Shown here piece by piece: positions 1-64,000 of a stretch of 64,000 bases of DNA. The notes below the pieces were generated by a model that was not told where the DNA came from, searched no databases, and saw only the letters and a program-made list of their open reading frames with translations. A program made the position numbers and the translations under genes. Within the stretch, counting starts at the first letter, position 1; each line of letters opens with the position of its first letter. Origin of the DNA: an uncultured virus (IMG/VR IMGVR_UViG_3300013105_000023) (taxonomy: Duplodnaviria; Heunggongvirae; Uroviricota; Caudoviricetes); IMG/VR virus record IMGVR_UViG_3300013105_000023, one strand, 5' to 3'.

Positions 1-22
1 AGCTTTCTTACCCAAGCATACT

Positions 23-163
23 GACTCTCTATATATCTTTAAAAAAGCCTTAGTAAGTAGTTTATAGTATAGGGGAACAGTTACACTATAAAGGGTGTCA
101 AAAGTGACGTACCAAACGTATCGGCGTACCAACTCACTGTAAACCCTTGTGGCATAAGGCTTT
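23..163. repeat. Non-coding origin-like element, copy 1
   Basis: Colinear with 31691-31831; the first 68 nt match with 1 mismatch. AT-rich core, AAAGCCTTA...TAAGGCTTT inverted repeat, and short CGTACCA/CGTATC repeats. Confidence 0.9.
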
Positions 164-230
164 TTGTTGGTACGTGGCTGGAACATTTGGCGTATCATTG
201 GTGTATCAAGGATCTTTTGCTAAAAAATAC

Positions 231-259
231 TTGCATGCTGATTTTCCTTGAGCTATTAT
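231..259 (+). promoter_or_regulatory. Host sigma-70-type promoter for HU
   Basis: TTGCAT-N17-TATTAT, upstream of the AGGAG RBS and the ATG at 294. Confidence 0.7.
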
Positions 260-293
260 CCTTCCATCGAATCTAATACAGGAGAACATCGAT

Positions 294-569
294 ATGAACA
301 AATCTGAACTGATTGCTAAAGTTGCCGAAGATCTGGAACTGCCAAAGACCCGTGTTGCTCAAGTTGCTAACGCACTGTTTGACTCAATCGTTGGTAAAGT
401 TGCTGAAGGCGAAACCGTTGGTATCACTGGTTTCGGTACTTTCTCAAGCCGTGATCGCGCTGAGCGTAACGGTCGCAACCCACAGACCGGCGACGCACTG
501 GTGATTGAAGCCCGCAAGGCTCCTCACTTCCGTAGCGGTCGTGGTTTCAAAGAAGCGGTTAACGGCTAA
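294..569 (+). CDS. hup: HU family histone-like DNA-binding protein
   Basis: MNKSELI start, GFGTF, and GRNPQTG arm motif; 91 aa. Confidence 0.95.
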   Translation: MNKSELIAKVAEDLELPKTRVAQVANALFDSIVGKVAEGETVGITGFGTFSSRDRAERNGRNPQTGDALVIEARKAPHFRSGRGFKEAVNG

Positions 570-587
570 AAGCTGGTTTCCTGCTGG

Positions 588-613
588 AAAGGGCTCCTTC
601 GGGAGCCCTTTTT
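588..613 (+). terminator. Intrinsic terminator, probably bidirectional
   Basis: AAAGGGCTCC-TTCG-GGAGCCCTTT-TT between convergent genes. Confidence 0.85.
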
Positions 614-615
614 GT

Positions 616-1398
616 TTATTTCATGCCGATCAAATCAGCGATACGCTCTTCGAACTTCTCAGAGAAATGCTCAGCGGTGAACATCGCTTGACGCAGGCGA
701 CGCGTGGTCTTACGACCTACCGTCTTCGCCATGTCCATCACGCCATCGGCACCGGCCGGCACGTTGTTCTTCGCAAAGTACAGACCGATTTCAGACTCGA
801 CCGTCTGAATCACAGTCAGTTCAACCGGGGTCATGTACGTCCAGCCAGACTTGCGGCGGACCGTGTTAGTTTGGATATCCACGTCTTCGGCATCCAGTGC
901 TTCAACCAGAATGTGCTTAACGACCTGCTCCATCACGTTCAGATGCTCAGGTGTCTCAGCTTGGCTTTCCAGCAGGTTGCTCAGGAAGTTGGTGCTCACC
1001 GCACCCAGACCCTGGACGTAATCTTCCAGAATGCCTTCGGTAGTAGAACGTGGGTTAACCGCATAGCCACGGGCCCAGTAGTTGTACAGGATGTCCACGC
1101 ACTCTAAGCGGTAGCGGGCCAGCTTCTCACGGAGATCTTCACGGACCTTTTTCGGATTGATCGAGAAGAGATAAGCGGGGATGGATTTCACCGGCATGAC
1201 CATCATTTCATACTGCTTGCCGTCTGCACCAGTTGAGGGCATATGTACACAGTTGAAGATTGGGTCTTGCAGTTTTTCGCGTTGAGTACTCCAATCCAAC
1301 CCGAGATTGTCTACCAAACGACGCATCGCAACGCCAGGTTGTCCGTTTTCCAATTCGACCACATCAATCATGTCGCCGTAGAATTCAATCTGTTTCAT
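616..1398 (-). CDS. P22 antirepressor N-terminal (P22_AR_N) domain protein, paralogue 1
   Basis: IEFYGD..VAMRRLVDNLGLDWSTQREKL..GADGKQYEMMVMP..YLFSINPKKV..YRLECVDILYNYW. GGAG RBS precedes the ATG at 1398. Confidence 0.85.
   Translation of the reverse strand: MKQIEFYGDMIDVVELENGQPGVAMRRLVDNLGLDWSTQREKLQDPIFNCVHMPSTGADGKQYEMMVMPVKSIPAYLFSINPKKVREDLREKLARYRLECVDILYNYWARGYAVNPRSTTEGILEDYVQGLGAVSTNFLSNLLESQAETPEHLNVMEQVVKHILVEALDAEDVDIQTNTVRRKSGWTYMTPVELTVIQTVESEIGLYFAKNNVPAGADGVMDMAKTVGRKTTRRLRQAMFTAEHFSEKFEERIADLIGMK
1234..1251. promoter_or_regulatory. Operator-like site inside the coding sequence
   Basis: TGAGGGCATATGTACACA; 1230-1251 matches 1433-1454 at 20 of 22 positions. Confidence 0.6.
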
Positions 1399-1411
1399 AA
1401 CTTGCTCCAAT

Positions 1412-1454
1412 TGTAGACATATGTCTACATTTCAGTTGAGGGCATATGCCCACA
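1412..1454. promoter_or_regulatory. Two tandem palindromic operators
   Basis: Perfect 18-bp palindrome TGTAGACATATGTCTACA (1412-1429) and TGAGGGCATATGCCCACA (1437-1454). They lie between a minus-strand TTGACG (1455-1460) and the RBS. Confidence 0.7.
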
Positions 1455-1509
1455 CGTCAATCAAAAAGGTTGGTAGAGAATGGGGCCACCCGAAGGCAGC
1501 CCCAGGGTA

Positions 1510-2286
1510 TTACACTTTTTCCAGCACTTCGAACGCACGGTCAGCGATCTTAGACAGCTCGTTTTCAATGCCTTCGTCCAGGTACTGCAGGACATGTTCA
1601 ACCGGTTGCTCTTCAGCGATCACGTGGTCGATCAGACGGACCGCAGAACGCTCCATGGCCGCCAGCAGGTAAGAGTCAACACCGAACACTTTGGTATCCA
1701 CCGGCTCGTTCTCTGCCTTCATCGGGCCACGACCCAGACGATCCCAGCAGAAGCAGATCAGGTGATGATACGTGTCGTCTTCATCCATTGTCACGCCGCC
1801 GGCACGGCCGTAATCACACAGACGCTTAACCGCTTCGACCAGCTGAGGGCGAGACAGTTTGCGAGCATCACGATATTTGGTGCTTTCGGTGTTGCCACGC
1901 TCCAGGCGGACGTTGATCGCCAGGCCTTTGTTCCAGTAGTCGTTCAGGACGTCGACGCACTCAGACTGGAAGAGTTCCAGACGGGCACGGGCTTCAGGGT
2001 TCAGAGCATCCGGGTTCATGGAGAACAGGAAAGCATGCAGCTTGGTCAGCGGCACCACGACTTCATCGTACTGGCCACCTTTGCCATCGCTGACACGCAG
2101 GTTCTTGGCGCCAAAGCGACGGTCGTTCTTCAGACGCTGATACTCATCGCCATAGTTCACGCCGATTGCTTCAACCAGACCGTGAATTGGAATCATCGGC
2201 TGGTCATGTTCATCCGGAACGACCTGGATGGTGAAGCCGAAAACGTTAACCTTATGGATATCTCTTAACAGGAAATGGGCAGACAT
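1510..2286 (-). CDS. P22_AR_N domain protein, paralogue 2
   Basis: LVEAIGVNYGDEYQRL..DGKGGQYDEVVVPLTKLHAFLFSMNP..FQSECVDVLNDYW. Confidence 0.8.
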   Translation of the reverse strand: MSAHFLLRDIHKVNVFGFTIQVVPDEHDQPMIPIHGLVEAIGVNYGDEYQRLKNDRRFGAKNLRVSDGKGGQYDEVVVPLTKLHAFLFSMNPDALNPEARARLELFQSECVDVLNDYWNKGLAINVRLERGNTESTKYRDARKLSRPQLVEAVKRLCDYGRAGGVTMDEDDTYHHLICFCWDRLGRGPMKAENEPVDTKVFGVDSYLLAAMERSAVRLIDHVIAEEQPVEHVLQYLDEGIENELSKIADRAFEVLEKV

Positions 2287-2336
2287 ATAAACTCCTTTGG
2301 GGAAAAGAAAGAGGGGACGTGGTCCCCAGCATGTTT

Positions 2337-2344
2337 CTTATACC
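2337..2344 (-). promoter_or_regulatory. Phage GGTATAAG promoter
   Basis: Recurrent intergenic motif upstream of a minus-strand gene. Confidence 0.65.
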
Positions 2345-2357
2345 GTCAGATTCGAAA

Positions 2358-3206
2358 TTATCGAACCTCGGTTGTGGACCATAACTGCACACCAGCCATC
2401 AAACCTTCCGCAATCTGGTGGAAAGCGGCGATGAGTTCGGCGTCGAGCATGGTGATGGATTGTGACGGTGAGGATTGACTGACGATGACTTCATTCATGT
2501 AGCGGGCGATGAAGTCTTCCGCCACGGCCAGACGGTACAGGTCGAACCCGTTCTTTGACTCTTCCGGTTTCATCACCAGGTTAGTGGGGAAGAATTCCAT
2601 CAGAAGCATGTACAGGCCTTGCTGCAGTTTTTTCTTGCTGTACGGCTCACCGACCCGCTCGGCGTAGTCGACAAACTGGTCCAGCACACGGTCGAGGTTC
2701 TGTCGGGCAACCCGCCACATGGAGCCGAGTTTGGCGAATTGGGAGTCGGCATTAGGGTTAATCGCGATGCCTTGCATCCAATAGGAGTGCAGAGCTGCCA
2801 CGCATTCACCCTGGTACTTCTCCAGATTCTCACGCAGGTTGACGCGTTCCTCACAGATTTCGCCGTTAGCGTCGATGACTTCCTGGTTGAACCAGAGTTC
2901 ATCCCGCTTGTCGATACGAATCGAGAAGAGCCACGCGTTAAGCTTACTCAGGGGTAGCACCACGTATTCACTCTCGGTGGCGCCGTCGTTGACAACAATG
3001 ATTTGAGCGAGGAACTTAAGTTCGAACTGTGCACGTTCCAACAATTCGTCGCGGAATGGATCAAGCCCAAGCTGGGAGATGAGGTCGTTGATGATAACGC
3101 CTTGCTCTTCCATTTCGGGGTACTTCACGGTGGGAATGAGACGGCCAATAAAATTGACCCACTGAATGTCTTCCGGGTAATAATGTTTCATGGTGTGTTC
3201 CTCCAT
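2358..3206 (-). CDS. P22_AR_N domain protein, paralogue 3
   Basis: LISQLGLD..VVLPLSKLNAWLFSI..LEKYQGECVAALHSYW..GIAINP. Confidence 0.75.
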   Translation of the reverse strand: MEEHTMKHYYPEDIQWVNFIGRLIPTVKYPEMEEQGVIINDLISQLGLDPFRDELLERAQFELKFLAQIIVVNDGATESEYVVLPLSKLNAWLFSIRIDKRDELWFNQEVIDANGEICEERVNLRENLEKYQGECVAALHSYWMQGIAINPNADSQFAKLGSMWRVARQNLDRVLDQFVDYAERVGEPYSKKKLQQGLYMLLMEFFPTNLVMKPEESKNGFDLYRLAVAEDFIARYMNEVIVSQSSPSQSITMLDAELIAAFHQIAEGLMAGVQLWSTTEVR

Positions 3207-3210
3207 GTTA

Positions 3211-3218
3211 CTTATACC
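3211..3218 (-). promoter_or_regulatory. Phage GGTATAAG promoter
   Basis: Recurrent motif. Confidence 0.65.
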
Positions 3219-3230
3219 CGGAAGATCTTT

Positions 3231-3416
3231 TTACGTTGACGCTTTCAAGGCAGGATAAACGTCTTCATACTGATCGATGGCCCTGGTGAGGTCGCCGAAG
3301 AAGCCGAGAGCGTTGCCTGCCGTGTCCCGCAGGTTCTCGAGCGCCCCGGGTTTCCCCAGAGCGGCTTCGAGTTGCCGCAACCGCAGGTAGATTTCCTGAT
3401 ACGTCTCCATGATCAA
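3231..3416 (-). CDS. Hypothetical protein
   Basis: Start overlaps the RtcB stop codon. Confidence 0.55.
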   Translation of the reverse strand: MIMETYQEIYLRLRQLEAALGKPGALENLRDTAGNALGFFGDLTRAIDQYEDVYPALKAST

Positions 3417-4558
3417 CCTTTCACGTTAATGAGCGGTTTGATGTAATGGATGATGTCGACCAGGTCTTCCTGCAGCTCCATCACTTTGAAGATGTCCTTA
3501 TAGGCGAACGGGGATTCGTCGACCGTGCTCTGGCCAACGGTTGCCGCAGGGATATCCTTCATCGCTTCCTGGAATTGCTCCAGCGTCACTTGCTCTTTCG
3601 CCTTACGACGGGACAGCACGCGGCCGGCACCGTGAGACGACGAGTTCATCGATTCCGGATTGCCGAGACCCCGCACGATGAAGCATCCATCACGCATGTT
3701 CCCAGGGATCACACCCATCATGCCCGGGTCCGCATGGGTTGCACCCTTACGGTGGATCCAGCGGCCGTTAACGTATTCGGCGTGATTGTGGTTCCGGTTA
3801 ATGAATTCGAGCGGCTGTAAGTTGTTCACACCGATCACCTGAGCGATCGCCCGCATGGTACGCTGAGCAATCAGCTGACGGTTCGCCAGAGCAAACTGTA
3901 AGCCGTACTCCAGGTTCATGATGTAGTCATTGGCTTCCGGTGTCCCCACCACTAACGCGTGGGCTTCTTCCGGCTTGCCGCCTTTGGCTGCGATCTTCAT
4001 GTAATCCGACGCGATGCCGTGACCGACAGAACGTGAACCGGAGTGGATGATGATCCACAGCTCGGACTGCTCGTCATAGCCGATCTCGACAAAGTGGTTA
4101 CCGCCACCCAGGGTGCCGAGGCACTGCGGACCGTAGCCCACGTGGTCAATCACGTCTTTGGTGAAACGAGCACCCAGGCCGTGAACAAACGGGCGGGCTT
4201 CTTCCGCCTGGCGGGCAGAGTTCTTGGTGAACCCGACCGGCACGTGCTGACGGATCGCTTCGTAAATTGCCTGCTCGTAACCTTCGATGTCACTGGCAGA
4301 GATATTCAGTTTGGTGGCCGACATGCCGCAGCCGATATCATAGCCTACGAACGACGGATAGATGGTGCCCACAGTTGCCACGACGGCACCGATTGGCAGG
4401 ACGTAACCGGTATGAGCGTCCGGCATCAACGCACCCTGGACCACGTCCGGGAGGGCCATACAATTGACAAACTGATCGATAGCGCCAGACTCCAGCACTT
4501 CCGCGTAGATTTTGTATGGCTTACCCAGGGCATCCAGTTTTTTGAGTTGCATTGTCAT
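3413..4558 (-). CDS. rtcB: RtcB family RNA ligase
   Basis: MPDAHTGY, DIGCG, GTLGGGNHFVE, HSGSR, HRKGAT and SHGAGR motifs. Confidence 0.95.
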   Translation of the reverse strand: MTMQLKKLDALGKPYKIYAEVLESGAIDQFVNCMALPDVVQGALMPDAHTGYVLPIGAVVATVGTIYPSFVGYDIGCGMSATKLNISASDIEGYEQAIYEAIRQHVPVGFTKNSARQAEEARPFVHGLGARFTKDVIDHVGYGPQCLGTLGGGNHFVEIGYDEQSELWIIIHSGSRSVGHGIASDYMKIAAKGGKPEEAHALVVGTPEANDYIMNLEYGLQFALANRQLIAQRTMRAIAQVIGVNNLQPLEFINRNHNHAEYVNGRWIHRKGATHADPGMMGVIPGNMRDGCFIVRGLGNPESMNSSSHGAGRVLSRRKAKEQVTLEQFQEAMKDIPAATVGQSTVDESPFAYKDIFKVMELQEDLVDIIHYIKPLINVKG

Positions 4559-4630
4559 ATCCTCTATTTGATTGAGCTGCGAGCATAACTCATTATTGGC
4601 TAAAAAGGAAGCGTCGCTTCCCTTTAGTTG

Positions 4631-5239
4631 TTACCGTAACTGATTAGTCTGAAGCCACGCGGCGTCATGACTTTGGTTGGAGTCGTAGAGAGCGAACTCA
4701 ATCTCCATCTCTTTGTGGAATTCAAAGCCGTGGCCAGCCAGGACTTCACGCAGAGCCACTGTCTGAGAATGGAAGGAGGTTGCAGTCGTGTGGTATTTAC
4801 GAAGGGTCGCCATCCGGATTTCCCGACCGTTCAGGTACTTCTTGAACGCATTCCGGGAGACGTGAAAGTCCAGACGTCGGGAGAGATCACGAAGCTCATC
4901 CACCTGCCGGTCCGTGCACAGCACTTGAATGTGAGACTCGAAGTACTGATTCGGAAGCGGTGTCGCTGCCCACGGGTGCTGCAGTGACGTCTCAAGCTTG
5001 GAGCGAATAACTCGGAAGCCAACAGCTTGCAGGGCAGTGATCTGCTTGTTCATTTCCTTGACGGCTTCGTTCTGGTTTTCGCTCATCATCCGGTAGGACG
5101 ACATCACGTCAACCAGCGGTTCAGCGTCAATCACGATCGCCTTCGCGTTGAATGACGCACAGACCGATTGGAACTTCTCGAGCTCATCCGTACGGTTCGG
5201 ATCCAGCGGTATCGTCAAGTGGATTTCGTAAGGGATCAT
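4631..5239 (-). CDS. Hypothetical protein with His-containing motifs
   Basis: YEIHLT, YFESHI, FHVSRNAFK, EFALYDSN..HD..W; 202 aa within the operon. Confidence 0.7.
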   Translation of the reverse strand: MIPYEIHLTIPLDPNRTDELEKFQSVCASFNAKAIVIDAEPLVDVMSSYRMMSENQNEAVKEMNKQITALQAVGFRVIRSKLETSLQHPWAATPLPNQYFESHIQVLCTDRQVDELRDLSRRLDFHVSRNAFKKYLNGREIRMATLRKYHTTATSFHSQTVALREVLAGHGFEFHKEMEIEFALYDSNQSHDAAWLQTNQLR

Positions 5240-5484
5240 ACGAGTTCTACCTTTACATCAATCAAGTTGACTTCAACCGCACGGACGGACGTGTCGATAC
5301 TCATGACCTCTAACTGGAGGTCATCCAGATTAAGGACGCGAACCTCAAAGTTATCAAGGTAGCCAACAAGACGAAAAACCGTTTGACCATTGTCATTAAG
5401 CCGAAAGTGGGTTCCACACGATAGTTGGCGAAGGAGAACCGGTCGATCGGCGCCTTCGATGTACTGCGTGTTGATCTGGGTCAT
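5236..5484 (-). CDS. Small beta-rich hypothetical protein
   Basis: Coupled ORF that resembles the adjacent 5481-5735. Confidence 0.6.
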   Translation of the reverse strand: MTQINTQYIEGADRPVLLRQLSCGTHFRLNDNGQTVFRLVGYLDNFEVRVLNLDDLQLEVMSIDTSVRAVEVNLIDVKVELV

Positions 5485-5735
5485 TGAGTATCCACCTCGA
5501 TGCGAACGGATTTGAGGGTAACTGGCCGGACAATCTGGTTTGTTGGCGGGAACGTGGCAGTCAGGTCCTCCATTACGAGTGCCGTAGCAAAATCACTCTG
5601 CCCGTGCCTCTCACAAGGGTTGACCAAGAGACGGTACAGCTGGTCACCTATTGTGTAAAAACTACCTTCGGGTAAATCCCCGAGTTCACGCTGAACTACA
5701 TTGCCATTATTTACAGCTAAATGAATATTGGTCAT
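5481..5735 (-). CDS. Small beta-rich hypothetical protein
   Basis: AGGAG RBS before MTNIHL. Confidence 0.6.
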   Translation of the reverse strand: MTNIHLAVNNGNVVQRELGDLPEGSFYTIGDQLYRLLVNPCERHGQSDFATALVMEDLTATFPPTNQIVRPVTLKSVRIEVDTQ

Positions 5736-5764
5736 ATTCACTCCTTTAGGGCCCGAAGGCCCTG

Positions 5765-6460
5765 TTAGAAATTCCACGGCACGATGTGCTTCTCGATGCC
5801 TTCCCGAATGTACTGCATTGCTGTGTCAAAGTCTTGCCCATTCTCCACGCAGAAGACGACGACATCCGTGCACAGAGTGAGTGCAAGGTTGATCATGTCT
5901 AACTGACGGGCGTCGAGGTTGTCTATCGGGGTCATAGCCCCAAAGTTCACCTCTCGTAAACACAACTGGATAATCTCGGTAGCGTCACCGTCCAGTGCCT
6001 TTACGACTTGCCCCAATTGGTAGCGATTGTGGTTAACCAGCAGTCGTCTCCAATCGAGTGCATGCTGCGACGCCTGACTCTTCTCTAAGCGGGACCAGTG
6101 ACGGTCGGCTTCCACCATGAAACGCTGACGGTACTCGGCAAGGTTACCGGCGACGTCGGCCTTCAGGGTTTGGATAGGGATTGAGTACAGGTAGTCGTTA
6201 ATGTTGGCCAACGGGATGAACAGAGAGTTCTGCTTAATCCCGCCGTTGTAAGAAAAGTCCTTGGAGATTTGTAGCGCTCTCACCAAGACCTCATCCCCGC
6301 TCAGTCGGTCACTCTCCGCAAGCAGCGGCAGACCGATTTGTTCCATCAAGCTTCGCATGTCCACGAAGACCATCTCCCCGGTTTCATCCAGGAAGGTGGA
6401 CACACCGGGACCGCTGTCAAGACTGACGTACTCGGCCCGGCGGAAAGTTAACGATTTCAT
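5765..6460 (-). CDS. Divergent P22_AR_N domain protein, paralogue 4
   Basis: VDMRSLMEQIGL..IPLANINDYLYSI..LAEYRQRF..HW. Confidence 0.65.
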   Translation of the reverse strand: MKSLTFRRAEYVSLDSGPGVSTFLDETGEMVFVDMRSLMEQIGLPLLAESDRLSGDEVLVRALQISKDFSYNGGIKQNSLFIPLANINDYLYSIPIQTLKADVAGNLAEYRQRFMVEADRHWSRLEKSQASQHALDWRRLLVNHNRYQLGQVVKALDGDATEIIQLCLREVNFGAMTPIDNLDARQLDMINLALTLCTDVVVFCVENGQDFDTAMQYIREGIEKHIVPWNF

Positions 6461-6462
6461 GC

Positions 6463-6831
6463 TTACGCCTTAGGAAGACAAATGTTGACGAATTGGCGAC
6501 CTTCCAGAGCCTTGAAGCGTGGGTACATACGCTCGAGCATCTTGTCACAGGATTTCTCATCCGGTGTCTCGATGACGATATCATGGTACAGGGGCTCCGT
6601 GGTATTTTCTTTCATGCCCAGGGCGATGATACCCCATTCACCGTTGAGCTTAGCCGGCTGGCTGACTAAGCGGCCAGGAGCACACTCGAGGGTGACAGTG
6701 TAATTGCCGGTGGTGCTGTAAATGGCACGTGCTTTAGCGGTTTCACATGCGGACTCATTGCCATAGGCATAATCCATTTCGATCGGGGGTTGTGAACCTA
6801 ACGCAACTGTAAGTACGAGTGCGGTAATCAT
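6463..6831 (-). CDS. Exported hypothetical protein
   Basis: Hydrophobic signal-like N-terminus and 4 Cys. Confidence 0.6.
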   Translation of the reverse strand: MITALVLTVALGSQPPIEMDYAYGNESACETAKARAIYSTTGNYTVTLECAPGRLVSQPAKLNGEWGIIALGMKENTTEPLYHDIVIETPDEKSCDKMLERMYPRFKALEGRQFVNICLPKA

Positions 6832-6851
6832 GATGTTTCTCCTTAAAGGGT

Positions 6852-6871
6852 GGTTACACCTTACTTATACC
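6852..6871 (-). promoter_or_regulatory. Phage GGTATAAG promoter
   Basis: GGTATAAGTAAGGTGTAACC, identical to 20174-20193. Confidence 0.75.
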
Positions 6872-7695
6872 ACTACAATGCGATCCTCGAGAATCTCAAT
6901 GTAATGATTCCCAAAGCCTTTCACCAAAACCTCACCCGGGTAGCCATGAGGGTTTGACACCACGCGACAGATCTTGTCGTTGATCTCAATTTCATAGTTC
7001 GCCCGCTCATGGATATGGCCATGGATCCATACGTCAGGTTCGATACGCTCGTCCCGCAGCCAGTCGTCCAATGCACTGGCATACGCGGCATTGACTTTGG
7101 CAGTTTCCGTATAGGAAGGTTTGCGATACTCCTTCCCGATCGACAAGAACGTCGGAGCGTGATGAGTCATGACAATAAATCGCCACCCTTTCGGTAAAGA
7201 CCGAGCAGCTTTCTTCAGGGAAACACGGGCTTGGTAGTGGAAAGCTCTCGTGTCTTCCGGGTTGAGGAACATGTCGATACCCACCGGACGCTGATACAGG
7301 ATGGACTTGTAGTCATTCATGCGGCGTTCAGCGGCCTTCATGCACTCTGGGTCATCATGAAAGTTCGTCCACATGATGTCACCCCAAATACGGGTTTTCT
7401 CCAGATGGAGATCCATGTAGTCTTGGTTCATCGAGTTAACCCCGTTGATGTCTGCCAAGCCTTCGAGCACACGGCCGTACTCCCCTCCGTAGAATTCATG
7501 GTTACCGGGGATATGAAGAACCAGGCCTTTGTCCGCTGCCAGTTCCAAAATGGTGCGGGTATGTGGGTGTCGCCACTCCCCGACGTCACCGGCGAACAGG
7601 AACCCATCGTACTTCGTCATGTCAATCTTGCTGGTGAAAGGTTTGATATTGTCCCAAAAATCGGCGTGTAGATCCGAGCCGTACCACAGTTTCAT
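6865..7695 (-). CDS. Calcineurin-like metallophosphoesterase
   Basis: SDLH, AGD, PGNHE, THHAP and HGHIH motifs. Confidence 0.9.
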   Translation of the reverse strand: MKLWYGSDLHADFWDNIKPFTSKIDMTKYDGFLFAGDVGEWRHPHTRTILELAADKGLVLHIPGNHEFYGGEYGRVLEGLADINGVNSMNQDYMDLHLEKTRIWGDIMWTNFHDDPECMKAAERRMNDYKSILYQRPVGIDMFLNPEDTRAFHYQARVSLKKAARSLPKGWRFIVMTHHAPTFLSIGKEYRKPSYTETAKVNAAYASALDDWLRDERIEPDVWIHGHIHERANYEIEINDKICRVVSNPHGYPGEVLVKGFGNHYIEILEDRIVVV

Positions 7696-7737
7696 ATTGT
7701 CTCCCAAAAAATAAACGGGGAGTTACCTCCCCGCTTG

Positions 7738-8328
7738 TCATGCAGTCATCAGTGATGCACCGATGGACTGTCTCAGATTGAACATCTGGCTTACGTACGC
7801 TTCCGGTACCGGACGGCCACGGGTGGCATCCAGAGCGGAGTCGAGCATCATGCAAACACGCGGTTCAATCAGTGCACGGTAGCGTGGGTCGATTTCCAGC
7901 ATCATAACCTTAACGACCCAGTTAGGGCTGGTTACCAACACTGCTGCTACGTCCACCAAATCGCTTGATACACCGGGGAACTTACGTTCACCCATGAACA
8001 TGCGGCGGCCGAGATCGATGATCGTCTCGTGGTCTTCCAGATAGGCCAGGTAGAAACCGGTGGTAGCCGGACCTTCCTGACGGATGAACTCCCTGTCTTC
8101 ACGGGAAAGCCGTGCGAAGTGAGACTCTACAGTTGCCATTGCATTACGGAAACGCAGCGCCTCAAACGGGCGGAGCGAATCCAACAGATAAGCTACGGAC
8201 TTCTCAAGATAGAGACCCTCCCGACGCAGCTTCGAAACCAATCGGAACGGCTTGTTACTTTCGATGCGTCTTTGGGCCCATTCAAGGACTTCGAGAACAC
8301 TTAACGCTTTGGAGTAAATGTCGTACAT
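7738..8328 (-). CDS. Hypothetical protein
   Basis: 196-aa ORF in the operon. Confidence 0.65.
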   Translation of the reverse strand: MYDIYSKALSVLEVLEWAQRRIESNKPFRLVSKLRREGLYLEKSVAYLLDSLRPFEALRFRNAMATVESHFARLSREDREFIRQEGPATTGFYLAYLEDHETIIDLGRRMFMGERKFPGVSSDLVDVAAVLVTSPNWVVKVMMLEIDPRYRALIEPRVCMMLDSALDATRGRPVPEAYVSQMFNLRQSIGASLMTA

Positions 8329-8330
8329 GG

Positions 8331-8969
8331 TTAATACCTCTCAGAAAATTCATTTATGTTGTTGGCCAGATTGTCGACTGCATACGTCATTGCGATGGCA
8401 ACCCCTGAGTACAGTTCCTGCAGCTTAAACATCACCGCAGGTATCACTCGATCCAGTTCGATATCCATCTCGCTGTTCAAGTAGGAAAGCAGAAGACCGG
8501 CGAAGGTCATCTGTACTGTCGTCAGAATGTTGAGCTCCCACTGAGTAAGGTCACTCCACTCAACATTTCGTTCCAAACCAATGACTTGCATGAAGTGCGT
8601 GTGGATATAGTCCAGAGTCAGGGCATACTCCTCACCCGTCTTAAGGAAGTAGTAACGCTCAAAGATGACAAGCGCCGTGTCGACGACTTTCATCGACTCC
8701 CGGTTAGAAGCTCTAGACGGCCCTTCAGGGAGTTTTGACCTTGAATCGAACCAACCGTACCAGTCGGTCAGGATCTCTTCGTAGAGAGTCGCGTAGGAGC
8801 TCTCAAGGCCATTTCTATCGAGGAACCCTGGTAAGTCCTCGAGGTTAATTACGGGGATCCGCTGGTAGTGCCTGACGGCCGGATCGTCTTGGGGTAAGTT
8901 AGCGGCGAGCACCCACTTCTCGCCACTTGCATCGAGAAACGAGTGCCGCATGTGGGCAATCGGTGTCAT
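8331..8969 (-). CDS. Hypothetical protein, possibly a distant relative of the antirepressor-like paralogues
   Basis: INLEDLPGFL and a helical C-terminus resembling its neighbours. Confidence 0.6.
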   Translation of the reverse strand: MTPIAHMRHSFLDASGEKWVLAANLPQDDPAVRHYQRIPVINLEDLPGFLDRNGLESSYATLYEEILTDWYGWFDSRSKLPEGPSRASNRESMKVVDTALVIFERYYFLKTGEEYALTLDYIHTHFMQVIGLERNVEWSDLTQWELNILTTVQMTFAGLLLSYLNSEMDIELDRVIPAVMFKLQELYSGVAIAMTYAVDNLANNINEFSERY

Positions 8970-9673
8970 TAGAACTGGTATACCTTAACGTCTTGGAGAG
9001 ATTGAATGTCTTCCGGTGTCAGGAACCCATCGGTCAACTTTCTGATCCCGTCGGTGATGTGAACCAGCTTCTCTTTCAAGCCGACCTGCAGGAACATCAG
9101 GATGATATCCACGTCGTTCTTCTGGTGAATGAACTCCCGGATCAGACCCGCGGTGCTGGTCTCAAGCATCGAGAGCATCCACGCTTCAGGTTCGGTCATG
9201 GGCTGACGGTCACGCGTCATGCTGAGCGGATCGTAGGCGCCGGCTTGCAAGAACTCACAGTAGATCTGGCCGAGACAATCCTCGACTTCGTCTACCGGGT
9301 ACTCAGCATCCTGGCCTTGCTCGGTGTAATACGCTTTCAGTGCAGACAGAGCGTCTTCGAGCTGTAAGTGGGCGTGCGTCAGGAAACCAATGTCGTGACT
9401 GGTACGCTGGGTCAATTCAAGGAGTAGGTTGTTGCGAACGTCGACGGACGTCTTCACACTAAACAGGAAGGTGTTCAGGCTGGTTAACGCCACACCGTGA
9501 TCGCCTTCCAGGGTGCGGACGTAGATAAGACCGGGCTCTTTAGGCAAACGACGCATAGAGAGCCCGAGGTAATCGATTAAAGATTCAACAGATACTGCAG
9601 ATTCGAGCCGACGGGTTTCTGGGTGCATATAACCAAAGACATCGAACTCACCAAAGCGACACGTAATTTTCAT
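8969..9673 (-). CDS. Divergent P22_AR_N-like protein, paralogue 5
   Basis: VSVESLIDYLGL..VALTSLNTFLFSV; C-terminal LSMLE resembles LAAME in paralogue 2. Confidence 0.6.
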   Translation of the reverse strand: MKITCRFGEFDVFGYMHPETRRLESAVSVESLIDYLGLSMRRLPKEPGLIYVRTLEGDHGVALTSLNTFLFSVKTSVDVRNNLLLELTQRTSHDIGFLTHAHLQLEDALSALKAYYTEQGQDAEYPVDEVEDCLGQIYCEFLQAGAYDPLSMTRDRQPMTEPEAWMLSMLETSTAGLIREFIHQKNDVDIILMFLQVGLKEKLVHITDGIRKLTDGFLTPEDIQSLQDVKVYQF

Positions 9674-9695
9674 AGGTCTCCTCCATTACGTGTTA

Positions 9696-9703
9696 CTTAT
9701 ACC
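9696..9703 (-). promoter_or_regulatory. Phage GGTATAAG promoter
   Basis: Recurrent motif. Confidence 0.65.
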
Positions 9704-9716
9704 AAGAAATCGCGGT

Positions 9717-10313
9717 TTATAAGGAGTTCAGTTCGTCTCGCTTGTCCACCAAGGTCTCAGTATTGCCTCGTTGAGCTTCTTCCACCAAAGTTCGCTCCGC
9801 CGGCGGCAGGACGGTGGCGTCTACGCGGGAAACTTCTTCCTTGAGAAAATTCACGGACTCCTTCAAGTCATCGAACATCGTGTAAAAGCGAGCGAGCCAA
9901 ACCACGGTAAAGCCGACCAGGAACACGGAATAGATACCGAAGGATTTGTCGACGTAGTAGTCGAAGAGCACTTCTGCTCCGGCCAGACCGAAGGTCAGGA
10001 TGTAGATCATCCACGAGATACCGGAGAACGGCCCCGAGAACGCCGTGTTGAACTCATCGTTAGAACTGACGGTCTTCTTCAAAATACCCTGCGTCACCTT
10101 GCCCAGCACAATGCTCGTGAAGTACATAACGCAAGGGATCAGCATTAAGCACGCTCCGGCGAGAATCGAGCTTAGGTTCTGAGCCCCATCGATGAATGCG
10201 GAAACACCGAGGGTCAATGCAGACGTGGCTAAAAAGAAGAATGAATACAGTCGGGAGCGCATCCCGAAACTATGTAAACGTTTTGTTGCAAACTCAATGT
10301 TTCTAGCAGACAT
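9717..10313 (-). CDS. Membrane protein with about 4 TM helices
   Basis: Four hydrophobic segments, charged C-terminal tail, AGGAG RBS. Confidence 0.7.
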   Translation of the reverse strand: MSARNIEFATKRLHSFGMRSRLYSFFFLATSALTLGVSAFIDGAQNLSSILAGACLMLIPCVMYFTSIVLGKVTQGILKKTVSSNDEFNTAFSGPFSGISWMIYILTFGLAGAEVLFDYYVDKSFGIYSVFLVGFTVVWLARFYTMFDDLKESVNFLKEEVSRVDATVLPPAERTLVEEAQRGNTETLVDKRDELNSL

Positions 10314-10433
10314 GTGGTTCTCCTGTGTAGTTGCTAGTGTTTTAGGGAAAACTCCCTATAGGATTTTAGTAATTTTACTTAAGTCAGCCTTTGAGATTAC
10401 TCCCAAAGGCCGCTTAATTAACAAATAGTTGAT

Positions 10434-10772
10434 CTAGCTAAAGGACACCGGGAACTTGACCCCAGAATAGTCGTAGTAGAAGACTGCCCAGCCTTCCAGT
10501 GCTGCTTGGATATCCTCACAGGTCGCATCACAAGGGAATCCACCCCATTCATCAAAACCTGGGATTTTGCTATAACCCGGGCCACCGCTGCCTTCGGAGT
10601 CCACTTTCTCACATGCCGCATAGAAGTTGGCGACAGTAAGCAGATCCGCTTCTTCCACAACCATTTCTTCAACGGTCGTAGCATCGGCATCCCCATGCAT
10701 ATATTTCACTTCCAGCACGTACTTGCCGAAGAAACCGAGTGGCGTGTGGCCCACTTTGAATTCACTAAACAT
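10434..10772 (-). CDS. Hypothetical protein, MxGDAD family
   Basis: YMHGDAD..FYYDYSG. Confidence 0.65.
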   Translation of the reverse strand: MFSEFKVGHTPLGFFGKYVLEVKYMHGDADATTVEEMVVEEADLLTVANFYAACEKVDSEGSGGPGYSKIPGFDEWGGFPCDATCEDIQAALEGWAVFYYDYSGVKFPVSFS

Positions 10773-11148
10773 AATCTTTCCACCAGAAATCTACAGAGTG
10801 AGGGAGTCCCTGATCGTCGTACCACAGGACTAACAGGTCTTTGAACCTGCCGTAGCCCCACGCGTCATGGTCGTTTTGGAAAAAGTCACAGAGATCGTCT
10901 TCGTCCCGCTCACCGAGGGTGTCAACAAAGACTTGGTACAAAGGATCCCGGGTGTAACCGTGATCTTTCGTCCACTTGGCGCCGTCGAACATGTTCTTTA
11001 GAGCGATAACCTGCTCTTCCGTTTCCAGCGTTATATGGCCGGTTGGGTAGCTGTCGGCATCACCGAGCATGAACATACACTCAATGACGTAGACCTCCCG
11101 ATGCTCGGATTGCATTACGAAAGGGTTGACCGTTAAGCCATTAATCAT
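10765..11148 (-). CDS. Hypothetical protein, MxGDAD family
   Basis: FMLGDAD..LWYDDQG. Confidence 0.65.
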   Translation of the reverse strand: MINGLTVNPFVMQSEHREVYVIECMFMLGDADSYPTGHITLETEEQVIALKNMFDGAKWTKDHGYTRDPLYQVFVDTLGERDEDDLCDFFQNDHDAWGYGRFKDLLVLWYDDQGLPHSVDFWWKDYV

Positions 11149-11474
11149 ACTGACCTCTTCTTGACGCCCACTTGGACGACCGGAATGTCACCGATGTCCA
11201 CGTTGAACACCACCTTTAACGCCGCCAGAAAAGCCTCGGGCGATTGATCTTCCCAGAGTGCCGCCACCGGTTGGTACCCGACGGCCGACTTGAAGACTTT
11301 CTCCGAGCGATCGTAATACGTGCACGCCTGCAGTTCCTCATAGAGCCGCAAGTCCCGTGTTGCCGTTATCTCAGAGATGTCAAAGAGCTCGACCAGGAAA
11401 GAACGTTTCAGACGGCCGTGCTCGTGGAACATCGCATCGATGAACTTGAGTCGGACAAGCTGTTGGTTCTTCAC
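11145..11474 (-). CDS. Stand-alone wHTH resembling the N-terminus of CapW/BrxR-type WYL regulators
   Basis: RLKFID..HGRLKRSFLVELFDISEITATRDLRLY..YDRSEKVF. No WYL domain; 109 aa. Confidence 0.7.
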   Translation of the reverse strand: MKNQQLVRLKFIDAMFHEHGRLKRSFLVELFDISEITATRDLRLYEELQACTYYDRSEKVFKSAVGYQPVAALWEDQSPEAFLAALKVVFNVDIGDIPVVQVGVKKRSV

Positions 11475-11941
11475 ACTAACCCCGCGTTGAACAGGACGAC
11501 GGTGTTGAAATCCTGGAAGAGCGACTTCGTGTTGAGAATATCTTCAACGGTCATCCAGGAGGCCGGGCCTTCATTTTCAAAGCCAGCGGAAGGTCCGACA
11601 GGGACTTCCACCGTGGCAATCCCGGAGTACACAGCGATCTGGGCACCGCGGAAGTTGATCTCTTGGAGGTAGTCGATCGGGTCTTTCAAATTGCTCAGGC
11701 CAATACCGGTCTCTTCTTCCAGCTCACGGTACGCGGCGTCCCGATAGCTTTCGCCAGGGTCACGTTTACCACAGGGCAGGCCGAGTTGACCGTCTTTCGC
11801 CCGGTGTGTTACGAGCACACGACCGGTGTCTTCAGCGTGGATCACGCACAGGCTGGCCGTCATTTTGACAGTTTGGGCTTGAGTCTCAACGAACGCGGCT
11901 GAAGCCAGCACGTTCTTATTAGCAGTGGGTCGGAGTAGCAT
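11471..11941 (-). CDS. Nudix hydrolase
   Basis: Nudix box GKRDPGESYRDAAYRELEEETGI. Confidence 0.9.
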   Translation of the reverse strand: MLLRPTANKNVLASAAFVETQAQTVKMTASLCVIHAEDTGRVLVTHRAKDGQLGLPCGKRDPGESYRDAAYRELEEETGIGLSNLKDPIDYLQEINFRGAQIAVYSGIATVEVPVGPSAGFENEGPASWMTVEDILNTKSLFQDFNTVVLFNAGLV

Positions 11942-11942
11942 A

Positions 11943-12152
11943 TTAAATCCCTATGACAAATACTTTGATCAAGCCCGCAGTGAAGAGGGCGACGATGATA
12001 ACTAAGGCAGCGATCAGTGTGATAAAACCACTGAGGTCAGATACACGTGCAGGAGGGGGAGTACTGTGGTACGCCTCCCATTGTCTGGCAATAAGAACAG
12101 GAAAGGCCATAATCAGGCAGACACTTAGGACAAAGAAAATCACGTAACCCAT
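11943..12152 (-). CDS. Small 2-TM membrane protein
   Basis: Two hydrophobic helices; coupled to acb1. Confidence 0.6.
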   Translation of the reverse strand: MGYVIFFVLSVCLIMAFPVLIARQWEAYHSTPPPARVSDLSGFITLIAALVIIVALFTAGLIKVFVIGI

Positions 12153-12604
12153 CAGTCTTCCTCAATAGGCTCCCAGCGTTCGCCGGCGAGCATAATAGTT
12201 TGTGGAAATTCCCCTTTGTCGAGCATCATCTTCAACCGGGGGATTTGTTTCACGATGTCCGGACCGTAGCCCAGGCTCATGTGGCAATCGTACTTCGGGT
12301 AGGAATGCTCAAACCCTTTGGTTCGCAGCACCATGTGGCGGCCAACGAGATTCGGACAGTCAAGCTTAAGGACCGCCGCTTCCCATTTACTGCCTGGCTC
12401 ACCCATGTGTTTAATGTCCACGACACGGGCCTGATAGCGGGCTTCCGGCGATGCCTTGGGGTCGATATTTGGGTTACGCTTGTCGTACATCAGCGTGACG
12501 TGCAGCTTGTTCTGCTCCATGCCCTTAATGCCGGCATTGGTTAAAGCTTTGACGATCTTCTTTGCGTCAAGGGAATCGGGTTTTACTTCGGCGTAACCGT
12601 TCAT
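12152..12604 (-). CDS. acb1: Anti-CBASS 2H phosphodiesterase (Acb1, T4 57B family)
   Basis: KLHVTLMY..VLKLD..RH..G..HSYPKYDCHMSLGY..ERWEPI matches the 57B pattern, with two HxT/S motifs. Confidence 0.85.
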   Translation of the reverse strand: MNGYAEVKPDSLDAKKIVKALTNAGIKGMEQNKLHVTLMYDKRNPNIDPKASPEARYQARVVDIKHMGEPGSKWEAAVLKLDCPNLVGRHMVLRTKGFEHSYPKYDCHMSLGYGPDIVKQIPRLKMMLDKGEFPQTIMLAGERWEPIEED

Positions 12605-12933
12605 GACATCTCCAGGGTGATAATTCCGTGATTTCTCCAGACCATGCTTGCAGGGATAGGTAAGGGCCTCATATTTGCGAGGATGAAAGCAGGCTCTTCA
12701 TAAGACCAGGAGTATTCATGACCGTGATCATGATCCACGCCCTTGACGGTCAGAGTATCCGCCGACACCACAAATTGGTTGGTTTCCCCATCCGGCCACT
12801 TGATGGTGCCGACCTTGCCTTTTACAACAACGGGATCAAACCCGTGGATAACATGGAAATCCCTGCGAGATAGCCCGTTGTAACGCCACTCTCCGCCGTT
12901 CCAACCACCGATATGAGTAAAGACTACTTCCAT
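12601..12933 (-). CDS. Hypothetical protein
   Basis: Coupled ORF. Confidence 0.6.
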   Translation of the reverse strand: MEVVFTHIGGWNGGEWRYNGLSRRDFHVIHGFDPVVVKGKVGTIKWPDGETNQFVVSADTLTVKGVDHDHGHEYSWSYEEPAFILANMRPLPIPASMVWRNHGIITLEMS

Positions 12934-13187
12934 TAGCGCCTCCGGGCGAGTTTCTGTGCACGTTTCTTACGGGCCAGGCGGCGATCTTTGGCCACACCGG
13001 TACGACGGGGTGTGTGCTCCTCTGCCTGCTTACGCGGAGAGAGGATCATTGTGTCGCCATCAAAGTCTTTAGGCTCGCCAGAGAACATCTCGGTGTCACC
13101 ACGAATTGCTTGTCCGGTCAAGCCTAAAGCGCTTACCACGCCAATAGCCCGAGATCCGGAACCGATTACCACGATGTCTTTGTCCAT
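12933..13187 (-). CDS. Hypothetical protein with a basic C-terminal tail
   Basis: AGGAG RBS; RRTGVAKDRRLARKKR. Confidence 0.6.
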   Translation of the reverse strand: MDKDIVVIGSGSRAIGVVSALGLTGQAIRGDTEMFSGEPKDFDGDTMILSPRKQAEEHTPRRTGVAKDRRLARKKRAQKLARRR

Positions 13188-13198
13188 CGCAAACTCCT

Positions 13199-13222
13199 AA
13201 AAAAGCCCGGACGAATCCGGGC
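13199..13222 (-). terminator. Intrinsic terminator abutting the next RBS
   Basis: GCCCGGA-TTCG-TCCGGGC-TTTTTT-AGGAG. Confidence 0.75.
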
Positions 13223-13229
13223 AGTTCTA

Positions 13230-13367
13230 CTACGGGCAGGGCTCTGCGTCTTCCAGAGGCTCTGCACCGCACTTACAGCATTTCGTCCAGGACCGGTCGT
13301 TCATCGAACCGCAGCGTGCACAGTTGATGATCGAGTTCCAGTCCTGGTCCCAGATGCGAAGAATCAT
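13230..13367 (-). CDS. 45-aa zinc-ribbon protein (not in the ORF track)
   Basis: MILRIWDQDWNSIINCARCGSMNDRSWTKCCKCGAEP..; ATGA overlap with the upstream stop. Confidence 0.6.
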   Translation of the reverse strand: MILRIWDQDWNSIINCARCGSMNDRSWTKCCKCGAEPLEDAEPCP

Positions 13368-13768
13368 GAGCCGCGAAGTGCAGCCAGTTTGGCTTCGATC
13401 TCAGCTTCAGACAGGCTCTGCAGAGCGTCTTTCTTCTTGTTGTGCAGCAGGTTTTCCAGATCGGCGATCTGCTGAGAAGTCTGCAGGCGTTTTTCAGCCA
13501 CGTTCTTCTCTTCCTGCTTAACACTGATGATGTACTTCACGATGTCCAGCTTGTCCGAGACCAGGGCACGCTTAGGGTTGCTGCCGGTTTCAACGAAGCT
13601 CTCTTCGCCCAGAGTTTTCAGCTCGTTGTTCAGAGCCACGGCGACCGAGTTCAGGTCAATGCCCTGGGTTTTCACCAGCAGAGGCAGGTCCCACAGCTGC
13701 TCAACAGACAGTTCGCCTTTAGCAGACGGGAAACGGAATTTGTTACGGATTGCTTTTTCGAAGTTCAT
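13364..13768 (-). CDS. Conserved phage coiled-coil protein
   Basis: RFPSAKGELSVEQLWDLPL followed by a coiled coil; partner of the upstream gene. Confidence 0.75.
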   Translation of the reverse strand: MNFEKAIRNKFRFPSAKGELSVEQLWDLPLLVKTQGIDLNSVAVALNNELKTLGEESFVETGSNPKRALVSDKLDIVKYIISVKQEEKNVAEKRLQTSQQIADLENLLHNKKKDALQSLSEAEIEAKLAALRGS

Positions 13769-13777
13769 GATTGTTCC

Positions 13778-15847
13778 TTAGAATTGAACGTTGTAGACTT
13801 TGTTGAGTTTTTCACCGGTAACACGGATCGTGACCGACTCAGATTTAGTGGAACTGAAACCTACGCCAGACAGTTGGTCATCGGTCGGTTCACACTTAGT
13901 TTTGGAGCCCAGTACTTCAAACACCTTGCGTTCCCGTTCCAGATCGCTACGCAGGAATTCGTTGTAGATACCACGGGTTGGTTCTGGGTTTTTGGCGCCA
14001 TCCAGCAGGAAGAACCAGTGTTTGTTGCCAATCGCTTTGCCTTCCCAGAAGTTCGGGGACAGCATGACGGTGGTCACAGGAACGAACTGCTCGGTTTTCA
14101 GACCCCAGACTTCTTGAGGAGCGGAACCGCATGGCATGTGATGTTTGATTGACAGGTCGCTGCCACGTTTGGTGACGGTCGCAACCGGCTGCCACTCTTT
14201 GTGTTTCATGGCGCTTTCACGCTCGTACTGGAAGATCTGACCGTTGAACTCGATCTCGGCTTTGAAGCCACCTTCCGTTGGAGCACGCAGTGACCAGTTG
14301 TGGATCTTACAGATGTAATCGCCGTCTGGCATACGATCGAAGCTTGGGAACGTGATGTTCTCAACCGGAACGTAACCAACCGGTGCCGCCGTCACGTAGT
14401 CGACGTCTTGATGACCGCCAGAACGTGGGTGCGTACGGTGGTTCCAGCCGACACGCTGATCGTTACCGTAATTGTCATGGCACAGCTGATCACCGTGGCC
14501 GTTCCAACCCGGCATGAACACGTGCAAGTCCATCAATGACGCATTACGCTCACGGTAGTTCCACTGGTGGGTGAAACGGAAGGCACCGGTCACAGAACCG
14601 CCACGCGCCACTACTGCTTCACGCATGGAGTCCGTAATGTTACCGTTGTAGGACCACGCGAAGTCATTACCCCATTTGAACAGCGGCTCGGTACCTTCGT
14701 GGACCGGTGCCGTGATGCTCATTAAGTTGTTTTTCAGCGAGTTCTTCAGCAGCACGTCCAGCGTACGGGCACGCGGCAGAATGTTCGCCATGAAGTCTTC
14801 GATACGGATATCTTCGCCTTCAGTGCTGACGGGCTTCTGCTGCACGGCACCGGCCAGCAGGCTTTCCAGACCGCCTTTCATTTTGGCCTGAGCTGCGTTG
14901 CTGACCCACAGGACGTCATTCACGGACACGTCGGACAGGCGAGCATGACGACGTTCCAGGGAAGGCTCGAGGTTCAGCTCCCGAATGGTCTTAATTGCTT
15001 GGTTAATCATCCCTTGAGAGATGATCGCCGTTGGATGCTTGTAGTTCAGGGGATCTGTCTTACGACCGAACACTTCCACCGCCTTCTCAACGTCCATTTC
15101 ACCGGCCGTCAGGTCGATCAGGAACGTGCCGACTGCCGTATTACGCAGTTTGGCCGCAGGGAAATCGATGTTGTTCCAGACGAACGCCGTACGGGCATTG
15201 CCTTCGGGCAGCTCCAGGTAGACCGTCTGCACGTCGTAGAACGCTTTCACACTTGGACGGAACTCGGCACCACGGTAAACCGAATTGGAGTCGATCAGGT
15301 CCAGAGCGATCTCAAAGGCTTCCGGAGAGAGTTCTTCCAGGCCACGCTTGAAGACTGCAGCTTTGGTGTTCAGCTCACCGGTCACTTCACCGATGGATTT
15401 GCTGAAGTGGCGCTTGGCAATCGTACAGTTGAAGTGGTTCCAGGTCAGCGTCGTGCCGTCGTCCAGCTTTTCGTACGTCTCCACGTGGCCCAGTTTGTTC
15501 TCGTCGATACGGAACACGCCGGTTACCGCCGCCGCCATGACACGGGCAGCCAGTTCTGAGGCGACGCAGTCGTACGGGAACTCCAGACCTTCTACATCCC
15601 AGATGGACTGCAGGTTGCCCTGATCGTCCATGGCGACGATGTTACCAACACGACGAATGAACGCTTTATCATAAGAACCATCGTGCTCGGTACGCTGACG
15701 GAAGATCGGGTTGGTGCCTTCCGGGAAGGACGCGAGATACAGATCCCACAGGTCGTCACCAGAAACGTTGGTACGGTACAGCTCTTGGGCTGACAATGCG
15801 TCCCAACGTTGGGCGATCTTGTCTGCGAACGGCTTAAAGTTACTCAT
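13778..15847 (-). CDS. Large conserved phage protein with a YfaP/DUF2135-like C-terminal segment
   Basis: LWDLYLASFP..N; DLHV..GG.QDVD..PVENITF; 689 aa. Confidence 0.75.
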   Translation of the reverse strand: MSNFKPFADKIAQRWDALSAQELYRTNVSGDDLWDLYLASFPEGTNPIFRQRTEHDGSYDKAFIRRVGNIVAMDDQGNLQSIWDVEGLEFPYDCVASELAARVMAAAVTGVFRIDENKLGHVETYEKLDDGTTLTWNHFNCTIAKRHFSKSIGEVTGELNTKAAVFKRGLEELSPEAFEIALDLIDSNSVYRGAEFRPSVKAFYDVQTVYLELPEGNARTAFVWNNIDFPAAKLRNTAVGTFLIDLTAGEMDVEKAVEVFGRKTDPLNYKHPTAIISQGMINQAIKTIRELNLEPSLERRHARLSDVSVNDVLWVSNAAQAKMKGGLESLLAGAVQQKPVSTEGEDIRIEDFMANILPRARTLDVLLKNSLKNNLMSITAPVHEGTEPLFKWGNDFAWSYNGNITDSMREAVVARGGSVTGAFRFTHQWNYRERNASLMDLHVFMPGWNGHGDQLCHDNYGNDQRVGWNHRTHPRSGGHQDVDYVTAAPVGYVPVENITFPSFDRMPDGDYICKIHNWSLRAPTEGGFKAEIEFNGQIFQYERESAMKHKEWQPVATVTKRGSDLSIKHHMPCGSAPQEVWGLKTEQFVPVTTVMLSPNFWEGKAIGNKHWFFLLDGAKNPEPTRGIYNEFLRSDLERERKVFEVLGSKTKCEPTDDQLSGVGFSSTKSESVTIRVTGEKLNKVYNVQF

Positions 15848-15883
15848 GCACTACTCCTTATGGTGCCAGTGGTGTCCTGGCGA

Positions 15884-16126
15884 TTAAAGTTCGGGAATTG
15901 CGTTTAATAAAGCTTTGAGGAGCCTGAGGCTTTCCATCAGGCTTTCGTCACTGGAACAACTGATACGGAGGCCAAGGGGATCGAACTCGATGTGTGCATT
16001 CCCTTGGCGCCGAGTGAAGGACATTCGGGTGCGGTGAAAGCGATCTTCTGGAAGGCGAGCTATGACCTTTGTCACCTTCCAGAACCCTTCACCTGTCTCC
16101 TCAACTTTTATGTCGGGTTCACTCAT
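15884..16126 (-). CDS. Hypothetical protein
   Basis: Coupled ORF. Confidence 0.5.
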   Translation of the reverse strand: MSEPDIKVEETGEGFWKVTKVIARLPEDRFHRTRMSFTRRQGNAHIEFDPLGLRISCSSDESLMESLRLLKALLNAIPEL

Positions 16127-16491
16127 ACGGAGAGACGAATATCCGTGGTGAGATCGATGGCAGTGATGCAGCTCTTGCCGAGGTTCAGCATTTCGACCTC
16201 ATAGCACGCATCAGGATCGTCTATCGTTGCAGCTTCCCACTGCTCGGTACACGCTTGAACATCACCATTAAAGAACATGATGGCTGTGGCGTGCAGCGTT
16301 TTTTCTGCAGTGCTGGTAGTGACTTTCTCACTATCTGCAAGGAAGACCATGAGCTCACGATGACGACGTTGCAGTTCAGAACGCATCATGAATTGCATGT
16401 AGTCATACTCAGGGAGATTTGTACACTCAGCCGTGGTGTGGCGGATCACGGAGTTCATCAACTGCTGGCGGAACGTTTCAGTTTTGATCAT
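16123..16491 (-). CDS. Hypothetical protein
   Basis: Coupled ORF. Confidence 0.55.
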   Translation of the reverse strand: MIKTETFRQQLMNSVIRHTTAECTNLPEYDYMQFMMRSELQRRHRELMVFLADSEKVTTSTAEKTLHATAIMFFNGDVQACTEQWEAATIDDPDACYEVEMLNLGKSCITAIDLTTDIRLSV

Positions 16492-16910
16492 GGTGGATTA
16501 CCAATCAGGATAGCGGTGACCTTCGGGGCGCCCGCTACGTTTGTGAAAGTGATACCCAGCAGTTCTTTGCCGGATCCCTGGAGCTCTTCGAATGCCACGG
16601 TGAACAGGTTGGCCTGTGCATCCTCGGCGTACATTACAGCCATTGCCTGAAGCAGAGTCAGGTGTGGATTTTTATTGTGGATCACGTTCAGCTGCATCAG
16701 CAGGTTGTTCGTGAAGTTATGGGTTACGTGGGTCGCCTGGAGTTCTTTGGCCATGATGGCCGCAATCTTACAGGAGATCTGGGTGGCGAATTCAGCTTGC
16801 TGCATAGATCTCACCATCATCGGTGAAGGTTTTCGATACGTCGCCAACGGTAATAGTGAACGCATGGAGGATCGGTGGATTAAACCATTCACGATCTTCG
16901 ACCGTAGCAC
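16488..16910 (-). CDS. Hypothetical protein (start uncertain)
   Basis: Stop codon is coupled to the next ORF. Confidence 0.5.
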   Translation of the reverse strand: MLRSKIVNGLIHRSSMRSLLPLATYRKPSPMMVRSMQQAEFATQISCKIAAIMAKELQATHVTHNFTNNLLMQLNVIHNKNPHLTLLQAMAVMYAEDAQANLFTVAFEELQGSGKELLGITFTNVAGAPKVTAILIGNPP

Positions 16911-17217
16911 TAACGTGCCATTCTTCTACACTATCCTCATCGAATTGCTTAATGAACTCGGTTGCATCCACCAGGTGTTGCTTGATGACTGGAGTTTCAT
17001 CTCCAAAGAGAATGTTTAGCATTTTGATTTGGTCAAATTCATCTTTTTCACCCTTAAGCGGGCGGTTGATGTCTTCGAGAATATCGAGCATGCGGACATT
17101 CAATGCATGGCAATAGGAAAGGCGGACGGCCCGATCGGGGGACATCCCTTCAGTGATCGCCATCAACAGTGCAATACGAAGAGCTTTAGAGGCTTGACGG
17201 AAAGTTTTGGTTGTCAT
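16792..17217 (-). CDS. Hypothetical protein
   Basis: AAGGA RBS. Confidence 0.55.
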   Translation of the reverse strand: MTTKTFRQASKALRIALLMAITEGMSPDRAVRLSYCHALNVRMLDILEDINRPLKGEKDEFDQIKMLNILFGDETPVIKQHLVDATEFIKQFDEDSVEEWHVSATVEDREWFNPPILHAFTITVGDVSKTFTDDGEIYAAS

Positions 17218-17225
17218 GGTAATCC

Positions 17226-17600
17226 TTATTTATCAAAGAGGCCGTGGACACGAGGCGTCTCGTGCCAATTATCATCATCAATCGTTACAATGAAGCTGGA
17301 ATTTAAGTTTTCACCATCCAGCCATTCTTCCCAGTAATCACTCCAGCCCTCTTGATTCCACCCAAAGACGCCATAGAGCAACTTGTAGCAATCGGAGTTG
17401 GACTCGATGTCGTAGTCGTTCTTGGCGATCTCGTCGTTGATAGCGTCAATGATCAAACTGCGGTAAGTCGCCTTGACCATTGGAACGGCTTGGAAGCCAC
17501 CGGTGATGGAGAAGACGATGTGCTGAAGGAAACGTTCGTTGTGGGACCAGGTGTGATCATGCTCATAGCGGTGTAACCCGCCGGTAAGATACTGTGGCAT
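17226..17600 (-). CDS. Hypothetical acidic, Trp-rich protein
   Basis: GGAGG RBS; first gene after a promoter. Confidence 0.65.
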   Translation of the reverse strand: MPQYLTGGLHRYEHDHTWSHNERFLQHIVFSITGGFQAVPMVKATYRSLIIDAINDEIAKNDYDIESNSDCYKLLYGVFGWNQEGWSDYWEEWLDGENLNSSFIVTIDDDNWHETPRVHGLFDK

Positions 17601-17640
17601 AGCGCCTCCAAAAGGTTAAAGGGGATAGGTCTCCCCTTGG

Positions 17641-17659
17641 TTTACACCTTTCTTATACC
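17641..17659 (-). promoter_or_regulatory. Phage GGTATAAG promoter
   Basis: GGTATAAGAAAGGTGTAAA. Confidence 0.75.
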
Positions 17660-17663
17660 CGAG

Positions 17664-19220
17664 TTAAGCGGCAATACGGAGAGCTTCCTGGAATTTCTCG
17701 GGGTTGGCGTCGGCAAGCATAGCGACAACTTCCGTCTGCGTGATGCCGGCTTTAACCGGTTCCACATCGCCCCAGTTCCAACCGATTTCACCGTCGGCAC
17801 CGATCGGGAAGTTCAGCCAATCGAACACTTCCTGTGGCCAATCGTTCATGACGTAGAAACCAAGGTTGATGGCTTCTGCGGCCCGAGCGAGCGGCACTTC
17901 GATCTCAATGGAGTCATAGACCGTACACACACAGCGTCCACCCAGTTCTTTCATACGGCGGTTCAGTTCGGTGAACACAATCAGGCCGAGCGTGGAGGCC
18001 GGCGACTGGATCATCACGTTCTGAGCATTACGCTTAGCCGCATTGAATGCCGCAGAGCCGCGGAACATTGGCAGCGTGCCGAATTCCATTTTGCGCTGGG
18101 CGAATGGAGTCACGACGAACTGGTTGTCCGCAGCCATAGCGTGACAGTCGGAGATGAAGGCTTTCACTCGAGGGTAGATGCCGAAGTACGCATCGACGAT
18201 TTCCTGAGCTTCAGACACTTCGATACCCAGGTCACGGGCGATGGAGTTAACCGTAGCGCCGTACAGGAGACCGAATGTGATCGCCTTGGCACCTTGACGG
18301 TAATCCTTGTACTTTTTGTGCTCCGGGTGGTGGTGGTCCTTCACGATGGCCACGAATTCGTCGTAGTCAATGTGGTAAATCATCGAGGCCGTGTACGAGT
18401 GGAAGTCCTTACCGGACACACACGCATCGATCATCGTCTCGTCACCGGACAGGGCGGCGAGGATCTTTACCTCACAGGACGAGAAGTCGAACGCCAGGAA
18501 CACGTAGCCGGCTTTCGCACAGTACAGCTGACGGATGTTGTACCCGTAGTACCCGCGGGGCAGGTTCAGCAGGTTCGGGTCCGACGAGGAGATACGGTGC
18601 GAACTCGTCCCGTGCAGGTTGTAGTTCGGATGCACCCGTCCGTCAGACTTGACCCAGTCGGCCACGTACGTCTTGATGAACGAGTTGTGCATCGACGCCA
18701 CGTCATTACGCTTCTTGATCGCTTCGAGCCACGGCAGCTGGTGTTGCTTGGCCAGGGCCTTCAGGGCATCACCAGAAGTCGAGTCGTCGCCGTGCTTGGT
18801 CTGAATCGGCGCCTTGAAGCCTTTCTCGACGTACAGGAACTCCTTGAGCACCGCCGCTGACGAGAGGTCAATACGCTTACCGATGGCCGTGAAGATCTGG
18901 TCCTCGGTTTCCGCCAAGTCTTCGATCATCCGGTTGTCCATCAAGCGGTTACCCAGGATGTCGTACTCCATCCCGACGATTTCCATGTCGCAAATGAACT
19001 CCAGGGCCTTGGACTTGATGTCAATTTGCTCGGAAAAAACAGACGGTGCGGTTCCGACCGTTCGCTGACCTTGATGATGCCAGACAAAGCGTGGTTTATC
19101 TAAGAGCTTAGGCATCAAGCTCGCCATGAGCTCCAACGTTCCCACGCAGTCGAGTCCTGCGTACGCATTGAGGGCGTCGTAATCGTACCACTCATACGTG
19201 AAGTTGGAAGGTTTTTTCAT
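17664..19220 (-). CDS. polA: Family A DNA polymerase, C-terminal part (ExoIII motif plus polymerase domain)
   Basis: YAGLD (ExoIII) at the N-terminus; motif A FDFSSCEVKILA, motif B RQGAKAITFGLLYG, motif C VYDS. Confidence 0.92.
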   Translation of the reverse strand: MKKPSNFTYEWYDYDALNAYAGLDCVGTLELMASLMPKLLDKPRFVWHHQGQRTVGTAPSVFSEQIDIKSKALEFICDMEIVGMEYDILGNRLMDNRMIEDLAETEDQIFTAIGKRIDLSSAAVLKEFLYVEKGFKAPIQTKHGDDSTSGDALKALAKQHQLPWLEAIKKRNDVASMHNSFIKTYVADWVKSDGRVHPNYNLHGTSSHRISSSDPNLLNLPRGYYGYNIRQLYCAKAGYVFLAFDFSSCEVKILAALSGDETMIDACVSGKDFHSYTASMIYHIDYDEFVAIVKDHHHPEHKKYKDYRQGAKAITFGLLYGATVNSIARDLGIEVSEAQEIVDAYFGIYPRVKAFISDCHAMAADNQFVVTPFAQRKMEFGTLPMFRGSAAFNAAKRNAQNVMIQSPASTLGLIVFTELNRRMKELGGRCVCTVYDSIEIEVPLARAAEAINLGFYVMNDWPQEVFDWLNFPIGADGEIGWNWGDVEPVKAGITQTEVVAMLADANPEKFQEALRIAA

Positions 19221-19230
19221 TTGGTCTCCT

Positions 19231-19254
19231 AAAAAAGCCCGACAGGAATCGGGC
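19231..19254 (-). terminator. Intrinsic terminator abutting the polA RBS
   Basis: GCCCGA-TTCCTG-TCGGGC-TTTTTT-AGGAG. Confidence 0.7.
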
Positions 19255-19277
19255 GGTGTTATAGCCTCCGAAGAGGC

Positions 19278-20156
19278 TTACACCATAAGGTTAATACCGG
19301 AGAGACGCACGCCTTCGTTCAGTGACAGCAAGAAATCTGTCGGGGTGAATGGCAGGTTCATCTCATTGTACTTCTCAATTACGGCGGTCAGGTTGGCGTC
19401 AGCCGCTGGAGTAGGGTCTTTACTCCACAGAACCGTTTCGGACGCGGCCAGATCGATATCACCCAGGCCAGCTTTCTCTGGGGCAATCAGTGACTTACGA
19501 TAAGACATCATCGCTTCACCGATACTAACGACCATCTCCATGATTTCTTTATCCGGAGCACCGAAACGCGGTATCGGCATCTCCAGCTTCAAGCCATTAA
19601 GAGCAGAATGAATGTTATTCATCCGGGCCAACATCTTGGCAAGGTGAGCCGTGTCGGGAATCAGTTTATCAAAATCCGTACGCAGTTCCAATTCAGCTTT
19701 ACTCAGGCCTTGCGGCGTCTGCAGAGCCATCATACGAGAACGATTATACAGGAGCTTGGCGAAGACAACCAGGCCGTCGGCACCAACTTCCAGATCCACC
19801 AAGCGAGAATGCATCTCTTGCAGCGGTGCCATTTTGGAGAAGATGTAAGCCAGGTCCGGAGTGGAGGTCAAACTGAGATACGTCAGAAGGGAGTTCACCA
19901 TCTGACTTTCTTGCTCGTTGTAGAAATACAGCTCGTCGATCAGTTGCGTTAACGCCGAGTGCAACTTCTTCGGCAGTTTGTCGGTTGACACTTTGAAGTC
20001 ATCCACCTCGTCCTTCGCGAGAATGTTCTTAACGAACATATCATCGGGCATCGGGTTCACGAGGTAAATCTTCAGTTCATTGAGGTACGGTAAGTTGAAT
20101 CCAATGTAGCGGTTATAAAGCTCGCGATCGATGGTTTGAAGATACGGGAGAATCAT
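19278..20156 (-). CDS. Hypothetical helical protein
   Basis: 292-aa ORF with its own promoter. Confidence 0.7.
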   Translation of the reverse strand: MILPYLQTIDRELYNRYIGFNLPYLNELKIYLVNPMPDDMFVKNILAKDEVDDFKVSTDKLPKKLHSALTQLIDELYFYNEQESQMVNSLLTYLSLTSTPDLAYIFSKMAPLQEMHSRLVDLEVGADGLVVFAKLLYNRSRMMALQTPQGLSKAELELRTDFDKLIPDTAHLAKMLARMNNIHSALNGLKLEMPIPRFGAPDKEIMEMVVSIGEAMMSYRKSLIAPEKAGLGDIDLAASETVLWSKDPTPAADANLTAVIEKYNEMNLPFTPTDFLLSLNEGVRLSGINLMV

Positions 20157-20173
20157 AGTAAAGTCCTTAGGTT

Positions 20174-20193
20174 GGTTACACCTTACTTATACC
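20174..20193 (-). promoter_or_regulatory. Phage GGTATAAG promoter
   Basis: GGTATAAGTAAGGTGTAACC. Confidence 0.75.
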
Positions 20194-20246
20194 TGAGCTC
20201 TGCCGCATTATGGAGGCTAAAAAAGCCCGTCCGTGGGCTTTCAGTT

Positions 20247-21743
20247 TTAGGCCGTGTGGGCCATTAGCATACGAGTCATCGTTGCCGTGTAGTCTTCCAG
20301 CAGAATGCCGTCGCGGTAACGAACGGACATCAACTCAGCAGCACCTTCAACCGGATGATCATACTGAAGAATCTCACCGAAGTTATTGAGGTACAGGAAG
20401 CGGGGACCGAACTTCGAGGCCTTGGTAGGATCCGTCGCCGGCTTCTTACCGATCGGGCGTTTACCGTTCGCGTCACCGATTTCACACGCCTTCATGGCGT
20501 AGCGTTCAGTGTCACGCACGACGTCCTGCAGCAGAGCGCCACCCATACCGAACGCCATGTTCTCAATGGAGAAACCGTGGGCCTTCACTTCATGACAAAT
20601 ACGTTCGATGCTCTCTTCGTTGATACCGTCGCCGTAAATCATGCGGACTTTCGGGTTCAGCACGCGGTAGCCCTTGGAGTTGATGGTGCCACCGAACTTA
20701 TCCCAGAGAATATACAACACGGCCACTGACTCTTCTTCCGGTACGCCAGAATCCGGACGGAGCACCAGGCGGGCGTTCATCGCTTTGATACGCTCGATGT
20801 TGGCCGTACCCCAGTGATCAGCCACGTTACGGTGGGCGTCGACCGAGTCAATTACTGACGCGAAGATCGGACCGTCACCGAACTGGGTGATCATGTGGTC
20901 GTTGAACGCGATTTCCTGTTCCGGAGAGAGTCCAAACGCCGTCGCCGTTGAGTGTTCAGATGCCGGGATGGTGCCACCGCCGGTGCCAGGCTCCTGATGG
21001 TAGTAAATCCGCAGGCCGTCAACGGCTTCAACGGTGTCGGTACCACGAGCACCGGTCAGCAGGTGAGCCATACCACCCAGCATTGCGCCTTCATGACCGG
21101 TCGCACCGCGGGCACCGAAGTCATTCAGCATGAACGTCATCAACGAATCGACGTCATCATCAGTGGTTTCTTCCAGGTGCTTACGGATAGTCGCCTGCAC
21201 GGCCATGCTGACGGCACCAACGGTGGTCATGTACCACACGCCACGGAGAAGAGCAGTTTCGAACGGTGAGACCAGCCACGCGAAATCGGGATGGGTTTCC
21301 TGAACGTACACCATCGGCACACCCGGCTTCACGACACAACCTTCCGGCAGGGCTTTGATTTCCACCGGCCACTTTCCGCCAAACTCGTCGACCACACGAC
21401 GGTAACCGGCTTCATTGAACGGGGCGCCGTACTGCGGGTTGAAAGCTTTCTGCAGATCAATGTGCTTGTGCGTCAGCGGACGCGTCATGAACTCCTTCAG
21501 GAACGGCTGAATGAAGAACGGGATCTTGCCGTGCTTGGCACCGAAACGGGCTTCGATGTAGGACAGCAGGTGGTTGGTGCCGATCGGGTACTGCAGGAAC
21601 TGAGAGAACTTGTAGCCATCCATCCACGTCAACGGGTTGAAGTTGTACTCGTTGAAGATGCGGTGACGTTCGTTCGGTTGGCCGTGCAGGTCAATCATCA
21701 TCTTGGCCTGGTGCTGAATGTTGCTGATAAAGCTCATATCCAT
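20247..21743 (-). CDS. nadV: Nicotinamide phosphoribosyltransferase (NAMPT/NadV)
   Basis: DGYKFSQFLQYP, LNDFGARG, PASEHS, RPDSG, GDG and FGMGGALLQ motifs. Confidence 0.92.
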   Translation of the reverse strand: MDMSFISNIQHQAKMMIDLHGQPNERHRIFNEYNFNPLTWMDGYKFSQFLQYPIGTNHLLSYIEARFGAKHGKIPFFIQPFLKEFMTRPLTHKHIDLQKAFNPQYGAPFNEAGYRRVVDEFGGKWPVEIKALPEGCVVKPGVPMVYVQETHPDFAWLVSPFETALLRGVWYMTTVGAVSMAVQATIRKHLEETTDDDVDSLMTFMLNDFGARGATGHEGAMLGGMAHLLTGARGTDTVEAVDGLRIYYHQEPGTGGGTIPASEHSTATAFGLSPEQEIAFNDHMITQFGDGPIFASVIDSVDAHRNVADHWGTANIERIKAMNARLVLRPDSGVPEEESVAVLYILWDKFGGTINSKGYRVLNPKVRMIYGDGINEESIERICHEVKAHGFSIENMAFGMGGALLQDVVRDTERYAMKACEIGDANGKRPIGKKPATDPTKASKFGPRFLYLNNFGEILQYDHPVEGAAELMSVRYRDGILLEDYTATMTRMLMAHTA

Positions 21744-21747
21744 GGGA

Positions 21748-21903
21748 TTATCCTTTAGCGATGTCAATAAAGAAAAGGGCTGCGTTAAACATTGCGGTAC
21801 CTACCAGAATAATTCGACCGGTAAATGCCATAGGCGTGCAATTACTGCGGCCCAACGACATGAAGATAATTGTCGTCAGGAAGAACCATTCCCCGTGTGT
21901 CAT
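21748..21903 (-). CDS. 51-aa 2-TM membrane protein (not in the ORF track)
   Basis: MTHGEWFFLTTIIFMSLG..IILVGTAMFNAALFFIDIAKG; ATGA-coupled to the i-spanin. Confidence 0.5.
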   Translation of the reverse strand: MTHGEWFFLTTIIFMSLGRSNCTPMAFTGRIILVGTAMFNAALFFIDIAKG

Positions 21904-22421
21904 TTGGTCACCATGTGGGTCGATTGGGGTGCCGCACGTTTGTCCAGAATCACCTCTAAGGCGTGGACGTAGTCGATGAGGCTGTTAAGCTGTCGGGTGT
22001 TTTCATTGGCGTCGTTGGCGAGACGGGCAAGATCCGCTGCAGTCTGTCGAGGAAGTTCACATCTCGCTTTTGCAGAAGGCTGGCTGGCGCTCGGTCCGTG
22101 ATCACCGGGCACGGCGGTGGCGGCTGGAACTTCTGGGACGTACATCCCGACAGAACCGTTAAGCAAAGAATCAGTGAGAGTTTGTGCATTCTTGCGGCCC
22201 TCCTGGAGGCCTTTTTGGTACGCCGCGTCGATCTCGAAGCCGGCCGTCGTGATGGCCTGCTCCTGGCCGCGGGCACCGTTGGTTTGTGTCACGGTCGCCG
22301 TGGCGTTCTTCAAGTCATCCTTCGTAGCACGGTTGGAGACACCGAAGTGATACACACCGATGGAATAGGCTGCGAACAGCCCAATCGCCAGAAGATACTT
22401 AGAAACAGGAGAAATGATCAT
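21900..22421 (-). CDS. i-spanin (Rz-like)
   Basis: N-terminal TM, helical periplasmic region, C-terminal A..A..A......L..L pattern, and a nested lipoprotein ORF. Confidence 0.8.
   Translation of the reverse strand: MIISPVSKYLLAIGLFAAYSIGVYHFGVSNRATKDDLKNATATVTQTNGARGQEQAITTAGFEIDAAYQKGLQEGRKNAQTLTDSLLNGSVGMYVPEVPAATAVPGDHGPSASQPSAKARCELPRQTAADLARLANDANENTRQLNSLIDYVHALEVILDKRAAPQSTHMVTK
21956..22189 (-). CDS. o-spanin (Rz1-like lipoprotein) nested in the i-spanin
   Basis: MHKLSLILCLTVLSGC lipobox, Pro-rich, AGGAGG RBS, alternate frame. Confidence 0.8.
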   Translation of the reverse strand: MHKLSLILCLTVLSGCTSQKFQPPPPCPVITDRAPASLLQKRDVNFLDRLQRILPVSPTTPMKTPDSLTASSTTSTP

Positions 22422-22794
22422 CGAGTCTCTTCTCCTCTGCACGCTCTTCCATGAAGCAATTGGTTTCAAGCTGGATGACCGTACGGTATTCTTCATCCTC
22501 TTTGTAGAGACGGCCCGTGGTCAAGCCCCGAGAGTGCCCACGAGAGTAACCCTCCCGAAAAGCAGCACGAACTTGCTCTTCGAGAGATTTCGACTCGGTC
22601 CGAGAAGGGACCAAGGAAAAATCGTCTTGTCTAGCCAGGAAGTGATAGTTACCGTCCGACACCGAGTAGAGCAGGCCGTGAGGTCCCTCCATACGGTGAC
22701 CAGAGATAGTTACTGTTTGTCCGGCGACCATTACTGTACGACCTTCGACGAGGAAGTCTTTCAGGAGCCGAACCGGCGTACCGATTTGATGCAT
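22399..22794 (-). CDS. Hypothetical protein
   Basis: Coupled ORF. Confidence 0.6.
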   Translation of the reverse strand: MHQIGTPVRLLKDFLVEGRTVMVAGQTVTISGHRMEGPHGLLYSVSDGNYHFLARQDDFSLVPSRTESKSLEEQVRAAFREGYSRGHSRGLTTGRLYKEDEEYRTVIQLETNCFMEERAEEKRLDDHFSCF

Positions 22795-22795
22795 A

Positions 22796-24034
22796 TTAAC
22801 CTCGAGAGAAAACGAGACGTTTGATGATTTCAGCGTGGTCTTCGAAGAGCTCAGAATCGGCCTTCAGGATTTCACTGAACGTGAACCAGCGGACGGCTTC
22901 GGCGTCGTCGTCGGCACGTACCTTCGGACGCTTCTCGAGACCCAGGTGATCCAGGTTAAAACGAGCGGCGTGCGTAATGGTGCGGCCACGCAGCGAGCGG
23001 CCAGGGTTGTCGAACACTTGGATCGGCTGCATGATTCGCAGCAGGTCGTCGTTGGCGACGGCGATACGGGTTTCTTCACGCAGCTCACGGATGATGGAGT
23101 CACGGATCCACTCTTTCGGACCGAGGAACCCGCCGGGAAGCGCCCAGAGGCCTTTGCCCGGGTTGAACTTGCGGCGAATCATCAGGATTGACGACTTGTG
23201 AGTCACGACAGCGTCGGTGGTCACGAAGGTTACTGGGTACGGTGCCATAGACCACGAGAACTTATCATCGCGGTAGCGCTGTGATTCCGCCCGCATGTCA
23301 AAGTAACGCTCAGACTTCACGTAATCTTCCAGGAACTGGTGCATGCTCGCCGGCGAGTTCAGCTTCAAGTGGGTCATGTCCGGCATCATCCGCAGGATAC
23401 GGGCGTACTTGCCGTCCACCTGGAAGTGCTGAATCAGACCGTACGAGTTGCCGATGAAGTCTTTGATCATCGCCGACAGCACTGGGCCGTCTTTCGGATC
23501 CAGCGCCTGCAGGATATCGAAGAGACGTGGCAGGAAGGTGTAATCTTTGGCCGGCTCCTGATCGAAGAGCTCTCGACGGAAGTCGGTGGCGTTCAGGTTG
23601 CGGTCATTTGGGGCGTTGTAAAAGTTCCACTGTGGGAAAGACTTGAGGTAATAAGATGATTCGTCCTTCTCATGGCCAACCAGGACGACATCTTCATCTC
23701 GAATGCGATAGCCTGACTCTGGCAGTTGCTCTTCGGCGTAAGCTGCCACGGCGTTCATGACGTTTAACTGCCACTGCTCTTCCCGGTAGTCGTCCGCCAG
23801 CGGTTTAACGGAGACCCAACGGGCTTCATGACCCATTTCCTGCAGGGCACCATAGATAACGGCTTCACGGTCACGGTAATTGAAAGGGTTACTCGGAGAC
23901 GGTGCCTTGTCGGCAGAGCCTACCAGAACTAAAAGTTGATCGGCCTTTTTCGCCGCTTCACGGAACAGGTGGATGTGGCCATTGTGCAGAAACTGCATGC
24001 GGCCGATTACTACAGCTAACTTGTATTGCTTCAT
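22796..24034 (-). CDS. Bifunctional NMN adenylyltransferase / Nudix hydrolase (NadM-Nudix, NatV-like)
   Basis: IGRMQFLHNGH, NPF, ALPGGF..RELREET, DDA and FEDH motifs. Confidence 0.92.
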   Translation of the reverse strand: MKQYKLAVVIGRMQFLHNGHIHLFREAAKKADQLLVLVGSADKAPSPSNPFNYRDREAVIYGALQEMGHEARWVSVKPLADDYREEQWQLNVMNAVAAYAEEQLPESGYRIRDEDVVLVGHEKDESSYYLKSFPQWNFYNAPNDRNLNATDFRRELFDQEPAKDYTFLPRLFDILQALDPKDGPVLSAMIKDFIGNSYGLIQHFQVDGKYARILRMMPDMTHLKLNSPASMHQFLEDYVKSERYFDMRAESQRYRDDKFSWSMAPYPVTFVTTDAVVTHKSSILMIRRKFNPGKGLWALPGGFLGPKEWIRDSIIRELREETRIAVANDDLLRIMQPIQVFDNPGRSLRGRTITHAARFNLDHLGLEKRPKVRADDDAEAVRWFTFSEILKADSELFEDHAEIIKRLVFSRG

Positions 24035-24091
24035 CGTATGGTTCTCCAAAACGAGTGAGTAGGGTGTCGGTCCTCCGAGCACCCAGACAGT

Positions 24092-24358
24092 TTATGAGTA
24101 TTTTTGAATCAGGTCAAGCAGGACATCACCGTGGCACGCACGAGGCTTACAGGAGCACCCCAGACGCTTGTCTTTGAGCTTCAGAAGCTCCTGGACTAGG
24201 TTAGGGTCCTCTTCCAGCTGGCGTTCAATGTAGGCCCGGTACAGCTCGATACAACGCTCCCGGCCGTACTCATTGACGCCAAACGGGTTACCCCATGGGG
24301 TGCCGCGACCGATGTACACGTCGAAGGGTTCGTGGTGGCGATTAACGACCGTAGCCAT
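24092..24358 (-). CDS. DUF4326 family protein
   Basis: DVYIGRGTPWGNPF..LGCSCKPRACHGDVL. Confidence 0.85.
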   Translation of the reverse strand: MATVVNRHHEPFDVYIGRGTPWGNPFGVNEYGRERCIELYRAYIERQLEEDPNLVQELLKLKDKRLGCSCKPRACHGDVLLDLIQKYS

Positions 24359-24695
24359 GGTTATTCCCCGGGGTTGGTAAATGATCCCACGCAATGGTCC
24401 AGACGGGGTTGTGGGTGTGCTGGTGAGGGGTGACTTTGTAGCCGGCGGCTTCCAGATTGGATTTCAAACCGGCCATCACTTCGGCAGAGCAAGGATGGGT
24501 AAGCTCATGCTCAATCTTAAAGCGCCCCAGATCAACGGCCGCGGCGATCTTACCGGCGATCTTTTTCTGGTGGCCGAGGACGAACTGGGCAACCTTTTGG
24601 TTGGTCTGCTCGAGAACTTGGTGGGCTGGCACTAAGGTTTGAGACTGCTGGTCATAAACAGCTGTGATTTGATCAGGATTCATAGGGTTATCCAA
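24342..24695 (-). CDS. Small alpha/beta paralogue family member
   Basis: I..A...G..LEAAGYKV..TIAW. Confidence 0.6.
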   Translation of the reverse strand: MDNPMNPDQITAVYDQQSQTLVPAHQVLEQTNQKVAQFVLGHQKKIAGKIAAAVDLGRFKIEHELTHPCSAEVMAGLKSNLEAAGYKVTPHQHTHNPVWTIAWDHLPTPGNNHGYGR

Positions 24696-24706
24696 GGGTT
24701 AAGGGT

Positions 24707-25018
24707 TTACCAGAATTTCCACCAGGGTTTGTCAGGCAGCGGGCCCCACTTAATGAGGCAACTGTTGTCGGTACCGAACTCCCAGTCACCCCGAAAGAAA
24801 CAAGCCCGATAGCCTTTTACCTTCAAGTTTTCAATGACGGCCTTCCGAACGTCATTACACTCTCGGTTTAAGCGCTTCGTCTCGAAGGAAGTCAAGCCTT
24901 TAGCCGCCGCCTCGAGAATTTCCCCGTGGATATAGGCTTCCGCTTTCAGCGTACTGTCAGCGAGCCCTTTTATCGTTGCGGCGAGTGCTTCCGATTGGTT
25001 TACCATAGGCGCCACCAT
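24707..25018 (-). CDS. Small alpha/beta paralogue family member
   Basis: ILEAAAKG..LKVKGYRA..LIKW. Confidence 0.6.
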   Translation of the reverse strand: MVAPMVNQSEALAATIKGLADSTLKAEAYIHGEILEAAAKGLTSFETKRLNRECNDVRKAVIENLKVKGYRACFFRGDWEFGTDNSCLIKWGPLPDKPWWKFW

Positions 25019-25302
25019 TGCTTTTCTTCAGGTTTTTCCACCTCACCCCAGGAAATGGTGTGCCATTGGTAACCTTCCTCGCCTACTTCACGGACGATCG
25101 AGTAGCCCAGATGCATAATGTGTTCGAAAGCGTGCTGGCGGACGAGGAAAGACGGGTGACAGACGAGAGTGTGGGTGACCAGAGTGGTCAGGTTTTTAGA
25201 GCAGGCCGCGAGGACCTGCGATTCTACGGCGTTAAGTACGTTCTCAACTTCCGTCGCCAAGGCCTCTGAAGAGGACAGGACTGCTGATTTTGCTGAAATC
25301 AT
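25000..25302 (-). CDS. Small alpha/beta paralogue family member
   Basis: VLAACSKN..MHLGYSI..TISW. Confidence 0.6.
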   Translation of the reverse strand: MISAKSAVLSSSEALATEVENVLNAVESQVLAACSKNLTTLVTHTLVCHPSFLVRQHAFEHIMHLGYSIVREVGEEGYQWHTISWGEVEKPEEKQWWRLW

Positions 25303-25442
25303 CCTTTGGTTCTTCCTTACGGTAGCGTGAACGGATGTAGCCATGCGGCGACATCTCCACGTAGTCACCGACCTTGTACGGTCCGGTGACGGGTTTTGCT
25401 GAAGGGGGAATGTGGTCGACCGGCTCGTATGAGTTCTGGTAA

Positions 25443-25832
25443 TCAACCTTCGTGATGCGTAACAGTTTCATGCTCCTCCTCCACCCGTGCAGTTTTGCCA
25501 TCAAATACCACCACGACGCCATCCTTCAGCTCAACCCCGTTGAGGTTCATGACGTTATTGTCAAAGTTAATCTGGCGGGTGTGCATTAAGTTGGCAAACC
25601 AGTTCGGTAACTCGTTAGCGTCCAGATCAACCTGCAGCTGGTCGCCTTTTACCGACTTGATGCGAACTTCCTTGGCTTCGGGGCGAAGAAAGTGGATGTG
25701 ACCATCGCGTTCGATCATAAAGTCACCCAGTCGAGGGGTTCCGCTGAACTGCATACAATCGGCGCCCTGGGCTACGGGACGCCATACTTCTGAACTACCC
25801 TCGATGTGAACTAACTCTAAGATCTCTTGCAT
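25443..25832 (-). CDS. Hypothetical protein
   Basis: GGAG RBS; coupled ORF. Confidence 0.55.
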   Translation of the reverse strand: MQEILELVHIEGSSEVWRPVAQGADCMQFSGTPRLGDFMIERDGHIHFLRPEAKEVRIKSVKGDQLQVDLDANELPNWFANLMHTRQINFDNNVMNLNGVELKDGVVVVFDGKTARVEEEHETVTHHEG

Positions 25833-26052
25833 TTACTTTCTCCAATAAGACATTTCGAAGTAGACCGGATCGGTGACGTACTTCCTCATTTCCCAAATGT
25901 TACCAGACTTACCGTTGCAAAAAAAGCTTGTATTCCACACACCGTGACAATTTATCTCATGGTGCATGTAAAACGTCTCGCCGGTGACCAACGTGACTTT
26001 GACAAAGTCGTCGCCATCCCGTGAGTACAGCCAGCGGATAAACTTGAACCAA

Positions 26053-26445
26053 TTAATCACGCGGGCACCAATCCCAGGACTCATTGTGCTCGTCCGCTTT
26101 AAGTGCCGCATGGAATGCTCGGTACGCCGCTTGCTGCTCCTCTCGGAGTTCGATAATGATGTTGCCACCTTTACCAAACCACTTATAGCAGAACCCCACG
26201 TAAGACTGACCGGTCTCGAACGTTGAGACGGATAGCATGCCGTAAGAGCGGGAGTACTCACCGTGATCGGTCGGTTTGCTATCACAGAGCCAAATTTGAC
26301 GACCACCGAGATGGCTATCCGAGCGGTGACTCGAGTGCACGAGCATGTAGAATCGCCCCGGGATCAGATTTGGCAAACCATCCAGGCCAGATTCAACCAG
26401 CCGAGGATGCGTCAGGTACTTCTTGAGGTAATCCGGTACTCGCAT
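26053..26445 (-). CDS. Hypothetical protein
   Basis: AAGGAG RBS. Confidence 0.55.
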   Translation of the reverse strand: MRVPDYLKKYLTHPRLVESGLDGLPNLIPGRFYMLVHSSHRSDSHLGGRQIWLCDSKPTDHGEYSRSYGMLSVSTFETGQSYVGFCYKWFGKGGNIIIELREEQQAAYRAFHAALKADEHNESWDWCPRD

Positions 26446-26776
26446 GCCGCGACTCCTTCACGTAGTATTTAGCAGGATCCAGAGCAGCGAACTGTTCCGG
26501 GGAGATGAACGTGCCACCATCAAAGTACCAACCGGGGCCGACGTCTTTGATGTGACAGTATGCTCTCAGGACGCCAGACTCACCCTGCATTAAGGCAAAG
26601 CCATCGCGGTTTACTTCCTGGACGGCCAGGAGCACACGCTTATGGCTTTGGACCGGTTCGGGGAAAATACCGTACTTCTCCAGCACGCCGACAATCAGCT
26701 CACGCTTGCAACCAATGTTCAGCACAGCCCGCAACTCATTGACGAGCTCACGGAACACATGAGGTTTCATTTGCAT
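26393..26776 (-). CDS. Hypothetical protein
   Basis: MKPHVFRELVNELR N-terminus; coupled ORF. Confidence 0.6.
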   Translation of the reverse strand: MQMKPHVFRELVNELRAVLNIGCKRELIVGVLEKYGIFPEPVQSHKRVLLAVQEVNRDGFALMQGESGVLRAYCHIKDVGPGWYFDGGTFISPEQFAALDPAKYYVKESRHASTGLPQEVPDASSAG

Positions 26777-27112
26777 TTAAGGATCCTTACAGAGAGGGGT
26801 TAACCCCGCTTTGATATACAGGTGGAGGAAGCGTCCAGGGTACAGCTTACCGCCGTGGTAAAAACCTTGGATGATCTTCACGTCCAGTTCCGGCCCGTGA
26901 GCGCCACGGTACCGGCATACAGCAACGGAGCGTCCACGGATAGTCAATCCAACCATGGCGTACAACCGCACGCCATTAATCAGAACGGGGACACAGCGTA
27001 CCGGGTCTCGACGGAGACCATGATAAAGCACCATATCCCAGACTTCCGCCGGGCGATCGTTGCGATGATACCAGCAAAGGAACTTTTCGATCGCCCGGTA
27101 GATTAGTCGCAT
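26777..27112 (-). CDS. Hypothetical protein
   Basis: Coupled ORF. Confidence 0.5.
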   Translation of the reverse strand: MRLIYRAIEKFLCWYHRNDRPAEVWDMVLYHGLRRDPVRCVPVLINGVRLYAMVGLTIRGRSVAVCRYRGAHGPELDVKIIQGFYHGGKLYPGRFLHLYIKAGLTPLCKDP

Positions 27113-27921
27113 CCGCTGCTCCCACTTGAATCACTGGAAGAGCCAGAGTCGTAAGACCCATAGTCGTGGCTGCTGTGTGAACTGTGGCTGGAATGACTCG
27201 AATGCCGAGAGCTGTCATCGCTATACGAGCTGTGAGAACGGCTCGGAGCGTCGCAGGACCCAACATCGACTGAACGTGAAGGTTCACTCAGCACGGAGTT
27301 CATGATCAGCATCTGGGTCATCATGGCATCGCTCTGAGAAGAACGTGATCCACGGTGACCATGATTATGTGCACGGGTTTCCGGTCTGTGAGGGCGTTGA
27401 GCCCGCTGGGCCCGAGCGATCAACCGCTCAGTTTCCGCTTGGTTATGACGGAAAGAACCATCCTGCATGATGCGACCCTGCTCCACCGGCAAGTCTGGTG
27501 CCACAAAGAGGTCGGCTCGGGTCAACGGTTGTTCCGGTGGCAGGCTCGACCGTACGATCTTAGCCCGCAGCGGTTTCAACGGCTCACGGACTTCCGGTTT
27601 CTCAAGCGACATGTTCACCGCCGCCCGCACGTCACGTTCAGTAACCGGCGTCAGGGATGCCGCGTAGCCCACCAGTACCGAAGCCGGTCCCCAGTAAGTC
27701 TTGCGGAACCAGCCTTTCTGGAGGATACCTGGGCCCGGACCGCGTGCTTTACGGAACAGGCCGTGTTTACGAACAGGAATCCCGACCCGGTCCAGGGCCC
27801 AGTGCTGCGGCGCTGCCCGGTCGTTACGCATGTCCATCACATTGTACAGATCGCTCAGACAATAGAGCGGACCATCCACACGGATCGAGCAGAAGTCATT
27901 AATCTTCAGTTTCTTCATCAT
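27103..27921 (-). CDS. KilA-N-like DNA-binding protein with a Ser/His/Asp low-complexity tail
   Basis: IRVDGPLYCLSDLY..PQHW..TYW..LVGYAASLTP; tail SSHSSHSSHSSH..GCD. Confidence 0.65.
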   Translation of the reverse strand: MMKKLKINDFCSIRVDGPLYCLSDLYNVMDMRNDRAAPQHWALDRVGIPVRKHGLFRKARGPGPGILQKGWFRKTYWGPASVLVGYAASLTPVTERDVRAAVNMSLEKPEVREPLKPLRAKIVRSSLPPEQPLTRADLFVAPDLPVEQGRIMQDGSFRHNQAETERLIARAQRAQRPHRPETRAHNHGHRGSRSSQSDAMMTQMLIMNSVLSEPSRSVDVGSCDAPSRSHSSYSDDSSRHSSHSSHSSHSSHDYGSYDSGSSSDSSGSSGCD

Positions 27922-29272
27922 CGTTTTCCTCAGTTTCCTTGCCAGCTTTTTCCGCTGCCACCAGTGCCTTAATTTTGTCTGCATCGAGTGTTTCATCGAG
28001 CAGCTCCTCGTAACCGCCGATGCCCAAGTGCGGCACGTGGTCCCACATCGCGGCCTTCAGACCGTAGTTCCCCTGGATCCCAGAGTTCAGGGAGTGAATC
28101 ATGTACATCGTGTCGAAGATACGCCCACGGACGCGGACGCCGGTGGTCACCGCACAGTACTTGATATCAAACTTCACGTTGTGACCCACTTTCGCACGCT
28201 CGGACAGTAACACCGCCTTGACGTACTCCCACGCTTCTTCCGGTTTGAAGAACCGCTGATCTTTGTGCCACAGTGGAACGACGATCGCTTGCACCTTCCC
28301 GTCCGGACGGCGGTAGCCGAACTGGGACGTCAGGATGCGAGCATCTTCAGCCCACGGATCCAGGCCGGTCGATTCCAAGTCCCAGGAAATCACCTGGTTT
28401 GGCGGCAGCCTGAGGATATCTTCCATGGTATCGCGGACGTGGTCAAGTGTCGTGCACACAAATACTTGGTCCGCAATGATCCGTTCCAGGTTCTCCCGCA
28501 AACCTCCCACGGCAATCTGACCGTCGAGGATGCGGCGAATCTTGGTGAGATCGTTGATGATGACGCCGGTGTAATCTGACCCGTACATCTGACCGGACGC
28601 ATTCTGGCGAAGCATGTTGAGCACTTTCGCATGCAGCGTCAGGACGGTAGGAATAGGCGGCAGACCGTCAAGTTCCGTGTGGTAAAACTCTCCACGGTTC
28701 TTGTAGTTCGACTTCTTGGCCAGACCCAGGGCCTTGGTCACTTCGGTCGACATCGAGACGATTGCTTTCGGGCGGGTCCGACGGATTTCTTCCATCAGGT
28801 AGACCGAGCACGGTGCCATCTGCGTGTACGTCAGTTTGACCCGGTCTTCAGCTTCGAGGTTCGGGCACTTGATCAGGTTCAGCACTTTAAAGTGCACGTC
28901 CTTACCAAACGCCAAACGGGCCATGGAGGCGATCTGCTGGGCGTGCAGCTGGTTAACCTGTCCTGCTGTCTTCCACCCGTCGGGGCCGGCACGGTGATCC
29001 TGAATGATGACCACGTCGGCACGGTCGGTGTTCAGGTCAGCAATGAGCGGCCGCTTCATGGAGCACGGCAGTTTGCACACCTTCTCGCAGTACCGAGGGC
29101 GAATTTCCGAGAAGTCTTCTTTGGCCTGAATCGCTTTGGTCACGGCCGTAGTCATCTTCTCTTGGGCGTACAGTTGGTCGAGATCCATGTCTTGGATCTT
29201 GGTGCGTTTCGGTTTGGGTTCGGCCTTGGGTTTGGTGGTCGATGCCCGCAGCTTTGGCGAGTTTATAGCCAT
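27899..29272 (-). CDS. Family A DNA polymerase, N-terminal part: UDG-like domain plus 3'-5' exonuclease (ExoI, ExoII)
   Basis: LNLIKC..C..YL.EEI...RPKAIV..LH (family-4 UDG-like); WDLESTG (ExoI), GHNVKFD (ExoII), DTM, YGLK. ExoIII is absent. Confidence 0.85.
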   Translation of the reverse strand: MAINSPKLRASTTKPKAEPKPKRTKIQDMDLDQLYAQEKMTTAVTKAIQAKEDFSEIRPRYCEKVCKLPCSMKRPLIADLNTDRADVVIIQDHRAGPDGWKTAGQVNQLHAQQIASMARLAFGKDVHFKVLNLIKCPNLEAEDRVKLTYTQMAPCSVYLMEEIRRTRPKAIVSMSTEVTKALGLAKKSNYKNRGEFYHTELDGLPPIPTVLTLHAKVLNMLRQNASGQMYGSDYTGVIINDLTKIRRILDGQIAVGGLRENLERIIADQVFVCTTLDHVRDTMEDILRLPPNQVISWDLESTGLDPWAEDARILTSQFGYRRPDGKVQAIVVPLWHKDQRFFKPEEAWEYVKAVLLSERAKVGHNVKFDIKYCAVTTGVRVRGRIFDTMYMIHSLNSGIQGNYGLKAAMWDHVPHLGIGGYEELLDETLDADKIKALVAAEKAGKETEENDDEETED

Positions 29273-29531
29273 GAATTGCCTCATCTACAGTGCGTTGAAA
29301 GTGAATGGAAATCCACTTCGCGTAAGGCGAAATGAGTTCCAGGCGGACCCAGATTCTACCATAGTCATCCTCGATCCGCACTTTCTTTGGTTTACGCAGA
29401 CGGTGGAACCCGCCGGTGAGCAGCCAGCGGGGTGGGCTTTTGTAATCCGGACGCTGGGACGCCCGGAACACATCGTGAAGCCTAAACCACTCGCCTTCCT
29501 GCCGGATTACGCATCCGTCGATGACGAGCAT
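29037..29531 (-). CDS. KilA-N domain protein
   Basis: IDGCVIRQEGEWFRLHDVFRAS..PPRWL..WV..ELISPYAKWISIHF...V. Confidence 0.7.
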   Translation of the reverse strand: MLVIDGCVIRQEGEWFRLHDVFRASQRPDYKSPPRWLLTGGFHRLRKPKKVRIEDDYGRIWVRLELISPYAKWISIHFQRTVDEAIHGYKLAKAAGIDHQTQGRTQTETHQDPRHGSRPTVRPREDDYGRDQSDSGQRRLLGNSPSVLREGVQTAVLHEAAAHC

Positions 29532-30043
29532 GGGGTGGGCTCCATGGTTTTAGCAATCCCCTGTAACGCAGCGATGATCTGCTCGAGGTTTTCTTTACTC
29601 GGGAATGCCAGGGTCAGCAGGTCCGGCTCATTTTCTGAACCGATGGTAATGCTGGAGCCTTTGCCGTCGTAGGCACCGAGGAACAGGTCATCGCTACAGT
29701 TAACGTACAGGCCGCCATCCATGTACATCATGCCTTTCGGCAGCGTCTGGTCCGGACCGGAATACGCCAAACCGACTTTCTCCCAGTACTTCAGTCGTCC
29801 CTCGCCTTTATCTTCTTGAGCAGCCAAGCGGCGTTCGTTATCAAGAGTAGAGATGATAGTGTGAGGGGTTTCTGGATCGAGGATTACGCGATGGTTTTCT
29901 GTAGCCTGGTAAATCACGCCGATGACTTTCTGATTGTGCATCGAGCTTGTCAGGCTCAGTTGGGCAATAGCTTCTTCACGGTTGCCAGAAGCAAGGAATT
30001 CGTCCAGGATTTGGCCGAACAGGATCTCTTTCTCAGCTTGCAT
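29507..30043 (-). CDS. Hypothetical protein
   Basis: GGAG RBS; first gene after a promoter. Confidence 0.65.
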   Translation of the reverse strand: MQAEKEILFGQILDEFLASGNREEAIAQLSLTSSMHNQKVIGVIYQATENHRVILDPETPHTIISTLDNERRLAAQEDKGEGRLKYWEKVGLAYSGPDQTLPKGMMYMDGGLYVNCSDDLFLGAYDGKGSSITIGSENEPDLLTLAFPSKENLEQIIAALQGIAKTMEPTPCSSSTDA

Positions 30044-30072
30044 GGTACTTCTCCATTATGGTGTATGCTTTT

Positions 30073-30080
30073 CTTATACC
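30073..30080 (-). promoter_or_regulatory. Phage GGTATAAG promoter
   Basis: Recurrent motif. Confidence 0.65.
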
Positions 30081-30550
30081 TCGGCTTCTTCTGCTTGTTT
30101 ATTCTGCAGAATGAAGGCGCCGCGGATTGATTCCATTGTCTGCATGCACTGCATCATGACATCATTCGGGGACAGAGGGCGTTTATGGCACCGCGAACGG
30201 TTGATCACCAGCATGCCGTCTTCGTTAACGGTATATCCCGAGATACGGAAAGGGATACCGATACGCCAACCCCGGGGGAAGTCGATCGCCTGCGGTTTTC
30301 TAAACAGGTTGATTGCACCCTCGGGCATCGGGCGGCGCTCGTGCAGACCAACGTCACCCTCGTAGTACCAGGCAATTGGGGTGAAGTGGGCGAAATTCAG
30401 ACGCTGTCTTTCCCGACGATGACCGGCACGGGAGATTTCCAGTGCGTCGATCAGCAGCAGGACTTCCTGGCGGGAAAACGCGTTGTAACCGGCGTCAAGC
30501 TGGCGACGAACGGACGCTTCATTACGGGAAATGACTCGGATGTCATTCAT
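30074..30550 (-). CDS. Hypothetical protein
   Basis: Coupled ORF; shares the FS..E...L motif with the upstream gene. Confidence 0.55.
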   Translation of the reverse strand: MNDIRVISRNEASVRRQLDAGYNAFSRQEVLLLIDALEISRAGHRRERQRLNFAHFTPIAWYYEGDVGLHERRPMPEGAINLFRKPQAIDFPRGWRIGIPFRISGYTVNEDGMLVINRSRCHKRPLSPNDVMMQCMQTMESIRGAFILQNKQAEEAEV

Positions 30551-31503
30551 TACTTTGTTCCTTCTGAATAGCCAATGTGGAGGGCACGAAGTTCGCCAAG
30601 GGCTTCTTCGAGGATTTTCTGCAGCTCGGCACTGGTAAGGTCGGCAAACCGAGTGCCACACCACCAGAGACCGGTAGTTTGGTTCGTGTGGAAGTGCTCC
30701 CCGGCGTGGTACTGCTTATCAGGATCAATCAACCCGTGGTCTGGCAGGTTCAGGTAGGTCGGTCTGGCGAACAAGCCTTCCTGGAAGCTATCAGAATGAA
30801 GGGAACCAGCTTTGAGCATTGCTTTCTTGGCAGAGTCACTCAAGAAGAAACCTGTTGCACGGTCCATCCATGCTCTAGGGTCAAAGAACGCACGGCCCAG
30901 GCGAATCTTTAGGTTAGAAGCCGTTTGTTGCTGTTCGCGACCCCAGCGAAGCATCATTCGCATTTCATTAAGGCTGAACACGCGGGGATCTTCCTGCTTC
31001 ACCAGATCCATCAATTCTTTGATGTTCTTACGTTCTTTACGTACACCCCACGGGTTTCTCTTAGTCACGTGGTTCAGCAGCTGGCGAACTTCAACGAAGG
31101 AGAAACGGGTGATATTATCATCTTCGATGATCTTCAGGATTTCCTCAGGACTACGGGTCGGGCCTTCGACTGCCAGTTGCTTATTAGCGGTCTTATACTG
31201 CTCGAGATCTTTTTGAGTTTCTTCAAGCTTCTGGCCAAGTCGGGCAATCTCTGCGTAGCTAAACAAATGGGTATCTTCACTGGGCGGCTGTCGAACAATG
31301 TTGAGAATGTGCTGCACCGAACGGTCACCGTCCGCGGCGTCCAGAGAGGCCTTGAGGATATTTTCCATAAACTGCAGGCGGCGGGCCTTAGCGTCTAAAT
31401 CTTTTTGAAGCATGTCCAATTGATGAGCCAGCTCGACCATTTCGTGAGACATGAGGGCACGGCCGATCGCCGCAAGCTCTCTGATTTTTGCTGAAGTAAC
31501 CAT
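30550..31503 (-). CDS. Hypothetical coiled-coil protein with internal repeats
   Basis: FSYAEIARL, FSFVEVRQLL, FSLNEMRMML. Confidence 0.65.
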   Translation of the reverse strand: MVTSAKIRELAAIGRALMSHEMVELAHQLDMLQKDLDAKARRLQFMENILKASLDAADGDRSVQHILNIVRQPPSEDTHLFSYAEIARLGQKLEETQKDLEQYKTANKQLAVEGPTRSPEEILKIIEDDNITRFSFVEVRQLLNHVTKRNPWGVRKERKNIKELMDLVKQEDPRVFSLNEMRMMLRWGREQQQTASNLKIRLGRAFFDPRAWMDRATGFFLSDSAKKAMLKAGSLHSDSFQEGLFARPTYLNLPDHGLIDPDKQYHAGEHFHTNQTTGLWWCGTRFADLTSAELQKILEEALGELRALHIGYSEGTK

Positions 31504-31553
31504 AACATCACCTAAATATGTAGGGCTCCGGACGGAGACCTTTCGTCACATTT

Positions 31554-31561
31554 GTTATACC
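31554..31561 (-). promoter_or_regulatory. Phage promoter variant GGTATAAC
   Basis: GGTATAACAAATGTGAC at the same spacing as the other copies. Confidence 0.55.
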
Positions 31562-31690
31562 CGGATTTCGACGTTTTGGGGACGTTCCAGTAGGGTTGGC
31601 GACAGCTCGGGCTTTCTCGGCGTTGATACGTTTGAACGTCCATTACGCCCAGAACGACACCCGCTTATAGCCCTGAAGAGTAAGGGTAGG

Positions 31691-31831
31691 GACTCTCTAT
31701 ATATCTCTAAAAAAGCCTTAGTAAGTAGTTTATAGTATAGGGGAACAGTTACACTATAGAGTGTGTCAAGGTTCGCGTACCAGACGTATCGGCGTACCAA
31801 CTCCTCGCAAACCCGCGTGGTGTAAGGCTTT
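31691..31831. repeat. Non-coding origin-like element, copy 2
   Basis: Colinear with 23-163. Confidence 0.9.
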
Positions 31832-31871
31832 CGCTTGGAACATTTTGGGAACGTGGGGCGTATCAGACAAG

Positions 31872-31892
31872 AAAAAGCCCTCCGAAGAGGGC
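31872..31892 (-). terminator. Intrinsic terminator, identical to 33819-33839
   Basis: GCCCTC-TTCG-GAGGGC-TTTTT. Confidence 0.8.
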
Positions 31893-31900
31893 TCTGGGTT

Positions 31901-33709
31901 TTAGAAGTACGCAACCTTTCGGTCGACACCGTTGATGTTCACGGTGACGTAGCCGGCAGGGAGTGCGACCAGAGGGGCAGCCGCAACGGCCGTCTGCATC
32001 GTCAGGACACCTTGCTCGTTCGCACCGATACCGGCCAGGCCGTTGTGCAGGCTGAAGCGGTTCTGAGGAACAGCAAAGTCACCGCCTTTGGTGAAGCTTG
32101 CCAGTAACGCTTGCAGATCCGCATCGGCGACCGGGCCGTAGTCTGAACTGAAAGCGGTACACTGACCGGCTTCAAAGCGGGTCGGACCGGTGGTGGTCAG
32201 GTTGAAGATCACATCGCCGCAGTTCTTGGCCAGCTTGACCCAGACTTTGGCGCCGTCACCCCAGACACGCTGGTAGCGAACGTCGATGATGGCATCCATT
32301 CCTTCCTGCTGCATGTCCGCGTAGACTTTGCCCGGAGAAGCACAACGCTGCAGGTTAATGCGACGTTTACCCACACCGTTCATGGCACACGGTTGTTCCA
32401 GTTTGGCGTTTGCCGCCGCACCGTCACGCTTGGACAGGAACTCGATTTCCCACACTTGGTTCATTTTCGGGAACGTGAAGTGCCCGACGTAGAACCACTT
32501 GTCTTCCGGCGTGGTGTTCGTCAGCTTGTAACCGGTGAAGTAACCGGCACGGAAGGACGCGTCGTTCATTTCCACACCGTATGTTTCACGACGGATCCAA
32601 CCCTTCTCGTAGCCTGACAGCCAGGAACCGGCGACGCGGTTGCACGTCATGGTGCCCTGACCTTGGAAGTACGCACCGTCGATGACGCAACGGGTGTTGT
32701 CCAGGCAAAGCGGGTTGTCTGACGACTCGATAGATAACGCTTCGATGACCCACTGACCGTTATCCAGGTTGCCCGGGAAGCGGGTGTGTTCAATCCACAC
32801 GTTACGAATCAAGCCCTGAGTCAGGCGTGGCATATCCAGCAGGGCAGGACCATAACCGTTCTGGAAGTTAGAGTTCTGCAGGCTGATAGCCGTCGAGTGG
32901 TTCCATCCACCAGCAGGGTTGTTCGAATACTTCACTTCGATGACAGAACCGAAGGACTTCGAACTGTAGATCTGATCCAGCTTGGTGTCCAAGGTGTCGA
33001 TGAACTTCAGGCCGGTACCACCGTTGTTGTCGATACGGACGGCAAAGATGTTACAGAACTCACCGGTCTGGCAGATGTTCTCGAAGAACGGCTGGTTGTT
33101 CGAACGCTGAGCTGGCATGACCGCACCCTTGATGTTGTTCACGTCAGCGGTACATTGGCCATTCCAGGTGAAGCCTTGCATGATCACGCGGCGAGCGTTG
33201 ACCTTGAAGACCGTGGCATCAGATTTATCCGAAATGATGCGGACACGAGGACGCCAACCGCCCTTCGCACGGACGTCACCGTAGATGGCGAAGACCGGCA
33301 GTTCACCTAAGCCGGTGAAATCTAATGGCTTAATGAACGTTTGACCGGTTGGGATGCGAACACCCAGTGCGTCGCTGTAGCTCTCGTAGTTCTTAGACCA
33401 CAGGAAGTTACGCATGAACGCATCACTGTCGTCGGTCTTACCGTCACAGCGGCCACCGAAGTGGAAAAGGTTGATCTGCTCGGGATCGTCGATAATACGC
33501 TTCCAGAAGAACTTCTTGCCGGCGTCCAGAGCGACAGTACCACCGTCGTCTGCAGGCAGGTCTTTGGTTTGCACGAAACCAACGAATAAACCGCCACCCC
33601 GGAAGGTGCTGTCTTTGTCGTAGTATCGTGTCAGCATGGCGATATCGCCAGATTTGGTCGGAGCGGTGGTACGGAGTTGGGCGAAGCTATTGACTTCAAT
33701 CATTGACAT
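31901..33709 (-). CDS. AmsF/WceF-like beta-helix exopolysaccharide hydrolase
   Basis: DTLDTKLDQ, WNHSTAI, WIEH..PG.L.NGQWVIEALSIE and RFSLHNG.AGIGANEQG are recalled motifs of Erwinia AmsF / Pantoea WceF. Confidence 0.85.
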   Translation of the reverse strand: MSMIEVNSFAQLRTTAPTKSGDIAMLTRYYDKDSTFRGGGLFVGFVQTKDLPADDGGTVALDAGKKFFWKRIIDDPEQINLFHFGGRCDGKTDDSDAFMRNFLWSKNYESYSDALGVRIPTGQTFIKPLDFTGLGELPVFAIYGDVRAKGGWRPRVRIISDKSDATVFKVNARRVIMQGFTWNGQCTADVNNIKGAVMPAQRSNNQPFFENICQTGEFCNIFAVRIDNNGGTGLKFIDTLDTKLDQIYSSKSFGSVIEVKYSNNPAGGWNHSTAISLQNSNFQNGYGPALLDMPRLTQGLIRNVWIEHTRFPGNLDNGQWVIEALSIESSDNPLCLDNTRCVIDGAYFQGQGTMTCNRVAGSWLSGYEKGWIRRETYGVEMNDASFRAGYFTGYKLTNTTPEDKWFYVGHFTFPKMNQVWEIEFLSKRDGAAANAKLEQPCAMNGVGKRRINLQRCASPGKVYADMQQEGMDAIIDVRYQRVWGDGAKVWVKLAKNCGDVIFNLTTTGPTRFEAGQCTAFSSDYGPVADADLQALLASFTKGGDFAVPQNRFSLHNGLAGIGANEQGVLTMQTAVAAAPLVALPAGYVTVNINGVDRKVAYF

Positions 33710-33818
33710 TTCCTCTAATAATAATGGACCTTAAAATCGAAAAAACCCTTATAATAAAAGGACTTTCAGGTAGACACCTGTCAATTTTAACGTCAAAAAT
33801 TTGAGTTAGACGAAATGA

Positions 33819-33839
33819 AAAAAGCCCTCCGAAGAGGGC
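33819..33839 (-). terminator. Intrinsic terminator, identical to 31872-31892
   Basis: Same 21-mer. Confidence 0.8.
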
Positions 33840-33850
33840 CTGGGGTGTTC

Positions 33851-34132
33851 TTAGCGACGAGACAGAGGGACTGCTTCGTAGTACTGCATTACGGTATTGG
33901 CAGGAATGTACCCGCGGACCACCGCCAGTTTCAACGCTGCTTCCGCAGAGTGAGCGTGGACGATTTCGCTAGATGGCTTTTTGCCGTAGCGACCCTTCTT
34001 CTGGCTCCCGTCTTTGTTCAGAGGGAGGACAGGACGAACTTCATACTGCATGCCGGACTTTTTCATGATAAAAACCTGGTGTGTGGTGGAAGATGGGATC
34101 ACTATAACGGAGGTATCCCGCCCTGTCAACAC
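33851..34132 (-). CDS. Hypothetical protein (start uncertain)
   Basis: ORF ends at the terminator. Confidence 0.5.
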   Translation of the reverse strand: MLTGRDTSVIVIPSSTTHQVFIMKKSGMQYEVRPVLPLNKDGSQKKGRYGKKPSSEIVHAHSAEAALKLAVVRGYIPANTVMQYYEAVPLSRR

Positions 34133-34762
34133 TTACAGAGAAATATCTTTCGAATACACCAAGTTCTGTCCGACACGGTGGATTCTGGCTAAAAAGCCGT
34201 TTACGCCGCCCCGATCGATCTGGCGTTCGGTACGAGCCCGTGCGAGCAATCCCGGGACGCCGACGACTTTGGTGCCGGTTCGCTCCAGATCGGACTGAAG
34301 TACAGAACGCTTATACGGCGTGAAAGCTGCTGAGAGCTTTCCGTCTTCAACAAGGCGATCGTCGAGGATAACCGTATCACGGTTGCCACGAGCAAGCCTT
34401 TTACGTAACGAGTAAAAGATGTGTTCATTTGGATCTCCAAGTTTGACCTGGGCGCCGTGGGGCTGAACCTGGCCGTTGTTAATGAGGTAGATATCCCGTG
34501 CGTTGTTATTATCCGGTGCACGCACAGCGATATTATCACCCTTCGTCAGAATCCTTGCAACCACTCTTTCCGCGTACGGACCGAGGTTCGTCATTTGGTG
34601 ACGCAGATTGCCGTCTTCACGATACCCCGCGGTGTCAGGGACAGAACCCTTTCCGGCGAGCATCGCTTTGACCGTTTCCAAGCGGGTGCGTGTGTGGTTA
34701 TTCTCCCAGACGGCCTGAGCGGCTTGGTCCAGGTCGAGATTGTCAATGTCTGACCAATTCAT
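34133..34762 (-). CDS. Hypothetical protein
   Basis: GGAGG RBS before MNWSDI. Confidence 0.65.
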   Translation of the reverse strand: MNWSDIDNLDLDQAAQAVWENNHTRTRLETVKAMLAGKGSVPDTAGYREDGNLRHQMTNLGPYAERVVARILTKGDNIAVRAPDNNNARDIYLINNGQVQPHGAQVKLGDPNEHIFYSLRKRLARGNRDTVILDDRLVEDGKLSAAFTPYKRSVLQSDLERTGTKVVGVPGLLARARTERQIDRGGVNGFLARIHRVGQNLVYSKDISL

Positions 34763-34812
34763 AGTATCCTCCAATATAGCTATAGTTTAGCTAAAAGAGA
34801 GCCTAGGGGCTC

Positions 34813-34998
34813 TCAGAACATGCACTTAGGAGTGCGGAGTGGGCCATGATACTCGATCCCATCGTCATACTCTTCTTCTTTGGGACGGCGCCACACGATT
34901 TCACCTTTTGATGGTGCCACGTAGTCTGGGTGGCCAGGTACGATAGGGCCTGACAGGTTTTCCGGGTTTTTCCACTTCAGGTCATTCGGGTCAAACAT
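34813..34998 (-). CDS. Hypothetical protein
   Basis: GAGG RBS before MFDPND. Confidence 0.45.
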   Translation of the reverse strand: MFDPNDLKWKNPENLSGPIVPGHPDYVAPSKGEIVWRRPKEEEYDDGIEYHGPLRTPKCMF

Positions 34999-35071
34999 AG
35001 CAAATCCCTCTTCGGTATCTTCAAAAAGAAAGGTAGGACCCCCGCGTGGTTGAGGTCCTACCCGCCAGTAA

Positions 35072-35182
35072 TCACCGGCTATGTCGTACCATCGAAACTT
35101 GTGAATTGTAATCCATCGTACCAACAGCTACGAAGGATGATGCGAAGAGCAGAGCGATTAGAATAGCTTTTCCACGGGTCAT
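35072..35182 (-). CDS. 36-aa single-TM peptide (not in the ORF track)
   Basis: MTRGKAILIALLFASSFVAVGTMDYNSQVSMVRHSR, with an AGGAG RBS, its own promoter and a terminator. Confidence 0.6.
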   Translation of the reverse strand: MTRGKAILIALLFASSFVAVGTMDYNSQVSMVRHSR

Positions 35183-35202
35183 AAGAATTTCTCCTTTCCT
35201 GG

Positions 35203-35221
35203 TTTACACCCTTCTTATACC
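35203..35221 (-). promoter_or_regulatory. Phage GGTATAAG promoter
   Basis: TCAATA-N15-GGTATAAGAAGGGTGTAAA. Confidence 0.75.
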
Positions 35222-35242
35222 GCTCCGCTTCTTCGATATTGA

Positions 35243-35509
35243 CTACGGCCGAGGCAACCGGACTTCCCAGTTGATGACAATTGTTTGACGCCGATGGTCT
35301 CGCCAACCCACGGTAAAACCTTCAAGTTTTAGCGCTTCGATCAGATGCGTCCCCTTGATGTAATCTTCGGGGACCACAGAGACTGTCACCTCGACCTTGC
35401 CCAACCCAGATTCATAACGGATTTGGTCCTGAACCTTGTGAGCAAGATCACCGGCCCGAGCCCATTGGAAGTCCGCCGCCCGCTGGCGATTCTCTGCTAA
35501 GAAGCTCAT
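35243..35509 (-). CDS. Small alpha/beta paralogue family member
   Basis: IRYESGLG..LKLEGFTV..VINW. Confidence 0.6.
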   Translation of the reverse strand: MSFLAENRQRAADFQWARAGDLAHKVQDQIRYESGLGKVEVTVSVVPEDYIKGTHLIEALKLEGFTVGWRDHRRQTIVINWEVRLPRP

Positions 35510-35757
35510 GACCAGGTTACCGTAGCTTTCTGAACATACTGGTTGTAATCGGACACTTTAAAACCACGGCGTTCCAACTTACAGATTAACGAATGGCGAT
35601 CATTAGCTGCTTCTGGAAAGCTGATCTCCACTGAGTAGTAACCCTGTTCGGCACGCTCCTTGATTTCTTTCAGGCTGCCGGCTAACCAACTGGATACATC
35701 GTTCTGATTGACCGTGTCGGCGATGTTACGCATGTCTTGGGCTGTTTGTTCGTTCAT
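35506..35757 (-). CDS. Small alpha/beta paralogue family member
   Basis: IKERAEQG..LERRGFKV..TVTW. Confidence 0.65.
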   Translation of the reverse strand: MNEQTAQDMRNIADTVNQNDVSSWLAGSLKEIKERAEQGYYSVEISFPEAANDRHSLICKLERRGFKVSDYNQYVQKATVTWS

Positions 35758-35936
35758 GCTGTTTCCTTACTTTTTCGTTGAATGATGCGAAGACGCTGCT
35801 CGAGCGTCCATGCGTTTAGGCGTTCGGTCAGAACCCCGAGGAGAATCATCTTCTCGACAGGGTCCTTCTCGGCTTCATACAAGCGGTTGAATTCCTCACA
35901 GAAATCATTCGCTTCCTTCAGAATGTCCTTACTCAT
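35754..35936 (-). CDS. Hypothetical protein
   Basis: Coupled ORF. Confidence 0.5.
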   Translation of the reverse strand: MSKDILKEANDFCEEFNRLYEAEKDPVEKMILLGVLTERLNAWTLEQRLRIIQRKSKETA

Positions 35937-37005
35937 AGATACGCTCCACCATGCCGCGGGCGAACTGAGGTTTACCGGAATCCAAGAACCCTTGGAAGCG
36001 GGTTGTCATTGGCTTGCCCAGGATCTTATCCGGGTTGTTGGCCAAGTCTTCCTTCATCCAGTCTTCCGCTTTCAGCGTCACTTCGAACCGCACGCCGTTG
36101 TGCTCACACACCGCAATGGCATTGCCCTCACGGTCCACGCCGACATCGACGACCATGAACTCCTGCTCCATGAAGTCCTTCCACTTGATCAGTGTCCGAG
36201 AGCGTTTCCACTCATACGGAGAGCCGATCAAGTTGATCATGATGCCTTCGTACAGCGCCTGCGTGAAGCGGTTCTTGTACTCTTCGACACGGGAGGAATC
36301 GATCGTGAAGTGCGGCACCACGAAGATGCCGTTCGCACGGGCTTCCTCGTTGTCGTACATCTCGACGATCATCGCCTTACGTTCTTCCACTGGAATGCGG
36401 GGAATCGGTAAGTCGAACAAGTGGTAGCCCAGACGCGGTGTCAGCTCGGGATCCGGTCGGTTGACCAGGCCGTTGAGCTTACGCAGACTCACTTGATGGA
36501 TGTACATCTCACCATCAACCGGACCGCGACCACGCAGGAAGTTCTGGATGCGTTGCGGAATGGCACGGAACAGGATGTTATTGCGGGACAGGTACTGGTC
36601 GTTCAGCATCTTGGTGCGGACACCGTCGAGCTTAGGCGACACGATGACCGTATCCGGTAGGTTCACCCCAATCTTGCGTTTAGCTAAATCGTAGTAGTCG
36701 GTTGCCAACTGAACGCCCCGCTGTTCAACCAGCTCACCGGTTTCGGAGTAACCCTTCTTCACCTTGTCATTCCACGCGGACAGGGCTTCTGCTTCTGCCT
36801 GCGTGACCGGTGTCGTTTCGTTACTCCGCCCGATGTTCTTGCCCTCACGGATGATGATCTCGTGCTCGATCATCTTGCCGCCTTGACGCCCGTAGATCGC
36901 ACCCAAGGCACAAGTACCGTCAAGCTTAGGTTGCGTGTACACCCGCCATTCCTGCGTGACCCCTTTGCTGTCTGTCTTCAGCAGGGTCGGTAGGAAAGTT
37001 CGCAT
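35929..37005 (-). CDS. lig: ATP-dependent DNA ligase
   Basis: SPKLDGVR, VDGEMY, LFDL, EGIM, KRS..LIKWK and GKPQF motifs. Confidence 0.9.
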   Translation of the reverse strand: MRTFLPTLLKTDSKGVTQEWRVYTQPKLDGTCALGAIYGRQGGKMIEHEIIIREGKNIGRSNETTPVTQAEAEALSAWNDKVKKGYSETGELVEQRGVQLATDYYDLAKRKIGVNLPDTVIVSPKLDGVRTKMLNDQYLSRNNILFRAIPQRIQNFLRGRGPVDGEMYIHQVSLRKLNGLVNRPDPELTPRLGYHLFDLPIPRIPVEERKAMIVEMYDNEEARANGIFVVPHFTIDSSRVEEYKNRFTQALYEGIMINLIGSPYEWKRSRTLIKWKDFMEQEFMVVDVGVDREGNAIAVCEHNGVRFEVTLKAEDWMKEDLANNPDKILGKPMTTRFQGFLDSGKPQFARGMVERIYE

Positions 37006-37023
37006 GATTGACTCCTGTGTTTG

Positions 37024-37042
37024 TTTACACATTACTTATACC
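37024..37042 (-). promoter_or_regulatory. Phage GGTATAAG promoter
   Basis: GGTATAAGTAATGTGTAAA. Confidence 0.75.
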
Positions 37043-37047
37043 TGTAA

Positions 37048-37179
37048 TTAAGGGCGGCGAGTAACCCAAAGGTAAGCCGCAATCCAGACTACGGCAACAG
37101 CGATACCACCGTTGCCACCGAGATATGCCGTGATCACGCCGGCGACCACGGAGAGAATTATCGTTACGAAAACAGTCAC
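37048..37179 (-). CDS. 43-aa 2-TM peptide (not in the ORF track)
   Basis: GTG start overlapping the upstream TGA; hydrophobic hairpin. Confidence 0.5.
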   Translation of the reverse strand: MTVFVTIILSVVAGVITAYLGGNGGIAVAVVWIAAYLWVTRRP

Positions 37180-37373
37180 GCCTTCCCTCTCCTGCAAAGG
37201 GTAATCAAAGCACACAGGAAGGCAACGAGAGCGGCCAAAGAGAGGATCAATGAGATCAAAGGGTTTGCCCCCGCGAGATCAGCGATGGATTCCGCCGATT
37301 GGAATACCAACCCGATTATCGACAGCACGTAAAAGCGAAGGATCCGACTGAGTGATTTGAACTTTTCAATCAT
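37176..37373 (-). CDS. Small 2-TM membrane protein
   Basis: Coupled to thyA. Confidence 0.55.
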   Translation of the reverse strand: MIEKFKSLSRILRFYVLSIIGLVFQSAESIADLAGANPLISLILSLAALVAFLCALITLCRRGKA

Positions 37374-38263
37374 ATCGCCACCGGTGCTTTGACGAAAGGC
37401 CCGTGCTCGTAGCCGACGATCTGGATGTCATCCAGGGTGAACTCATCGATATCCATCCGCTCTGTCAGGTGGACACGAGCCAGAGGGTACGTAGGGGCCT
37501 CCTGGAGGCCCTCAGCGAGCTCCAAATGGTTCTGGTATAGATGTGTGTCACCTGTGACGTGGATGAACTCAGCGGGCTTGTGAGACGTCACAGCGGCCAC
37601 CATGTGAGCGAGCAGAGCGTAGGACGCAATGTTGAACGGCACGCCCAGGAACACGTCGGCGGAACGCTGGTACAGCAGACAGGACAGATAGCGCTCGCCG
37701 TTACGCTCTTCAGAGAAGAACTGGAAGAAGCAGTGACACGGCGGCAGTGCCATGTCGTCGATATCAGCAGGGTTCCACGCCGAGACGATGATACGACGGG
37801 AATCCGGGTTGGTCCGCAGCAGCTCGATTGCGTTGGTCAGCTGATCGATTTCCCGGGAGTACAAACGGACGCCGCCTCCGGTGAGTTCCGTGTTCATCTC
37901 GTAGCCACGTTCCACCAGTTCTTCACGTCGGGCGGTATCATGTAGATCCACTAACTTATGGTCTTCCCAGCGGCGCCACTGCTTGCCATAAATTGGACCC
38001 AACTCGCCGTTTTCATCCGCCCACTCATTCCAAATGCCGCAACCAAGGGTCTTGATGTTGGTCTCGCCACGTAGGAACCAGAAGAGTTCTTTCTTAATGC
38101 TCAGGGTCTTGGTTTCTTTGGCGGTTACCAACGGGAGCGTGCCATCGTACAACGGGTAGCGGCGAAGCTCACCGATTACTCCGAGGGTGCCGACGCCGGT
38201 GCGGTCGTCGCGAGGAATGCCGTTTTGCAAGATCGTGTCGATCAGCCCTAAATACTGTTTCAT
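37370..38263 (-). CDS. thyA: Thymidylate synthase
   Basis: DRTGVGT, LGPIYGKQWR, MALPPCH and QRSADVFLGVPFNIASY motifs. Confidence 0.97.
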   Translation of the reverse strand: MKQYLGLIDTILQNGIPRDDRTGVGTLGVIGELRRYPLYDGTLPLVTAKETKTLSIKKELFWFLRGETNIKTLGCGIWNEWADENGELGPIYGKQWRRWEDHKLVDLHDTARREELVERGYEMNTELTGGGVRLYSREIDQLTNAIELLRTNPDSRRIIVSAWNPADIDDMALPPCHCFFQFFSEERNGERYLSCLLYQRSADVFLGVPFNIASYALLAHMVAAVTSHKPAEFIHVTGDTHLYQNHLELAEGLQEAPTYPLARVHLTERMDIDEFTLDDIQIVGYEHGPFVKAPVAI

Positions 38264-38293
38264 GATTTCTCCAATAAAAAAGGCCCGAAGGCC

Positions 38294-38728
38294 TTAAGGT
38301 TTGTAACCGGTGATATTCACCTGGGCCGTCCAGATCGGATAGCCCGCGTCGTAATGATCGCTAATACTGTCTTCCGAGCCTTCCATAGGGATGGCGATGG
38401 CACCCTGCTTTAGTAAAAAGAACAGGTCGGGAGTATCTGCCGGGTTCAGCAAATCCACGTTCTCGATCTCCGCCAGAGCCGAGAGGGAGATGACTTGCAT
38501 GGTACGCTTAAAGGTGAGGGTCACACCGTTCTGTGCCGCCAGATAGCGCAAAGCATCTTTGTTCAGTAGGAACTTATCCAGGTCCATCCCAACGATCGAA
38601 TACGACCGGGGTTCTCCTTGTTTCAAATTGTCGATCATGAGCACTAAGTAGTTAACCCATGCTGATGCATCAATGCCTTCTTCCCGATAGCCAACCGGAA
38701 GTTCAGTGATTAACGAGTTTGACGCCAT
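38294..38728 (-). CDS. Hypothetical protein
   Basis: GAGG RBS; followed by a terminator. Confidence 0.6.
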   Translation of the reverse strand: MASNSLITELPVGYREEGIDASAWVNYLVLMIDNLKQGEPRSYSIVGMDLDKFLLNKDALRYLAAQNGVTLTFKRTMQVISLSALAEIENVDLLNPADTPDLFFLLKQGAIAIPMEGSEDSISDHYDAGYPIWTAQVNITGYKP

Positions 38729-39324
38729 TTATATACCTCTTGCATTTCTAAGGCCTGACGAACGCAGTCGCCGAGTGCTTCATGTTTGGTGCCCCAGTCC
38801 AGCTTGCGGTTGCCGAAAACAAAGCCACGCAGCGAACGGACATCGATCTCTTTGTAGAACGGGATCGGAAGAGACTGGTATTCACCTTTCTCGTCTTTAC
38901 CATAGACGTCTTCTACTGCACTTTCAAGGATGCCAACGTCAAAACGTGGAGAACACGCAAAGATTGCTTCCGCACCGTTGCGGGCTTGGTCCGCCATCCA
39001 GTCGTAGAAACGACGGATACCGGTGTCAAAGTCCAGACGCAACAGTTTGTCGCTAAAGACAGAACGCTTGGCATCGACCGATTGCTTCTCCCACCAGGCA
39101 ATGGTGCTCGGCGACGTGGAGCGAGAGGTTTGGGTCATTTTGTATTCGAGCACCAAGTTGATGTTCGGGGCGATGACTTTGTCACCCTCTACCAGATCAT
39201 CTTTAGTGCCCAGCGGGTTGAAGGTTAATCCTGCCATCGAGAGAATAACAGAGTTAGGTCGCTTATCGAGAGTCTCGAAGTCGATCATTACCGCTTTTTT
39301 CGGGATCAAAGGTACGTAATTCAT
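38710..39324 (-). CDS. DEDD 3'-5' exonuclease (DexA/ExoVIII-like)
   Basis: MIDFETL, TIAWW..Q, FD..IL, DVRS and HEALGDC motifs. Confidence 0.85.
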   Translation of the reverse strand: MNYVPLIPKKAVMIDFETLDKRPNSVILSMAGLTFNPLGTKDDLVEGDKVIAPNINLVLEYKMTQTSRSTSPSTIAWWEKQSVDAKRSVFSDKLLRLDFDTGIRRFYDWMADQARNGAEAIFACSPRFDVGILESAVEDVYGKDEKGEYQSLPIPFYKEIDVRSLRGFVFGNRKLDWGTKHEALGDCVRQALEMQEVYKWRQTR

Positions 39325-39363
39325 TGGGGACTCCAGTAAAAGGGCGGCGAACCGCCCGTCAAA

Positions 39364-42261
39364 TTAACGAAGGACGCTATCCTGGGAGACAGCAGCAATT
39401 TCTTTGATGATGGTCGGTGCGTCTTCAATCTTGAAGGACAGCACACGTCGCTGGTGGTTGGCGGTTCCCATCCGGTGCGTGGTCTCACCGCAGAAGTAGG
39501 ATTCTTCCATGATCGCCGTACGGATCGTCGACTTGGCGTGACCCATGTGGGAAATCTCCCGTTCCATCGCATCGATGGTGCCGGGGAACCACACGTACAG
39601 CTTGGTGCCGTCAGTGGTCACGTGGTCACTGGTCACCGATGGGCGAGCAGATACCTGGCAGGAAGCGATCTTGTTGAAGAATTCGGTCACGATATCAACC
39701 TCTTCTTGCATCACGACGTCCTGCTTAATCTGGTTGACCATCCACGGCAGGTACTCTTCACCGGGAAAGTAGGTCTTCATGAAACGCATGGCGAACCATC
39801 CGACGACCTTCCAGATTTCTTTGGTACGCGAACCCACGTCGGAACCCTTCGGCAGGCTCTGGTTGATGAGTTCCTTCATCTCTTCCCAATTGCCTTCCAG
39901 CTCACGTTTATCCGTGCGGGTTGACTCCATGATCCAGTGGTAGCCGAAACGTGAGAAGTAGTCCACTTCTTCGTTCAACCAGTTGTACGCCCGCTGGGAC
40001 TCGGCATCGTTACGCAGCGACGTGGTCTTTAAGGCCACACAGCGTGACTGCAGCGCCGCATCGGTGAAGGAATCCTGACCGCCGAACCCGATGTTGCCCC
40101 GCACTTTCTGCACCTTGACCACACCCTGACGTGGCGTACCGAGTACACGCGGCGCACGGTTGAACATCCCACGCCACATAGAGTAATGTTCACGGGTTTT
40201 GAAGTCCGCACGCAACTCATCGACGATGATCGGCAGGCTTGAATAGTACTCGAGCTTACGCTGGAAGCCGACGGTGGATTTCTCCATCGAAGACACTACC
40301 ATGTAGCCTTTGTTCGCTTCCAGCATGTCAAACATCGCGAGCATCCATTGGAGCAGCGTCGTTTTGCCCTTACCGTGACGTCCCCACAGCTGGAGCATCG
40401 GGAAGAAGTTCTGGGATTGGAAAATCACGTTCGAGAACGCATTCGCCTGAGCCCACGCCATCAGCGTACACGCTTCCGGAATCCCGATGATCTTGGACAG
40501 TTTGTCCAGCACGGCGCCTTGATACTCCATGAACTCCTCGTGGTCCTGGATATCGTTCATCAGGCGAGGAATGTGGATATTGTCATCCGCAGAGATACCG
40601 TCGTTCAGGATATCCGACGAGATGGACTGTGGCATGACGCCGTGGCCCGGTTGCGTCCAGAAAATCCCACGGTCATCCGGATAGTACACCGCACCGGTCG
40701 CGTTATTGATCATCACGTTGCGGAAAATCCACATGTTCAGCTCGCTAACGTATCCGCAGTATTCCGGGATGTTCACCACACGTTCACGCTGGGTCTCAGA
40801 AATGTGCAGCCACAGGTTGTTTAGGTCCGAGTCAGAACCGAAGAAGATACCGTCACACGCCTTGGAGCAGAACTCTTTGAACAGACGCAGCGAAGAGCGG
40901 GCTGACGAGTTCAGGAAGACTGCACCGGAGCGGGATCCGTCTTCACGGGTGAACTCCATTTCACGCACACGTTCGCCACGGTGCAGGTAGACCGTTTTGA
41001 CGCGGAGCGTGAAGTTGGTTAACCGCGTGAGCGTTTCCTTGGTGTCGCCGTTCGCCGAGGTGAATTCTTTGAGGCCATAATAGCTGCCGTCTTTCTCAAC
41101 AATGTTGCCAGAACCCGTAACCTTAAGTTCCGCATTGTCACCTTCACCAAGGTTAGGACGAGGTACTTCGCCATCATTAAGAAGCCGCTCAACAGGATTA
41201 AGCTCATCAGAACGACGTCGCTGAATGTAGAGGTCGATATCTCCATCTTGATCCGGAACCTTATACTGGTGCAGTTCACCCTTCGCCCACTTCCACGTGT
41301 TCGTACGGTATTTATCACCAGCTTCGTCTGTGTCATAAAAAGTATGCACACGCTTGTGGCGAAGCGCCTCAGCGATGTACTCGTATTGGGCTTTGGACAA
41401 CTGGCCATTCACGCAGATGATGCCGCCGTCCCAACCCATGTCGATCAGGGAAAGCATGTCGTTCTCGCCTTCCACGACGGCCACGTCTTCGGCGTGTGCC
41501 ACCGAGTCTTGGCCCATGACCACCACCCCGTTCAGCCAGTATTCTTTCTTCAGCTGGAACTGCAGCGGCTTATTGTCCTTACCCAGACGCAGCGTCTTGA
41601 AGGTAAAACGAGACGCTCGGCCATTGACGTACGCCACGTAGATGAACGACTCTTTGGGCAGTTTGTCACGGATCGACCCGTTGCCGGCAGCACCCAGGCC
41701 GGACTCCAGGATCTCCTCTTCGGAGAACCCTTTCATCAACAGGTGTTTGCACAGCTCAGCATTGTCTGACCAGCCGACACGGGCAGATAAAAGGGTGGAT
41801 TGCTTATGGCCACGCACCTGCTCTTGGTAATCCAGTGGTGATTTCTTACCGAGGGATTCGTAGATTTTGGTGGTCATCAGCAGGTTGTGGTAATAGTCCG
41901 CCGCCTCGGTGAAGATCTTCTGGGATGAACTCACAGAGAACGTCAAGCCGAGGTCGAAGTCTTTGATGATGAGCTGGGCGGCCTCTTTCGGCGTCTCCAG
42001 ACTCATCGTGCGGCGGACGAATTCGATCACGTCAGCCGGAGACTCATCATGGATACACGCCGAGGAGAAGCATTTGGCGAAACCCTTCTCCGGTTCTGAC
42101 TCGTCGAACGCAATGTGGAACGAGCCTTGACCGCCGTGCCAAGGACACAGGTCGTCATCGGGAATGAAGTCATTTTCGCCACGTGCCCGCAGTGGTGTCC
42201 CGGGGCAGTATTTGTCGTAAGCATCAACGATAGATACACGGTTCTTTATTTCATTAAACAT
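39364..42261 (-). CDS. DnaG-type primase fused to a P-loop helicase domain
   Basis: CPWH..C..C zinc finger, TOPRIM VEGEND..YDTDEAG, Walker A GRHGKGKTT, and IVDE. Confidence 0.88.
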   Translation of the reverse strand: MFNEIKNRVSIVDAYDKYCPGTPLRARGENDFIPDDDLCPWHGGQGSFHIAFDESEPEKGFAKCFSSACIHDESPADVIEFVRRTMSLETPKEAAQLIIKDFDLGLTFSVSSSQKIFTEAADYYHNLLMTTKIYESLGKKSPLDYQEQVRGHKQSTLLSARVGWSDNAELCKHLLMKGFSEEEILESGLGAAGNGSIRDKLPKESFIYVAYVNGRASRFTFKTLRLGKDNKPLQFQLKKEYWLNGVVVMGQDSVAHAEDVAVVEGENDMLSLIDMGWDGGIICVNGQLSKAQYEYIAEALRHKRVHTFYDTDEAGDKYRTNTWKWAKGELHQYKVPDQDGDIDLYIQRRRSDELNPVERLLNDGEVPRPNLGEGDNAELKVTGSGNIVEKDGSYYGLKEFTSANGDTKETLTRLTNFTLRVKTVYLHRGERVREMEFTREDGSRSGAVFLNSSARSSLRLFKEFCSKACDGIFFGSDSDLNNLWLHISETQRERVVNIPEYCGYVSELNMWIFRNVMINNATGAVYYPDDRGIFWTQPGHGVMPQSISSDILNDGISADDNIHIPRLMNDIQDHEEFMEYQGAVLDKLSKIIGIPEACTLMAWAQANAFSNVIFQSQNFFPMLQLWGRHGKGKTTLLQWMLAMFDMLEANKGYMVVSSMEKSTVGFQRKLEYYSSLPIIVDELRADFKTREHYSMWRGMFNRAPRVLGTPRQGVVKVQKVRGNIGFGGQDSFTDAALQSRCVALKTTSLRNDAESQRAYNWLNEEVDYFSRFGYHWIMESTRTDKRELEGNWEEMKELINQSLPKGSDVGSRTKEIWKVVGWFAMRFMKTYFPGEEYLPWMVNQIKQDVVMQEEVDIVTEFFNKIASCQVSARPSVTSDHVTTDGTKLYVWFPGTIDAMEREISHMGHAKSTIRTAIMEESYFCGETTHRMGTANHQRRVLSFKIEDAPTIIKEIAAVSQDSVLR

Positions 42262-42719
42262 TCTGTCACGCCCTTGTTTGCTAATGCGTCTGCTGCGTCA
42301 TTACCAGGATCATTGCTATGACCCTTCACTTTATGAAGACTGAGTTTGGCAGCCAGTTTATCATAAAGAGGAATGATTTGCTGCCACAGCTCAAGATTTT
42401 TTACATCTTTGAAGTTTCTGGCTTTCCAACCGGGCAACCATTCGGTTAACCCTTTCAGTACCAAATTGGAATCCAAATAGATAGAGGCTGTACAGCCTGT
42501 CATGTCGACCAACTGCAGTGCCTTGAGCATCGCGGTCATCTCCATGATGTTGTTCGTGGTGTGCTTACTGCCGCCACATAACCCCCAGTTAAACTCCTGG
42601 AGGTGCACGCCCCAGCCGCCGGGGCCAGGATTGCCTTTACAGGCACCATCCGTGTAGATGGTTAAGTGTGAGGGAACGTCACGTTTCAAATAGCTTAGCT
42701 GTTCAATAATATCGTCCAT
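42246..42719 (-). CDS. rnhA: Ribonuclease HI
   Basis: YTDGACKGNPGPGGWG, TTNNIME, DS and KVKGHS..GN..AD.LA motifs. Confidence 0.95.
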   Translation of the reverse strand: MDDIIEQLSYLKRDVPSHLTIYTDGACKGNPGPGGWGVHLQEFNWGLCGGSKHTTNNIMEMTAMLKALQLVDMTGCTASIYLDSNLVLKGLTEWLPGWKARNFKDVKNLELWQQIIPLYDKLAAKLSLHKVKGHSNDPGNDAADALANKGVTECLMK

Positions 42720-42753
42720 GGTGCCTCGAATGGGTTGAGTGGTCTCTGAAATT

Positions 42754-42761
42754 CTTATACC
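42754..42761 (-). promoter_or_regulatory. Phage GGTATAAG promoter (divergent region)
   Basis: Recurrent motif, back-to-back with a plus-strand TAAAAT at 42763-42768. Confidence 0.65.
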
Positions 42762-42795
42762 TTAAAATACCGATATGTGGATTTAGGAGACCATT

Positions 42796-43440
42796 ATGAG
42801 TGATTTGACTGTTATCTCCGACGGTATGTTCACTTCACCGGGTCTCGTCCGAACTGACGAACTCCCAGTGATGGACGCAGACATCGTCGAACTGGAGCAT
42901 AAGGTAAGCCTTTTGCTTCAAAGTTTCAACAACAAGCTGTACCAGCAGACCTCCTGGCCGTGGGCCGGAGTGGAAGTCCCATACGCCCAAAACCCAGGCC
43001 TCGGCTTGCCGTGGGGTGCGGATGCTATTCCGGGATTGCTGCAGTACGGTGAACCAACGGGACCGATCACGGATGCCGATCACTTGCTGGCGGCCACACC
43101 GGATGCCGTCCGTCAGGTCCAAGCGTACTTTGGCGATGGCTTAACCGCTCGTCGGTTAGTACAAGGCCAGGACCTTCGTAAAGACATTTGGATCTACGGC
43201 AACGATGTCGGCGGTGCCACCGGTGAGGAAATCATCCGCCTAGCCCAGTCTCACCGTTTTGCCAAAGAGTTACCGGGCAGCGATTATGCTTATGTTCTGC
43301 ATAAAGCGACGATTGACCCGACGGCCGCCAATGACGATACTCTCCCGCTGACCCGCATCACGGCGATCAGCCCGACGTCGGTAACGGCAGAGTATAAGGC
43401 CTTCAAAGTCCTCGTAGACGGGGAGTGGAAAGTACAATGA
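42796..43440 (+). CDS. Short tail-fibre-like structural protein
   Basis: Shares the N-terminal motif and a C-terminal Y....V.V.G.W pattern with the downstream fibres. Confidence 0.6.
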   Translation: MSDLTVISDGMFTSPGLVRTDELPVMDADIVELEHKVSLLLQSFNNKLYQQTSWPWAGVEVPYAQNPGLGLPWGADAIPGLLQYGEPTGPITDADHLLAATPDAVRQVQAYFGDGLTARRLVQGQDLRKDIWIYGNDVGGATGEEIIRLAQSHRFAKELPGSDYAYVLHKATIDPTAANDDTLPLTRITAISPTSVTAEYKAFKVLVDGEWKVQ

Positions 43441-44039
43441 GTGAGACCTTAGTAACGCTTGGCGGGATGCCCGTTCCCCGCCCGCTCGCACTGAAAGACG
43501 ACATCGGGCAGTATTACACCCGCCTGGACGCCATTCAGGTGGCGATCAATCACGTTGACGTTAACGTGGACACCCTTTCGGACAAAGGTGGTCACATCCG
43601 TTGGGAAAACATCGTGAACAAACCCGCTGCGAGCCTCACGGCGCCCGGCGTGGTAACCCTCTCGAACACGCCTTCAACGGACAAAACCACCGGCGCTACC
43701 TTGAAGAGTCTCTGGGCCGTGAACGCCAACGGTTGGGGCTTCGTGCCCAAGACCCGGACGATCAACGGAATCGGTATGGCCGGGAATATCACCATGGCCG
43801 CCGATGACCTGCTGTCGTTCGATAAGGCGGCAACCGATGCCCTGGCCGCACTCGGTGGCAAGGTGAAGGACGTTCGCTTCGGCCCCGCCGTCCAGTCTTC
43901 TCTGGACAAAGTGCCGTTGAATAACTTCATCACGTCCTTCAATGGGCCGGGACAACCGGTGTATTCTCGTCCGCTGCAGTTCCAGGTTCGCCAGAGCGAT
44001 GGTACACTAGAGTGGATCAACATTCGGAGAACCGCATGA
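43437..44039 (+). CDS. Short tail-fibre protein
   Basis: ASLT..GVV.LS repeat, VPKTRTING repeat, DVRFG..RPLQ C-terminus. Confidence 0.7.
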   Translation: MSETLVTLGGMPVPRPLALKDDIGQYYTRLDAIQVAINHVDVNVDTLSDKGGHIRWENIVNKPAASLTAPGVVTLSNTPSTDKTTGATLKSLWAVNANGWGFVPKTRTINGIGMAGNITMAADDLLSFDKAATDALAALGGKVKDVRFGPAVQSSLDKVPLNNFITSFNGPGQPVYSRPLQFQVRQSDGTLEWINIRRTA

Positions 44040-44635
44040 TCAATATCGTAACAGAAGGCGCCGTCGATCCTTCCTTCCTGACTTCCCAAGACGTGGCCGA
44101 CATGCGTGCGGACATTCCGAAGAAGTCAGACAAGATTGACGAGCTCATGGCCGAACTGGCCGAGAAAATGGGCATTGACGAGAAGGTACCATGGGAAAAC
44201 ATCGACGATCCGATTCAAGCCGACGCCTCCGCCGGAATCAGTGGTATCGCAACTGTCGAATCAGTGGCGAACAGCGTATCTCAGCAGGGTGCCCCGAGTA
44301 TCTGGGTCATCAAGAAGCTCTTGGCACAAACCAAGGCGTCACCCAGCCTGAAGATCAACGGGAAGCCCTTGACGGCGGACGTCACCTTCACGGCAGCTGA
44401 CTTCAATATGTACGACGCAGCAACGGTCCGGGCGAAGTTTGCCACGCCGGCCACTCCCACGAAGGCAATCCAAATGGGTACCGCCACGCCGCAGCCTACT
44501 TCCAGCAATGAAGTTGCCGGTAGCGTGCTGGTCGACGTGAAGTATGATTCGGCTGCGGGAACCTGGTCTGGCGTGTTCCGTCCGGTGCTTGCCGTGCTGC
44601 AAGACGGCTCGACTAAGCCCGTCGCATTCTCGTAA
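44036..44635 (+). CDS. Short tail-fibre protein
   Basis: KINGKPLTADVTF repeat. Confidence 0.7.
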   Translation: MINIVTEGAVDPSFLTSQDVADMRADIPKKSDKIDELMAELAEKMGIDEKVPWENIDDPIQADASAGISGIATVESVANSVSQQGAPSIWVIKKLLAQTKASPSLKINGKPLTADVTFTAADFNMYDAATVRAKFATPATPTKAIQMGTATPQPTSSNEVAGSVLVDVKYDSAAGTWSGVFRPVLAVLQDGSTKPVAFS

Positions 44636-44661
44636 AATAACGGCTATTACAGGAGAAACGC

Positions 44662-45945
44662 ATGAATGAATTAACAGTGGTGGGGCCAGGTGGGGTCTTA
44701 CGTCCCGACATCCTCACTGAAGCAGAAGCCCAAGCCTTACTTGACCGTTACGGTGTCGGTGGGACGGCGATTACGATCCCTGCCGGTACCAACCTGCAGA
44801 AATACCTGGGCCGCGTGGACGGCGGGTTCTATTACGACGATGCGACGACTTCTGGCACAACCGGCGGGCCAATTCAGGACAAGGTTCATTACACCGTCCT
44901 GTCTGCTGACATCCCGGGCAACCGCACGATCCTCGCCGTTACCAAAGGCAACCACTTGTACACCGCCGAAGTCTACGGCGACGTGTTCCAAGGGTGGGCG
45001 TCTTACGGTAACTCCGTTGACGTGAAGGCCTGGATCGATGCGGCTATCGAAGCTCACGAAAAGACCCGTGACCACCCGTATGCCACCGAGACTGATCAAG
45101 GGTTTATCGAGATCGCCGCTCAGGAAGAAGCCGTGAGCGGTACTGATAACACCCGTGCATTGACGTCGCTGCGTGCCCAAAACCTGCTGAGCACATACGG
45201 TCTGGGTGCCACGTCGGTTAAAGTCCCGAACAACGCGAACCTGGCGACGTACTTCAACTCGGTCAAACCGGGGTTCTACCACCTGGATGCGTCAACCGGT
45301 TACGGCTATCAGAACACCCCGACGGACGTGGCTTTCTCCTGGGCGGAAATCATTGTTGGTGCTCACGAGGCGACGAACTACCGCAGCCTGCTGATGATCA
45401 CTGCCGAAGGTCGCCTGTACACTGCGGTTGTGAGTGCCGGATCCTTCAGTGGCTGGCGCCGCAAGATCGAATTCGCCGACATCCCGCACGCTTCGGGCTC
45501 CGTGGATGGCCTGACGAAGGTTCTGGACTCAATCTCTAGTGGTGATCAGGTTAACGCCGGTTCGGCCAACGCCGTCCGTGTTGCCTATGATACAGCCAAC
45601 TCCAAAGTCCCTCTGACCCGTCGTATTAACGGTCTGGCACTGACCGGCGACATCAACATCACGCCAGGTCTGATTGGGACCTACACTGCCCAGGAAATTG
45701 ATGCTAAACTGGCCGGACTCGGCACCATCCAGGATATCCGTTGGGGTGGTCTGCAAGGGTACGGTAACTCCTCGTTCATTGGATGGGAGAAGGGCCGTAA
45801 AACGGTTACCCCTGCCGGCGGCGTGATGGTTGACATCGCTGACTACAGCACGGGCAAAATTTGGATCGAAGACGTGGATAACGTCTGGTGGCGTTACCTT
45901 CAAAAACAGGTGAATGGTTCATGGTACAATGTCGGAGCAATCTAA
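44662..45945 (+). CDS. Tail-fibre protein
   Basis: H...RDHPYAT...GF..A repeat, RRINGLALTGDI, DIRWG..RYLQKQVNGSWYNV. Confidence 0.85.
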   Translation: MNELTVVGPGGVLRPDILTEAEAQALLDRYGVGGTAITIPAGTNLQKYLGRVDGGFYYDDATTSGTTGGPIQDKVHYTVLSADIPGNRTILAVTKGNHLYTAEVYGDVFQGWASYGNSVDVKAWIDAAIEAHEKTRDHPYATETDQGFIEIAAQEEAVSGTDNTRALTSLRAQNLLSTYGLGATSVKVPNNANLATYFNSVKPGFYHLDASTGYGYQNTPTDVAFSWAEIIVGAHEATNYRSLLMITAEGRLYTAVVSAGSFSGWRRKIEFADIPHASGSVDGLTKVLDSISSGDQVNAGSANAVRVAYDTANSKVPLTRRINGLALTGDINITPGLIGTYTAQEIDAKLAGLGTIQDIRWGGLQGYGNSSFIGWEKGRKTVTPAGGVMVDIADYSTGKIWIEDVDNVWWRYLQKQVNGSWYNVGAI

Positions 45946-46427
45946 TCAGAGGGCCGTGGCGGGAGTATAAATCCGGCCACAGTACGAGTGTAGTCTTCCT
46001 GCAGTACGCGGGGATTGACTGGTACAAATACCGAGATTTGGTTGATAGTAAGTACCTAGTGGTGTTCGAAGGCTCCGGTGTCATCCTCAAAGTGTACGAG
46101 GACATTCAGGAAGCGTTCCCGGGGGATTTCTTCACGGCAGAAGTGGATGAGATCCCGGAAGACTTTTCCGTTGATAAGTACCGATTCGGGAAAGACGGTT
46201 TCTACGTCTACACGCCAACTGAAGAGGAAATCCGGGCGAAGAACCAACGGATTGTCGATGCAGGTTGCAAGCGGGTGGCGGGTGATATCAACACGCTGAC
46301 CATGCTGGGCAACATTGGGATTCGCTCTCCTGAAGAAGATGCCCGGTTGGAACAGCTGGTTACCTTCGTCAAAACCCTCCGGTCAGTTGACCTGTTGAAT
46401 CCGGTCTGGCCTGACCTGCCGGACTAA
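45888..46427 (+). CDS. Tail-fibre assembly chaperone (start uncertain)
   Basis: G.DWY N-terminus and L..VD....VWP.LP C-terminus, directly after the fibre gene. Confidence 0.75.
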   Translation: MALPSKTGEWFMVQCRSNLIRGPWREYKSGHSTSVVFLQYAGIDWYKYRDLVDSKYLVVFEGSGVILKVYEDIQEAFPGDFFTAEVDEIPEDFSVDKYRFGKDGFYVYTPTEEEIRAKNQRIVDAGCKRVAGDINTLTMLGNIGIRSPEEDARLEQLVTFVKTLRSVDLLNPVWPDLPD

Positions 46428-46508
46428 ACTCAACGTATTACGGATAGGCAGGCTTCGGTCTGCCTACTTATCGCTTAACCGCGACACACAGACATTTGGA
46501 GAAAACAA

Positions 46509-48842
46509 TTGGCCAACTTGACGCAAGTGATGCCGGGTGGTGTAGACCGCCCGGACGTCGCCCTCAAAGAAGACCTGGATGCTATCGCTCAGGTTGCAAA
46601 CAATGCGAAGGCCCAAGCCCAGGAGACATCTGACTTCCTGGAAACCCGTGTGCCGGTAGGCCGCACGATCAACAGCATGCCGCTGGACGAGGATATCGTC
46701 ATCGATGCCGATTCTATCGACACGTACGACAAGTCGACGATCGATTCGAAGATCTCAGCGGTTGAAGCGGGTGGGTATAATCCCGTTCACGTTAACGGCC
46801 ACTTGCTGGATCAAGATGTTATCCTGTCTGCCGGTGACGTCGGTGCCTATTCGTCTTCAGAAGTTGACGGCAAGGTTGCCAACCTGGTGCCGAAAACCCG
46901 CACGGTCAACGGTAAGCCGCTGGATGCTGACGTTACGATCTCAGCGAGCGACCTGAACGTTTACACCAAAACGGAAGTCGACGGTAAGACCGACAACTTC
47001 GTGACCCAGGACCGCAAGATCAACGGGAAGAACCTGTCGTCAGACATTACGCTGACCCTGTCCGATCTCGGTGGTGCAGATGGTTTTGTGCCACGTACCT
47101 TCAAGATCAACAACAAGGACATGTCCGGCGTAAGCCTTGATCTGACAGCTGATGATATCGGGGCGATCTCTCAGTCGTACGTCGACGACAAACTGTCAAA
47201 ATACATCGGCGTGGACAACCAGAACGGTCTGGGTAACGCCCCGTATCCGGTGACCGACAAGAGCTTTGCGGAAAACGTCGGCGGATCAGGCTTCTATTCT
47301 TATGCTGCCGGCACCACCCAGGATGATCAAGGCAATACCGTGCCGACGTCCGTTTCTGACCGCCCAACCGGGTCACAGAGCGGCCGCGTGGTGATCCTGA
47401 CCAACAAGGCGACCTACGACCAGGACGGCAACGTGGTGACGCCTGCCTCTCAGGATCTGCTGGCATTCCCGAACGATCTGGACGGCCTGTGGTTCAAGAA
47501 GAGCGGTTCTACCGTGTGGCAGCAAGTCGGTGCTGGCGGTGCGGGTGATCTGCCGTACCCGAACGTCTGGGCCCCGATGGGCGATACACTGGCAATCACT
47601 GCCGGTTCCGCCCCGTATGACACGATCACGATCGGCGGTGACAGCATCGATCTGAACTCGAAGTCCGTGACCTTCACGCGTTCAACCGTGGCGACCTACG
47701 TGGATAACGCCGGTGTACTGCAATCGGCAGAAGTCGATGAGGCTCGCTTTGAGCGTCAAGGCATCCTGATTGAAGGCCCGTCGGTCAACGCCCTGTTCAA
47801 CTCGAACACGCTGACGTCCTGGCAGAAGACCACCAACGCTACCGTAACAGCGGGCGCTGCAGTGGGCCCGGACGGCGTCAACGCGTCAGCCAACAAGCTT
47901 AGCCTGACCACGGCGAGCGGTGAAGTGACGGCACAGGGTTCTGTTCGAGCGGATACCTTCGCGGCGAACGGCAACGTTGCGTTCTCGATCTTTGCGAAAG
48001 CCTCGGAGCGTTCACTCCTGCAGCTGAGTTTCGCCACGAGCGTTAGCAGCCTGTACGCCAACTTTGATCTGATCAACGGCACGACGGGTGGGAATGCGAC
48101 GGTTAAATCAATCCAGAAGCTGGGTAATGGTTGGTTCCGCTGTTCGGTTGTCGTCAAGGCAGCTGCAGTACCTGCGTCCGGTTCAAACTTCAGTGTTAAA
48201 GCTACGATCATCAACGCATTGGGTGATACTCTTGCTCCTTCTGCGTCCGGTGTTGCCGGTGACAGTCTGTTCCTGTTCGGCGGCCAGGTTGAAGCCCTGC
48301 CGTTCGCCTCGTCGTACTTCCCGACCGGGAATACTGCCCCGACGACCGGACGTGCGGCTGACATGGCGAGTATGCGTGGAGCGGCCAACTGGAATGCAGG
48401 TCCTTTCACGCTCTTTGCAGAAGTTCATACCAACTGGGACGCTACTCCTCCGAACGAAGCGCCTCGCGTCTTTGATCTGGGTGGTACGGTCGCAACCGGC
48501 GTGGACTACGTGAGCCTGGCCGTAGGTTGGAACACTGCGATTCAGCAAGCAACGGCGGTGATCGGTGACGGAGCAGCGGCAACCCAATACGCGGCAGCAC
48601 GGAGCTACTCTGGACGAAACATTATGGTGGCCATGCGCTACGACGGGACCGCTCTGGACGTTGCAGCAAACGGTATGCTGTCAGCGAAAACCGCCGTGCC
48701 GTACACCATCGGTAACTCGTCGACCGCTCTTCGCATCGGTGGACAAGCGACTGACGGAATCCGCCACCTGTTCGGGCACATCAAGAATTTACGTGTCTGG
48801 CACCGTGCATTAAAGGACTCTGAGGTCAAAGGGTTGCAGTAA
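46509..48842 (+). CDS. Long fibre or spike protein with a C-terminal LamG/ConA-like domain
   Basis: TTG start with GGAG RBS; five R.ING..L..D repeats; FTRSTVATY..G..IEG, GNGWFRC, and GHIKNLRVW..AL. Confidence 0.8.
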   Translation: MANLTQVMPGGVDRPDVALKEDLDAIAQVANNAKAQAQETSDFLETRVPVGRTINSMPLDEDIVIDADSIDTYDKSTIDSKISAVEAGGYNPVHVNGHLLDQDVILSAGDVGAYSSSEVDGKVANLVPKTRTVNGKPLDADVTISASDLNVYTKTEVDGKTDNFVTQDRKINGKNLSSDITLTLSDLGGADGFVPRTFKINNKDMSGVSLDLTADDIGAISQSYVDDKLSKYIGVDNQNGLGNAPYPVTDKSFAENVGGSGFYSYAAGTTQDDQGNTVPTSVSDRPTGSQSGRVVILTNKATYDQDGNVVTPASQDLLAFPNDLDGLWFKKSGSTVWQQVGAGGAGDLPYPNVWAPMGDTLAITAGSAPYDTITIGGDSIDLNSKSVTFTRSTVATYVDNAGVLQSAEVDEARFERQGILIEGPSVNALFNSNTLTSWQKTTNATVTAGAAVGPDGVNASANKLSLTTASGEVTAQGSVRADTFAANGNVAFSIFAKASERSLLQLSFATSVSSLYANFDLINGTTGGNATVKSIQKLGNGWFRCSVVVKAAAVPASGSNFSVKATIINALGDTLAPSASGVAGDSLFLFGGQVEALPFASSYFPTGNTAPTTGRAADMASMRGAANWNAGPFTLFAEVHTNWDATPPNEAPRVFDLGGTVATGVDYVSLAVGWNTAIQQATAVIGDGAAATQYAAARSYSGRNIMVAMRYDGTALDVAANGMLSAKTAVPYTIGNSSTALRIGGQATDGIRHLFGHIKNLRVWHRALKDSEVKGLQ

Positions 48843-48888
48843 ACTTAAGTGAAACTGGAGGTTTCCTCCAGTTAACTTAGGAGGCATA

Positions 48889-49782
48889 ATGGCCAAGCGT
48901 AAATCGATTATCACCCTTTCAAACTTTGTCCAGATGGCTATCGGTTCGTCCGGTAGCAATGTCGTTAATGTAATGCCGAACGGAGGTCTCCAAGTAGGCA
49001 ATAACACTGGCCAAACCATTCTGTATTCAAGCCAAGATCCTACCACCATCGTTGACGGCGTCACCTACAAGCTTCTCAGTGAGAAGAACATGGCGGACTT
49101 CGTCACGGCCGGTGGGCTCAACCGTATCACTATCATGAAAGCCAACGGTACTTTTACGAAAGACACCAAGACTAAACGCATGATTGTCGAGATGGTGGGA
49201 GGCGGCGGGGCGGTTCCATCCTGTGCGGCACTCGGGTTGGCAGCGGTAGCTGTCGCGTCAGGCGGGGCGTCGGGGGCGTACATGAAGTTGTCCTTCGACT
49301 CGACCCAAGCGGCACTGGTTACTACCGTTCCGGTCGTGATCGGAGCAGCCGGTGTGATCGCCGCAACCAAAGGTGGCAACGGCGGAGATACCTCGTTCGG
49401 TGCACTGATTGCCCGCGGCGGGGCCGGCGCTACGATGATCACCTCGGGGAACTTACTCGGTTCGTGGACCATGACGGGGCGGGCCAAAGGTGGTTCTTAC
49501 CAGACCAGCGCCAATGCCACGACTATGCAGTCACTTCGCGGCGGGTGTGGTCAGGAAGGGATCTACGTGGCGGCTGACGGGCGGGGCGGTACCGGTGGAT
49601 CTAACCCGCTCGGATCCGGCGGACAGGGAATGTCTACCAAGGATGGCGTCTCTGTTGTTACCGACATGATCCCTGACGGGTTTGGTGCCGGGGCCGGCGG
49701 CTTTGTGGTGGCAGGGCTGGGTTCTCTTAGCGTGGGGTGTGCCGGAGCGCCCGGAGCAGTCATCGTCTGGGAGTTTTTCTGA
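48889..49782 (+). CDS. Glycine-rich tail-fibre-associated protein
   Basis: VEMVGGGG..GG..G.Y..GG.GG.TSFG..GAPGAVIVWE. Confidence 0.75.
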   Translation: MAKRKSIITLSNFVQMAIGSSGSNVVNVMPNGGLQVGNNTGQTILYSSQDPTTIVDGVTYKLLSEKNMADFVTAGGLNRITIMKANGTFTKDTKTKRMIVEMVGGGGAVPSCAALGLAAVAVASGGASGAYMKLSFDSTQAALVTTVPVVIGAAGVIAATKGGNGGDTSFGALIARGGAGATMITSGNLLGSWTMTGRAKGGSYQTSANATTMQSLRGGCGQEGIYVAADGRGGTGGSNPLGSGGQGMSTKDGVSVVTDMIPDGFGAGAGGFVVAGLGSLSVGCAGAPGAVIVWEFF

Positions 49783-49784
49783 GC

Positions 49785-49814
49785 TAAAAAAGAACCCCGG
49801 GTTTCCGGGGTTTT
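49785..49814. terminator. Bidirectional terminator
   Basis: AAAAAAGAACCCCGG-GTTT-CCGGGGTTTT between convergent genes. Confidence 0.75.
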
Positions 49815-49817
49815 CAT

Positions 49818-50714
49818 TTAGAACAGCTTGCGGGATTCAACCCTAATGGATTGAAGGTCGCCGCAAGTGTTCCGCTTACCGTTCTTACAGAGCGGCTTGA
49901 AATCGCAGTACGTACACGCCGTACCCTTGTTCGGGAAGAACTCTTCGGCTTCGAGGACGGTTTGTACCGCTGTTTCAATCTTCGCGTCCAACCACGTTGG
50001 GAGCAGATCCTCGATGTTCTTCGCCTTGATGTAGTCGTTCATGACGACCTGGCCGGCTTCCATGAAGTGGATCCCGGACTGCATGCCCCGCACTTTACGG
50101 TGACCAAAGTGGTACAGTAAGTGGTACGTTGAGAGCTGCGGACGGTGATACTTCAGGCCATAGGCCGGCGAGCCACCACGCTTGTGGTCGATGACCAGAG
50201 CGTCGTCGTTCTGCAGGTGGATCGGCAAGTCGATAACACCACGGAAGTACGCATCCGGTGACGTGAACCCAGTCGGTTTATAGTCACGGGTAATCGCAAG
50301 CTTCAGCTCCGGAACGATCTCGTCAATCGGGTGATTCTCTTCGAACACGCCCATGCGTTGACGGAAGGCTTTGAGGTTAGCGTAGTGCTTCTCGACAAAC
50401 CACCAGCGTTCTGGCGTCACGGCCGCAAAGTTTTCTTCCTTGCCGAGTGCTTCTGCTTCTTCAAACGTGTGGCCTTCGAACATCAGTTCGAGCATGCGGT
50501 GCAGGGCTGTACCGGTATTACGCAGCAAGACATCGTCCGGGTTCTCTTCACCGAGAATACGCAGCTTGACGCCATACTGAAGTAAAAATTGTAGCGGGCA
50601 TTTCTCGAGCGTCTTCAGCTTGGAGACTGACCACGGTCCGAAACCCGTTGGGGAAATGTCGGTAACACCTTCGAGGCGGGCGAGCGCTTCCTCGAGTTCT
50701 TGTTTCTGACTCAT
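49818..50714 (-). CDS. PD-(D/E)xK RecB/AddB/Cas4-like exonuclease
   Basis: S.S.L....CP, G..LH, RGVID..IDHK, QL..Y, and C..C.....C Fe-S ligands. Confidence 0.85.
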   Translation of the reverse strand: MSQKQELEEALARLEGVTDISPTGFGPWSVSKLKTLEKCPLQFLLQYGVKLRILGEENPDDVLLRNTGTALHRMLELMFEGHTFEEAEALGKEENFAAVTPERWWFVEKHYANLKAFRQRMGVFEENHPIDEIVPELKLAITRDYKPTGFTSPDAYFRGVIDLPIHLQNDDALVIDHKRGGSPAYGLKYHRPQLSTYHLLYHFGHRKVRGMQSGIHFMEAGQVVMNDYIKAKNIEDLLPTWLDAKIETAVQTVLEAEEFFPNKGTACTYCDFKPLCKNGKRNTCGDLQSIRVESRKLF

Positions 50715-50799
50715 GAAATCTCCTGAAAGGTTAATCTTATAAGAGTTTAACCTCTCCAGGCACTAAAAGAAAGGGCCCCGTAGGGCCCTCTGGTACACC

Positions 50800-51483
50800 T
50801 TAGACGGTGTAATTGGTTTCGTCAGTGCTACCAGTCAGTTCCTGGTCGCCGCCGGCTACCGGTACGTCTGGAGCAGCGAACTCGCCGCCTTCAAACTCAC
50901 CGAACTCGTTGTCGGTGCCGTTACCGCCGTACTGAACGACTTTGATCAGCTGGATCTTCTCCAGACGCAGGCTCACGCCCACACCCTGAGTTGCCATGTT
51001 GTAAGGACGAGCCGTTACAACTACGCGAACGATGGTGCCGTTACCGATCTTGGCTGCTGCCAGTTGCTCTTTGCTCAGGTATTTACCCTTGCTGTCAACG
51101 ATCGGCAGGTTGATTTCCTGCACTGCGCCATCTTTATCGGTGAAGCGAGCAGCACGTTTCAGCTTGAGCTGAAGGGTACCGTTCTCCATTTCACCGGCCA
51201 GCCAAGGCTGGGTATCAGAAGCTTTAAGCTGTTTGGCTTTCTTGCCTTTCTTCTTAGCTTCTTCGTTTTCGATTTCCTGGTAGATCGGCAGAGCCGCTTC
51301 CAGAATTGCCTGCATGTCTGCGAAGTGGGTACGCATTTCTTCAGGCTTAGGGTAAACAGTGACTTTGAACTCACCCATTGCGTTGAACTTGGTGTCCGGC
51401 TCCAGCAGGTGGAACCATTCGCCCGCTACTGGGCCGATGATGATGCGTTTCTCGAGTTCTTTCAGTTGATCAGCTGCTGCCAT
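50800..51483 (-). CDS. Single-stranded DNA-binding protein (T7 gp2.5-like)
   Basis: PDTKF..GEFKV, IVDSKG, IGNGT, GVSLRL..IQ, and an acidic tail. Confidence 0.85.
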   Translation of the reverse strand: MAAADQLKELEKRIIIGPVAGEWFHLLEPDTKFNAMGEFKVTVYPKPEEMRTHFADMQAILEAALPIYQEIENEEAKKKGKKAKQLKASDTQPWLAGEMENGTLQLKLKRAARFTDKDGAVQEINLPIVDSKGKYLSKEQLAAAKIGNGTIVRVVVTARPYNMATQGVGVSLRLEKIQLIKVVQYGGNGTDNEFGEFEGGEFAAPDVPVAGGDQELTGSTDETNYTV

Positions 51484-51521
51484 GTTCGTGTTCTCCAGTG
51501 GAAGTGTATTTGTGAGTCATA

Positions 51522-51550
51522 ATTATGTCGGAAAGCTCAGCTAAAGTCAA
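51522..51550 (-). promoter_or_regulatory. Host sigma-70-type promoter for ssb
   Basis: TTGACT-N17-CATAAT. Confidence 0.7.
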
Positions 51551-51647
51551 GCCCCAATTCTCACGAATTCGTTGAGATACTCGGCCGTTACGAAATTCTG
51601 CCCAGTCCTCCGGTGTCAAAACGATGCTACCTGATTTCTCCATATTA

Positions 51648-51655
51648 GTTATACC
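51648..51655 (-). promoter_or_regulatory. Phage promoter variant GGTATAAC
   Basis: TCCAAT-N15-GGTATAAC. Confidence 0.55.
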
Positions 51656-51679
51656 CTCAAATGAAATCTTATTGGATGC

Positions 51680-51874
51680 TTATTCAGCACCCTTGACGTG
51701 AATCTCCATGACATTCCCGCCGCCAGACATCGGGTAAGCGCCACGCTTTTCGCCGGCATCCATAATCGCCGCCCCGATCAGATCAAGTTTATCCTTGTCT
51801 GCGGTGACGTCGTTCGTGGTAAGCACCAGAGTGGTGATACCGTTTTGTTTCCGAATTGCATCGATCTTGATCAT
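51680..51874 (-). CDS. Hypothetical protein
   Basis: GAGGA RBS before MIKID; AGTATAAG variant upstream. Confidence 0.55.
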   Translation of the reverse strand: MIKIDAIRKQNGITTLVLTTNDVTADKDKLDLIGAAIMDAGEKRGAYPMSGGGNVMEIHVKGAE

Positions 51875-51886
51875 ATCAGTCCTCAA

Positions 51887-51915
51887 TTGACTTATACTGC
51901 TCTGCCGAGTACTAT
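51887..51915 (+). promoter_or_regulatory. Host sigma-70-type promoter for the phage sigma gene
   Basis: TTGACT-N17-TACTAT. Confidence 0.7.
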
Positions 51916-51939
51916 ACCGTGACTAACCTGGAGAACACA

Positions 51940-52800
51940 ATGGGATTGACAAAATACTACGAGGATATCTGTGATCGGTATCCTATCCTCAGTCGTGAGG
52001 AAGAAAACAAACAACTGGGCATTTACTTCTCGACAACCGCCTCGGCCAAAGAGAAGTCACAGGCTCGGGATATCCTCATTTGCTCAAACCTGCGGTTTGT
52101 GTTCAAGAAAGCCAAACGTTACTCCCGTGGGAACGTCGAGCAGTTTGAAGACCTGATCGCAGCAGGCAATGAAGGCTTGCTGGCCGGTCTGGATAAGTTC
52201 GATCCAACCAGTGGGGTTCGCTTACTGAGCTACGCCGGCTGGTGGGTCATGCAGCGTCAGCTAAAGGAAATGTCCCGCTGGCGCCTGGTCGCCCTTCCTG
52301 CTCAGAAGCAGCAACTCGCCACAAAGATCAAGAAGTTCGTTGAGTCTAAGGACGAGATGCCGAGCATTGAAGAACTGCGTGAAGAGTTTCCCAATGCGTC
52401 CATCAAGGATCTGCGTGAACTGAGCAAAACCCAGTACATCACATTCTATCTGGACAACATGAAGGAAACCGACACACCGATTGTCCACCCGATTGATCAG
52501 TTGGTGGAAGAACTGGAGAACGATAGCTTGCTTACGGCTATCAATGCACTGCCCTATCCGGATAATGAAATCGTGAAGATGTCTTACGGAATCGTCGATG
52601 GGGTTGAAATGAAACCCGTTGAGATCGTTCGCGTCTTAGACAATCCGAAATATAATCAGGCGTACGTTAAGCGGTCCCTGGTGAAAAGTGCTGAGGCATT
52701 GCGTCTAGTTATGGTGGACGGTTACGGGCAAACGACAACTTCCGGGTATGACGTTCCGTCCAGCGCCCTGGGGTATATCGAGAACGACCTGCCCTGGTAG
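51940..52800 (+). CDS. Sigma-70 family RNA polymerase sigma factor
   Basis: Region 1.2 Y..DI..YPILSREEE; region 2 LICSNLRFV...AKRY, DLIAAGNEGL....KFDP..G.RLLSYAGWWV. Confidence 0.9.
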   Translation: MGLTKYYEDICDRYPILSREEENKQLGIYFSTTASAKEKSQARDILICSNLRFVFKKAKRYSRGNVEQFEDLIAAGNEGLLAGLDKFDPTSGVRLLSYAGWWVMQRQLKEMSRWRLVALPAQKQQLATKIKKFVESKDEMPSIEELREEFPNASIKDLRELSKTQYITFYLDNMKETDTPIVHPIDQLVEELENDSLLTAINALPYPDNEIVKMSYGIVDGVEMKPVEIVRVLDNPKYNQAYVKRSLVKSAEALRLVMVDGYGQTTTSGYDVPSSALGYIENDLPW

Positions 52801-53036
52801 AGTACCTGGCGTGGCTCAACTCGAATATCCGGTCGGATCTCAGAACAGATTGCCACCGCAGCATAGATCCGAGCCACGCGAGACGAGACGTTAAATCTGG
52901 TCATTGCCAGTTTTGTTTTACGCTCGATGTTCTTGCGTTCGTGTATTCCCTCGGGTGTTAGCGTTAGCTGGCACTCGTTCATTTCGATCTTCATCTTCAT
53001 CTCCGTTCGGAAAATAACCCCAGTTCCAAATATTCA

Positions 53037-54650
53037 TTAAAACCCCTCGAAAGAGTCTTGCAGCCAGCGTGGTATCCACTGACGGGTGCGGTTTAGAAAC
53101 GATGGGAATCGGCTATCGAGTAGATAAGTGATTCCATAATCTTGCTCAGATCTTACTGGTCGGCCAAGCATCTGGCCAAATACTACGAGTGTCTTCAAGT
53201 CGTACCATTGGGGGTTCCGCTGCATCATCTTGCCCACGACCTTATCCCCGACGTTGAGGTAAGGTACGGATGTCGCAATCTGGAAACGAGCACGGTCGTC
53301 TTTGAAGTCTACCCCTTGCTGGCAAATCGGTGAGATGAATACCGAGTTGTCGCGACGAAGGTAGAACCCTGATAACTGCATGCCGAAGTCATCAGAGGTG
53401 TGCGTCACAGTGCGACCACCTAAGGCTTCCTGTAACTGTGCAGCCTTAACGTAGCTGCTGACGTGAATCAATCCCTTCTCGTCCGGATGTCGAGAAAAGA
53501 TCCTACGGATTCGGTCAACGAGACGACCGAAGTTATTCTCCCACTCTGCAGCATTGAGCTTCACAGCGCCGGCGTCCATCACGACCGGACGGTTCTCTAC
53601 GGGGAACGTGGAGTTCACACGAAGATAAGCCGTCTGGGCTGGATCCAGTCCGTTCTCATAGCAGAACATGTTCTTGCTGAAGATCGTACCGGACATCAGC
53701 AGCACCTTATCCGCTTGGTCGAAGATTAAGGAGCGAGCTTGACGGGACACGTCCAGAGGGCGGAATGTGAAGTACGTGCCGCTATCCTTATGGGTTACGT
53801 CCGTGGCGAATTGTCCAAACATCATCACGCTGGTGGAGCCGTCGGCATTGAGCTGGTACATATTGTCAATCTGCTCGCCGAGGTCACTCAGGTACTGGCG
53901 GAACTCCCGGGTGAACGCCCCTGTCGGCTGGTGGGCCGGAGCACGGAAGTAACGCTGCCAGTCCTGCATCGTCCAGCGGTCCATTTGTGGAAGCTCGGGC
54001 AGTCGCATGCCTTTGATGAACACCGTTTTGGCCAGTGTATCGCGGACAATTCCCGCTAAGTCATGGCACTCGTCCACAACCAAACGGGGGCGACGCTCGA
54101 AGCGTCCGGCATAGTGGGTCTGATAGATGAAAGAGTGCAGGTTGCACACGATGTGTTCCGACTCCAGGGCCACGTTAATGGCGGTCTGGTATGGGCACTC
54201 GATGCCTGACAATCTTTCACAGCTCTCTTGGTAGGCTACTCGAGCATCCGGTTCCGACTGGGTCAGACAGCGGCCCTGTGAGCAGCGGATGCCGCCCTGA
54301 AACCGGGGTGACAGATTACCTTCAAGAATCTCAGCATGGATCTGATGAACCGGTAAAGATTCAAGTCCTGGACGTCTGGGGTCGACGCAAGGATAGGCCG
54401 CACGGCCTTTAAGTGTTACGATATACTCACTGAAATCATCGAAGTACTGATCTTGTAAGCTTTTACGGGGAGTCAGGATGAAACTCTGGTGGCCATGTCT
54501 GGCAAACGCAACTCCCATACCTGATTTCCCCGAACCTACAGGACTTTCCAACAGGACGTAGGGATGACGCTGCATGATTGGATCAAGAGCAGTCAGAACA
54601 CGGTCCTGCGTTTCGCGAATCGTTCGAAACGGAAAGAAATCCTTTAGCAT
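53037..54650 (-). CDS. DinG/XPD-family helicase
   Basis: ESPVGSGKS, Cys cluster, VDECH, SGT, GVDF, Q..GR..RS..D.G...LLDSRF. Confidence 0.9.
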   Translation of the reverse strand: MLKDFFPFRTIRETQDRVLTALDPIMQRHPYVLLESPVGSGKSGMGVAFARHGHQSFILTPRKSLQDQYFDDFSEYIVTLKGRAAYPCVDPRRPGLESLPVHQIHAEILEGNLSPRFQGGIRCSQGRCLTQSEPDARVAYQESCERLSGIECPYQTAINVALESEHIVCNLHSFIYQTHYAGRFERRPRLVVDECHDLAGIVRDTLAKTVFIKGMRLPELPQMDRWTMQDWQRYFRAPAHQPTGAFTREFRQYLSDLGEQIDNMYQLNADGSTSVMMFGQFATDVTHKDSGTYFTFRPLDVSRQARSLIFDQADKVLLMSGTIFSKNMFCYENGLDPAQTAYLRVNSTFPVENRPVVMDAGAVKLNAAEWENNFGRLVDRIRRIFSRHPDEKGLIHVSSYVKAAQLQEALGGRTVTHTSDDFGMQLSGFYLRRDNSVFISPICQQGVDFKDDRARFQIATSVPYLNVGDKVVGKMMQRNPQWYDLKTLVVFGQMLGRPVRSEQDYGITYLLDSRFPSFLNRTRQWIPRWLQDSFEGF

Positions 54651-54683
54651 TACGGAGCCTCAATTGTGTGTGTACACATTATT

Positions 54684-54691
54684 CTTATACC
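54684..54691 (-). promoter_or_regulatory. Phage GGTATAAG promoter
   Basis: GGTATAAGAATAATGTGTA. Confidence 0.65.
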
Positions 54692-56601
54692 AGTGGTTTC
54701 AGCCTTTTCGAAAAGTCCACCAGTATCGCTTCACGGATCACCATCTTGTTCTGCAGGGCTTGATAGACCTGTTCTTCCGCCTCACAGTCCGCTAAGAGGA
54801 TGAAATAGTCCACTTCTCGGGTCTGTCCGATACGGTGAGAACGGTCTTGCTGCTGCAGGAACACTTCCAGCGAGTAGTTCAGCGAGTAAAACACGTGCGT
54901 ATACACACGAGTTGAGAATTCCGGCAGCACCTCATCGATACCTTCGAGGGCTTCCGGGTCTTTGCCGAGCACGGTAATCCCGTAGTTCACGGCTTTAGCC
55001 TGACAGATCATCACAGTCACGTTCGGATCGTTGTTGAACCGACGGACAATCTCACCGGTGTCCTTGGTGCCGCCGCGGACCGACAGGTGGCTTATCCCAC
55101 GAGAGTCCATGAACTGGGTGATGAGCTCGTGCTCTGCCTGGCAGTTGTACCACAGGATAAACTTGCGGCCAGCGAGTTGGTTATCCAGAAGGTTGCCCAA
55201 CTGGTTCATCTTCGGTTGATTCTCGAAGAAGTAGGTCTTGCGGGGTGATTCTGTTTTCTCGCCGCCGAACAGGATATCCAGGTAGTCGTCCTCTTGCTCC
55301 TTGTAATACAGGAAGCCGTTGGCGATCTGCTGCACCTTGGAGAGCATGCCCAGGCCGTTTTCAACCGAGACGACTTCACCATTCGGTAAAGTGTAGACGT
55401 AGTTGCTGACAAGTCCAGAATACATTGCTTTCTGAATGTCCGACATCTCGAAGCGAATCGGGTGGAAGTTCTTCGCTGGAAGATTCAACCAGTCTTCTTT
55501 ACGCATGACGATCGAACAGGACTCGAGAATCTCTCGGATTTCCTGCACGTTCTTCTTGCTGACCCCGATGGTCACTGAGAACGACTTGCCCCGTGGCTTG
55601 ATCTTGATGCCGTAGTGCTGGTCGAACTTCCCGTACGCCATGCCGGTCAGGGCGGGTTGCAGGAACCGGATCGGAGCAAAGGCATCCAGGGCCGTGTTGT
55701 TGATGAGCGTTCCGGACATGATCACACGGTAAGGCACGACGGAGGCGAGCTTCAGCAAGTCCCGGGTGCGGGCCGAGTTGTGTGTCTTGATCAGGGCTTC
55801 ATCCAGGGCCACGAAGTCGAACTTGAACTTGTCCGTCAGGTAATCCACACCGGTTGGGATTCGGTGGGCTGCCATGTCGGCATCGATGGTCGCCTTGTTG
55901 TAGTTGATCACGATGATGTCAGCTTCGGCTGCTGCCGCCAGGTCCGCTTCACGCTTCTCCGGGATGGTCAGCACTTCACGTTCCGCCGTCTTCACGTTAG
56001 AACGGGCACGCTTCCACTTGTCGGAGCCTTCCTCCAACTGCTCCATGATCTTCTCCCACTTCTCGACACGCTGCTTGGCCGAGACCAGTGAGCGATTCCA
56101 GTTGGTGGAAGCCAGGACGTGGATCTTCAAGTCAGGGCGGTGCGTGGCCACTTCATCGATCCACACGTGACGAAGTGCCACTGGACAGACGATCAGACTC
56201 TTCGAGAACTTCATCAAGGCGATGTAGTCGAGAATGACTTTGGTTTTCCCCAAGCCCGGGTCCAGCAGTAACCCGCCGCCGCCCCGCGTGTAGAGGAAAC
56301 GAAGGGCAATCTCTTGATGCTCCAACGGCGACGTGTGATACTCGAAGTGCGGCGGGAGAGGCAACAGGACCGACTCCTGACGGAGCAGATCGACGATGTC
56401 TTTCTCTTTGGTGGTGATCGAGGTCTTGAGACTCTTCTTCAAACGACCCACGATATTCTGTAAAATAGAAGGGAATGCCGGCGCCCACCGTTCGCCGCGT
56501 ACCTTATACAGTGCAGGGAATACCGTAAGTATGGTATCCTCAGCCGTCGTCTCAGGAATGAACCGAACGTTCTTCCTGTCCGGAGTGAAAGTTAATTGCA
56601 T
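54685..56601 (-). CDS. SNF2-family helicase
   Basis: DPGLGKT, LIVCP, LDEA, SGT and Q..DR.HRIGQ motifs. Confidence 0.9.
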   Translation of the reverse strand: MQLTFTPDRKNVRFIPETTAEDTILTVFPALYKVRGERWAPAFPSILQNIVGRLKKSLKTSITTKEKDIVDLLRQESVLLPLPPHFEYHTSPLEHQEIALRFLYTRGGGGLLLDPGLGKTKVILDYIALMKFSKSLIVCPVALRHVWIDEVATHRPDLKIHVLASTNWNRSLVSAKQRVEKWEKIMEQLEEGSDKWKRARSNVKTAEREVLTIPEKREADLAAAAEADIIVINYNKATIDADMAAHRIPTGVDYLTDKFKFDFVALDEALIKTHNSARTRDLLKLASVVPYRVIMSGTLINNTALDAFAPIRFLQPALTGMAYGKFDQHYGIKIKPRGKSFSVTIGVSKKNVQEIREILESCSIVMRKEDWLNLPAKNFHPIRFEMSDIQKAMYSGLVSNYVYTLPNGEVVSVENGLGMLSKVQQIANGFLYYKEQEDDYLDILFGGEKTESPRKTYFFENQPKMNQLGNLLDNQLAGRKFILWYNCQAEHELITQFMDSRGISHLSVRGGTKDTGEIVRRFNNDPNVTVMICQAKAVNYGITVLGKDPEALEGIDEVLPEFSTRVYTHVFYSLNYSLEVFLQQQDRSHRIGQTREVDYFILLADCEAEEQVYQALQNKMVIREAILVDFSKRLKPLV

Positions 56602-56650
56602 GCTCCACCTGTGGTTAAACTATGAGTACCTAGCGCGAGGATAACATTAC

Positions 56651-57583
56651 ATGGCTACAACTCAATCGAAATTAAAGCAGGTCCGCTACTACACGCAGCT
56701 GGATCCGTACTACGTCGATGTTGACAACCGTCCGTTAAAGGACATCATGGACAACATGGGCATTCTAGCAGATCAGCTGGATATCACCAAGGGGTCTTTC
56801 AACCGTGGTTCCCTGGCCGCAGCGGCAATCGGCATCCAGTTTGCGACTGACCAAGCGTTCGTGGGCAACCTGTACTTCCCAGGCGGACTGAATCTGAGTG
56901 TGCTGTTTGGCTACCTGATCCAGACCATCCCGTACGATATCGACAACCCGTACTTCCGTGTGCCAACCATGGCCATCCACGACGCGCCAACCAATCTGGT
57001 TAACGTTGCGGCACCGACCACTGCAGGCAAGAACATCAAGTACCTGCTGCAGGGCTACATGGAAGAAGCGACGGCGTCATCAATCGTTCCGGGCGTTGAC
57101 TCGTTGACCAAAGTGGCACGTTTCGCCCTGAAGTCGAGCGGTGAGTACGACAACACTGCGGCCGAACCTATCATGTACCCCGATACCGGGAACACGGCGG
57201 TTCTGAGCTTCGTGATCAAGTACGGTCAGACGTCACTGACTAAAAATGACATCCAGGAAATTCACTGGGTTGACCAGTCGAACATCTCAGATCTGGTTAC
57301 CGGTCAGTCGAAGACCAAGCTGGAAAATGCCCGCTTCATCAAGTACCGTGCATCACAGACGGTCGTGAAGGGCTCGAAGATTGTTGACCTGTCGCGGAAT
57401 ACTGACATCGATCTGTCCTACGGGAAAGACTCGCTGGACGTGTTCGTGTCCGGTGTGCACCAGACGAACTACTCAATCGATACAGTGAACCATACTGTTA
57501 TCCTGGGTGGGGAGCTGGCGTATGATACGGAAGTAACCGTGGTGCAAACCCGCGTTTACACCCTCGGCAACATCACAATTTAA
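56651..57583 (+). CDS. Probable virion structural protein
   Basis: VRYYT..DPYY..VDNRPL.D N-terminus; beta-rich C-terminus (VFVSGVHQ..Y). Confidence 0.6.
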   Translation: MATTQSKLKQVRYYTQLDPYYVDVDNRPLKDIMDNMGILADQLDITKGSFNRGSLAAAAIGIQFATDQAFVGNLYFPGGLNLSVLFGYLIQTIPYDIDNPYFRVPTMAIHDAPTNLVNVAAPTTAGKNIKYLLQGYMEEATASSIVPGVDSLTKVARFALKSSGEYDNTAAEPIMYPDTGNTAVLSFVIKYGQTSLTKNDIQEIHWVDQSNISDLVTGQSKTKLENARFIKYRASQTVVKGSKIVDLSRNTDIDLSYGKDSLDVFVSGVHQTNYSIDTVNHTVILGGELAYDTEVTVVQTRVYTLGNITI

Positions 57584-57857
57584 GCAGTTCATCCATGGTC
57601 GTCTCGGATTTCTCGAGTAACTCAAGGCACTCCTTGGCGACCATGTCTCTCTGATCTTTATCCTGCAGTGTCCGCACTTGCTGTACCAATCCTGCCATCT
57701 TCTTCACGTTCGTTTCCAACACCTTCATCGGAAAGCAAATGATGTTGCGATCACTCACGTGGTGAGCCACTTGCTGATACTTCGCCCAGAACAAACGCAG
57801 GCAGTTATCCTTTGAATTCGGATCTCTCGCGTCTTTCACAATTTGCATGTAATTCAT
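57573..57857 (-). CDS. Hypothetical protein
   Basis: 94-aa ORF. Confidence 0.5.
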   Translation of the reverse strand: MNYMQIVKDARDPNSKDNCLRLFWAKYQQVAHHVSDRNIICFPMKVLETNVKKMAGLVQQVRTLQDKDQRDMVAKECLELLEKSETTMDELLKL

Positions 57858-57926
57858 GTTTGACCCTATTGTAAAGTAAAAAAGGCCGAAGCCTTTGGGG
57901 ATGTCCCGCCGGAGCGGGACTACCAG

Positions 57927-58169
57927 TTACTGCTGGTGGGGTGTGACGCGTAATACAGCGACAGTACGAGGGGAGGAGACCAGCTCACTGTTTCCCTCAA
58001 GAGTACGGCCGCGGAAAGCGTCGTTCTCTCGCTTTTTGCCGTACGCCTGTAATGCCAGGGTAGTGCTGATACCGACCGCGACGCCTACACCCACCGCTAC
58101 AGCCAATTTTACACTTTCATCGCTCTGCTTGAACTTGCCCAGGAGGCCATTCTTTTTTACGTCTTCCAT
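57927..58169 (-). CDS. Single-TM protein, Lx(K/N)(F/Y)KQ family
   Basis: LGKFKQS followed by a TM helix. Confidence 0.7.
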   Translation of the reverse strand: MEDVKKNGLLGKFKQSDESVKLAVAVGVGVAVGISTTLALQAYGKKRENDAFRGRTLEGNSELVSSPRTVAVLRVTPHQQ

Positions 58170-58214
58170 CTGAATTTCCTTAAGGGGTCTTAGCTATTGA
58201 CCCCTCTTTGATGA

Positions 58215-58682
58215 TTACTTGTTAAGGCCCAGACCCTGACGGATTGCATCCTGCTTGGCTGGAGTTACTGGGGTACCGATAGCCTGAACGCCCAGAATGT
58301 TCTGGTCTTCAATGGCTTTGCGGCCCTGATACATTTCGTAGCCTTTGTAAGAGGCATAGCCAACGCCGGCAACCACAGCAGTAGCTGCAGTAGCGATGAT
58401 GACTTTCTTACCGGTAGATGCCTGTTTGAATTTACCCAGGGCACCGGCTTTGATCTGCTCAGCTTGCTCAACAGCAGCCTGCAGATTTTCTTCTGCGTTC
58501 TGCTTAGCTGAGGAGCCTTCGATCTTGTTCAGACGACCATCAAAGTCCGCAACGGTGCGAGCCATGACGTCCTGCTTCTGCAGCACTTCAGTTTGACCCT
58601 GCAGAATCTTCTCCATCATTTCTGCCATGTTGTCAGCAGTAACGGTTTCTTTGTTGGTAGTTTTAGCAGTATTGGTAGACAT
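58215..58682 (-). CDS. Coiled-coil single-TM protein, Lx(K/N)(F/Y)KQ family
   Basis: LGKFKQA followed by a TM helix. Confidence 0.75.
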   Translation of the reverse strand: MSTNTAKTTNKETVTADNMAEMMEKILQGQTEVLQKQDVMARTVADFDGRLNKIEGSSAKQNAEENLQAAVEQAEQIKAGALGKFKQASTGKKVIIATAATAVVAGVGYASYKGYEMYQGRKAIEDQNILGVQAIGTPVTPAKQDAIRQGLGLNK

Positions 58683-58719
58683 AAGGAAACTCCTGATAAT
58701 GAAAGTGATTGTATGTTTT

Positions 58720-58804
58720 GTTACACGATACTTATACCGTTACGCTTCTAACTTATTGATAGACAAACGTATTGCGGTTATTCTGTATACAAGATACTTA
58801 TACC
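58720..58804 (-). promoter_or_regulatory. Two tandem GGTATAAG promoters
   Basis: Cores at 58731-58738 and 58797-58804. Confidence 0.75.
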
Positions 58805-58811
58805 ATACCGA

Positions 58812-59027
58812 TTATTCGATATTGGATTTACGCTCTTTTGCCACGTGAGTGGTCAGGGCCAGGATCGCCGTGGTATTCAGCATGATAGCCTGGTTGTGAA
58901 GATCCAGGGTCTTCTGCTGCTGGCGGATGATGTACGCACCGGCGACGACGCCGACGGCAGACCCAACGACCATACCCACCATCATGCCTTTACCGGCAGC
59001 CTGCTTGTAGTTCTTTAAAACGCTCAT
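58812..59027 (-). CDS. Single-TM protein, Lx(K/N)(F/Y)KQ family
   Basis: LKNYKQA followed by a TM helix. Confidence 0.7.
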   Translation of the reverse strand: MSVLKNYKQAAGKGMMVGMVVGSAVGVVAGAYIIRQQQKTLDLHNQAIMLNTTAILALTTHVAKERKSNIE

Positions 59028-59029
59028 GG

Positions 59030-59194
59030 TTACTTCCCCGCGTCATCGATGAGATAGGAGACTTTACGTTCTAACTCTTCGATACGCTTGTTGTGGTAGA
59101 CGATAGCGCCTACGGTGAATGCACTCGCTGCAATTAAACCTACCGTTACGGCGGTAGATCGTTTAGACTGTTTGTACTTCTGTAAGACGGCCAT
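59030..59194 (-). CDS. 54-aa single-TM protein, Lx(K/N)(F/Y)KQ family (not in the ORF track)
   Basis: MAVLQKYKQSKRSTAVTVGLIAASAFTVGAIVYHNKRIEELERKV..; AGGAG RBS. Confidence 0.7.
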   Translation of the reverse strand: MAVLQKYKQSKRSTAVTVGLIAASAFTVGAIVYHNKRIEELERKVSYLIDDAGK

Positions 59195-59210
59195 AATATT
59201 CTCCTGTTTC

Positions 59211-59229
59211 GTTACACCCTTCTTATACC
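59211..59229 (-). promoter_or_regulatory. Phage GGTATAAG promoter
   Basis: GGTATAAGAAGGGTGTAAC. Confidence 0.75.
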
Positions 59230-59292
59230 ATGGTGGATTATGATAGTGGAATCCGCTAAAATCCCTTTAGTCTAATTAACGAGGAAAACCAT

Positions 59293-61023
59293 ATGTCAGG
59301 ATTGTTCGGATTGAACCCTACGCCAAGCGGCATGGCTGATAGCTACGAAGTAGGGCAGCTGCCGAGCCCGTTCTTCACGCAGGCGAATCAGTTCATCCCA
59401 CGAAGCTTCCACGATATCATCAAGTGGTCGCGCTACATCACGACTCAGTCACCTACCACGACCGAGGTGATTCGTAAGCTGTCATCTTATCCGATCACGG
59501 ACTTCATCATGGATTCCGATCAAGAGCTGACGGTCGATACGTACAAGAAGATCTTCAAGTCTGTGAAGTTCAAGGAAAAGCTGTGTGACTTTGGCTTTGA
59601 CTATTACACGCTGGGTAACGTCTACGTGTCTATCTACTTCCCGATCGACCGCCATCTGCACTGCCCGAACTGCAAGTCGAGTTACGAAGTGCGTGCGGCG
59701 ATGCGTTCAGGCTATGCGGTCTTCAAGAAGTGGACGTTCCAAGGCGAATGCCCGAACTGCTCAAACCAAGTGACGTACAAAGTCGTTGACACTAAGTCCC
59801 GAGACATCAACCGTATCAACCTGGTGAAGTGGAAAGCCGAGCACGTCTCCCTGAACCACAACCCGGTAACCGGTGAGTCGGAGTTCTACTACACCATCCC
59901 GGGTGACGTGAAACGCAAGATCATGATGGGTGACGCTCTGTTCCTGTCGACGGTGCCGTGGTCAATGGTTGAAGCCGTACGCTACAACAAGGACTACATG
60001 TTCGACCCGAGCAACATCTACCACATGAAATCTATCTCGATGGGCAACATGGTTGATGGCCTGGGTATTCCACCGCTGATCTCCCACTTCGGTCTGGTGT
60101 TCTACCAGCAGATGCTGCGTAAAGCGAACGAAGCCGTGGCGGCCGAACACATGGTTCCTCTGCGTGTGCTGTTCCCACAGCAATCTTCTGCAGCGGCTGA
60201 CCCAGTGGCATCCATGTCCCTGCGTGGCTTTGCGAAGAACATGCGTAACACCATGCGTAAGATGAAGTCAGATCCGAACCACATTCTGATTTCTCCAGTG
60301 CAGGTTGGTTACCAACAGCTCGGCGGCCAAGGTCGTTCACTGCTGGTTTCCCAAGAGCTGCAGTACGCTGAAGAACAACAGCTGATGTCTATGGGTGTAT
60401 CCCGTGAGCTGCTGTCCGGTACCACCAACTGGACGTCATCGACCGTCGGTCTGCGTCTGCTGGAAAACACCATGGGTAACTACGTTGGCCAGATCAGCGA
60501 AGTTATCAATTGGGTTATGGAAAAGATCGCTCAGTACCTGTCGATTGAGATCACCGACGTCAAGCTCGTGCCGTTTAAACTTACGGATAACGAGGCTCTC
60601 AAAGCGACCATGCTGGATATGTGGAAGTCGAAGATCCTCTCTGCGTCTACCCTGCTGGAAACCTTCGGCATGGACTACAACGAAGAGCTCGACAAGATGG
60701 GTCGTGACCAAGTGTCCGTCGCCGAGAAGGAAATCGAAATCAAGGACCTGGTTGATAAAGCCATGTACCAGAAATCGAAAGGCCTCAGCAGCGATAAAGA
60801 TTCATCTGGCTTTGCAGATAACCGCACCGAAGCGTACAATATCGCGAAGAAGATTCTGGCAGCCAAGTCTCCAGAAGAGCAACGTGATATCTTGATGGAT
60901 CTGCAGCATACCGATCCAACTCTGTACCAGACCGTAATGGGCGTACTGAACGATATGCCTAACCCGGGCGGCCAAGAACCAGGAGAGCAAAATGAGCAAG
61001 CACAACCCGCTGGAAACCAGTAA
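59293..61023 (+). CDS. Portal-like protein with a zinc-ribbon insertion
   Basis: DYYTLGNVYV, IYHMK, G.GIPPL and M.MGV..EL portal-type pattern; two CPNC motifs. Confidence 0.6.
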   Translation: MSGLFGLNPTPSGMADSYEVGQLPSPFFTQANQFIPRSFHDIIKWSRYITTQSPTTTEVIRKLSSYPITDFIMDSDQELTVDTYKKIFKSVKFKEKLCDFGFDYYTLGNVYVSIYFPIDRHLHCPNCKSSYEVRAAMRSGYAVFKKWTFQGECPNCSNQVTYKVVDTKSRDINRINLVKWKAEHVSLNHNPVTGESEFYYTIPGDVKRKIMMGDALFLSTVPWSMVEAVRYNKDYMFDPSNIYHMKSISMGNMVDGLGIPPLISHFGLVFYQQMLRKANEAVAAEHMVPLRVLFPQQSSAAADPVASMSLRGFAKNMRNTMRKMKSDPNHILISPVQVGYQQLGGQGRSLLVSQELQYAEEQQLMSMGVSRELLSGTTNWTSSTVGLRLLENTMGNYVGQISEVINWVMEKIAQYLSIEITDVKLVPFKLTDNEALKATMLDMWKSKILSASTLLETFGMDYNEELDKMGRDQVSVAEKEIEIKDLVDKAMYQKSKGLSSDKDSSGFADNRTEAYNIAKKILAAKSPEEQRDILMDLQHTDPTLYQTVMGVLNDMPNPGGQEPGEQNEQAQPAGNQ

Positions 61024-61273
61024 CAGCGGACAAAGCATGCCGGGGATGACCCCGGCTTTAGAAGACGTCGGGTTCAACCCTGAAGAATATGTCTACCGCG
61101 TCGGTCACTTTACGATCGGCGGGGAAGATGATGACACCATCCCGATGGAAACGCTGCTGACTCGCAGCCTGTCGGGAGACGTCGTTGTTATCGAACGCAA
61201 AGACTCAATCTCAGGCACCACCGGCGTCTACACCTGTGTGGTAATTTATATGGAGAAGCGACTGCATGCCTAA
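60992..61273 (+). CDS. Hypothetical protein
   Basis: AGGAG RBS; overlaps both neighbours. Confidence 0.6.
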   Translation: MSKHNPLETSNSGQSMPGMTPALEDVGFNPEEYVYRVGHFTIGGEDDDTIPMETLLTRSLSGDVVVIERKDSISGTTGVYTCVVIYMEKRLHA

Positions 61274-64000
61274 GTCAGCCAGTGATTTGATCCCGATTTT
61301 CTCATCGCCAAAGTCCATCAATGATGCGACTGACCACGCGATGCTGGACGGGATCGTTAAGCAGTTCCCAATCGAAACCGGGAAGTACACCCTCTCGGTT
61401 GTCGACCCGTACGTGGACAAGAAAGAATACACCACGGCCGACGAAAAGGACGCTATCCTCAAGTCACGCTCGCTGACCTACCCAATCCGCGGTACGCTGC
61501 TGCTGCACGACCGTGCGACCGGTAAGCTGGTAGACCGTGTGCAGAACTTCGCTTTAGCGGACACTTTCCACGTGACCAACAAGCACACGCTGCTGTACAA
61601 AGGGAACAACTACTCGGTTGCAAACTTAATGCAGCTGCGTCCGGGTGTCTACACCCGCCGCACCAACAACGGTGAGCTTGAGACCAACATCAACACCGGT
61701 AAGGGTGCAACGTTCTCGCTCGGTCTGGATTCCAAGACCATGCTGATCTACTTCTCGAAGATCAACGGCAAGACGTTGAACATCCCGATCGCCCCACTGT
61801 TGACCAAAGGCTTCGGTCTGAGTGCGTCAGAGATCACCAAGTTTGTCCCACAGGACGTTTGGCAGGCGAACCTGAAGTTGACGCAGGGTAAGGAAGACAC
61901 GGCACTGAACCAGCTGTACAAGCGTCTGGTGGACCGTCGTGAGCAATCGAAGAGCGTCTCAACGGAAGAGATGGGTGTTGCACTGAAGAAGCGTCTGGGT
62001 GAAATGACCCTGGACAAGGAAACGACCGAAGTGACCCTGGGTAAATCCTTCGGTGGCATCGAGCCGGAAACCCTGCTGCGTGCCATGCACAACATCGTTC
62101 AGGTGTACTCGAAGAAGCGCCCTGAGGATAACCGTGACTCACTGCAGTTCAAACGTGTGCAGAACCTGCCGGACTTCATCGGTCGTCGCTTCGAAGAGAA
62201 CAAGACGCACCAGACGGTCGGCAAAGCGTTTGACCGTATCAAGTACAACATGAGCCGCTTGAAGGAAGACGCTCCGTCATTGCGTGAAGTGATTCCGTCG
62301 AAGCCGTTCAACAAGATCTACACCGATTTCGTCATCGGTTCTCAGCTGTCGTCAACGCCGGACGAGACCAACCCAATCGAGTCGATCGAGAACGTCGGTA
62401 AAGTTACGCTGATCGCCAAAGGTGAAGGCGGGATGTCCTCTGAGCGTCAGGCCACCAGCGAGTCACGTAACGTGCACCCGTCAAACCTGGGGATCATCGA
62501 CCCGAGCCGTACCCCGGAGTCGTCATCTGCCGGCCTGGACCAGCGTTTCACCATTTCTGCCCGTCGCGACAAGGAAGGCGGCATGTACGCCCGTGCCCTC
62601 GATGCGAAAACCGGTAAGATGGTCTACCTGTCCGCCAACGAGCTGATGACCAAGGTGGTTGGTTTCCCAGACGGCATCAAGAGCGGTAAACCTCAAGTTC
62701 AAGCCCAGGTAAAAGGCGAGTTCAAGAGCGTGCCTCGCAGCGAAGTCGAATACTGGATCCCGTCGGGCACCGACATGTACACCATCACGACTAACCTCGT
62801 GCCGTTCCTGAACGCCAACCACCCAGGTCGTCTGACCATGGCCGGTAAGGCAATCCCTCAGGCACTGTCACTGGTACACCGTGAAGCACCGTTGGTGCAA
62901 ACCCTGGCGGACAACGGCCAGACCTTCGTGAAGCAAATCGGTCAGATCGTATCGACCGTGGCGCCAGCGGCGGGTACCGTCGTGAAAGCTGAGCCGAACA
63001 GCATCACCATCAAGACTGAAGAAGGCAAGCAGCACGTGGTCGACTTCGTGAAGAACCTGCCGTTCAACATGAAAGGTTTCCACGATGACGAAGCACACGG
63101 TCTGCAGGTCGGTGATCAAGTCAAAGCCGGGCAGGTTCTGTCGGACAACAACTACACCAAGAACGGTGAGTTCGCGATTGGTAAAAACCTGGAAACAGCG
63201 TACATGCCGTACAAAGGGTTCAACCACGAAGATGGTATCGTTGTATCCCGCTCTGCGTGTGCCAAGCTGACTTCGAACCACGCTTACAAAGTCGAATACT
63301 CGATGAGTAAGGAAACCGTGGCCGACCTCGGCAAGTACAAGTCAGCCTTCGCCGGCAAGTTCACCGCCGACCAGTTGAACAAGCTGGACAACCGTGGCTT
63401 CGCTAAGCCTGGTGTGACGCTGCATTACGGTGATCCGGTTTACGCCGTCCTCGAGACTCGTACGCTGACCGAGACCGACATGGTCCTGGGCCGTCTGCAC
63501 AAGACACTGGTGAACCCGTACCGTTCTGCTGCTGAGATTTGGGACCATGAAGAGCCCGGTGTTGTTACCGATTGCTCAACCGACGGCTCGAAGATCCGCA
63601 TCATGCTGCGTTCTGAGCGCCAGCTGGAAGTCGGTGACAAGGTGACCGGTCTGCACGGTAACAAAGGTGTTGTCTCTGCCATTCTGGAAGACGACGAGAT
63701 GCCGCATGCCAAGGCTACCGGTAAGCCACTCGACCTGATTCTGAACCCGGCGTCCGTGACTTCACGTATCAACCTGGGCCAAGTCTTTGAAGCTGCAGCT
63801 GGCAAGATCGCTCAGAAAGACGGCCAACCGTACAAGACCAAAGTGTACGATGAAGGCAACGTCGTGAAGAATATGATGGACAAGCTGAAAGAAAAAGGCT
63901 TGAGCGACACCGACACCGTGTACGATCCGAAGACTGGCCACGTCTACGGCGACCGCGTCCTGACCGGCCCGCAGTACATCCTGAAGCTGAACAAGACGAC
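61266..64000 (+). CDS. rpoB: DNA-directed RNA polymerase beta-like subunit, truncated by the window end (not in the ORF track)
   Basis: Frame from the ATG at 61266 carries SQLS..D..NP, RNVHPS..G..DP..TPES, LVPFL, GKNL..AYMPYKGFNHEDGIVVS, GDKVTGLHGNKGVVS, LNP..V.SR.NLGQ and YILKL. Confidence 0.92.
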   Translation, partial: MPKSASDLIPIFSSPKSINDATDHAMLDGIVKQFPIETGKYTLSVVDPYVDKKEYTTADEKDAILKSRSLTYPIRGTLLLHDRATGKLVDRVQNFALADTFHVTNKHTLLYKGNNYSVANLMQLRPGVYTRRTNNGELETNINTGKGATFSLGLDSKTMLIYFSKINGKTLNIPIAPLLTKGFGLSASEITKFVPQDVWQANLKLTQGKEDTALNQLYKRLVDRREQSKSVSTEEMGVALKKRLGEMTLDKETTEVTLGKSFGGIEPETLLRAMHNIVQVYSKKRPEDNRDSLQFKRVQNLPDFIGRRFEENKTHQTVGKAFDRIKYNMSRLKEDAPSLREVIPSKPFNKIYTDFVIGSQLSSTPDETNPIESIENVGKVTLIAKGEGGMSSERQATSESRNVHPSNLGIIDPSRTPESSSAGLDQRFTISARRDKEGGMYARALDAKTGKMVYLSANELMTKVVGFPDGIKSGKPQVQAQVKGEFKSVPRSEVEYWIPSGTDMYTITTNLVPFLNANHPGRLTMAGKAIPQALSLVHREAPLVQTLADNGQTFVKQIGQIVSTVAPAAGTVVKAEPNSITIKTEEGKQHVVDFVKNLPFNMKGFHDDEAHGLQVGDQVKAGQVLSDNNYTKNGEFAIGKNLETAYMPYKGFNHEDGIVVSRSACAKLTSNHAYKVEYSMSKETVADLGKYKSAFAGKFTADQLNKLDNRGFAKPGVTLHYGDPVYAVLETRTLTETDMVLGRLHKTLVNPYRSAAEIWDHEEPGVVTDCSTDGSKIRIMLRSERQLEVGDKVTGLHGNKGVVSAILEDDEMPHAKATGKPLDLILNPASVTSRINLGQVFEAAAGKIAQKDGQPYKTKVYDEGNVVKNMMDKLKEKGLSDTDTVYDPKTGHVYGDRVLTGPQYILKLNKT

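Follow-up and report, generated by a model that had tools for sequence, protein, structure and literature searches.

A large uncultured phage encodes a 109-aa protein that is a phage-borne member of the BrxR/CapW winged-helix family without the family's sensor. It is not a full CapW/BrxR repressor, as it lacks a WYL domain and no operator of its own was found. We analysed one stretch of 64,000 nucleotides (the window), which is a portion of a large phage genome. Among cultured phages, Salmonella phage Arash (181 kb) is the closest to it; Arash infects Salmonella, and the host of the window phage may differ. Two complete uncultured relatives, G002 (176 kb) and G003 (183 kb), served for comparison, and G002 proteins in the compared region are mostly 88-99% identical to those of the window. 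Judging from the recognition helix and the host operators that go with it, we tentatively propose, with somewhat less than even confidence, that the protein would act as an uninducible repressor mimic at host defence operators.

A winged-helix head without a sensor

Sequence, profile and structure searches agree on the identity of the 109-aa protein. All 5/5 matches to PDB sequences were CapW or BrxR proteins (best 7tb6, E 9.6e-7), and a profile of its family recovered the same five structures (E 1.7e-15 to 1.4e-8). The AlphaFold2 model has a pLDDT of 94; in a Foldseek search with it, every listed match below E 0.001 was CapW/BrxR. Its cluster is assigned to PF26109 (WHD_BrxR), which places the protein in that family. 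A preliminary sequence-only reading had recognised a CapW-type winged helix-turn-helix lacking a WYL domain and had named an HHpred or Foldseek search against CapW/BrxR as one check, and both parts of this description are borne out.

The chain consists of a winged helix, a first linker helix that spans residues 79-89, and a tail of 20 residues, and it stops at residue 109 with both the WYL and the WCX domain absent. The next gene encodes an unrelated phrog_8562 protein, and eight further members of the cluster are 107-109 aa long; thus, the WYL loss is not a local break. The likeness to CapW/BrxR extends beyond the winged helix into the first linker helix, which in BrxR is described as running alongside its partner helix, in parallel, in the middle of the dimer (PMC9122601; 10.1101/2021.12.19.473356). 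By alignment, two backbone-binding arginines are kept, R8 corresponding to R17 of BrxR-Efer and R24 to R32 of Sm CapW, and R8 is invariant or nearly so across the aligned relatives. Both R17 and R32 are reported to be needed for DNA binding (10.1101/2022.01.04.474952; PMC9122601). The S42/Q45/S47 motif of CapW reads S34/T37/T39 here, so that the CapW pattern S-x-x-Q-x-S is lost.

A decaying fragment without current function might be suspected from the gene, which differs from its G002 counterpart by five synonymous and five non-synonymous codons, a ratio weaker than that of most neighbours. We consider this highly improbable, however, since the protein is intact in 9/9 members of its cluster with residues 2-49 unchanged, its length and tail are conserved across unrelated phages, and its predicted fold is confident.

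A coupled run of eight genes

The open reading frames for Acb1, a 69-aa protein, a Nudix hydrolase and the 109-aa protein are all on the minus strand where the sequence-only reading had placed them, and the identities it gave them hold. The four-gene unit it described is a slice that it picked out of a longer run, since eight genes, from 13187 to 10434, are coupled with every junction overlapping or 1 base apart (Table 1). A terminator-like hairpin lies ahead of the run, in a scan that gave 8 such sites where shuffled sequence gave 7.9. Two stretches of the 69-aa protein are hydrophobic, with Kyte-Doolittle 19-residue means of up to 2.9 and 2.8; family searches returned no match for it, and it weakly matches the gene following acb1 in Arash. 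The homologue of the 127-aa phrog_8562-like protein in Arash is encoded directly upstream of the winged-helix gene. The Nudix protein matches PF00293 (E 3.5e-16) with a full Nudix box (G58-G79), and no subfamily could be assigned from its family matches.

Table 1. Features of the window and of related loci (window coordinates unless a locus is named)
Feature	Position	Strand	Basis
84-aa protein, basic tail, first gene of run	12933..13187	-
110-aa protein, coupled upstream of acb1	12601..12933	-
Acb1-family 2H phosphoesterase (predicted), 150 aa	12152..12604	-	PF23474, both catalytic motifs
69-aa protein, two predicted membrane helices	11943..12152	-	hydrophobicity
156-aa Nudix hydrolase	11471..11941	-	PF00293, complete Nudix box
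109-aa BrxR/CapW-type winged helix	11145..11474	-	sequence, profile, fold matches
Recognition-helix codons S34-E-I-T-A-T-R40	11355..11375	-	alignment to host WYL repressors
127-aa phrog_8562-like protein, coupled downstream of winged-helix gene	10765..11148	-
112-aa second phrog_8562-like protein, last gene of run	10434..10772	-
Terminator-like hairpin and T run, 17 bases ahead of first gene of run	13205..13222	-	pattern match
NAMPT and NMNAT-Nudix genes	20247-21767, 22796-24082
Three P22 antirepressor-N proteins, one below cut-off	616-1410, 2358-3206, 5765-6460
HU-like protein	294-569
RtcB	3413-4558
Sigma-70 factor	51919-52800
DNA polymerase A domain	17664-19220
3'-5' exonuclease domain	27899-29284
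Dispersed non-coding element	25-215, 31776-31875
WYL-regulated PDC-S38/DUF1883/nucleotidyltransferase operon	L106 293-2635, L107 2535-4882, L076 1498-3888
75-aa heads	L006 3974-4201, L027 9974-10201
151-aa bacterial BrxR-like ORF	L047 1333-1788

NrtR is a type of regulator that joins a Nudix domain to a winged helix, and the Nudix and winged-helix genes of the run overlap by 4 bases. The window also encodes nicotinamide phosphoribosyltransferase (NAMPT) and an NMN adenylyltransferase-Nudix protein (NMNAT-Nudix), a NAD-rebuilding pair of the NARP2 kind (pathway name as in PMC13464706). A split, NrtR-like regulator of the phage NAD genes is nevertheless barely credible: the winged helix is BrxR-type, one gene separates it from the Nudix gene in Arash, none of 29 relatives is fused to a Nudix domain, and inspection by eye of the ORF lists around the prophage carriers turned up no recognisable Nudix gene.

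Several other features of the window were noted. It encodes three P22 antirepressor-N proteins, an HU-like protein, RtcB and a sigma-70 factor; its DNA polymerase A and 3'-5' exonuclease domains are on separate ORFs ~9 kb apart, possibly a split polymerase. A non-coding element of ~200 bases that contains a long imperfect palindrome occurs twice in the window and in at least 5 copies in G002 (~6.8, 43.5, 77.4, 111.9 and 151.1 kb); five sites in Arash match it more weakly, at E 0.007-0.8 (L066 6765, L068 6511, L070 268, L071 18615 and L073 13388). These elements are candidate replication origins or recombination sites.

A phage-borne family of sensor-less heads

Among 1.84 billion representatives, 29 matches were found: 26 short proteins (76-153 aa), two full-length WYL proteins and one spurious match. 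Loci with such a sensor-less head occur in the large phages Arash, fHe-Yen9-02, G002 and G003, in lambdoid and plasmid-like prophages, on an Enterobacter plasmid and in Stenotrophomonas phage Sonora, and a structural relative is present in Pantoea phage LIET2. The carriers are unrelated phages and prophages, and in every locus examined small accessory genes surround the head gene, which stands mid-operon.

In a tree of 62 rows, with duplicates and the 151-aa bacterial row L047 left out, all 35/35 sensor-less rows of ~100-120 aa fell on one side of a branch with support 100/94, in a set collected by likeness to the query, a sampling that favours the grouping of sensor-less rows. The branch kept an SH support of 94 in a core-only tree, and its support collapsed once the recognition-helix columns were removed. 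Recognition-helix sequences vary widely across the family. Heads of 75 aa, which have no linker helix, cluster separately; the two at L006 and L027 keep a CapW-type S-x-P-Q-A-S helix and are, by this sequence, better candidates for mimics at CapW sites than the 109-aa protein. The ORF at L047 is apparently truncated or frameshifted.

The recognition helix is shared with three host regulators

The recognition helix of the 109-aa protein reads SEITATR (S34 to R40). We compared it with 54 full-length relatives, taken from two sets of 401 genomes, four plasmids and two database proteins; 24 genomes matched in the enterobacterial family sample, and 32 matched in the order-level sample, with 30 loci returned. 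Three of the 54 regulators carry a SEITA[S/T]R helix, which is a 7/7 identity when Ser and Thr at position 6 are merged. One is on the G094 element, one on Klebsiella plasmid NZ_CP110173 and one on Yersinia ruckeri plasmid NZ_CP071803. Outside the helix, the three are 31-36% identical to the 109-aa protein against a background of 22-41%, and the helix is the single fully host-matching 7-residue window among 60 in the core. The motif is retained in the Arash and G003 heads, at 43-45% overall identity. With the helix columns removed, the three regulators nest among host rows, away from phage rows; a joint clade of phage and matching-host rows is not rejected (p-AU 0.225, 78/93 rows kept).

The match was noticed after the fact. 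Its chance is 7e-4 from column frequencies, p is 0.015 when the sensor-less helices are shuffled, and p is 0.106 for a full match in any of 24 sensor-less lineages. The shared helix is suggestive and falls short of proof. Hosts with an exact match are rare: a SEITA[S/T]R regulator is present in 1/401 sampled genomes, and a search of 5,426 E. coli genomes gave no match at the DNA level. Records in the cluster of the matching regulator carry the names Klebsiella, Raoultella, E. coli and Salmonella enterica. An Arg ends the helix, at position 7, in 26/35 sensor-less rows and 28/54 full-length rows, and Arg40 may be simply inherited, as Arg is the commonest residue among the latter.

A predicted operator at host defence loci

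The three SEITA[S/T]R regulators are divergent to an operon encoding a 56-aa protein, a DUF1883 protein and a Pol-beta nucleotidyltransferase. The 56-aa protein, scanned in its Klebsiella copy, matches the PADLOC candidate PDC-S38 (E 1e-32). The operon sits on small plasmids and an integrative element, and on the G094 element Hachiman and a DRT3b gene lie within 13 kb. We found no paper on this operon, which we regard as a candidate defence system. The 56-aa PDC-S38 gene also precedes other genes beside related regulators (L077, L083, L084 and L109).

An intergenic palindrome, GCATATC-N5-GATATGC, is common to the three loci, strong in two and weak in G094. Leave-one-out scores were 25.4, 13.6 and 6.7, and a fourth locus, with helix AEAAASR, scored 20.1. 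Among 52 full-length loci, those with an Arg-ending helix have the core ATC-N5-GAT in the 200 bp upstream in 19/27 cases and the others in 2/25, with a shuffle chance of ~6% per locus. Counted by lineage, the core is present in 8/11 Arg-type versus 2/11 other lineages (p 0.03), and without the four loci that had suggested the motif it is present in 15/23 Arg-type loci. A helix-to-operator table drawn from host loci L032-L055 and L076-L109 includes a natural control, the loci that have ACCTAAT as outer arm: the base adjoining the spacer is C for helices with a final Arg (L098, L105) and either A or G for those with a final Lys or Gln (L044, L054, L096). The L044 palindrome is the one reported to be bound by V. 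cholerae BrxR in a gel shift, and the site geometry is that of this proven BrxR site (10.1101/2025.11.13.688357). From these pairs we infer that the 109-aa protein would bind a site with the core ATC-N5-GAT, for which GCATATC-N5-GATATGC is the best guess. Arg at helix position 7 would likewise predict ATC-N5-GAT for host BrxR-family regulators, which is useful in itself.

The loci of this type are associated with diverse defence genes. PADLOC, run on 41 ORFs beside Arg-type loci, recognised BrxA, BrxB, a type I methyltransferase, DrmD-like and HmaA helicases, as well as JetA, HKD+Snf2, mad2 and a Cas12f-like match, and no CBASS gene within these 1.5 kb flanks. Arg-type host loci thus flank BREX, restriction-modification, Wadjet, Hma and the candidate defence operon. 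Two regulators were found on the CBASS side, at L081 and L082: one adjoins a confirmed CBASS cyclase, the other is a regulator closely homologous to the first, and the helices of both end in Ala. The CBASS target that the sequence-only reading had assigned to the head finds no support here, as same-helix host loci flank other systems and the CBASS-side regulators differ in helix.

The head and acb1 do not form a module

By its sequence, the 150-aa neighbour is an Acb1-family 2H phosphoesterase, as first read: it matches Pfam PF23474 above cut-off (E 2.6e-14) and the solved Acb1 chains 7t26, 9q2g and 9q2y, and both His-x-Thr/Ser motifs are present (H35/T37 and H108/S110). The sequence-only reading combined it with the head into a two-layer anti-CBASS module, in which the head would silence CapW-controlled CBASS while Acb1 and the Nudix hydrolase destroy its signals, and suggested co-occurrence with acb1 as a check. 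Consistent with such pairing, Acb1 is encoded by 4/4 large phages that carry the head, the two genes share one coupled run in the window and G002, and they are 4.5 kb apart in G003 and 4.5 kb and six genes apart in Arash.

Other observations argue against a module. The genes are 89 kb apart in fHe-Yen9-02, and gene order in the region is shuffled among relatives. The same Acb1 search that was positive in the four large phages found no Acb1 in 5/5 smaller carriers, among which are 3 virus records with a completeness of at least 90%. Within one collection, 94 phage records match the window's Acb1, whereas three head queries matched at least 3 records, a lower bound since LIET2 was missed. Furthermore, the last helix residue of the solved CapW proteins is Ala, Leu or Ile where the head has Arg, their Gln is Thr in the head (T37), and the neighbours of Arg-type loci include no CBASS gene, as noted above. 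An uninducible CapW is also reported to leave CBASS against lytic lambda unweakened (10.1101/2022.01.04.474952). We conclude that the head and acb1 share a variable region and are not a module; adjacency is not conserved and most carriers have no nearby acb1, so a dedicated anti-CBASS pairing is very unlikely. A part for the Nudix hydrolase in clearing immune signals likewise finds no support here. On the best explanation, the head gene is accessory and independent of acb1, with no dedicated role beside it against CBASS.

Search for target sites in phage DNA

If the protein instead regulated the phage's own genes, as an Aca-like repressor or a timing regulator domesticated from a host BrxR, its sites should lie in phage DNA. 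We scanned the window, G002, G003 and Arash (180 of 181 kb) with the site model. The best sites scored 12-16, equal to shuffled maxima, and almost all were in coding DNA. Sites scoring above 11 were about twice the null count, and weak phage sites are possible because leave-one-out host scores go as low as 6.7. Non-coding ATC-N5-GAT cores were not enriched in the four sequences (observed 1, 6, 8 and 4; expected 2.5, 9.4, 8.9 and 9.1), and G002, G003 and Arash had none in common. Ahead of the coupled run we found neither a promoter nor a palindrome of operator type, and G002 and Arash have no operator-type palindrome in common, most matches being terminators.

Regulation of the phage's own genes would follow a known pattern, in which HTH repressors are co-encoded in anti-defence operons (Aca; PMC13551039), and one old phage-borne branch with many helices would fit drift together with an own operator; the doubled count of weak matches points the same way. 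Set against this are the missing palindromes and conserved cores, and the mid-operon position of the gene at every locus examined. We therefore rate an own-gene regulator as rather unlikely, though it is the strongest of the rivals. Placement also differs from that of CapW and BrxR, since the head gene is mid-operon and not beside a defence operon, and no palindromic operator was found in its own promoter region. Taken together, these scans lean toward a host target.

Proposed action on host defence operators

The repressor-mimic reading is supported by a helix that the head shares with host regulators whose operator can be named, at moderate statistical significance. The sequence-only reading had also proposed an uninducible mimic; the sensor-less head, the kept arginines and the predicted host operator favour that part, and CBASS as the controlled system is not supported. 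The protein probably dimerises and binds a 9+5+9 palindrome, as its DNA-contact residues and first linker helix are kept in the alignment; against a dimer, the WYL and WCX domains that it lacks are described as making up much of the host dimer (10.1101/2022.01.04.474952; PMC9122601). Its helix would read ATC-N5-GAT in the promoters of host WYL-repressed loci, as judged from the host helix-site pairs. Without a WYL domain, the head should not be releasable by single-stranded DNA (PMC11662680), and it would therefore re-occupy operators once the host repressor lets go. Such re-occupation would cap the induction of BREX-, restriction- and Wadjet-type operons and of the candidate defence operon.

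A wider version of this proposal, in which we have slightly less confidence, is that sensor-less heads of phages and prophages share host WYL operators through a helix-to-site code, with Arg at helix position 7 reading ATC-N5-GAT, and super-repress several defence systems, the target of the 109-aa protein being the SEITA[S/T]R-controlled PDC-S38/DUF1883/nucleotidyltransferase operon. Such heads would prevent these systems from being induced together, whether by DNA damage or by priming through infection, and repressor mimicry would then be a transcriptional form of anti-defence.

The head might also act at the protein level, pairing with host BrxR/CapW through its linker helix and locking or poisoning it, or bind DNA with low specificity in host takeover. 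The kept linker helix aligns with the cross-over helix of BrxR, the N-terminus of the recognition helix has no basic residue, and helices vary widely in the family. Against pairing, exchange of subunits would be slow because the host dimer is intertwined. Against loose binding, three phages at 43-45% identity have kept a host-type helix unchanged, as would be expected if binding depends on the sequence of the site. We consider protein-level action or loose binding unlikely.

The benefit of a repressor mimic would depend on the carrier. An uninducible CapW is reported to weaken strongly the protection that CBASS gives against prophage induction (PMC11662680). In V. cholerae, BREX induction is described as too late for a first infection; an uninducible BrxR did not weaken defence against a first lytic infection, and a counter-defended phage yielded more in a second infection (10.1101/2025.11.13.688357). 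The same source reports no cross-talk among V. cholerae WYL repressors, and a fall of BREX during productive infection that it leaves unexplained (10.1101/2025.11.13.688357). Given these results, prophages that carry a head would clearly benefit, and for a large phage a benefit is plausible, though smaller. The window shows no sign of lysogeny, and a gain from the head for a lytic phage appears doubtful; a large phage may gain if defence is kept at a level that its inhibitors can still cope with.

WYL repressors gate many defence systems. In the literature outside subscription papers and supplements, we found neither a published description of a sensor-less head nor a phage protein acting on the WYL-repressor gate. 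What we newly propose is a named operator and a helix-to-site rule for such a head, and the rule also predicts operators of uncharacterised BrxR-family regulators. If the mimic reading is true, counter-defence would act on induction and not on immune proteins, and this would explain why prophages, blocked by CapW-induced CBASS at induction, have heads in their early regions. If it fails, the protein would be a more modest finding, namely a regulator that a phage has derived from a defence repressor of its host.

Comparison with known systems

The neighbouring Acb1 shares both motifs with the characterised enzymes (7T26, 9Q2G), and as a predicted enzyme it shows nothing unusual. Aca proteins, like the 109-aa protein, are small HTH proteins co-encoded with an anti-defence gene; unlike them, the 109-aa protein has a fold derived from a host repressor, and no operator was found in its own run.

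The closer comparisons are with the host repressors. CapW (7TB6, 7TB5, 9C5G) has in common with the 109-aa protein the fold, the first linker helix, R32 (R24) and S42 (S34), with S47 appearing as Thr. CapW has WYL and WCX domains and Q45, whereas the 109-aa protein lacks both domains, has Thr in place of Gln and has Arg at helix position 7; and CapW represses CBASS, whereas the 109-aa protein is phage-encoded, mid-operon and away from any defence operon. BrxR (E. fergusonii 7QFZ, Acinetobacter 7T8K/7T8L, V. cholerae SXT) shares PF26109 and R17/R11 (R8), and the site predicted for the 109-aa protein has the same two arms and 5-base spacer. The 109-aa protein differs in having no sensor, in a dimer that is only predicted and in a recognition helix unlike that of all five solved members. 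The full-length WYL regulators WP_032752185.1, WP_049688246.1 and that of G094 have the identical helix and, in 2/3, a similar wing, Y-D/N-x-S-E-K-x-F. They keep their WYL-WCX part and stand divergent to the PDC-S38 operon, while the phage head, 31-36% identical to them elsewhere, has the helix without the sensor.
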